Source of the DNA: Ophelia neglecta
Lineage: Eukaryota
Reading direction: 5' to 3'
DNA length: 64,000 bases
Assembly (NCBI GenBank): GCA_965285935.1
Contig: OZ260663.1
Location: 50,840,001-50,904,000, forward strand
The notes below the pieces were generated by a model that saw nothing but the letters and a program-made list of their open reading frames with translations, was not told where the DNA came from and did no database searches. Made by a program: the position numbers and the translations under genes. Below are positions 1 through 64,000 of the stretch, in pieces; positions within the stretch are counted from its first letter, which is position 1, and each line of letters opens with the position of its first letter.

Positions 1-1309
1 TCATAATTGTGTGTTTCTTTCTTCCTTTTGCTACGCATCGATATAAGCAAGATAGGTAGAGCACATAAATAGATAGGTGTCTTAAAGTCGGCATGCAATG
101 ACACATGATGTCGGTATAGAAACTTATTGATCGATCATAATGCATGTACGTGTTTCAACTCGAGTAAAACATAAGTCAAGTCAAACGGACTAGCTTATAT
201 ATCAACACAGGACCAGGCCATTATAAACATATGTAAACGTAAAACCTAGCAATAAAATAGGTAAATGATGTTGATAAACCGAGGCAGGGCTGCCAAGTTT
301 TTAACTCGTCCCAGAACAGGATCGAATTTAAAATAGTTACGCTCATCGAAAATAGTTTTGAAACACAATATAGACCGCTCTTGGATTATAATTATAATCT
401 CCCTGATTTTGCAATGATGTCAACAGAAATCCTGTTGGTCAATCATGATTAGATTTGTAGGTATGGATTAGGGCCCGGTCATCAGGAGTCTGACTGTGGT
501 AATGTAATTAGCTACTTCAACATTTTGATGAACGCTAAACGTAAATATTATGTCCAGGGTCATTTGAGCTATTCAGGGCATATAGGGCATCCATCATTAT
601 AACAACGTAATGAAGTTTCAGCAACCATATATAGGCCTATATATAATATAGATATATGTTGCATTTTCTAAAGGAAGTAAATAAATAGGCCATTTCTATC
701 ATATGTACAGACGCGATAATAAATGTCCGGTCACTCAGGTGTATGTAAATCCCGCGTACACGTGCAGGTTGATTCTTGTCTGTTTATTTAATAGGCTAGT
801 TTCAACACATAGTTTTTTACTGCACGAGGAAACTCGGTCATATAAAAACACACGAGTTTTTTAAATTACTTTCATAAATTAAAACCATAACCAAATCGAT
901 AAGGCGACCAAGTTTGATGTGTAGATCTATATCACTGCATATTTAGTATATATCTATTGGATCGATATTAACAGCGCATAACGCATCTAGACAACATTCC
1001 TTAACAATAAACTGCCATAAAAAGTCGGGAGCTTAATTTAAATATGCATATCGATTTTTGCGTGCAGAAAAACCCCAGACAAATACATGGGAAAACATTT
1101 CTTAAACACTATGGGCTCTTAACACGCTGTTAAGGGTGTATACTGGCTCTTGCGTAGGCCTATACCCCGACACATCTATAACTACACAGAATCTATTATG
1201 CACGCCAGTAAAGAAGAAAGACAACACCCAGGACTGTCTATGATGCTGTTTTACATTGTAAATTGCTTATATCTCAGTGTGTTAATATGAATGCATTCGA
1301 GATTCTTAC

Positions 1310-1583
1310 CTTAACAGCTGTGAAGCCAAATTAACCAAATATCCGAACCTGGCTGTCGTTAATGAAGAGCAGATTTAGCTATTACCCGGCCCTATTACCT
1401 GTCTGACGGATTGTAGCGTGACGGATCTGGAGAAATGATCTTGCCTTCTATGGCGAGCAGCAGAGAGCGCTATCCAATGGAAATCTAACCTAAAAGCACT
1501 TAAAGGTGTTTACAGAGTCACCAAATAGTAAACATGTTAATACGGGGCGTTATGATTGGTTGAGCAACAGACTAGCTGCCAAT
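1310..1583 (-). promoter_or_regulatory. Possible promoter and non-coding first exon of a gene running leftwards out of the window
   Basis: Minus-strand donor AAG|gtaaga at 1310/1309; three CCAAT/ATTGG boxes at ~1474, ~1555, ~1579. No coding sequence recognised. Confidence 0.3.
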
Positions 1584-3194
1584 GTGTTTTATTCATTAAT
1601 ACTCAAATTAATCGAGGGACTGGTTTTTAGACATTAAACATGCACGTAGCTGCCAAGAAGCGTTGCACTGCAATGGTGGATTATTTAGAGTAAAACAGTA
1701 ATACTCAGTGTTGTATAAAGAAACTCGGGTGTGCCTCCAAAATCGATTTCCTTAACACTCTGGTTTATTTATCATTAGGCGTCCCTGACAACGATGGTTT
1801 CCACGTAAATGTTTACCGCCGCCACAAACATGCCTAGTCAGAATGCAATTTATAGATCAAGAGCTGTTTTATGGCAGATAAGCAAATATAGACCTGAATT
1901 GCGCATGAGCGTTTCAAGGCAATATCGGCCAGAGACCCGAGGGGCCAGACCAAACGAACTTGGAAACATCTGAACCTCACATGGTCAACATACTGGGCCA
2001 GTCTCATGGATATATAAAGAATATACCTGCGCTGTCCAGGGATATTGCATAAATATTGCCAATACACGCATTAAAAACTTATAGGGCCAGGGGTAGCTCG
2101 GAATAGTGTATTTAACTCTTGGAAAGCCGCTCTTTAAATGAAGCAACATTTAAATATTTGTGTTGGCAAACCGAGTACCTACACAAACAAAATTACTTCA
2201 ACAATCTATAATTGAGATTTGTTCATTTTCACTCAACTTTAATACAGTGTGATGTATGAGAAATTACACACTATAGGCTAGGCCTATATAGATGCACATA
2301 CAAGCATATAGATGTATATAAGTTAAGCTAAGCCTTGTCCGCCAAGTAACGTTATCTTAATAACAACGACAATAACAAGGACAATGTGTTATAGGCTTAA
2401 ATGTAAACTACAATAGGCCTACTGGCGGGATGATGGGTAAAGTAAGTGCGAAGAAAAGAAATGAAATTATCGGTGTCCATACTGATATTTAACGTTATAA
2501 GCTACCTATAATTATATACAAATCATAGAAAGGTTGTTCAATGTAAATAGGATAAGGTAATAATTAAATGTAATGAGATAAATACATTTGCGTATAGCTG
2601 GGGTCACACCCATTCATTGAGCAGCTTCTTTAAAATTTAGTTTTCAAAGTCTTCAAAAAAGCTGAGACGCAAATTTGACATCCTTTACGAGTAAATAACT
2701 ACTATCACAATCATCTCAACAACTGAAACTCACCGGCGTTTAAGTGCCATATAGGCCTAGTCTTCATACAATTATTCTTGTTATCGATAAATAGTCGTGT
2801 TTTTCGATAGGCGATAAATTGGCGAAATAGTAAAATGCGAACGAAATATCGTGTTTTAAATTTAATTCAATTGCAGCATTTCATTGGCACACCTCTATCT
2901 AATGGTTTTTTAAACCTCGTTCCTAAGGCTCCCACAGATAATGACCACTCCCAATACGGACGTTTTTTATATCAAAGGTCATTATGGAAAAAAAACTGAA
3001 TCAATGCCTCTGCGGGTGGTTTTTACGTTTAAGAATAAGCGCGCTCCGGCATGCCGAACTTACTGACAAAAAGTGCCTATACTTCGGTCATATGCAGTAG
3101 GCTAAGCAATTTTTTTCAACCAGACGTTTATCTCTATCTTGTAGACAACAGACCTACAGATTTTGACTTTGGCCTCTTTGTCACGGCCATAGTG

Positions 3195-3757
3195 ACTCCC
3201 AGTTTCTCGGCTGTCTACTCCCAGCCTCTGGGCTATCTACTCCCAGCCTCTGGGCTGTCTACTCCCAGCCTCTGGGCTGTCTACTCCCAGCCTCTGGACT
3301 GTCTACTCCCAGCTTCTCGGCTGTCTACTCCCAGCCTCTGGACTGTCTACTCCCAGCGTCTGGACTGTCTCCTCCCAGCCTCTGGTCTGTCTACTCCCAG
3401 CCTCTGGACTGTCTACTCCCAGCCTCTGGACTGTCTACTCCCAGCGTCTGGACTGTCTCCTCCCAGCCTCTGGGCTGTCTACTCCCAGCTTCTCGGCTGT
3501 CTACTCCCAGCCTCTGGACTGTCTACTCCCAGCTTCTCGGCTGTCTACTCCCAGCCTCTGGACTGTCTACTCCCAGCTTCTCGGCTGTCTACTCCCAGCC
3601 TCTGGGCTGTCTACTCCCAGCCTCTGGGCTGTCTACTCCCAGCCTCTGGCCTGTCTACTCCCAGCCTCTGGGCTGTCTACTCCCAGCTTCTCGGCTGTCT
3701 ACTCCCAGCCTCTGGACTGTCTACTCCCAGCGTCTGGACTGTCTCCTCCCAGCCTCT
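3195..3757. repeat. 22-bp minisatellite, about 25 copies
   Basis: Head-to-tail units of (g/a)ctgtctactcccagcctctgg, with recurring variants ending ...cagcttctcgg and ...cagcgtctgg; no spacers. Confidence 0.97.
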
Positions 3758-4472
3758 GCACAGGTCAATGGATAGATAGGTCAGTTGGATCATTTGATCC
3801 ACCCATGATATCTCAAAGTGACCAGAGATGTATACACTAAGAACTAAATGTATTCTATACCAAGTACAGGATATGTTGTACACTAGCTGTATACATTCTG
3901 ATATAACAAATCAATTTATATTTGGGAGAGAAACTGTGCATCCTATATTTATCTTTTTACGCACATATCTGCTTCTACCTATATGCCTAGCCTTACATCT
4001 CAGGCTCCTTTTCCCTTCTTTAAACTAATAAAATTTAATCTTAGACTAGACTCTATGTTTATTGTATTTGATGATTTTTATTCTTGATATAGGGCATTCC
4101 GTTTATTGAATATTAGCCGACTGCAACCCATAGCGCTGTCTATTTATCTAATTACAGTGTCTAGTAGGCCGCGTCATCATGAGAATCATTGTAATTTTAT
4201 AAGGAGGTGAAGAGAAGCATAAAGTTTTTGTAATTACATTTATTAAATTCTTTTTCATTCTGACATTGAGTTACAATTAATTGACAATAATTGTACATAT
4301 AAAAATTCAGTTACATGATACTTTTGTATATTTAAAAGAAGGCAGCAATTAAATATACCGGGGTAACAATTTAATGCAGGTTTTAATTGTGCTTGGGCAA
4401 TCCTGTATTGCAAAATGGAGAACAGTTCCATGAATTAACTGAGCACTGGAGAGCCATATCTGTTTTTTCCTG

Positions 4473-7400
4473 TTATACAGTACCAGCACTAGTTTGCTCC
4501 AATCTGAAAATTAAAGAAATCAAGAATCTAAGACCTGCCAAATTACATTCATCCTAGCACTTGACTCCAAAACAAAACTATTTCCTACTAACTGAAAATG
4601 GATTAAAGATTGGCTAACAACTATTGATTCCTTTTTAATTTTTCACTCCTGGTAGGCCTAAATTACTGGCTATAAAGGTATGTACCTTAATTCTTGTTCT
4701 TGTACTATGGCTTTGATGTCTTTTAAGTCAGGGATACGCCCAAAATAGGACAGGACTCGTAGGTATAGAAGTCCTAGCCACATCTTCCAGCTCTCAGTCC
4801 TACAAATGGATTTAAATATCAGTTTAATAGTAACAAGACCTAGTTTATAATGAGATTTAACCTAATCTAAACAAACCTGTATGCTCTTTGAAAAGTAAAC
4901 ATCCGATTTACACATTATTGTCAGATGAGTAACTGATGCCAAATTTGACCGAATGTTTTGCATTTTCCTAGGATTCATGACATTTGAAAACTGAGCACAG
5001 ATGCAACTTTAATAGTTTGTTTCACATGAACAGGATTCTAATAAAAAATAACACTGGCAGCATTTCTCATTATTTTGAGGCTTGCCACAAAGGACATGGT
5101 ACCTGCAGTCACCATACTCAGTGGTGGACATGTGAATAAGTGGGACATACTGTGCTTTAAAAATGTCCTAGGCTGTATAATTGGCACTATAATACACAGG
5201 GTTTTGATCAGTCGAAATCTAATGTATGGGAAAATCAGAGTAACCTAACAATTAAACATACAAATTAAATATTTCAATGATAACATGTTAAAAGTCTGTG
5301 ATTAGTGAAAATTTACCTCAGCCTATAGTCAAACAAGACCCGCTCCCAAACAGACAAAAAGAAGCCACCCAGTCCAACCCGAGCTTCTGCTTTGTGGGCT
5401 CCACCAATGGCACTGAAAGACGAATAATGGACAGTTACTCAAATGGGTGAGGCATGCTTATAAGACAGGTTCTTGATTAAATGGATAATACACCTCTAGA
5501 ATTATGATATTGGAATACTGGAATAACTACAAGACTACTTTGTTACATATTCATCAGCAAGAATTCTTTACAGATATAACAGTTTGTGCCCTGGCTACTT
5601 GGTTAAGTGATGATCGTGACATTTTATTTCTGTGATTCATTCCCAAATTGAGTACATGTTATTTCAAATAGTATCATGTTTAATATTAAACAGAAAGAAG
5701 CAGCCAGGATTCAACATTACCTTCTGGCCATAATTGAGTAGCGGTCAACTGGATGCCCATGAATTCGATTAATTGCTCGAATTGTGTTTAAATTTCTGTG
5801 AAATATAATACATACTTAAATACTGACAGACGGAAAATTACACTTATAGATACAAATTCATTAAAATAAGAATTAACATTATGAACAAATTAAAAAGTTG
5901 TTAATATTTAATTAATTACTTGTGTAGTATTGAATCTGCACTGATCAATCTGCATTAGACAGTTTTATAATTTTAAGACTATATTGATGATGATGAAACT
6001 AATTAAAAGAATATGATTTGTCACAGAGAGAGGAGTGGCTGGACACAGAAGGAGTGCAAGAACCAACAAGAATCAGGCAATATATATTATACAACTGAAC
6101 TGGTTAAAAAAAAAACTTCAATTGTCATGAAATCTATGTCCAACTAAGCCAAGCATTTTTTTTGCTGCCATAAGAGCACTATATTCTTTCAAGCAAGAGC
6201 TGTGAGAGACCTTTGCAGCAATACTTCACATAAAAATTGCTAAAAGGTGTTGTAAACTGCTTCCAATTACAGAACCAATAACATAAGAATCACATAATTT
6301 GGAATATATTAGGACTTGTTATCTTAAAATTTATTTCTATGGGCACTGGCCTTTCCTTGGGCCACACTCATCTTAACCAGCTTTAAAGAAAGTGGTTGAG
6401 ACAAGTGTAGTCATCCTGGAAAGAGAAAAATACCTTTGTTTTCTTTTATACATTTAGAGATGTAAGTTAAGTGAGTGCTGTATAAAAATTGAAAGCAATT
6501 GTTAGTACAAGGTTTATTGCCTAAACAGTGACCAGGGTAGTATTTAATAACAGATACATTGTAGGAGTAAACACAGATACAAACAAGTACATGTACCTGC
6601 ACATGAGGTAGCAACAGGCTGCCCAAAACATTGCTTAAAGGCACACAATCTTTCGTTTCATTGGAATATGGCATTTTTTTACCTACTGCTTTTTCTGCAG
6701 TTGTATGTGTAGCTAACCTGTGGTTTGACAGGTTTCTGACATTAAGTGTTTTTTTCTGCTTATTTAGCATGTTAATTGACTGCTACAAAAGCTCACTCCA
6801 AGCAGACCCCATTTCTGACCATCAGTGTGATCCATCGCTGGTGATAGATCGATTCAGTCAGGTATATCCGACTTTGAAAAGGACAGTCAGGTTTTGCCAA
6901 TTTCATGTAGTGTGCACTGGTGTGTTCAGCTTCTAGCATGTTTGGATAGGCCTAGATATGGCAAATTCTCATTTTGGCTAGATACAAGACACAGAGCAGT
7001 GGTGCAGTATTGGGAAAGTACTGGGCCTGGAGGGTAAAATTCTAATATGAATGCCCTTAAAACAATTGGCCCCAGGCCTACAGGCCATGCTTATTTCTAT
7101 CCCTGCAGTTTGGCAGCTTTTATAAATGATGGCCTCTGAAATTGAGACATATAGTTCTTTTAATAAGCACTTCGGGCATGCTGCTCATTGATTACTTCAA
7201 GACTATTACTACTTTACGCCAAAGATTATGATTATATCTTTACAATACAGTACATTTTTTATTAAACTCTAGATTGAGTGCCTTTAATGGTTAGTGCATG
7301 GCTTGTCAGGAGTGGGATAGGCAACACAACAGAAGAAACCAAATTGATATCCCCCCCCCCCCAATTCCCGGAAGGGGGCATAATAGGATTAAGTTTTCTT

Positions 7401-10400
7401 TGCAAAATTCATAAATTATGCACATACCTAATCATAAGTAGCATTGATCTGGGCATTTCTTTTAATACTACCATGATCTTATCAAAATGTTGACTAGCCA
7501 TAACACGCATGTGCTCAAGGTCTTTATCAGTCATTCTGCTTGGCAAGTGAATGGTTTTGCGATGTAAGGGCCGCTGCACCAGAATTTGACAGAATATACT
7601 TGAATCTGAAATTCAGAGATGATCCATCACGAGTTGTGACCCACATAGTTCTATGTACAACAGATAGAAAGTGATCCTTGTTGGCTCCCAGGTCTGTCAG
7701 GAGTGGCCGGAATTCAGTCTGTGTCTATCACGGAGGGTGGGGAGAGTTTATAGAATCCTAATGGCACCGGAACTGGCTTTTAAATTATGTCCTGAATGAC
7801 CATGTTTAACTTCATATCACTCATATTTTTGAAAGATACTGCAGCAAAATAGTTTCATTATATATGTAATTGTAAATTATTACTAGACCCAACATGAACC
7901 TACAGTGTTTAAACCCATGAAGTTGGTCGATCGAATGAAAGGACATACATGTACATGTGTGGTTAATAAAGGAGATCTGATGGGATTAGTATGGTAAGGC
8001 AATGATAAGAACATGGTCTCCAAGTGATGTCACTCCGGTGGTGTGAGTCAGGTGACCTTACCTAAAAATCAATAACAGAGGAGATGGCATTGATTTTAAA
8101 ACACTCATGAAGCCTTCATGTATGTCTGTCACTAAAATCCTAAATTTGTCCTTCTCTTCCTCGCTAAGATTTTTCCAATCAGCTCGGTTTATACGTTTGA
8201 TAATCGGCCTGGGATAGCTAGCACATTTCACTCTGTTTTGTATCATCATACAACTAAACAGGTACCATTCTACAGACAAGAAAAATGCAGAAAGAAAATA
8301 TCAGCTGAAATTTGGTTAAATCAGGAATAAATGTATGACAATGAAACAGGAGGTATGGCTAAGGGAAGAATTCTGTGGGCAAAACTAAAGTAAATTGGAA
8401 CTGGACTAGGCAACCATGGGAGATGTTCCTCTTTCCGGTGAAGCACTGAGTAGGTCTACTGACTGTCGCATCAGGAGAAGCCAGATTTCTCAACTGTGAC
8501 AATAGATGTACAGAGACATACTTTGATCATACCCCGCATACATGACCGCTGACTAAAATATTTATTGGATCGGTCGATATAATTCAACCTGACAACTTAG
8601 CGCTTTAGAGATTCTCGTTCCAAGTTGTACAGCTTGGTAGTTTTAATATCTTAGGCTTGGCTGTAAATAGTATGTCCGCATTTGTCCATCACTTTAAAGA
8701 TGTCATATTATACTTACTTTTTTAAAATATAGGATCATAATTATGTTGTTTCAAGCACGATTGTCATATTTAATACCATCACTTCTGATTACTTCATTCA
8801 CAGACCTGCTGGTATTCTGCAGAAAGTCCCATTCCAAACATGTATTGGACATAGCAATTCATTAAAAATTCTCACAACCATCCTAGTATTTTGCTACTGT
8901 TTCTGTCCTAGTGGCTAACAAGAGGTAGACAAGGTTTTTGCCTACATAGCTTCCTTTTATTAAACTTCATTGAGTGTGCATCAGACTGTTTATTTATCAG
9001 AGCATGCTTATTGCAACATATAAGCTCAGGAGTCTACACTAACTTTTCTCAGCACTTGCCCTGAGGGAAAGTAGCACCAGGAAACTACTTCCCCGCACCA
9101 TAGGCTTACTGTTCCAAAAATATTTGTACATATATTATATACAAGATATCCAACAATCGGCAATTTGGGGAATTTTAGCAGGTTGCCCGGCAGGAAGTTA
9201 GTAACTAAAACCTTTGTGCCCGCAAGCAGATTTGAGGTGCCCCGGGACGTCGGGCAATAAGAAGTGTAGGCCCCTGAAGCTGGCTGGTGTGCATTTGTCA
9301 AATATGAGACTAATCCTACTGGTAGATCCATTTTCATTGAAATTAGGTTTAAAAAGTATATCTGGCAATGATTTTATTTTGACCTGAATGTCCCTCTCTT
9401 TACTTCTCTTTTATTTGGTTTACCCAACTGGCCCTAATTTTTTTTTTCATTCCAGACTTTCTAAGAGATTAATAATGATCATATAATTATCAATGGGCAA
9501 AAAGGCTATACATATAAATGGCAAGGATCAATATTCCTTAGATTGTAGGATTCAAAGTTATAGACAACATTTTTCATCATAGGCTCTTCACTTACCCTCA
9601 ACACCTAACTGATTTGAGAATAGTTTCATGCCATCTTCATCCCTCAGTATGATTGATTTGTATAGTCTACATAAATTCATTCTGTCTTGCGGTTTTAAGA
9701 AGTCGTAAAGGCCATGATCTAATAGCACCAATTCTGCTTTACTGTCCTTGCCTTTCCTTATATATACTGCAAGATATATATAATTAACATTAACGATTAA
9801 CATGCAAAATGATTCAATACCCTATTCATAATAGATAATAAGTTTTGTTAGTTAGTTGTGTCTGTACTCACCGTTACCCGGATGAGGATCAGCATGGACA
9901 AACCCTGTGTGAAAAATCTGGTGAGAAAAACATTCGACTAGCTTGTGATCTACCTACAATGACAAAAATTCACATAACTACTACAATTTGTGCATAAATT
10001 GTTTTTTGAGCAGCACCTGTTTATTTTTCAGATAAAAGCTGTCACAACAAACAAAAATACATTATATCCCTCCATTTTTCTTTAAAATGGTTAAGGTAAA
10101 ACATTAATTAATAAATAAGTGTAGTACAAAAACAGTATTAATGACAGAATTCCTTTAAGGTGCATTAAGGTATATTAATAGTGGGCAGTAGTTACCAGAT
10201 TATTTAACATGTATATTACTAAAGTTCATGTAGTGGAGCATGATGTGGCTACTAACTATGCCATATGCTACTTTTTGTTCCATAGGCTGCTTATAAATGC
10301 CCTTTCTCTCTCCAAATGGAGCATGAAAGTACAAGATTTATAGATGTGGATGCAAGGCATAGACACACATCTATTATGCTGTAACATTTCAACTGACTTA

Positions 10401-13400
10401 CATCTGACAAAGAAAGTCCCATCTTCTGAATGGACGGAATGTCACTAATCTTACAACCATCAATATACTCTGTTGTCAAGACACGCTGAAAATGTCAAAG
10501 CAATAGTTTCAACATCTTATTCCTAAGATATTACCTCTAATATCCGGTCTAACTAAAACTAATTAAATTTATAGCTGTGTGAATTATTACAGGCTAAATA
10601 AAAATTATTATTATTGGATAGCCAGATTTTCAAAGTCTTCACAAAAGATTTTCAATAAGGTTGGCCAGTTATTGCAGGTTAAAATTAAACATTATAAAAC
10701 TGAAGTGTAAAAATATTTCCATTAATGATAGCATATGCGGTTGAGCTCTTATTGCAAAAGTTCTTTCACGTTCTTCTATAAATGATCATGTTTATTTGAC
10801 AGAATTTGCATTTAAAGAAGTTTTTCAAGACTGACAGTGGCTTTTAAATTTCCTTCTAACAACCAAGTGTCTATACATTAACAAAAGTAAACACTTCTTT
10901 TTACCTTACTTGTCTTATCCCAGAATATTTTTGGCACATAGACATAATTTAAATGTTTTAATTCCCTATAACATCGTTCTCCATTGCGGCCTTCCTGCTC
11001 AAAGTCCAGTTCCTGGGCTAGTGTTCCTTTCAAATCCTATGAAATGATTACAAACATATAAAATCACAATGGAAACTGTACAAACACCTCCAACAGTCCT
11101 TTACTTTAATACAGCCAGACAACAATTTCCCAAACCAAAGAAAATACAGGTGACTGTTATAATACAGTGGTCCCTGTGATGTAGGGCCCCTTTGATAAAA
11201 GGTCACCTGGGATGGCAGGACTTTTTTTTTAATTCCTTTGTCCTATCTTTTCTATGTTAAAGTACCTCTGATGAAGGGCCACCTGTAATGTAGGGCCACT
11301 TTTCCTTGGATATAGGGGTGGCCTTACATCGCAGGGACCACTGTACTACCAAATGGTGTTACAGCTATATATTATAGTATGTTTAGACATGAATCTTTAT
11401 TAATCTCACCTTTAATACCCATTTGAATCCAAATTTAGGATGAACCCATTCTATCAATTCAAGCATAATTTCAATTGTCCTAATGTCACCAGCAAATCTG
11501 TCTCTTAAATCAATATACTGGACCTAAAAAAGGAATAACACCATATACTGGACCTAAATAACAGCCAACAGAAAAGTTCATGGTAACTGCTTGTTATGTA
11601 TAACAATTATTCCAAGATGTTATAAAGTGCATCCCCCCCCCCCCCCCCCACTATTACATAGGTGAGTTTTTTTATTAACTCAGGATGTGAAAACAGATCC
11701 CTTTTCTCAGAAACTGCCTGTTAAAGCTTTTTACGTCTGGTTTATACCTTGACTGCTACTTGCTGCCCGTCTTCAGTGATGGCCCGGTGAACTTGAGCAA
11801 GACTAGCTGCCGCAATGGGCTCTTCTTCAAACTCTTTGAATACATCTGTCGGCTTTAGACCAAAGTCTTCCTTAAATAACTGCTCAATCTAAGAAGAAAT
11901 CATAACACAAATTACTGTAATGCAACAAAAATTGTTGAGCCAAAATTAGTTAATATATTGCTGGGTGAATTAATATGGGAAAAATCACAACTGCTATCAC
12001 TTGAACAACTAGTTTTTTTAATGTCTCTATAATATATCACAAATGGACTACTTATTAAAGGCAAAATCAGTAACTTGTATACATAAAACAGAAGTGGGGA
12101 CAAATAATTAGAGGTATTATGGGGGTGCTGTTTGTAAGTAGCTTCTCTACTTTATATTTATTGCTGCTTTAAGATAAAAAAAAGCACCAGAGTAACATGA
12201 GAAGTATGTCTCAATCTTCAAACATCAAGTAGGTAGTTCCAGAAATCAGGGCATTCATTTACAGTTAACATGGCATATTTTATAATGCTAATCGGTAGAA
12301 GATCAGTTGATACCTCATTAAGCCTCCTGGTCAGGGCCCTGTCTTGTAATACCTCGAGGGTTTTGAGATATTCTGTAGGTAGTATATGGTTCATGGAAAC
12401 CAGTCCTTGGCCAAGCTTGATATACAGTCCTCCATTTTTCAGACAGCCTTCCAATATTCTTTCAGCCGATCTTTTGTGACAACCAGATATCTTATCATTG
12501 TATTCACCTTCCTGGTGAAAATGGAGTCATAACAAAAGCATGTTAATAAAATGATACATGATAATTAACCCTGTTAATGTACATGTTAGTATTGTGCAAT
12601 GAACTTATTTATGAAGAAATTAAGACTAGCCAACCAAAACTATAATTCTTGTTCGACTGATGAGATGGCTTAACAAAGGTCACTTCATTTTTACGTAACA
12701 GATGACAAATGTTCACAGCAAAGGTACTGAATTTCTTTGAATGGAATCTTGCAACTGGATGTTACCTCAAATATCAACAAAATGGTCTGTAAATATAGTT
12801 TTTTCAATGCTAAATGTCGTATACTGTACATGTACTGTACATGTATTTGACCTATGTATAGTGTTATGTATTGGGTATTGGTTCAGAGTACAAGCCATAT
12901 TAACCGTATTAAATCAATTATATGGGTATGCTTCTACAATATCCATTACACATTTTAAACATCAAAGGGATCCCAGCATTGTTAAAACCTTTTGACTTCA
13001 TCCTCAGTACTAGTCATGATAGTATAATTATACAAAATCCTTATATTTCAAGCATATATTATCAGTATATTAGAATTACAACTCACATCTTCTACTCCCC
13101 ATAATGTCCATTTATAGTCGGCAGAGATCAATGCTCCAATAATAAAAGACCTGGCAAAAAAAAGGCAGTACGTATATATCAAATATAAATATACAGATCA
13201 CATAAAATAATAACCATCACAGTGGTAGGGTGACAATGGTGACTGTACAACAAGTCAAAAATGCCAAATTATGAGTCACACAATTCATTCCAAACTACAA
13301 TGATTATTGGTTTGCCTGGTCATATAAACAGCAATTATTGCAATGAATTTTAAACATTTCTCAGTAGTTTCATGAGTATACCAGTCACTTGGCAAGATAG

Positions 13401-13945
13401 TAACTAAAATATATTGACTTGCATCATATATTGTAGGTAATATGCTATCATTAATGTTAGGTTTCCAAAATTAAAATGAAATGTGAGCCTTTTTTACCTC
13501 ATAAAACGGATGGATCCTTCTACTGTCACTCGTATTTTTCTCTTCTCAGCTGTATTCAAAGAGAGGAAGTAGCCGGCAGCGCCTACAGATGGCAGGCCTA
13601 TAAAGTACAGGTATTTCTTCTTGTACCATTGCTTTCCTGGAGAGGGTTTCACTTCAGACGCTATGTGTCTTCTACTACTTTGAATGAACCCCCTATGACC
13701 ATTTGTCCGCTGAGAAAAAGTTCTGGCAAGTCCAATTGCTTGTTTCTGAAGAAAAAAAATTATGTTCAGCATTATAGCTGCATTTTAAGATTTATATAGG
13801 CTTTCTTCCATTAGCCAAATTTAGTTAAACCCTGAAAACATTGTACATTATATCATCACATGAGCATGACTGCAAGCTACACCAAAAGGAAGCAACCAGT
13901 CATCCCTTTCATCATATTACTTACTCGTATCAGGGTTTTGGTCAT
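4473..13945 (-). CDS. ADCK5: aarF domain-containing kinase 5 (ABC1/UbiB atypical kinase), multi-exon
   Basis: Phase-consistent GT-AG exons: 13925-13945 (MTKTLIR), 13498-13745, 13087-13150, 12314-12511, 11748-11888, 11410-11523, 10905-11036, 10402-10485, 9872-9953, 9596-9766, [8062-8269 or 7428-7605], 5721-5795, 5317-5412, 4686-4799, 4473-4503 (TAA). UbiB motifs: [55 protein letters not shown]. The C-terminal [18 protein letters not shown] is ADCK5-like. Arg-rich N-terminus suggests mitochondrial targeting. AATAAA on the minus strand at 4239-4244. Confidence 0.9.
7428..7605 (-). CDS. ADCK5: ADCK5 alternative exon B (duplicated, putatively mutually exclusive)
   Basis: 178 nt, ag|..|gtatgt, phase 1 in and phase 2 out; encodes [60 protein letters not shown]. 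Confidence 0.85.
8062..8269 (-). CDS. ADCK5: ADCK5 alternative exon A (duplicated, putatively mutually exclusive)
   Basis: 208 nt, ag|..|gtaagg, phase 1 in and phase 2 out; encodes [18 protein letters not shown]...[20 protein letters not shown]. Confidence 0.8.
11165..11343. mobile_element. Tc1/mariner-type MITE (family A), copy 1
   Basis: TIRs cagtggtccctg(t/c)gatgta...tacatcgcagggaccactg flanked by TA on both sides; a second copy lies inverted at 30716-30893. Confidence 0.85.
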
Positions 13946-15161
13946 ACCACTCCTGTATTTATATCTAAGAAATAGATATGTAGGCTTTTTTCTAATTGAG
14001 TCAGTGTAAGAGTATAAATCAGTTCAGGATGTAAACTTGTAAATGTAACGATACGCCTACAATACAATCTACTAGAACCTGAATCGTGCATCATCATGCG
14101 GTTAGCCTGGATCAAATGCTACACAAATTAAAGATTGCTCTATCTTATAAGACTCTAAATATACACGATATATAAGCTTATATGTAGATATTATTTAAAA
14201 CTGACCACTGGACAATAGGCCACATTTGGAGCTATTAAACCAGAGCCTATTCCATTGCTCAAATGAACCTTTTTACCACCTACATTTAATCTTTTGCTTT
14301 CTGCAGAGTTGGTATGTAAAACATGACAAATCTCAGTCATGTTTAATATTATACTGGAGGTTCTTGTCATGGATGCATATTTCTAACTAAAGGTGTCAGA
14401 CATGTCCATGAAGGATCAAGCAAATATTTACAAAGACTCTAGAGTATAATTATCTTGTCTGGTTTGTTAAAATTGTCAAGGGAAGAATTTGATAAATGTA
14501 CATTTAAATGTGGTTAATTTAGAAAATATTGTACAATAGAACCTTACAGAATTTATTGTGAAGGCTTATAGTATAACTTGTTCGACACACATGTGTCATT
14601 TTATGTTTTAATTAAGGGACTTTCACTCAGAAATCAGAAAAGTTTGCCTCCTTGTATGTACAGGGTATGTACTTTAATTATTCAGATTCCTCAGATGGGT
14701 ATATGTAAGGTAAAAACATGGCTATGTAAAAATACTTAATTATCCATTATATTTTTAACTACTTTGGTTGAATATCAATGTTTAGCATGTTACATGTTCA
14801 TCCGAATAGGTATGGTATTGACATTCATCAAAGCAATGCAAACCTCAAACCATAAACTTTAATCAAAAGCTGGACAGAAGAACTGACACATGGATACACG
14901 GATGGACAGACCACCACTATATCCCCATGGGAATTCTCTGGGGCCCGCGGGGAGAAAAATGGCAACTGTTTTTTTTTAGACAAATAGCAAATTATCCAAG
15001 CTGTTATTTATATTGAGCCAAATTCATTTCTCTTTGCACATGGCTGAAAGACCTATATAACAGGAACCCAGTCTTATAATAGTAAATAACTGCTCTCTTG
15101 CATAAGGTTTTACACCCAATGGCTGTAGGCCAGAAACCATGCAGTGACCAGGACAAGAGTT

Positions 15162-15331
15162 CAGTGGCGGATAGTTGAAGAATTGTTACCCCCCCCCCCC
15201 CCATCTCCGGGCATCTATTATCAAACTGTAGGAACCAGCGAGAGGGGTGGGGGAGGGGGGGGGGGCAAAAGAGGACCAAAACTGGGCACACCACAGAGGG
15301 CCAAGACCCCCGCCCCCAGGTAGCGCCACTG
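15162..15331. mobile_element. Short element with cagtggcg...cgccactg termini and internal poly-C/G (MITE-like)
   Basis: 8-bp terminal inverted repeats; no target-site duplication visible. Confidence 0.4.
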
Positions 15332-15466
15332 CAGTCGTGTTATGTCAGATCCGAGCTCTGATTTAATAAATCCAAGCATTGCGCCAGTAGCCTACATGAT
15401 TCCCTGATGCAAGGAAATAATAATTATCACAAAGTATGTAATTAAATTTAAAAAAGGGGTACTTAC

Positions 15467-16529
15467 ACAAGGGTATTTCATACATGTTGACGGGTCCGCC
15501 ACGATATATGGAGAAAATTTATTTAAAATCTTCAGCTGACGACACACACTGCATACTCCCCACATGTTTTAAGGTGTTGTGAAAACAGCGGGCCTTGACC
15601 TCTGCAATTCCGATCCGACACAGCCGTCTGCACCGAAACTCGGTAAACATGGAATGTCACGGGAAAACGCATTAATGTAAATATAACACATTTTCGGTCA
15701 AGTTGTCAATGCAATGTTTAATCGAACTTACTCAGGGTCCATACTGCAAAAAAATATCACGACTGGTATTAATATCAAGATGATGAACGTTATCACTTTT
15801 TGATTAAAAACAACATTTTTATGCGAAATCATATGTTGCAGCAAAGACAACAAAGATTATCATGCAACAAGGTTATTAATATAATTAAGGCCTAGATCTA
15901 CCACCAAATGGACATCTAGGATTGAAAAACCACTTTTTGAACGAAGGAACGGTTTGCCTCCGGGGGGTTTCAATGTGATTTAATTGTATATTCAGATGTC
16001 TACCTGTTCTAGTCCAACTGTATAGACATGGTATAAAAAATATTTTTCTGCATGGTACATATTTAAGTCAATTTATTTGTGGCCGATTAGGGATATGGTA
16101 AAATCCGTATGTCCAGGTCCATCATGTAGGCCTATCCAGACGGCATGTAAAATTTATGTTTTAAACACATATTTTAGCTTACAAGTGTTAGGCTGCAAAG
16201 TTCTGCCTTACATATGTACACGTCCTATTCACGTGTGCTACGCGGGGGCGGGGGGGGGGGGAGTCTGTCTTAATATGAACTGCGATACGTGTTATTATTT
16301 GTAGATTTTTTTTTTCATTTTTGGGGTTAACGACACCTAGGCACCATGTTATTTGTAGACCATTCCCGCCAATTCCCATTTTCCGTATTTCGGCACACAC
16401 CTACCACTACTACCACAATACGTAATTTCCGGGATTTGAGGAAGTGACATTTTCTGATTTTAAGAGGGCAAGAAAGATTGTCATTATTATTTACAAACTC
16501 TCGTTTAATTCACTTGTCACCACTTAGAT
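15467..16529. promoter_or_regulatory. ADCK5 5' UTR exon and divergent (bidirectional) promoter region between ADCK5 and TSG101
   Basis: Minus-strand donor gtaagt at 15466-15461; CpG-richer patches near 15490-15660 and 16230-16450; ETS-like GGAAGTG at ~16440; head-to-head gene orientation. Confidence 0.5.
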
Positions 16530-17750
16530 ATGAGCCACGAAGCATATTTACGAAGCGCTCTCGCAAAGTACCAATATCCGGATATCGCAAAGAGGGGTAT
16601 ATTAAATGCGTTCCAATCATATTCAGATCTGCGCCCAAATTTGGACAAATTTACATTCAATGATGGTTCACAAAAGGAACTTTTATGCCTTAAGGGTACT
16701 GTTCCCGTGTCTTATAAAGGAAGCACTTACAACATTCCAGTTTGCATATGGTTGACAGATACATACCCCTATAACCCACCCATGGCATTTGTTGAACCCA
16801 CTAGCACAATGCAGATTAAGCCAGGGCGACATGTAGATGCCAACGGGAGAGTTTATCTTCCCTATTTACATGAATGGAAGCACCCTCAATCGGATCTTCT
16901 TGGCCTGATTCAGATTATGACCATAGTATTTGGAGAAGAACCCCCGGTTTATGCCAAGTCTGCAGCACGACCAAGCCAGCCGCCTTACCCAAACCCTGCA
17001 GGCCGCCTGCCATATCCCACACAGGGCGGAGGAATGCCGACACCAGGTTATCCTCCTCAAAATTCAGCTGGCTACCAGCCTCCAAATGCAGGCTATGCTC
17101 CAGGAAACACTGGGTATTATCCACAACAAACTGCATACTCTACACCCGGATACCCCCCTACCAGCTACCCTAGTTATGCTGCCCAGCAGACTCATGCAGC
17201 CCCTTATCCGGCAACCTCTGCATCCAACACAAACACTCTATCAGATGAGCACATCAAGGCATCGCTACTGTCAGCTGTGGAAGACAAAATGAAGAGGCGA
17301 CTGAGAGAAATATTTGCCCAGGCACAGGCAGAAATGGATGCCCTCAAAAAAACACAAGATGACCTTACCAAAGGAAAACAAACACTGGAAGAAATGTTGC
17401 AAAAACTCGAGAGGGAGCAAAATGAAGTAGAGAAGAACATGACATTGCTGAGGGAAAAAGATGAAGAAATAAAGGAAGTGTTACAGAAAATGGAGAATAA
17501 AGAAGAAGTGAATATAGATGAAGCAGTAGTCCCATCCACTCCTCTGTATAAGCAACTCTTGAATGCATTTTCCGAAGAACAAGCTACAGAAGATACCTTG
17601 TACTATCTTCAAGAAGGTTTGAGGAGAGGTGTTATAGATTTAGATGTAAGTTTGAAACAAGTTCGAGAACTTTCTAGGAGGCAATTCATGCTGCGTGCTT
17701 TAATCCACAAGTGTCGACAGAAAGCTGGACTCCCAGATTTGAGCGGATAA
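16530..17750 (+). CDS. TSG101: Tumor susceptibility gene 101 (ESCRT-I subunit, Vps23), single coding exon
   Basis: Uninterrupted 406-aa ORF: UEV domain (GTVPVSYKGSTYNIPVCIWLTDTYPYNPP, HVDANGRVYLPYLHEWKHPQSDL), Pro/Tyr-rich region, coiled coil (SLLSAVEDKMKRRL), steadiness box (VRELSRRQFMLRALIHKCRQKAGL). Confidence 0.97.
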   Translation: MSHEAYLRSALAKYQYPDIAKRGILNAFQSYSDLRPNLDKFTFNDGSQKELLCLKGTVPVSYKGSTYNIPVCIWLTDTYPYNPPMAFVEPTSTMQIKPGRHVDANGRVYLPYLHEWKHPQSDLLGLIQIMTIVFGEEPPVYAKSAARPSQPPYPNPAGRLPYPTQGGGMPTPGYPPQNSAGYQPPNAGYAPGNTGYYPQQTAYSTPGYPPTSYPSYAAQQTHAAPYPATSASNTNTLSDEHIKASLLSAVEDKMKRRLREIFAQAQAEMDALKKTQDDLTKGKQTLEEMLQKLEREQNEVEKNMTLLREKDEEIKEVLQKMENKEEVNIDEAVVPSTPLYKQLLNAFSEEQATEDTLYYLQEGLRRGVIDLDVSLKQVRELSRRQFMLRALIHKCRQKAGLPDLSG

Positions 17751-18792
17751 TAAACTTCTTAATACCACTTGACAAAAACAAACAAATCTGAATGTAACAA
17801 CAGTTGTTATCCTAGTCTGTAAACCAAGGGATTTTTTTTCATTGAATGGCATTAATATGTGTTAACATTACATATTGACCAGGCTTATTTGTTAATGATC
17901 AGATTAAGTCCTCAGTCAACTACAATATACCAATGTGCTTAAGAAATTAGATATGGGCCTCTGCTGGTACTCAAAGCTATCCATTGGATTTCTATTTATA
18001 AGCATTTCACTTGACCCTATTTTTCAACAAATTGAAATATTCAAAAAATAGCTTTTAGAACTCTTAATGAAGCCTGTACATATTAATCTTGAAATGTGGG
18101 TGCTTAAAATTTTAAAATCCGTAGATTGATATTAATGTCAAGACTAATATTGATCAAGACTGAATTTGCCAAACAAATCCCAATGTAAATATATTTATTA
18201 TCTGTTGTGAACAGATGCATGAAAAACATACATGATTGTACATAATTATTTACTCTGTGTTTTGCTTTTCGTCACAAATTGCAAGTATGCCTCCATGCAT
18301 AATTGGGAAGTTTTTTTTTCAGAGTGGAAGCATAGCCTAATCATTAAAATTAGTTAATTACAACATTTCAGATATATAAGGGACATTCATGTAAGTCAAG
18401 TACATATGTAACCTTTCCGATCCTGTTTATATTCCATGCTTAGTAATTCAATCATGTATTAGTGAGAAAGAAAAGTTTTAACACACTTGTTTTGTAAAGT
18501 TGTTTATTCAATTTCTTGCTTCCTTTCATCATTAGCACATAATTTCTGAGATTTCTTTCGCTGCTTGTTAAATGATACCATCCATGATTCCATACATAGA
18601 ATAGTAGAAAAATACCCTCTGACTATATTTTTCCCTTACTTATTGCAGTCATTATTATCACAAAAGTAATATATCAAATATTAACATGTATGTAAATAGC
18701 TGTAAAATGTGATGGATGTTCCTAATAAATATATGTTGTTTAATCAACCTGATCACGTTTTATAAACTGCCTTTTAGCAATGATGTAAATGT

Positions 18793-21700
18793 CTATTTTT
18801 CATTCAAAAATGTTTTGTATAATTGTTCATGCTCTTTGTTGGTGAATTTTGGAACAAACTTAATTTTAACAATTTCTTTGAAGCCTTCCTCAAGAGATGG
18901 TTCTTGATATTTTGACCTGAAATAAAAATTGTAAATGTTAATTATAACAGTGCTATACAGGACAGGACAGACCTACATTGGGTGATTAATATCCTTAAAC
19001 ATACTAGTAGGTACTGTGACTCATGACCGTTGAAGTAGGTAAAAAATACATGCAAGTCCACATCCTTCCATTTGAGTCATCCTGTGGTGAAAGTGACCAC
19101 TGTAAGATAACTATACGGAGTGAATAGCTGCATGCAGTGAAAAGGGATTGGTATTGTTTCATAATATGTATATACATGTATGTAGAGGGCAGATTTGCTA
19201 CTGGGATATTTTGGTGGTTGGGTTCAGCAGAAGATAACTTCAATGCTGATGCACATAAGAGCTTGCTTTCAGTGATATTGTAAAGAATAAACTTACAGTT
19301 CTAAACATATGGAATGAAGTGAAATAATATACAAGACGGCGGCTTGAACCAAAACACAAATAGTGCAATTTTTTATGGTCCAGCCTGTATTTTACCAAAT
19401 CCGAGCATTTCCGAATTTTGGCAATAATGATGTAACAACATTACAAGTAGGAGGCATTAAAACCTGCAGATTCTGCTTTAAGTTTGTTTCGTACTGGACA
19501 GAGAATAAAGAAAGACCTACCTGTAACTATTCATGACCATATCATTTATTGGTTTATGCTTTTTGTCAGTCATTTCTCGAAACTGAAAAAGAATAATCTT
19601 TTTTACTATAATCACACTGTAGTTTTATATCTATCAGCTATATACTGCACATACATGCCTGAATGTTACATGTTTGTATTTCATATCCCAATCAGGTTTA
19701 AATACATCTATCTACATGTAAATGAAATGAACCAAATTATTCTATAATCCTGGTACTGTATGTCTATATGACTTACCCGTTCATTGTGTTTGGCCTGCTC
19801 TGCAGATGAAACAAAAACAAATGATCTGCACTGGACACTATTCTTCTTTGCCACATCTATATACCTGTTAATATAAATATCGTAAATGAGCTATAATATA
19901 TCCCACAAACTTTAGATCTACTGGGCTATAAATTACACCTCCCACCAGGTTATCTGACCAGCTGGTCTAACCTGGTAAATCCAGCATTATGGGGTGGGGG
20001 TGGGATTGGGGGATTACCCCCCCCCCCCCCCCCAACCTGTTTACCAGTTTGTAAAAATAGGCACATCCCGAATCATTGAAATCATTTAAAATATGGTTTA
20101 ACATGTTATAAGGATTAATCTTTTTCCAAGATCCTTATAAATTGAAATAGTAAATCCCCAGTCTCTGGAGGGTGTAGGGTGTTTTAATGTTATTATCAAT
20201 GTTTTACTTCTTTATGTGTAGGCAGGGATATGTAACATATGAGGGGGTCTTGTTCCTGCCTTGGACTATTAAGTGGTTAGTTTCGCTGCCTATTGGGCAG
20301 GAGACTGGGGTTCAATTCTCCTTTGGGGAAAACTAATTGGTGGGAGATTTACCTGCCTTCACATACATGACATTTATCACAGGCATTTCTTCTGCTTCTC
20401 ATTAAAAGACAAGCATGACCATAACCAGTTATATTTGAGCCGAGTGTTTACCTCTTCCTTGATTCTTGGTCAGGGTTGGTGTTATCCACGACCACAGACT
20501 GGCCCTTGGCCAAAGCAGCCCGAGTAGCATCAACACATTTTTGCCAGGTGCCCACCGTGTCCTGAATTGACATAAAATCACTTCAACTATTAATAAGATA
20601 AGTGTTATACTTATTCACAAACCTAAAAAGTTGCTCATTATTCAGATTTAAATAAAACGATTATATAAATAACTAATTAGTAAACCTTACCCTATTCACA
20701 ACTGCATAACCTTTAGGAACCATATATTCACGTGCAACAAAACTCTTTCCAACTGAAAAGTGATAATAGTAAGTTGCCTCAATTCTTTCAATTCATGTGG
20801 ACAAATGATGTTCAAATATGTATGTGATAATCCATTATTTTACTTTGGCAGGAGTGGGAGGGAGGGGGGGGGGGATAAGGGATCCAGAATAATCACTGTG
20901 GTGGGTTAGATACAATTATTGGCAGGCACAGGGGGCAAGCACTTAAGGTTGACTAGGGGGCAGGGGGATTGGCCTGCAGTGTAACATATTTAGCTACATA
21001 AGGAATATTCTGGCAGTTGCCATGGTAACTGTAATTGACTTTTGTCGACATCAGAAAAGGGTGGGGGGGGGGGGGGGCAACAACAAAGTGGTTTCCAATA
21101 AATTAGCAATGTTCTAGCATTGTGGCAGAGATAACTTATTGATAGCAGATATACCAGTTTAAAAAGTATGTTCTTTAAACGCTCACCTGCAGGTGAGCCT
21201 GTAAATATGATAACCTCCTGGGTGTCGGAGGTCACCTTGGCAGTGGCAGGTTCACACAAAGGGGCCAATGGGTCCAATTTTCTCTGCAAAGACAGCACCA
21301 CACATAAGAACATGGGACACTTTTGATTATAATTTTAATATCTGTGATGTCTTCCCCTTCACTGTGAAAGCCATTGTAATGGCTATACATAGGCCATTTG
21401 TGTCTTTTACAGCTGGGGATTGATGTTTGTGGGCCTGCAACTGTTGGTTCCTGGTGATTTCATTCAAACAACTATACTTGACTGATGATTTTGCTCTGTC
21501 TGTTTGGTGTCCACTCCTTTTTTAAAAACATCTTTAACTTGAAATCTATAAGTCCTTAAACTACTTCAAAGTGCATACTAATTGTTAACACCCGAATCCA
21601 AATTTGAGTGACAAAGTCTAGGATATTCAGGATTGCTAAATTAAAGGTTTTACAATATATAACAAGTTGTTGCTTATATTCTTATTTTAATAGCTCCATA

Positions 21701-24700
21701 GGTATTGCCTGATTTACTTACTGGGTCAAATTGGGGCATATTGAAAGGTGCTGTTTTCTGATTTAAGAAGAATTCCTCCGGAGTTTGAAATTTCACACCA
21801 ATGTTCATAGCAAACTGTAAGGAAAATGATAATTTCAGGTGCATTAATTTTACTTGTTGAGTAAAAGAAAATTTCTATCCATTTCTTATCAAAATAAAAG
21901 TCTGATTTGCCTTAGACATTGGATCAAGAAAATCAGCTAACAAACTCATGTTTAATTTTAAGAAACCTACAATTTTATGAAAAAAATGCAATTAATGAAA
22001 TGATATTTAATTGGTATAAAACAAAATTTAGGTGTGTCAAAATTTACCAAACGATCACTGCAGGAGAAATCTTTCTTTTTGCCTGGCGCCCAATCCTTAG
22101 GTCTGCCTGCAGCATCTGAAGATTACCCCATGTGATAAGATATACAACACGGGCAACAGCATCAAATATCATGTACCTCTTTTTGTTTATGATGTATAGC
22201 AAAAACCGATGTGAGGAACCTTTATGCGCTCCCTCCCCCAACAAATCCTGATTTAATTTTTCCTTCCTCCCAAACCAATTTATAATAGTATGTCCTTACT
22301 TGTTTAACTAAGGGGGAAGAGGAAAGGGTAAAATATATTGATGAGAGGGAGGGTGCCTTGCAGTTTATGTTTCATCTCTTGCAATCATTTACTTTTTGAT
22401 GGGTGATAGAGAATTCCTCCAAGCTCTTTAAAAAGGAAATAAGCCCTTGAAATTAAACCATTCAACAAACTTCAACAGTCACATCTATAATCTTTGTATG
22501 GGATGATACAATATACTGTTACACTAACATTCTGTATTTATCATCATGCACTAAACCACTATATATTCATACACCCTTGGTGTACTATGGCAGTAAACTA
22601 ATCTCTGGAGAGTGTATTTTCTATTATAAACACCTACCCCCTATATAGAGACTTTCTTTCAGGTTAATGTTAAGGCCGTCGTTACCCTCCTGACAAAGGT
22701 ATTTCCACATTCCCATTCCTGGTTTTCTATATGGCCCAGCACCCGTGGATACAAACACTTGTACAGGTATATTTAATTTCTGTACTATTCTCTCCACTTT
22801 GGTTTTAAAGTCATCAACTTTCAGTTTACCTCGTTGAATGCCCATCTGGAATATATAGTGGTAAAACAAAACATGATGCTTGATTATTAAACCTGGAATC
22901 ATAGGGTCAAATTCAATTTATATATGTACATATTGAAACTAACTAAAACTTTACAAGATTGATCAAAGTTGTGCATATATTTTATACAGAATATGATAGC
23001 GATTTCAAAAATGCAACGCATCGCCACACCCTTGACATTTGTCACCCAAATCTTTACATCAATATCCGTCATGTATGTTGCATGATGCACATCCAACTCA
23101 AATATCAACACAAAACAGCAATTAAAAGATTTGCAGTACACTTTTACACATTTCAGATACATTTACAAATACAAATTAAAGTGTATTTGGAATAAATGGT
23201 CTAAATAAGTAAACTAAAGAAAATGTTTCACACCTGATTGGTAAAGAACACTATTTTATATCCTTCACTATTCAGTTTTTTCAATTTGCCTGGAATTTCT
23301 GGGTATAAGATTCTGAAAAGCAAATTGTTATTTCTTGTAATATGGTCCAACGGTGTTTTTTTCAACTGACTTTGGCAAGGGAAGGAAGTGAGAAATGCAC
23401 AGACCAATACATATACCAGCCAGTACTGTACTTGTATACACTGTTATACACATGTAAATGGCAGAGGTTTTTCAAGTCTAGATTTAGTATAGTTGTACAA
23501 CTGTTATACCTCCAGTCTCCTGTGTGTGTAGGAAATACTTTTCCAGATTGTGTACATATTATGTTTCCATCTATATCAAAACCCGCTATCTGCAATATAA
23601 ACAATTTTTTTGGTATTAGAAGGATAATTATCATAATTGTATATACTGTATATCATATAAAAGCCGATCAAATAGTATAAATGATTTCAAGTTCTATGAT
23701 TAACAGTCTCTCAGACCATGCCTCACCTTTTCACTGGCCTGAACTCCTTTGAATGTACAAGTGAGTAATGTTTCTGTAAGTTCCCACTTGGTTTCAGTGG
23801 CTGGGCTACCTCTATCTCCAGAAAGAACCTTGCTAGCACTCTCCATGCCACTTGCCCTAGTGTCAGAAGGTGGAATGGCATCTGCTTTGACTTTCTTTAG
23901 GTCTTCTTTCATTCTTTTTAATTTTTCTCTTATTTTTCGCTGCTGTTCGTCCTCTTCAGAGTCCAAACTATCTCCTTCATTTGCTTCACGATCTTCAAGT
24001 GCTTCCATCTTCGCTTTTTTGCTTTCCTTGCCATGTTTGTCACCATTGTGAGGCCTTTTTCCTGATGAATTTGTGAAGAAACTAGTAATGGATTTGCGTT
24101 GTTCAGGTTTTTTACTATGTGATGTTTTAGTCTTTGAGCTATTCAAGGTATCTACTATTCCTTGTCTTGTACCAATTTCCTTTTTATCAATTAATTCCTG
24201 CTGAGATTGGATAAAGGACACCTTATATGGATACTTTCTTCCATCTAATAAGTACAAGACAACATATGAATCAATTGTGACTGTAGACCCTTTATCCAGA
24301 GAATCCTCTCTTTCAGACAGAAACACTTTGTTCCCTAGAACCTCCACTTTTACACACTCATTTTTGCAGTCAGCTGTGAGTCTCACTGAAATAATATATG
24401 AATGGAAAATATGAAATTATTCCAAATAAATTGAATACAAGCAATGCACCATTGTTAGAAATGGTTGTTGGCTAATGCTGATCACCATTATGCATGTTAT
24501 CCATTGAATGTTCTTTGTATGTAATAGTTATTCCAGGGCATTTCTACTGATCATATCAACTAAAAAGAAATCAACGTGGAATAATAGCTTATTGACAATT
24601 CACATCAATTCCTTATATAAAAGTAAATTGAAAAATATGGTTTCACTCTGCATTGCGATATTTATCAATTTAGAGGATATTTGGCATAATAAAAAATAAC

Positions 24701-25094
24701 TTTTAACTGGTAATTATAAGTGTTCTACAGCAAGTTAAAATAAAGACCAGTGGTCAAAATAGATGCTGGCCTGCTGGTTCGTAGATTAACCATGAGATTT
24801 GCTTGTGAGATTTCCATCCCCATCATGCATAATCTGCACCAACAAGTGAGATAAACCCACACTTAAGTCTTACACTTCACAAAGAAGAAGAGAAAAAGAA
24901 GGGGACTATTTCATTTATTTTTTATTAAAATGCACTACCTAATCAAGTTTCCACTCACCATGCTGCCTTGAGACTTGTTTGTCATTAATGAGGGTCTCTC
25001 TACTGCGACCTATTTCTTTCGGTTGTGAATGCTGTAACTCTATTGGTTCATGAGTATTATCCAAACTTTTAAAATAGCATCTGGGGAGAGACAT
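18793..25094 (-). CDS. PNKP: Bifunctional polynucleotide kinase 3'-phosphatase, 13 coding exons
   Basis: Exons 24959-25094 (ATG), 23727-24385, 23510-23589, 23234-23312, 22638-22845, 22048-22115, 21722-21814, 21187-21283, 20691-20752, 20452-20561, 19777-19864, 19521-19582, 18793-18916 (TAG). FHA domain (IGRS..VSRQH); HAD phosphatase ([33 protein letters not shown]); kinase P-loop GSPAVGKS, VNRD, VDNTNPD. Confidence 0.93.
20260..20425 (+). mobile_element. Degenerate tRNA-derived SINE-like sequence in a PNKP intron
   Basis: A-box-like aagtggttag (~20271) and B-box-like ggttcaattctc (~20309) at tRNA-like spacing; no intact cloverleaf. Confidence 0.35.
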
Positions 25095-26360
25095 CTGAAA
25101 GTGAAAATTTTGGAGCAACATGTATTTATAAAACAAGGTTATTTAAGCAGATAGTCCATACTAAGTGAAAGGGAATTATTGTTCCAAGAGGGGGTGGGTC
25201 GGGGGGGAGGGGGGGGGGGTTAGGGTTGAAGTTTGCCCCCAATCCCGTCCTCATATGACTGTTTGACAATGTGTTAATGGCTTAATGCAAACCGTAGGAT
25301 GAACTATTGCACACATTCGGAGTCGGGTGTGTGGGTGTCATTGTGTGCGTGTGTGTTGGGGATGGGGTGGGGTGGGGGGTGTCAAGGAAAACATGCCCCT
25401 TCGCCTGTTTGGGGGGGGGGGGGGTGTAATGCAAAGGCAAAGGCCCTTCATATTAATACACTAAATTACCAGTTGGCTAACCACCTTCCCGATATGTGAC
25501 AATTAATAGACTCACATTTATATGAACGATCATACATATATACCTGAGCGATAATTTGAGATTTTGCAGTAATTTTGCAGCTTTTTTAAACTTTACATTC
25601 AAAACAACACAAAGCGTGCGATTTACAAATACAAACCATGTATGCATAAGAACGATTGGTCCTTTTTACCGAGAAACAAAAAGATGGACACCTTGCTCTT
25701 ATGAAGATTTCTGCTAAATTATTATATCGAATAACCATGTGTTTACACTATAGATCTACATATCACACTATCTAGGTCTAAATGCAAATGCATTACATAA
25801 GTAGTAAAATACACAAAAATGATCTTCTATAGTTTGCGACACCTGGCGACGCACTGCAACCCCAAATTGTGTCATGATAAGGTCACAGGAAGTACTAACA
25901 CGGCCTAGAAAAAATCTAGTGCTGACGGTAACACCGGACTGTTCTAAAATGTTCCAACTATATAAGTTCCTAGATAATGGAAGCAAACAAACACAATGAA
26001 AAAGCTCCTCTGATTGAATCAGAAGCAAAATCCAAAGAGGTAAGATTGATTTGGAAGTCCGTTTGTATCAATAATTTCGTAATGCCCCTTTAAACCTGTT
26101 TGACGGCGCTGTTTGACAGGTTGTACGATGGATTATGATGTTACACACGTACGGGGTAAGGTGAGTACATATGGACCAGACCTGACCATAGCATATCAGC
26201 GTTTTTGGCCCAATGTTATTTTGCCTAACATTCAACCTAACCGAAGCATATTTGGCAAGTTTTTTGGATGTGAAATAATCTAGGACCAATTCGCGGCTGG
26301 TTTGTTACTACTTCATCTTCCTTCTGCTAAAACACTGCAGCGGTGTATCCAAAGTAAGCC
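25095..26360. promoter_or_regulatory. Divergent promoter region between PNKP and ATP2C1, with probable 5' UTR exons
   Basis: Minus-strand donor at ~25543 (CAG|gtatat); plus-strand donor AAA|gtaagc at ~26354; ATTGG at ~25655; ggaagt motifs; head-to-head orientation. Confidence 0.45.
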
Positions 26361-26446
26361 ACAGACTGAATCGCCTGAACCGACAGGATAATTACTTAAG
26401 CCGAGCCGAATTAGCAAGATTTTAGGGCGGAATGCATCAGGATTAG

Positions 26447-26700
26447 TGCTGGGTGTACCAATTAGTTCCAAATAAATGAAGCTTACCTGGTCTCTTGTTC
26501 TTCCTGTGTAAACTTTTATCTAATCCCGGCCATGACACCTGCACATCACACGCCCCCTTGCAGTCTTAGGTCCCGGTCACCGGCAGAGGGCGTGTGATGT
26601 GTAGATGTCATGGCGGCAATCAGATGTAAACACAGGAAGAACGGGACAACAGGTTAACTTCGTTTTTTGGTACTAAAATGATATCAGGCGCACCCAGCGC
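26447..26700. repeat. Long imperfect inverted repeat (foldback/MITE-like)
   Basis: gccatgacacctgcacatcacacgccc pairs with gggcgtgtgatgtgtagatgtcatggc; ttcttcctgtgt pairs with acacaggaagaa; outer gctgggtg pairs with cacccagc. Confidence 0.8.
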
Positions 26701-27628
26701 TCAACAAGTTATTCAATAACAACAGTAGCAGGTCATTATCCAGTGAGTATCCACTCGATTCAGGTGATTCAGTTATTTCAGTCGTCGGCATACTTTTGAT
26801 ACACCCCACTGCATTGTCAGCACTACCACTCTTTTACTGGTTTGGGACAATTTACTTTCTTTAAATTCTTTATTTTTAGTATCATAGTCGAACTAGCATC
26901 AATGATCGTATTGAGATTTAGTAAAGAGTATAGATTCAGTGATTCATTTATCCCCGAGTCCTTTGATGTGCAAATTTCCAAAAGAACTGGTGAACACTCT
27001 TGCTTTGGAGCAAGTACCATGACTCACTAAATTTTAACATGATGGCCAAAACTAAATTGAGGACTCGGTAAATTTTCATTAGAATTTTTTGCCATTGAGT
27101 CCTAGGCTCGTGGCTTCAATTTTGTAAATGATTCAGTGTAGATATAGCTCAGGCGTGATATACATGCAGGGATCAAAAGTGAACCAAACTTCCAAATGGT
27201 TTTCATCTCGTATTCGTATGAATGCGCCAACTACACTGAGCACTGGACAACAGAAAAAAAAATTTGCTGCTTTCTAAGTTGTTTTTAGAGTTTAGAGTAT
27301 TTTAGAGTTATCTACAATAGGTTATGTCCTTTCTCTCTTGTTGGACATGATCGTTTTAATCTGAATTTGCCAGTTATGGATCGCATTATGGTCATGTTTA
27401 ATATATACCTTTTAAAAATAATGTTAATGGTTGGGGGGCATGTGATTCAAATTGTCTTGTTTATTTAATCAATTCTGTCTGGTTATAATACAATTATAAA
27501 ATAATGTCACAACACCTGACTTTCTCCTGAAATTGAGCATTTCCCACTTGGTATTCAACAGTTCAAAAACCAATGGGACCAATGTTGGGGCTTGTATTTT
27601 AACAACTTCACTTATGTTACAGAGCGAG

Positions 27629-41156
<13,528 letters not shown>

Positions 41157-41860
41157 ATGAAATACATGTACATAGCAAAGTCTGTATTTTTCATTATATG
41201 AGCACAATTTTATTCCTTTTATTTAATAATTAATTTTTAAGAATATCAATTTTAATGTCATTTGGACTGTCATGGGTGTTTGTATTATACATTTTAATGT
41301 TATTTAAACTGGGTGTATATATGAGACTACCTCAGTCAAACTGGATTATTGCCAACTTTAGGCCCCTTCCACCAGCTGGAAACAACAATTATGTTCATTT
41401 AAAACAAAATTCATTAACAGTCTGTTTGGAAATAATCAATTCATGATTGGAAAATGATATCCTTCCATTGTGTATGTACAGAACATGCAGGAGCAAAATG
41501 ACAAAAAATGTGTTGTGCACTGCTCCAGCTGGAGACAAATTGTGTGATTATGATGAATTTGGGATATGTGCTAGTTAAATGTGCTCTGAATCTTTAAAAG
41601 AAACTGTTCCTGGCACATATTTTTTGTTAATATGGCCCTGCAATAAAAGAAAGTGTTGCGTACACATATTGGTTCATTTGGCCCTTGCATGGAAAATTTG
41701 TTTTCGCTGTTTGTGCTGGTGCATATGATACAGTACTCTGGTATACATAGCAAAATAGTAGTAACTTTCTCGGAAAAAGGAAGTAGTAGGAAAAGTAATT
41801 GATACTGAAAACAGGAGAGTGATTTTATACTGGTGAAATGATTTTGGATACACTCAGTAA

Positions 41861-42780
41861 TTATGTCTCCCAAACGAATTTGGGTGACAAATTATTTTAC
41901 ATTGAACCACAGTGTCTTGCAGCTGGTGTCTGACATACGGCGTCACATCTCTTGTAGAACTTAGTTTATTTTATTTCATATTCTTTGGGTCAGCTAGACT
42001 CTACTCAGATCAGGTCCTGAATTGTTTTTGAGCTGCTTCACTAAACAATATTGGCGTGAAATTATTTTTTGGCCTGCAGTTTGATTTGTCATGTCATAAG
42101 TAAAAATCCTGTAGGATACTTGCTCTTTTTTTTGGGTTGCGAGAATAAGCCGAGTAGATTTAATCTTGTCTACATGTTCAAGGTCAAAACACTTGAATGC
42201 AGATTTCATCTTAACTTATAAAAAATAGATCTTGGATCATCATTGGAAGCCTATAGAAAGCATATCTCAGACATCTTGACTTCTCAACTTGGACCTTGGT
42301 CTCTATTTTCAAGGTCAAATCTGTAACATCAATATTTTCATCCTTTAATTTAATTTTTAGAGGAGATCGAAAGCTAGAGCAACAATGGAAGCCTATATGA
42401 AAGCAATTTGTGCCTATCTTATTCAATTTCCAAATTTGACCTTGGTGTCTAATTTCAAGGTCAAACCATAAACATCATGATTTCTTCCTTTAATTTAACA
42501 GCTAAAAATGACACTTAACATAGTAAGATTAATGGAAAAAAAAATCTTCTTTCACATCTTATCCAGCTCTTAAATTTGACCTCAGTGTTCATTTTCTAGG
42601 TCAAATCTTTAGAGTCACGATTGCAATAATCTCCAAGAACAAACCCATTAGCATAAATACCTGTTCACATTTAGTGACCAGGGCAATGGAACCGTATATC
42701 TGTAGGGATTATTCACATAACAAGGCAACTTTTTCTTCTACCATGGGGGTATTTTGCAGGGTTATCGGGTCTAGCTGTTT
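41861..42780 (+). mobile_element. Degenerate HINE-like repeat downstream of the ATP2C1 stop codon
   Basis: 5' hairpin tgtctcccaaa-cgaa-tttgggtgaca; repeated gacctt...aaggtcaaa palindromic modules (~42180, 42292-42320, 42437-42465, 42576-42605); ends near a ctag followed by a T run. Confidence 0.45.
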
Positions 42781-45700
42781 TTCAAATTTATTTTTTAATC
42801 ATGTTGTATTTCAAATTTCGTATATGGGCAAGTATGCTTCATGATAAGCATTCATTGAATGAAATTTACTTAATTAAACAGCATATTCTATTTTATTTAT
42901 TTGGATGTTTTTAATAAGGAAAAAATATTCAAAAACCTACACAGTACTTAAGCTTACAGTGATATGTTCCAATAGTTAACCAATGGCTTTAAGTAAGCTC
43001 ATATTTATTTGCAAAAGGAAAGTACTCCATTCCTGGTAATTATTTGTTTTCATGTGTTTGCATATAGAAAATAATCAATTTCTATTACTCTGCTACTCAA
43101 TCTGTGGCACTACCAAGTGTATTTTTGTACCATAATGCAATTTGCAGAGGCCTGTTTCTTAATAATGAAAAAATATGCAAGGATAAAATCACCATGCTGT
43201 ACACACTTTATATTTTTGGGTAAACTGATATATTTTATTTCAGACAATTCCTCAAATTTGCAACTGTTTTTACTCTGTGTAGCTTTTATTTATAATCTGC
43301 TCGGCTCCTTATATACAGTTAGTTGTGATATCTTTCAAGTATTGTTCCATTGTATAATTTTACAGGAATTCTCTTTGGTAATATATTTCTTAACATTCCC
43401 TTTTTCCAACAGTGTGGTGAATGATTCATCCAATCTATCAAACTTTGTAATTAAAGATCCTGTTTAATATGTTGGTAACTTTTCTGATGGTGTAGTATGA
43501 AAGTAGTATTTACTGGTACTAATGTACTACTACTATATTTCTGTTTAGTAATGTCTTAGGAAATGATATATCTAGCTAAATATTCATAATATGTACATAT
43601 AAAGTAAGACACAAGTTATTCCAGAGATGTTTATGCCTCTCATTAGGAATTGTTAATGTAATCAAGCATGATTTTGTAGTTACTTGCTTGAAGGCAGCAA
43701 ACATGGACATTTGTCTGGTAGAATGTTTAATTATATTACAGCTAGTAAATGCTTATTTTAGGTTGCTTTGCTAGCTATGTTTAGTCACATATGTTGGATG
43801 CTAGTAAAATAACTGAATGAATTTGAACATATGTAAATAAATCAGGCTGCATTGGCCACTAAGTCAACAGAAGTGTATTGACTTTATTTGCAATGTGTTT
43901 GAGTGACATCTTTTTATTTGTACTTGCGAAAAATTAACTAGAGGGGTCTAGTATCATTTTTAAAGACTTCTGTTGACAGTGCGTCCATTTCAACAAGTGA
44001 AAAGCATACATACACGCTATACCCTTTGTACTTTATAAAAGTGCAAGGTCTTCGTAATATAAATAACCTGCTAAAGGAAAGGGGTTCAGTTATGTTAGCA
44101 CCCCCTACTTTATACAGATAACAAATATTTTAGAAGTGCAAAGTTATTCATAATCTATAATTTTAAAAAAAATGCCCAAAGTTCCCAATAAAAATAGAAC
44201 CCTAACTATACAAACAAAGGAATTACAAATTCGTCTGAAAACAGTCCCCCAAAAAACCTACAAGTGAAAGTTATACAAACGTTTTTCAAACGCCTGTTTA
44301 AAGATCTAGTGTCAATGGATTTTTACCGATTTTATTTTCCGGTTTAACCTGGAACAAATATATCTAGGGTAAATCAGACCATACTGTAGATTAAAAAAAT
44401 CATGAATATATCAAAATAAAAAGCTATCGAGCAATTATTTACAGTACATGCACATTGAAAGTAGTTCTTTTCCTTTACACACCCAATACATTATGAATGC
44501 CCAACTTTTCAAATAAGAAAGCAATATTTGGTTCGTTATGGCATTCAGGGCGTTGATATTGCAATAAATAGATTTCGATTTTCAGCTTTATATATTTTAG
44601 CAGCCAACTAAATAGGCGTCACACACAGTTTTCCGGACAAAGTGCTGATAGACAACATCATACATGTATACCGGTATGCATTAATTGAGTAGTGTAAACC
44701 CTACTTGTGAAATGAAACTAGAACTGGCTTACTGACATACTACTCGGTCTTCAATCTTTGCTGTGACACGAAGATAACGATAGTATAATATAAGTAGCAA
44801 CCACTAGTCTTAAACCAGACTGATATTTTAGTGGGTTCATTGCAAGTTTAAAAAGATGAAACTCGTCCGTTCCGTCTCAGTTAGCACTACGGCTATGCTA
44901 CTTATTGCTATGTTTAAAGAGTTTTGATGTTCAAATTAATGAAACTGAAGTTGTTTAATAGACATAAATATGCAGTAGACCTCAATTGCTATAACATATA
45001 CATTACCCAAGCTACTAAGATAGCTTAACATTATTATTAAAATAGGCTATATATGTGAATGATGACGGCTATGACCCCCCTGCTATGACTCAAATGTCTT
45101 TCAAGTTACAGCCAAATAGAAGGCGTTGCTAGATGCTGTAGCAGAAGACGGAAAGCAATCAATAGCTTCATCTCCCCAGTTTACTTAAAAAAAGAAGGGT
45201 CCAAAATCCAGAGCATTAAGAAGATAAATATGAAGCAGTGGGACCCGTCACAGTGGCCTAATATTATTAAATGCAAATGCGCCGATTGGGACACTTGAAA
45301 CAAACGGATATCTTGATGCGTCATACACTTAATTCATTCGTCGAAATAAAGGACCTTCTTGATAAGGAAGTCAAACAATTAAATATCCATGTCCATTATA
45401 CTCTTATTACTTTAACCAGCTTATCTGGGGTCTAGACATGACACCATGATGCAATGTATTCATAGATGCACTTGGTCACATAGACCAGAGAGATAAATCC
45501 AGGACGATATCTTAGACGATAGCTCCTTTTGATTACAAAGTCCACTTTCTCTCCTGTGCCCACTAGCAACACAGTGTAAAATAATGTAAGTGTCCGATAT
45601 CAAATTGATTAATTTTATCAGCGATCTCGGTTTTATTTTAATTTGCCCGTAATTACCTGATCGTAATGTATTGTAATATTAGTACCTCCATCCTCACGTC

Positions 45701-46764
45701 GATTTCCACATTGAGTGCGGCCATCTGATATTGCTATACTATATTATTAATTATTTATGATTGTGCATGGAGTTCCAGAGAACAAAAAGTGGATAACCAA
45801 TGTCGATGGGAAAACTATACTTTGTCGTTAGTTAGTAAATACCAGACTTTGTATTTGAATTCAGCGGCTAGACACACGCAGAGTAGTTTCTAAAGGTAAA
45901 AGCACTATTGTGTGAAGTTGTTCATGTGAGACCGATGCGGATGACAATTGCTCTCTCCGAAGAGAAAGTTAGTAATAGGTTCTATTGTCAGTAACGGATA
46001 ACAATATCCTCTCTGGGTGAGTGTTCAAGTGTTCAAGAGCGCATCAAAGTTTTTTACCAACTTATCTTTAACGTCACGCTTTGAATAGTATTTCGTTAAA
46101 GTCAATATATTCAATTTATATATATAATTATGGAGTTCAAACTATCATTCGTTTATTAACCCATATTAATACTTTTCTTTAATAAACTGCTCACGTGGAA
46201 ACGTTTGTTCCACTTCATTCGAGAATTAAAAAAGCCGAACACTGAGTGAAGGTGTTATTTTTGACCGAATGTTTGCTATTTGAATTAGCCTCATGGATAT
46301 CTAAACGATGATTTTCATCATGTCATTTATTTTTCTAATTTTTCTAGGATAGCCTATTGTAAAAGTTATTATTGTTTCATACGTAAATGTATTGACATAA
46401 GCTGAAATTAATTTATCTGCCTATATCCCGTATTTTAAAATAAAATAAGCTTATGTTTAAAATAGATCATGTATTAAGGCCAATATATAAAATGAGCTTG
46501 CATGTGCATGGGGGCTATCAGAAACTATTTAGTGCCATTTGCAGTGTTGGAACTGCATTTTTTTTCTGCTATGAACTTCCCTCATTTTGTTCAACACATA
46601 TTGTCCAGTTTCAACTTTTGCACATGGATTCATTTCTTTAAACTTTTAACTGCGTTAAACTTTTAATTCAAACGTCCATGTATATATGTATTAGGCCTAT
46701 ATAAAAGGTGCATATAAACGCAATAAGTGACTCTGTGAATTTTGCAGAGAAAACAACCAAGGTG

Positions 46765-49700
46765 ATGCCCGCGCTCGTTGAGTACACTCCATATTGGACC
46801 CTGAGCTTGACAATCCTTTTCTCGATTCAGGTAAAAATGTTTAATTGTAGTTTGATAGTTTTGTATTTTATCTTTATAGCTTTGCCGATTTAAGTATGGG
46901 TTTGTCTGAGGAAAGGCCTATTGGTACCAGTTTAAATGGTCTTAACTGTTTGCTACACCGACACTGAAGCCGGACATGTGGGACTAAAATAGGTTGAAAC
47001 ACAGCCTGTTAATGTCCTCGCGTAGACACCATTATGGTCCTCCAAAGAAAATACAGTGACGATAGACCAACAGAGATTCTTATCGTTAAAAATATTGATA
47101 GCATCTGAGTAATGTTACAAATGATATTATTTGGGCACTAAATTTCAGATAAAATCCGCTGCACGAATGTCGCGCGTTCGCATCGGCCATTCTTTTGTCA
47201 GGGCGACTCAAAGAAAGGCAAAATAATTTCATTAAAATCGGGACGATTGGTAAAACTAAAGTTGCCGGGTGTCATCTCCCTTTTTTCAAACTTAATTTGA
47301 ATAGCCTACTCAAAATAACGCATGTCACTTTATAAGACAATTCATTCGAATCTGACTACTAGTAATGTAGAATTTAACAAAAAATTCCCAGTTCACGGTT
47401 GGTTTAGTCTTTAACTGCGAATGACAGCAATTATCTAGTAGGATGTAATGTCCACTTACGTTTTTTTTTATAAATGCACGATTGAAGGTGATGAATGCGT
47501 GAGGGTGAAGATCATACCATTGTCATCTCAAATGAAATCACCTTATCCACCAGAATGTTTAAGACTAAAATCACTTATCTACATGTATAAGGAAGTTAAT
47601 ATGTATAATGTGTTCATACAATAGAAACTGGCATCTTACAGGCTTATAAACAAAAAGCCCGTCACATCACATATGTATTGCTTGCAAAGTTTCATATTGT
47701 TCCTCCATCCATTCCATTAATAATAATTCATTCGTATTGTAGATTGCACTGGTACAAAATGCTACACGTATATCATGCAGAAGGGTATCTATCCCTACCG
47801 AGCTCCGTTCGTTCCCATGTTTCTATATTTATCAAATCAATGTTGATTGAATTAATGTCTTAAAGAATGTATATTAACAGCATGGTCGTCATTTGGCTTT
47901 TACACACTGCGAAAAATAAGATTATTTTAGAAGGGCAATTTGATAATAATTACAGGCACGGAAATGGTTTTCCTGTTTGAGGAAATAAACTTCCGTTTAG
48001 TAGGACAAGAAAAAGATTCTGGCAACAAATTTAAAAAAAAAAAATATTTATCAATTTAATTCAATTCAAAATAAAATTATTGGTCCCATGTAGATACAAT
48101 ACAACAAAATGATATGAACACTTGAGTACAACACGACAGCAATAATAAAGAGTGTATATTAATTATAATATTGTTACAAATAAAAGTACTGGAGTGTGAG
48201 TCCTAAACCTAGACACTTATAATGAATTACAAATTAACAATGAGTGCATTATGTTAAGAAGTTAAAAAAGAATAAGATAAAATGTTTAAACTACAAAATA
48301 ACAAATAAATAAGTATAAATGTAGTGTTATGACAAACGAGAAAGAAAAGGAAAGAAAAAATAAATAAAAATAAGGTAATACCTTTCAGAGGAACTTCATT
48401 TTCCAACAACATATTTTAGGCGTCTCCTAGATGTGAGAAAAGCACAGTCAGCATCAATTATTTTAGATACATGATTCCATAGGCAAACACCTTTTTTATT
48501 TTTATGAATGTGCCATAATCAGCAGTTATATAATTAGGTTCATGTAGTTGAAAAGCCTGTCTAATATAACGTGCATGAACACTAGTATTACAAGTAATGA
48601 AGTCATTGAAAATCGGCAATCTGTTATCATTGAATAAAGAGCAGGATAGAATATACTTATATCTTTATAATTGAATAAATTTTTAGTTGAGCAAACAAAG
48701 GACCACTGTGTACATAATATAAAGATGAGATCAAGATTTTCTCGGCACGCTTCTGAAGTCATACATGTGACCCAATAAGAAAATAACAAGCAATGCCGCA
48801 CACTTAAACATCAAATCTTAAGTACAGGTAAATAAAGGATTAGTATAGAATAGATGGTATACCGAGATTTAAGGTTTTTCTGGCTTCAAATAATATGCCA
48901 ATCCCCTTAGACATCTTGGCTTTTATCATGTTAATTGGCCATCTATCATTACACCAAAGAGTTTCGTATGAAACACCCTCTCAAGGCTTACACCAGCTAA
49001 TGCGATAATACTGGTTATAGCTGGATCACTTTTTCTTAATCAAAAAACATAAACTTAGTTTTTTACATTAATAGATAATTTATTTGTCCATTCTAACAGT
49101 TTTTCAAGTTCATCGTTCATAATTTTAAACTAGCTGATTGACATATTTTGCATTAAGAAAGACATTAGTGACATCCGCAAAAAAAACAGGGTAGTGAAGA
49201 GGTGAAGCATTAAAAGGGCCATTTACATAAGGAAGAACCAAAAGTGGGCCTAAGATGGAACCCTGAGGAATACCCCAATTTACTATAATTTCCCTTGACT
49301 TGGTCCAGTTAAAGACTACATATTGTTTTCTTCCACTCAAACAGCTTTGGAACCAAAGTAAAGCCTGACCCTTCGCCTCATATTCATAAATTTTATCCAA
49401 CAATAGGCCTAGTTGATGATTGACAGCATCAAATCTGATAGTATCCCTACCCGAAAAATGTCAAGAATGTGAGGGAACAAGATACCACCACCATTCCAAT
49501 GATCGCACACAAACGATAACATTGAATTTGAAAATATACCAAAAGTTAAGGGTGGGCGGGTAAGGGATCTTGTCGTGTGGGTCTCGCCTAACCTTCTACC
49601 AACTGGACGCTCAGAACAAAAACGCCTTCAGACAGGCTAACATGACACTACCATTGTAAAATACATACGCCGTATTACGAGTTGTACGTGTTACAGTGAT

Positions 49701-52700
49701 AGATGATATCAAATGATGGCGATAATACAAATATTAATTTAATCATATGAAATTATCTATAGTTAACCATAAATCAGTCGATAAGTGTTTCTATGTTGAT
49801 GGTATGTTTGCTGTGGTCCCGCAAACAAACGACTGGAGAAATTATTTATCGACACCAGCGTTTAGCCCTTGCGGTATTTGGGATTTTAGTTCACTTTCTC
49901 AGTTGCTCCTTACTCTTAGGAGTACAATTCTGCACTCAATATCCCCATAGAGGCCTGGCGATCGGGTGTGGACAAAAGGACGCGTACAAAACCTATAAAT
50001 TGTCATGGGAGTGTTGAGAAGCCAAGGTTTAACAAAAGACATAGGCCCTATTCAGCAAAGGTGGATTTTGATTAGGAATAATTCACTTTCTTAGGGTTTG
50101 AAGCCTGGCCTGTGTACTTTCTTCACGTAATTATTTGCAGCGACTTTGAACTCAGTTTCAGATAGTCGCAGGCGCTCCTGCTATTTCACGGTGCCACCCG
50201 TGTCCAGTGGGTTTCCGGAATGACAGAGACTGCGAATTGGGCTCCGTAGCCTGTTTGCCTTGTGAGGCCGGCACGTACGCTGATAGTACGGGAGTTAGAC
50301 GCCACTGCAATACTTGCTCCGAGTGCGGTGGTGGACTTTTTGAACTGCATCCCTGCAATTTGACAGCAGACGTCTTCTGCGAGCTTTGTAGCTGGATTGA
50401 GGCCAAGGATAATGTGGATTTTAAAAGGAAGTGTGTTGACTATCCTGATACGCAGTGGACTTACGTGGGGAAGCCCGAAGAGCTTCCTGTTCATTCCTTA
50501 CGACATCATAAAAAAAAGAATGAAAAGATAAGCCACAGGCCTAAGAAGCACAAATTTGATCTTGAAAATGGTGTTATGTTGGGGGACCAACCCTTCGATG
50601 TCTCACTTGAAGCGGATCTCGAAGTTGATTATATGGACAATGAGCACGAGGAAGAAATGAAAAACGACAAAAGTCACCAATCATTAACTCCTACAGGAAC
50701 AGATAATTTACCGGAGTCTCATGAAGAAGATGGACTTATACCCGGAAACTCGTTTCCTCTCAAAATTCGAATGCAAGGAGATACTGAAAGTAGTATCAAC
50801 GGGTTATATAAGCAGTCAGGAGATACAGTGTATAGCTCTGGTGATTTTTCTGGCTCCAGTGGTCAGGAAACGGGACCAGAATTCAGTGAAGATAGAGGAG
50901 TTTCAACAACATCAACATTATCTCCAAATATACAAAAAGAAATTATTGGGGATACTTCAAAAGTCATAAGCCAAGGTCAGTTTTGAATTTTGTCGCAATG
51001 TTTATAGGCCTATGTTTGTACGAAACGTTGATAAACCCCCATATGGAAAATAATACTACGTAGCTTAGTGCCAAACACAAAATCGTTATTTTCGAAACTT
51101 AAATACTTTTAAAGCTTCTTTGATATGGATTTTTACTCAATAGGAATATTTTTTCAGATGATGACAAATTATTTTCCACTGTTGTGCCGATTGGACCGGA
51201 TGCACAAGCCGTGGTATATGTATTTCCTAAAAGGCCCCAAAAAGACCGTTTGCTACTCATTGTCATCCAGATTATGTTGGTTAGGCCTTAATGGTTTTCG
51301 GCCTCGTTACATGTAGGCCTATATTTTTGCTGTTTTATCCGTAGGAAGTTCCCTCTTCCCATGCGCCAGTTTGGGCCTATGTGCTCACCGTGTTGATTGT
51401 GGCTATCATATTCACACTCATTGGATTCTTGGTGGATCGACTTCTTTTCAAAGAGAATCGTGGCATTTTATTTTGTAAAAAGGTGAGTGCCGCGTGGTAC
51501 TGTAACGTTAAGTCCGCAGTAAATATTTCAATCCATGCCCCACAGAAGATCATGGCGGATGCGCCGATAGCACCTCTAGGGATCAGATCACAATCCCATC
51601 ACATATGAGAACTACGTCTATGGTGGCTTACAACACACCGTAAATGCAGGGATCAGAGTTTCTGCGCACACAATGCGTAGGGCTCAGGGCACACTACCGG
51701 TCTCCAAGCACTTCGCCATCGAAAGGATTCATTGTGCCCAGGCACAGATCCCACCGTGGGGCTAAAAGTATACCAGCAAGGCTCAATGTGCCATGGGTCA
51801 GATCTAACCGCTAGGGCTCAAACACACACCGCTAGGCGTGATTGTTTCAGGGCTCAGATGGGTTATTGTACATGGCTCCGATCACACCGCCAGAGTTCAA
51901 ACGACCCATCAAGGCTCAATGTGTCAGGGCTGAGATCACACCGCTGGAGCTCTAAACACATCGCCAGGGCTTATGCGCCAGGGCCGGCCAGATCACTACC
52001 TCCAGGGTCTTTGTACCAGGACTCAGATCACACCGCCAGGGCTCAAAGCACACCACCAGGGCTCAATGAGTCCGGGCTCAGAGCGCACCAACAGGGCACA
52101 ATGTTTCAGGGCTCAGAGCGCACCACCAGGGCACAATGTGTCAGAGCTCAATGCGCACCTACAGGGCACAATGTGTCAGGGCTCAGAGCGCACCACCAGG
52201 GCTCAGAGTAGACACCCTTCTCGAGCGTTTTTATTGTAACAATTGAACGATAAAGGAATAGTTATAATACTTTTATAGATAGTCCTAATAGTCATTTGAA
52301 TAACTTTGAATTATGTCAACAGAGGAAGCAGAGTTTCAATCTTAGTACGGCAAGGAATGGACAGAATAATGGCCGATCTGCCGCAAAGTATGGCAATGTG
52401 AAAAATAAAAACAATATGGAGTATTTATTAGGCGATGAGTTAAATTCACAAGAGGAAAAAGATACCTCGTTAACAGGTAATATTGGTTAAGCAAGTTTTA
52501 GAATAATTTAACGAATCTAGATTTAGAAATGTGCAAGACATATTAATGCGACAAGATCCTCAACTGTTATGAATATACTTTATTGGCCTCGTCTTCCAAG
52601 AATATGCAACCAATTCGAGCCATCCTTTGGCCACTCAATGTCTTTTTCGCTCTTTCCATAACGTGTAGATTACCATTCTCCTATCGATATTGAGCCCGAG

Positions 52701-54514
52701 GCGATTGGCGTTGATGAAGGTTTGGAAAAGACGGAGTGGCTGTTTTCTGCAGGTTACATGGTAGACTGGGTGATTTTAAACACTGGAACAACGATCAAAA
52801 TCAAGCCAGCTAAGGACACAGAAGAAGGCGAGTCTTTTAAACATACAATAGAAATAAAACCGATTTGCACAATAGCACCCTATAGAATTATAATTGTTTT
52901 ATGTCGAACAAAAAGTTCCGAAATCTAGAGCAAAAAACAACCTTTGGGTTACAATTTTGTTACTTCTGTTTGCGCAGATTTGTTGTCAAACACTTTAAAA
53001 GGGGGACCACTGGGTGAATCTTCATTTAAGCTGGACCACATTCATTTTCACTGGGGTTCGACAGACGAGAAGGGCTCGGAGCACACCGTCAGTGGACGCC
53101 GCTTTCCGGCTGAGGTACCTAGTTTTGGTTGAGAAATCCTGGGGCGTTTGGGGGCGTGTTTATCCACGGAAGATTTGATAAAAGTGTATTATTTTTTTGG
53201 GGAAAAAATAAATGTTCTCTAACAAACTAGCATAAGCTAAAGTTGGTCCCAGGTACCATATTCAAACGTCAGCATTAAATATCATTCATTTTAATCGTAC
53301 TGAAGCCTATCGTTTATTTTCACTGACTTAAACAGGTCCATATTGTTTACTGGAATTCTGAGGATTACCCTAGTTTTATCGAGGCATCACAAGCAGAAGA
53401 TGGATTGTGCGTTCTGGCCACATTGATCGAGGCACGTCTATGCCGTGATATGATTCTAAAAAATCATAAATTGATCTTGCGAAAGTCCATGATTGTGTTA
53501 AACTTTTCGTTACAATCAACTTAGTCCTACTTAAATCCACCCTTTGTGTATCTTGACTGCGTTTTATCTATCGGTCGAGTGTTCTCGTATACACAATAAA
53601 ACATCAACTTATGTTTTCAGGTGAACAGCGAAGACAACGTACATTTTAAGTCAGTTATCAACAGTTTATCCTGCGTAGAATACAAAGGCGAATCTCGGGA
53701 CATCTCAGCAGAGAACCTCGATTTACTCTCATTTGTTCCAAGTGCGTCTTTCAGAGCTTCGAAAAGATAACCGTACAATCTTAAAAAAAATTGTAAAAAC
53801 TGCTTGTTTTCAATATATTTAGCAAATTTATGAAAGTACTTTGCCTTATTTGGCACATTTCTGAATCTTAAAACTTATGAAGATTCTTATTTTCGTGTAA
53901 ATTAAGGATCTTTCCAAGAGTATTGGACCTACTCCGGATCTCTGACCGAGGAACGAACCTCGTCCGTCCACGTGATTTGGGTTGTGTTTAAAAATACCAT
54001 TCCACTTTCATCAAAACAGGTGATTTTTTTGTTCGAATTATTGCTTGGTAGAATTTACTTTAATAGGGCCCTATGATAAACCTAGCTGTCTACCTGTCCT
54101 TCCTATAGTCTACATATCAACATTTTCGCTGCGACATACTGGTTCCTGCGCGCCACACTGGTTCCTGTAACAATGGCAAAAAACCACTAAACGTTGCAAC
54201 TTCCGAGTACTGGCGAATCGCATATTAACGTTACAAATGTTAGATAAACCAGACACTGCTGCTCTCGATCAGAGGCTGAGTCTTCGTTATATTATACATT
54301 ATCACCAATACATCAACTAAAGCCGCCACGGGCTTCATGTAATCTACTATTTATAAACCACTGTTTTTCCTAGTTGGCGGCGCTGAGGACAATTAAGAAC
54401 CATGAGAGAAATGAAGGTCACGAAATGGCGAGCGGAAGTGACGGATGTATTGTGGATAACTTCCGCCAGCAGTCACCTACAGCCGATAGGTTGATCAGAG
54501 CTTCCTTTCTGTAG
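46765..54514 (+). CDS. Predicted ~664-aa type I membrane protein: signal peptide + TNFR cysteine-rich domains + stalk + TM + cytoplasmic alpha-carbonic anhydrase domain
   Basis: Phase-consistent exons 46765-46830, 50162-50975, 51158-51213, 51345-51482, 52323-52476, 52669-52827, 52978-53114, 53336-53431, 53621-53741, 53907-54019, 54374-54514 total 1995 nt with no internal stop. TNFR pattern CHPCPVG..C..CLPCEAGTY..CNTCSECG...PCNLTADVFC; TM VWAYVLTVLIVAIIFTLIGFLV; CA motifs [41 protein letters not shown], IRASF. Confidence 0.75.
48055..49436 (-). mobile_element. Decayed, 5'-truncated non-LTR retrotransposon (CR1/L2-like RT fragment) in the first coding intron of the TNFR-CA gene
   Basis: ORF 49125-49403 (-) reads WFQSCLSGRKQYV..GIPQGSILGPLL..FFADVTNV (RT motifs; the catalytic DD is mutated to DV). 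The frame is disrupted downstream, and a (ttgaa)n-like tail lies at ~48055-48070. Confidence 0.8.
51640..52210. repeat. ~35-bp GC-rich minisatellite, increasingly degenerate leftwards
   Basis: Unit gggctcagagcgcaccaccagggcacaatgtgtca is nearly perfect at 52074-52208, with diverged copies back to ~51640. It lies in the intron after the TM exon. Confidence 0.9.
52669..54514 (+). CDS. Alpha-carbonic anhydrase domain exons (C-terminal part of the chimeric gene)
   Basis: Six exons encoding ..[115 protein letters not shown]. Confidence 0.93.
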
Positions 54515-57500
54515 GAAATTGCAACCAACATAATTCTACGCAAAAACTCAAAGACCCCTATTCTTAAATCCGAAAACAGAATCCAAAGTTCATATTATGA
54601 TTCAGGCGGCATTAAAACACAATTTAACTGTTCGTTCAAATATAAAATTCCGAACGATACTGGTCGTTCCTTATTTTGATTTAGCATATTATATTTTTAC
54701 ATTAACGACATTAATTTTGTCAACGATTCCAGTTGCGTCTTTTTTATTATAAACTCTTAGCATTAAAAACAATACATCTATGATCTAAAATTTTGTGTTA
54801 TTGCGGCTACTTACCCCTCGCGGGTTTTTTGTTTGTTTTTACATTTACAGAACTTATTAAGTGACATAGTATAAAGGTTGTTCAAGCCTTAGTCAGGTGT
54901 TTTTATGTTAATCGTGCTAAAAATTGACCGATCTTTTCGGCAGAGGTGGGAATATATGCTTTACCGTAATTGTTACTGTAGGACTACATTACCGTGAAAA
55001 AAAGTAACCTAGCCAGTAGTGAGCTTATCTCTATTAATTATGTCGATATTATCGCATCAGGTCACCGGGATTACAGAAAATTGAAAGGTTATTAGAAAAG
55101 GGGAAGATTATCTATCATGATGATGTATCGACACGTCCTTCGGCTGTCACGAAATTTGGTCGAAGTTGTATTACATTAGACCTGTTCATTGATTAGATTA
55201 ATACGCCACTATAACTCGATAGACCATGCTTCGATGAAATCTCGTACCTGGCTACAATATAGATGATACTTGTTATCGGCTGCATGGAAAGTAAACACTG
55301 CACTTTGTTACTACTCATGGGTTTTTGACAATATACTTAGTTACGCTTTTGACATTTGATATCGCACTCTTATGATGATTAATACGTGCATATTGTAATA
55401 AATATAAGGTTATCTTTAATTTATAGTGCTTTAGTGAAACTTTGTGTATTGATTATATTTCAATGTGTTTATAATGGAAAAATTCGTATAATTTTTCTAT
55501 CAATTCATTCGTATTATTGTATATATTAGTATAGGCCTAGCCAACAAACATGGACAAGTTAGTTTCATGTGAGCTCATATTTTATTTATCCACACATGGA
55601 CTCACATCAGTTGGGGACCCCTGGGATAATTTAACTTCTAGAGAACATAGCCTATTTGAAATGTGCCGCCGCTAGGCACCACCCGAGAGTTGCGCCATAG
55701 TCGCGCGAGATTAGCGATTTCTGTGAGAAAGGAGGGGTAAGAATATCGGCTTTATACAACAACACATGTGTTATGGAAGTGTCGATAATTGCCGTTAACT
55801 GTAAATTTTAGGCCTTAAATCTGTGACTGAAGTAGCATATATGAATATGTGATCATGCCTAACTTTTTCTGTTGTGAAAGAGGTTTGTGGTGGTGACAGT
55901 CTACGAAATCTCGGCAAATCTAAGGCCCTCATCACATGTATGGAATTCAGTTTCAAGACGCAGGTGATCAACTGCCTTGAACACCTGCGCTTCTAGAGCA
56001 GTCACCTTGGCTGTTAGTTTCAAAAGTTCTGTCTTTCACAACTCTGAATTTTTATTATCCCGCTACTTCAAATATTTCCGGAAATGGTTCAATGTCCACT
56101 TCGATATATCAATATGTTTACTTGTAACACTCGTTTTCGGTCCGCTTTCCACTTTTCGCCATTTTGAATTTTAACCCTACCAGTAGTGTCAGGTGGGTAG
56201 CAACTATTTCGTGCAGTGCTGCCCCTGGTAGGTGTTCCAAAGCGCTCAGGGCAATAATAAAGTTTGCCTAGTTGGCCTGTGATTGGCCAAAACGACAAAA
56301 TACATATTTTGATTGCCTGGATTATGTGTTAATAGTAAAATGTAGACAGTATGCTTACGAATAGTAAACAATTTGTGGCTCGGGACGGTATTGCTATGGA
56401 ATTGAGATTACGAAAGAATGGCACCCACATGTGACACAAACAAGTAAAATGGCTACTTTTTCTTTACGGTTTCCATATTAAACTATTTTTATAGATCAGA
56501 TAAGTGGCAGATGATCACTTAAAGCCAAACCAGATAACACCAAGGCTCATTGTGAATAGCAAAGATAACTTGTTAACTGACATATTATTTAGTGGATGTC
56601 GTATTTTGGTAACTCCCCCTTTGTTTCCAACTGGCACCGCGTTTTGGGGGATTTTTGCATGAAATAATTAATGATTTCAAGAACAATGCTTAGTTGTGTC
56701 ACATAAAGTATCACGTACGCGATATTAAAAGATTGTTGAATTTGGCTTTGAAAATCACGTCCAGCATAAGTATGACTTTTCACTGCAGCAGGACTTGTTT
56801 TATTTATAAAGAACCTTTACATGATAAGCCTTCTTTTATTACAGATTGATGAGCTACATTCTTATTCCTGCAAAAGAGCCATCGACTCGCGGTTTATTAC
56901 AATATAAACTTTTAACTTATCTTATTATGAATAATTGAATGAGTATTTAATAGTGTCACGTACGTGATAAGAACTTGGAGGGGGGGGGGGGGGATGTGAT
57001 AAGGTCTTGTGAAACGAACGTTGATAAAATATGTAATGAAGTAATAAGACCTGGACTCGCACCGTTTTTTCATAAGATAGTTATCTTGCTGTTGAGCGGT
57101 TCATTCCGATTTCAGTGAAGCGGAGGGGAGGGGGGGGGGGGGGGGGGCTGGCTAGTCTGATCATCAGACTCTGATGCCACTTTGCCACATTCAGCTGCCT
57201 TGCAAAATAACCTCATAAGCACAAATCAGAATATGATCTCGTGGCTGGCGGCCATTACATCATCTACTAGAGACTTATAATACCTATCTGGGGTGGACAC
57301 CTTCGTACTGACCCAATGCAACGGTGTATTGCCGTTCTGTATGTGCTGCTTGAAATCGGCGGAATATGGGGATTGCTGCTCCTAGATCTGCCTGCTGGTT
57401 GACATGTAAGCACAGATATATGTGTTTTTACGAAGCTTTCTTTACCCGAAAAATAAGAAATAAATAGATATTTTACTTTCTTGGATATTTGGGCCTATTT

Positions 57501-57779
57501 TACATTCAAGTAGTTGATGACCCCCGAGATGGGGATGGACGGTGTAGGGCTTTGCTAACAATTACCAGTTCTAAGTTCCGCAGTCGGCCATAAACATCTG
57601 AAAATTGATCGCATTAATTTTCTGAGCATCATTAAGGGCATTTTGCATAAGGGTACCATGCGCTGCCAGGAGTCGGTGAAACACTGTGCTAAGCTGACCC
57701 GTATAAATACACATGCAGGCCTCTACTATAATGCTGCTTTGTATTATATATTTATATAATTGAAACAAATATGTCCTGG

Positions 57780-57917
57780 CTATATATTTGTTACAATGCG
57801 TCTTCTGCCGCAGCCAATCAAAAGTCACGCTGCGTTCAATAGTCAAGAGCTATTGAGATATGAACAACCAGAGCTCATGGCTCATTGCAGTTGATTCTGT
57901 GAAACCCTGAGGTAAGT
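57780..57917 (+). promoter_or_regulatory. Possible promoter and non-coding first exon of a downstream gene
   Basis: CCAAT box (agccaatca, ~57812) followed by a perfect donor GAG|gtaagt at 57911/57912; another strong donor AAG|gtgagt at ~63559. No coding exon recognised to the window end. Confidence 0.35.
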
Positions 57918-60900
57918 AAATTATTTTACGCTAACAAGTTATTACAGTGCATTATGTTACCGTCAATCTGATATAGTCGCGGAAAAACAGCCAAGTCTTT
58001 CAGTCACCGTTGGTAAAACCCACGTCATTTTATAGCTATAATGCAAACAGGCCGTTGGGAAATGCAAAAAAAAGCTTACCACACTTCGTTTTAGTTAGCC
58101 ACAAAGGAATATTACAACCAATGGTTAATTTACATCTAACACAATAATGCACATTTGGCGTTATTGCATCGGTCCTGTATTAAGGCATATTTACTTTTTG
58201 CTATTTTAATAGAAGGCGCACCATGTTTGATTCATGGTTAAGAAGCACTCATGCTGTATAGGAAGTTACTTTTCACCGCGATTGATAAGGTGTGGGCCAT
58301 CTGGAAAATGTTCAGGTTTCTTATAGCTAATATACATTTAACACTTTGTCAGCGTTGTTAATATAGGCGAATAACAATGACAAAGTTATAATTACATCGG
58401 CATTTCCTAACGTAAGTGTGAATTGTTTCTTATATTTTATTCGGGCTTTAACGCGTAAACATTATTTACAAGGTTACAGATACATACTACAACAATGTAT
58501 TTTCAATATTCTGTCTGTTGGATGTATGTGTTTTATCTAAAATCAAAGTCCATCTCGCATTGGAAACGAGAGGAGGTGTATATAGGCCTACACCATTAGC
58601 AAATGAGCTTTCTCTTTCTTATACAAACTGTATAGATGAGTTATTATTAAACATTGATAATTTGAAGTGCTTGGTTTTTTTTTGATCCGCGGCGTTGGGG
58701 ATACAGAAGTCAATATGGGCGGTGGCGGCGGTGGTAGTAGGGGGGGGGGGGGGTTGGGGGATAGGGGGCAATGCTGTTTTAAAGTCATAATGCAACGATT
58801 TATATTGATAATCCAACTTGATAGTGCCATTAATGCTTAACTTGAATGCTGACATATTTCTGTCACCTCGCGGTATCATAAATTATTGTATACTCGTATT
58901 AATTTGACGTCAAGGAGTGCATACAGCTAACAACAAGAAGCCCTTGCCGATAGCCTGCTGATGATAATGTACAATAGCGATAGACTCTATATATATTCTC
59001 ACTCGTGGCCCACAAAGGTTACATATGTATATCCCACTTAAAGGACAACGGTGAAAACTATCGTCGAATGAGTGATCTGACACAGGAGAATGTTGAAAAC
59101 CATTATCGCCTCCCAGAGAAGCTGAAGTATTAAAAAATATGTATTTTTATCAACTGTCTAACGTGAGTTACCTGAGCTGAGAGAATGAGCAGCTGACTTA
59201 TTATAGGGGGTGGGCATTTACTACAGGAGGTAGGGGAAGGAGGAGGAGGGGGGTGGGGGGTGGGGGTTAATCAAATGTACTAAGATAATGGCTATGGCAC
59301 TGCTGAAGTATAAATAGTAGGCCTAATGTCATTTGTCAATGCAAATTGCTTCATAAATATTTGGCAAATAAATTTCCTTAATTAATTCATACATATACAC
59401 AATATGGTAATTTTGAAGGGAAATTTAGGTTTTTTTATGAAGTCCCAAAACCCTTTGGAATGTGCTACGATTTTGTGACCCCCGGCCCTTCAAATGGGGT
59501 CAATATTGTTCACCCCCTTCCAAAAAAGGATAAACGACCCTTCCCCCTCTCATTGTATATACCAACTCCCTTAACTGTGTTCATCAGGGTATCAATCAAC
59601 ACCACACGTTGTTGATATCGCTACATATCAACCTATAATCTACGAATATATTATCTTATGAGAATGACCGCACATGCCATTGATTAATGTTTCTGTTTTA
59701 ACAGTAACAATACGCTTGGAATTATCAGCATGAAATAAGAACGTGCTAAAGCTATGGTTTCGCAAGGCGGCCACGAATTCACAAAATAATAAATGCCATA
59801 GACCGGTTGCTCATAGGCCTATACTTATAAGAAAAAGCCTGTACACTTTTACAAAACTTCCTCAAAATTTCGGTCATATACCGACAGAATTAAACATCAA
59901 ATGTGATTAATTAATAGATGAGGAGTCACTGTCGAATTTTGCACATTTGTGAGCATGATTAGCCTGCTTTCCCTTATCGTAACCATTAAACCGTCGTCAG
60001 TACTTACTACCAGGCAGTCATAATGAATACAATACAAATATACTGGCCGAAAAATAATTCTGATCATTTATTATAACTGTCAGTTGAATGGGCTTATGAA
60101 AACTACACGTTTAGACCCATAGGGGAAAGGTAGGTTAAGAGGCAACTTGTTTAAGTTAAATACAAAAACATAATTATTTTTTTCTTCCTGAAGTGCTCAT
60201 ATAGACTGTTTTACCAGCTGTGGATTTATTGCAAGTACGGAAAATGAAGTATTTACGTCCATAAAATACCGTCACGGTGACAAGGGGGAAATCTCAACCT
60301 CTAGGGTTTGCCTATATATATATATATATACATAGTATATATAGTCCAAGTGAGGACATATTTACCTTTACGTTAGCTAATTTAACTCTGTCAATGAAAT
60401 TCTTACATTAGTATTCGCTGTCTATATGGCCCAAATTACATGAGGTATATGATGGGTATAATTGCATTGAGAAAACTTAATGCATCACAAGTTCTAATCC
60501 ACAATAATAGTTTTAATGTCTTGACCGTCCTTATTCTATAATATTTTTTCTATAGGTGTCGTTAAAAAGCGTCGTGAATTATTTTCTTATTTGGCTTATC
60601 TAAGAATATTACTCAATTTATTCCAGTGAGATATTAACAAAATCACAGGGACATCATTCGTGTCAAATATACTCAGTCAAGGACATCATAACGATTTGGT
60701 AGTTCATTGACATTGTGATAATAATAGTGTTATTTGGGTGATTCTTCTTTCGGCTTATATTGGCTGCTTTAATGAAGTCATGATGATATTGATAATAGTC
60801 GCGAATGACTTGATTTTAGTTATTTTATTAACTTATGAAATCATCATGATTCTATAGTAGACAACTGACTATTATAAGGTAGTTTGTGCGATCCTAATGT

Positions 60901-63900
60901 AATGAGAGGTCAATTTAATCAAATCGGTTGTTTAAATGAAGTCACGTGATCTGGTTCCAGGCAATTTCATATCTTTAGAAATCAACATGACTTCATAGTA
61001 GGCGAATTGACTCCAATATACACTGGGTAATAATATAAATGAATTCAATACAACGACTTTAAGCCGTTTTGCTAATACGAGATATGACCACTCTGTGACC
61101 ACCTGACTGCCTTCTGAGTACCTCTCTCATTTCTTAAGTGATCAAGGTGAACAGAATTACATTCGCTTACACTCGCGTTTAACCGCGTCCATTCGCACTT
61201 TGCGTTACAGGTGATTTCCCGCTTCTACATTCAACTTGTTTCTTTCGTTAACAGATAGGCTTAAAATGTTGATTGTAAACGACCATGAACACGTTCATGT
61301 CGCTTCAAGTTGTGAATTATCAAATTTGTCAATGACCTATTTTTCTCCGTCAAATTGGATATAAAACGGCAAAAAAAAAAAAAAAAATTTATTTTTGTGG
61401 GTTTACTCCGGATTTCAGATGATTACCAGTGTTTCAGAATATATATTTTTACCCCAATTCTCCAACACTTGCTTAATTTGTGTGTGTATTTTAAGAGATT
61501 GAAAAAACTAGGTGTTTACTATCCATTTTCCCATTTAGACCAATTCGTAGGGAGTTCAATATGCCTTCAATTAATAAAAAAGTGCTCGCAACTGCACCAC
61601 AAGAGGCCCCCTTACCGGTTAAACATGTCAACTGGCTTAGGTTTAAAATAGACACTATCACATCCCACTAGCTATTCTCATCAAGTATCTTTGCATGTAA
61701 ACCATGCAACAAAGGGCGAGTGGTTGTTCGGTAAAAAACGGTTAGTATTAACGTATAGATTTTGCTGGCAGTCCGACAGATTATAAAACTCTCATCGGCT
61801 CATCTTATATACACAATTTGACAACTAGTAAAAACCCACCTACGGTCTATATCTATATATCTACACCATTTATCATAATAGTACTTATGCTTCTATTTAA
61901 ACAGTCCTTCAACTAATAATCTACCCTGTCGTAATGTTTGCGATTTCAGTTGAGTGCAATTAAAGGCAATTTGAATATATAATTTATCACTCAATACCAG
62001 GGACTATAAAAACTTCACTCACTTAATAAGTTCTAATAAATTTCCTATTCTACTTGTTTGCTAATAGACAAGGGCAAACTACCACCTTCATTAATCCTTT
62101 TTTTCAGTCGATACTTAACATAGATCAATAGCTTTAACGAGCAAGGTTAAAGAGGTTATGGAAATTGTCATTGACGATAGATATCAGCTATGTGAAAAAG
62201 CACTAAAGGACTTCCTACATGCTATCAGGTCGGAAGCGTCCCTTCAGGAGTACCGTGTTATCAATATAATGGCGTCGCTTTTCTTTGTTGGAGCAAGCAC
62301 ACGTGCTCGAGTCATATGGATGGTATAAGTTGGATTGCCCTTGCCTTTCATTCATTACACTATTTATGTGGTATACATATATAGTTCAAAAGGGGTGGGG
62401 GGGGGGGTGGTGGCTTGCATATCATTAATACGGGACAAGTACCTGCGCGAGCGACCTGCTGAAGGGGCAATGATCGTCTGCTACTCAAGGTCACTGGAGA
62501 GCTACACGCTTCAAGGTCAATTATACTACAAGGTTGAAGCTAACAGGCTATATGTACAAAGTCCCACTCTAGTTTTATCATTAGTGTAACAATTTTTTTG
62601 ATTCAACTAGCACTTGATTATAATTTAATGGTGTGGTAGATGATACGTAGTGTGGTTATTTTATTAAGTTGGTTTAATAGACTAATCTTTTAGGCTACAA
62701 AATCGGCCTTGAAATTGATATGGGCATGTAATTATTAAATTAAGAATAATCTCCTCAGAGGAAAACACCATGTTTACATGATGTGATATCTTTAGGATGG
62801 CTCGCATCGAATTCTGCTACGAATTATGAGTTTGAATTGATATACGACAGAGTATTTACATTCTTTTATAGCCAAGGAATGCCAAGTTTAATTAATATAT
62901 AACAATCAGGAAGGAAGAAGAAACCACCCTTAATAAAATACTGATAATTAATTTAAGTGGGGGCATGTACAGGAGGTTGCATATTTCCGTCAAATTTGCA
63001 AAATGTGTAAATAATAATGCTACCAAGTACTATATAATGGGAATGTTTCTGATAGGATGCTATCAAGGCCGACGTGGGAGAAATGTGAGTGATAATGACT
63101 GGTTGGGAGAGCAGGGAAGTTGGAGGTTTTGTAGGCCTGGATTGTGTCTTTTATGCAATAAGCTGCATTGCGAAAGCGCTCAGATACCGCCGCTGATAAC
63201 AGGGGCGTTAACAATGAACGCTTGGGCTTACTTGAGTGGAAAAGGCATCATATCTGTTCACATAGTATTCTATCAACAGGCATCGATAGAAAGATGATCG
63301 ACTTATCGACTTCAAAATTTACTTAACCAAATCCTCGAAGGGCCTTTCTATCTGCTTAGAAATGTACTCAACTGTAGTTCTTGTTCAAACAAATGCGTTT
63401 AACCCGGGTTCTCGATTTGCAAATATCCATACAAATAAAACAAATTATTTTATAGCAGAATGAGCTGAAATAAATATCATATGATAAATACCAACAAAAT
63501 AAAATGCGTTTACTAGTGACCATGAAATACTTTACGGCTTTACACACTTAACGTGGAAGGTGAGTTTCTGTGCTGTGCTGTGCATAGAGTTCCATGTATG
63601 ATTAATTGTAGTGTTAAGGCTAATTATACTTGGTTAAGTCATTGAAACAACCACACACGCACAGTGTGAAAAGCTTAAAGTGAATAAATAAACAGAAATA
63701 GTGACACGAGGAGTGAAGTGCGACCCTGACCTTCTTGGCTTCAGGATAGGGCGGCAGCTAGTATTTCATTTTGCATGTTGCACTATGGAGTTCTGTAAAA
63801 CCAATCCACACTTTGCTAAAACTTAAGTATCTTGTTTTTCTGAAATCGAAAAGACCTAGAGCCTTTATAAACCTACATATTACGTGGGTCTTGTTACATA

Positions 63901-64000
63901 TGAAGCATAGCTGGAAAAGATTACGCGTTATATATTCATATGTTACAACAATACATGTCTTGGATGTCGAACATAAGTTAGCAAGCAGAAATAGTAACGT

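Follow-up and report, generated by a model that had tools for sequence, protein, structure and literature searches.

The locus at positions 46765–54514 of the analyzed 64-kb stretch of Ophelia neglecta DNA (64,000 nt; hereafter, the window) very probably represents, as judged from its sequence, a single membrane receptor gene, the product of which would combine a TNFR-type part outside the cell with an alpha-carbonic anhydrase (CA) fold inside it. We consider it likely that this is a type I TNFR-CA receptor belonging to a conserved family, in which the CA fold would serve as the cytoplasmic effector, with a shared function that is most likely non-catalytic. From the N-terminus, the predicted protein would consist of a signal peptide, two cysteine-rich repeats, a long acidic stalk, a transmembrane (TM) helix, a short linker that is first basic and then acidic, and the C-terminal alpha-CA fold. 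Because the CA part lies C-terminal to the sole TM helix, it is predicted to be cytoplasmic.

Structure of the predicted gene

The gene model was read from the genomic DNA, its exon junctions being predictions, and comprises 11 exons on the plus strand, each free of stop codons in its own phase, which add up to 1995 nt in frame and a predicted protein of 664 aa. The exon number, the open frames and the total length given by the first-pass annotation were thus all reproduced. A pattern match at 46698–46706 (plus strand), ~60 nt 5' of the start codon, might be a TATA-like core promoter. Exon 1 (46765–46830) contains the start codon and most of the predicted signal peptide (22 aa) and ends in a phase-0 GT donor; exon 2 (50162–50975) completes the signal peptide and goes on to encode two TNFR-type cysteine-rich repeats and a long, acidic, low-complexity stalk, and its donor is in phase 1. 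By hydropathy, the N-terminus is hydrophobic, with the core of the predicted signal peptide running from exon 1 into exon 2, and the junction of the two exons restores the motif (I/L/V)Q-x-x-(A/G)-G-AP, which is unbroken in P0010 (described below) and P0004.

Pfam was run on the exons singly. It detected TNFR_c6 in exon 2 (aa 34–73, 50261–50380; 32.1 bits, the cut-off being 29.4), and, as the first-pass annotation had anticipated for this pair of profiles, Carb_anhydrase further downstream. The cysteine-rich repeats occupy ~50162–50440, and the 12 cysteines of exon 2, all invariant across four sequences (the window and three relatives; alignment A6), fit two such repeats; the best solved match of the ectodomain, a weak one, is TNFRSF21. 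Pfam matched a death domain in none of the 11 exons, and likewise no fn3 or phosphatase domain was matched in the exons. Short motifs of TRAF type, for which the linkers were inspected by eye, carry no weight in this reading.

The short stalk exon 3 (51158–51213; phase 1 to 0) has an ambiguous donor, with a second in-frame donor at 51279, and this segment belongs to the large exon in relatives. Exon 4 (51345–51482) encodes the TM helix (~51378–51434), the single strongly hydrophobic 19-mer of the model (Kyte-Doolittle 2.86), followed by a basic juxtamembrane segment; it resembles the TM exons of the relatives L005, L007 and P0010 (z 8.4–9.5) and ends in a consensus GT donor in phase 0. Intron 4 contains a minisatellite at 52037–52202 (Tandem Repeats Finder; 35-bp unit, 4.7 copies, no strand assigned), degenerate copies of which, judged by eye, apparently occupy much of 51560–52210. 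A crude splice-site score placed exon 5 (52323–52476), which encodes the predicted cytoplasmic linker (51 aa) and is entered in phase 0 and left in phase 1, first among the 73 candidates of compatible phase within intron 4.

The first CA exon, exon 6 (52669–52827), is entered in phase 1, three residues ahead of the SP(I/V)(D/N)I motif, and ends at a GC donor (52828–52829). Exon 7 (52978–53114) encodes His94 (53043–53045), His96 (53049–53051) and Glu106, the latter in GSEH, and exon 8 (53336–53431) contributes the third zinc ligand, His119 (53339–53341), ending at another GC donor (53432–53433). Exon 9 (53621–53741) corresponds to a gap region of the CA profile (~140–182) and shows similarity only to the fused orthologues, exon 10 (53907–54019) contains a YWTY-GSLT motif with Leu198 and Thr199, and exon 11 (54374–54514) encodes the C-terminal CA strand, ending in RASFL before the stop codon (54512–54514). 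Exons 2–11, like exon 1, are all on the plus strand.

Two of the 10 introns in the model are therefore of the GC-AG type, and the orthologues have GT at both positions. A search for sequencing runs of the species retrieved no RNA run; the three runs that contain the locus are DNA (share of 0.89–0.93 across introns), and their contigs are genomic and show no exon joints. In these contigs, the two GC donors are present on both haplotypes, and the rest of the donor consensus is intact at both sites (AAG/GCGAGT and GAG/GCACGT). Such donors are unusual and could signify inefficient or regulated splicing. We found no second copy of exon 2 elsewhere in the O. neglecta genome, and no second copy of any of the 11 exons within the 64-kb window.

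Relatives and the case for one gene

Among the matches from an exhaustive search through 1.84 billion representatives, a single protein, P0010, has both domains; it is 890 aa long and is encoded by one unbroken ORF on a 2812-nt JGI contig (Ga0210333_1316989, JGI 3300021313). We infer that this contig is a transcript because it has no introns. The protein begins with a signal peptide and TNFR repeats, continues through a stalk, the TM helix and a linker, and has the CA domain at its C-terminus, with Pfam matches to TNFR_c6 at 52–90 and to Carb_anhydrase at 645–887 (profile 17–254, E 1.2e-70). A comparable layout is found in two further genomes, L005/L006 and L007, for which the DNA of three assemblies was available. 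Over ~4 kb of a single strand, each has an exon for the TNFR part, then a TM exon ending in a phase-0 donor, a linker exon that runs from phase 0 to phase 1, and lastly the CA exons; the CA exons are entered in phase 1, 3–4 residues ahead of SP(V/I)(D/N)I, after 1–2 exon residues. Assemblies of fused relatives include GCA_013332975.1 and ERZ25070786. The exon order, intron positions and phases in the window match those of L005/L006 and L007, and the position and phase of the exon 6 acceptor are common to the window, L005 and L007. In two additional assemblies, CA ORFs come after a TNFR ORF in the same orientation.

The first-pass annotation had proposed a TNFR-CA fusion with the CA inside the cell, in the place of a death domain, and had pointed to orthologues with the same linkage as a source of evidence. 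The single ORF of P0010, with its TNFR-TM-CA order, together with the exon order, structure and phases kept in L005/L006 and L007, supports both proposals. Outside P0010, the protein searches gave TNFR matches to ORF-level fragments only, and the comparison shows that ORF-based gene calling split the gene in several unannotated invertebrate assemblies. As judged by sequence comparison, the fused genes appear to form a conserved invertebrate family, for which we found no published description.

Several other searches delimit this set. When the TM-linker-CA part of P0010 served as the query of a word-based search, no second protein with both domains was retrieved, and among the JGI metagenome contigs scanned with P0010, its own contig alone matched. 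At the P0007 locus, no CA ORF call was found within 10 kb, a weak test that covers ORF calls only. P0071 and P0072 were rejected as relatives, being unrelated multi-CA repeat proteins. No upstream synteny was found between L005/L006 and the window. A FEN1-like ORF adjoins the L005/L006 locus.

Comparison of L005 and L007 shows 67% identity in the CA exons, 52% in the CRDs and 32% in the stalk. Conservation extends to their linker exons (z 18.5), where it takes in five residues upstream of a shared Met, and no conservation was seen in the read-through past the TM-exon donor. Exon 5 of the window has no detectable similarity to the relatives' linker exons, although the exon type and phases are equal to those of L005 and L007. 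This matters for the alternative that the locus consists of two genes, namely, a short-tailed TNFR that ends after exon 4 or within exon 5, and a separate, N-terminally short CA of the cytosolic type, whose promoter would lie in intron 4 and whose start codon would be the ATG at 52416. That in-frame ATG, located within exon 5 and using the same donor, could initiate a CA-only product, an AATAAA lies at 52404, and the lack of conservation in exon 5 is also compatible with such an arrangement. We nevertheless consider two genes very unlikely, given that P0010 is one ORF, that in the window, L005 and L007 alike the TM exon runs without a stop codon into a consensus phase-0 donor, that all three genomes have compatible phases, that conservation of the linkers in L005 and L007 reaches upstream of the shared Met, and that the CA lacks an N-terminal exon of its own in all four fused genes. 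More improbable still is a CA part that is decaying or mostly skipped, with the GT-to-GC changes impairing splicing so that the main product is a TNFR-like protein truncated inside the CA domain or ahead of it. The GC donors, fixed on both haplotypes where the orthologues have GT, and the 199–205 loop of the window copy, which is the most divergent in the family, would fit such decay, but the six CA exons are open, all other splice sites are intact, the GC donors otherwise conform to the donor consensus, and the zinc triad is retained. Furthermore, exon 9, which lies 3' of both GC donors, shows four synonymous to three non-synonymous differences between haplotypes, with pS near the intron divergence; across the linker and CA exons, haplotype differences are six synonymous to three non-synonymous.

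A single fused gene thus remains the preferred reading, and its probable origin can be outlined. Two conventional CA genes lie in tandem downstream, both in the window and in L005. Probably, the first copy in a tandem cluster of cytosolic-type CAs was shortened by the stretch that codes for its N-terminal ~20 residues, and splicing subsequently joined what was left of it to the TM exon of a TNFR-like gene lying upstream.

The CA domain: enzyme or binding module

The Carb_anhydrase match is collinear, the profile segments following exon order: exons 6, 7, 8, 10 and 11 match profile positions 18–63, 68–108, 109–139, 183–216 and 220–254, respectively, and exons 7 (49.9 bits) and 10 (32 bits) exceed the 27-bit cut-off singly. 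Profile positions 1–17 are missing, in agreement with the earlier remark that the CA part lacks the usual N-terminal segment, and an in-frame stop codon lies immediately 5' of exon 6. All four fused genes share this shortened CA start, along with NTG(T/A)T at the His64 site.

In the window, the zinc triad is intact (H-F-H in exon 7 and V-H-I-V in exon 8), and Glu106, Glu117, Val121, Val143, Leu198, Thr199 and Trp209 are also kept. The Glu106-Thr199 gate is present, with GSEH and GSLT invariant in six aligned sequences. In contrast to the own-genome paralogue L002, which has NNGHS, the proton-shuttle His64 is absent, the window having NTGTT with Thr at this site. Gln92 is replaced by His, and the Thr200-Pro201-Pro202 loop by Glu-Glu-Arg plus one extra residue (TEERTSS), the 199–205 loop of the window copy being the most divergent of the fused family. 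In the three other fused genes, two or three of the zinc ligands that the window keeps are replaced: P0010 has I94/Q119, whereas L005 and L007 both have E94/R96/Q119. Gene conversion from the downstream paralogues was considered as a source of the triad and rejected, as the summed exon scores favor the fused orthologues (213 and 212 bits, compared to 166 and 170 for the own-genome paralogues). The CA of P0010 is nearest to the intracellular isoforms CA V, VII, III, XIII and II, plus CARP VIII, with CA V being the best solved match.

The first-pass annotation had offered two readings of this domain, an enzyme and a scaffold. The scaffold reading gains from the relatives, which keep the CA better than the ectodomain without the zinc ligands; since the CA is the best-conserved part in P0010, L005 and L007 despite this loss, the shared function of the fused family is most likely that of a non-catalytic, CARP-like cytoplasmic module. 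The receptor-enzyme reading fares unevenly, losing ground with the absence of zinc histidines from these three genes and surviving with the triad kept in the window, such that catalysis appears possible for the window copy alone. With the triad, Glu106 and Thr199 present, this copy may bind zinc and retain some CO2 hydration activity.

That the window CA works as an enzyme, with ligand-driven clustering altering local CO2/HCO3-/pH under the membrane, seems unlikely to us all the same. The retention of His94, His96, His119, Glu106, Glu117, Leu198, Thr199, Val121, Val143 and Trp209 speaks for such activity, as does the apparent constraint on the window CA exons in the population. CA III and CA V are active CAs without His64, and CA V is the best solved match of P0010. 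Against these points stand the changes of His64 to Thr and Gln92 to His, the replacement of the 200–202 loop with an insertion, the absence of profile positions 1–17 and, in the other members of the family, the conservation of the domain in P0010, L005 and L007 after the loss of two or three zinc ligands. The bolder version, in which the zinc-competent window domain is a ligand-controlled CA that converts a TNF-like signal into a bicarbonate/pH signal and the zinc-less relatives are pseudoenzyme scaffolds, we hold to be distinctly unlikely; if true, it would describe a receptor-enzyme of a kind so far not known. For the preferred, predominantly non-catalytic receptor, we envisage that the ectodomain would bind a TNF-like or other ligand, that the CA-fold domain would act as the cytoplasmic effector, and that receptor clustering would gather CARP-like binding or scaffold modules.

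Comparison with known receptors and carbonic anhydrases

Literature searches retrieved no description of a TNFR and CA domain pair, nor of a whole enzyme-fold cytoplasmic domain in any TNFR, and no account was found of the architecture, which the first-pass annotation had put forward as apparently undescribed. The predicted protein has the TNFR_c6 cysteine-rich ectodomain of the TNF receptor superfamily and, as far as hydropathy indicates, would share its type I topology. TNF-type receptors signal via death domains or short adaptor motifs, and the Drosophila proteins Wengen and Grindelwald are superfamily members without a death domain. The window gene differs in having, rather than a Pfam death domain, a whole enzyme-fold domain in the predicted cytoplasmic part.

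CA IX, XII and XIV, which are single-pass, and the GPI-anchored CA IV are also membrane proteins with an alpha-CA fold. In all four, the CA domain is N-terminal and extracellular. In the window, compared to CA IX, XII and XIV, the TM exon precedes the CA exons, an order repeated in P0010; moreover, the CA domain groups by sequence with the intracellular isoforms and the ectodomain is TNFR-type. PTPRG and PTPRZ1 are type I receptors with a CA-like domain that was shuffled into a signalling protein; in most members of the fused family, the CA domain appears to be acatalytic. However, PTPRG and PTPRZ1 use their CA-like domain outside the cell, to bind the ligand, and have the phosphatase as the cytoplasmic effector, whereas in the fused family the positions would be reversed. 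To our knowledge, the known membrane-bound CAs and CA-like receptor domains all face outward.

A parallel for the cytoplasmic part is CA8 (PDB 2w2j), a zinc-less CA fold of the cytosol that works as a binding module and is among the best solved matches of P0010 (E 8.5e-51). P0010, L005 and L007 lost zinc histidines as in CARPs, but CA8 is a soluble protein and the fused family is predicted to be membrane-bound. The window CA keeps all three zinc histidines and so is not a CARP by zinc-histidine loss.

For a conserved receptor to carry an entire CA fold inside the cell would be a new use of both modules. With one member in which the zinc site is intact and three in which it is not, the family provides a natural series suited to the study of the path from enzyme fold to signalling pseudoenzyme, and it is equally suited to asking what a cytoplasmic CA fold binds.

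Exon structure and probable constraint at the window locus

Analyzing the window protein exon by exon (Pfam, alignments and scores; source assembly, 762 Mb), we reproduced the model of the first-pass annotation, which had joined 11 plus-strand exons in frame: E1 (46765-46830), E2 (50162-50975), E3 (51158-51213), E4 (51345-51482), E5 (52323-52476), E6 (52669-52827), E7 (52978-53114), E8 (53336-53431), E9 (53621-53741), E10 (53907-54019) and E11 (54374-54514). The exons total 1995 nt and all are open in the needed phases. Pfam placed an above-threshold TNFR_c6 match (32.1 bits) in E2 and a collinear Carb_anhydrase match across E6-E11 (profile positions 18-254), and the sole transmembrane-grade hydrophobic segment of the model sits in E4. 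The predicted combination of a TNFR part, one transmembrane helix and an alpha-carbonic anhydrase (CA) domain is therefore confirmed, as is the missing N-terminal CA segment, the profile match beginning only at position 18.

Exon 1 is supported because its junction with E2 recreates the motif Q-x-x-(A/G)-G-AP, which is unbroken in two relatives, P0010 and P0004. Three points add to the first-pass annotation: for E3, another donor at 51279 would also keep the frame; E5 is a candidate exon that ranks first among 73 phase-compatible segments within a repeat-filled intron; and two of the introns, described below, have GC donors. This intron 4 consists mostly of a degenerate minisatellite with a 35-bp unit (51560-52210; clean copies at 52037-52202), in which one run carries a 15-bp length variant at 51936. 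None of the sequencing runs recorded for this organism is RNA; the three covering the stretch are genomic, their contigs containing introns and no splice joints.

The introns after E6 and E8 begin with GC instead of GT (52828-52829 and 53432-53433), giving two GC-AG introns within one gene where two other genomes, represented by the orthologous loci L005 and L007, have GT at both sites. Both GC donors, which otherwise keep a good donor consensus, recurred in contigs from each of the three DNA runs and on either haplotype. The two haplotypes are very divergent across 53433-53900, differing by several small indels and by about 5% in intron 8 and about 11% in intron 9. Among the differences listed, all but 23 of the total, those in the linker and CA exons comprise six synonymous and three non-synonymous changes and no stop; for E9, a rough estimate from this small sample gives pN/pS of about 0.2, with pS near the intron divergence. 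Small as it is, the sample argues for purifying selection on the exons downstream of both GC donors.

Fused relatives and the probable TNFR-CA join

Searching E2 exhaustively with HMMER against 1.84 billion representative proteins gave 69 matches, and exactly one of the 65 that were scanned with Pfam carried a CA domain. This protein, the 890-aa P0010, consists of TNFR_c6 (52-90), a long stalk followed by a transmembrane helix, a 65-aa linker and Carb_anhydrase (645-887), the last beginning at profile position 17 and so truncated in the same way as the window's domain. P0010 is one unbroken ORF on a 2812-nt JGI contig, with flanks of 90 nt and 49 nt. Because the gene contains many introns in the window and in other genomes, this contig is most simply read as a transcript; whether or not it is one, the fused polypeptide occurs in nature as a single ORF.

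The best E2 matches are two ORF calls from other assemblies that cover nothing but the large TNFR exon: P0003 in GCA_013332975.1 and GCA_029980185.1 (loci L005 and L006) and P0004 in ENA ERZ25070786 (locus L007). At all three loci, a transmembrane exon, a linker exon and six CA exons come after the TNFR exon, on its strand and within about 4 kb; the first CA exon lies about 0.8-1.3 kb beyond the point where the TNFR ORF call stops. The splice architecture is that of the window: a phase-0 GT donor with no stop closes the transmembrane exon, the linker exon starts in phase 0 and finishes in phase 1, entry into the first CA exon is in phase 1 and falls three to four residues ahead of an SP(I/V)(D/N)I motif, and the other CA introns share positions and phases. 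Comparison of L005 with L007 shows clear conservation of the linker exon (z 18.5), also in residues preceding a methionine that both share; the sequence of a read-through past the transmembrane-exon donor is not conserved. In ERZ25072384 and ERZ26222911, too, ORF calls place Carb_anhydrase ORFs after a TNFR ORF, all on one strand.

The same linkage recurs in other genomes, as the first-pass annotation had proposed to look for, and its predicted topology, with the TNFR part outside the cell and the CA domain inside, is supported by the exon order, the helix in E4, P0010 and the orthologous loci. This comparative evidence for the join, drawn from sequence, is strong; the family very probably does have the fused architecture, in conserved form, and the window locus itself probably makes a fused mRNA. 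The suspicion that the architecture was undescribed also held: full-text literature searches found no paper pairing TNFR_c6 with Carb_anhydrase, the one paper that names both assigning them to different proteins, and in protein collections both domains occur together in P0010 alone, every other copy of the gene being split between separate ORF calls. Two well-known families are thereby combined in a new domain architecture.

Genomic neighborhood and likely origin of the CA domain

The fused gene is followed, 20 and 33 kb downstream and on its own strand, by a tandem pair of conventional cytosolic-type CA genes (G000:C5:50914662-50916770 and 50927349-50929940 on the window's contig, +; L002 2662-4770 and L003 5349-8296). 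Both encode the N-terminal 'GP(E/D)TW...RQSPI' exon and the zinc triad, and one has His64. L005 likewise carries two more CA genes just downstream of its fused gene (15331-17324 and 17718-18325). Derived features set the fused CA domains apart from these paralogues: NTG(T/A)T where His64 would lie, and an identical truncation at the start. By summed exon scores, the window's CA exons are nearer to the fused orthologues, at 213 and 212 bits, than to the paralogues of their own genome, at 166 and 170 bits. In the likely history, the first gene of the CA cluster would have lost its 5' coding part, and a TNFR-like gene lying upstream would then have captured it.

On the upstream side, the fused gene of L005 is preceded by a gene resembling FEN1 (4922-6081, +), with pieces of XPG_I and 5'-3' exonuclease domains, present in both GCA_013332975.1 and GCA_029980185.1. 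Since it is absent from the window and L007, upstream synteny is not conserved. The window also holds a full-length TSG101 (16530-17750, +; 406 aa, UEV and Vps23 core domains) as a single unbroken ORF, making it a retrocopy or else a gene that naturally lacks introns; its best named relatives come from annelids, Capitella teleta at 65% and Owenia fusiformis at 63%, which places the genome most likely among the polychaete annelids.

Zinc site and probable function of the CA domain

The first-pass annotation had offered two mechanisms, a receptor-enzyme and a CA-fold scaffold, on which the zinc-site residues, read from by-exon alignments and from P0010 aligned with CA V by HMMER, bear directly. 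At positions 94, 96 and 119, the window has His, His and His, P0010 has Ile, His and Gln, and L005 and L007 both have Glu, Arg and Gln. With ligands replaced, canonical zinc binding is, as judged from these alignments, impossible in three of the four family members. The CA exons are nevertheless the best-conserved part of the protein between L005 and L007 (67% identity, against 52% for the signal peptide and CRDs and 32% for the stalk), and such loss of ligands in a domain so well conserved reads as the signature of a functional pseudoenzyme. The receptor-enzyme is thus the less likely of the two mechanisms, and the scaffold is favored.

The window's copy is the exception in the family, as it keeps the zinc triad together with Glu106, Glu117, Leu198, Thr199, Val121, Val143 and Trp209, so that residual activity is possible. 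Its position 64 is Thr and position 92 His, and the 200-202 loop is rebuilt as EER plus an insertion.

In sequence, the CA domain falls among the intracellular CAs (V, VII, III, XIII and II) and CARP VIII, which fits a cytoplasmic location. Given this grouping and the loss of zinc ligands from a conserved domain, the mechanism shared by the family would be that of a TNFR-like receptor presenting a CA-fold binding module at the inner face of the membrane.
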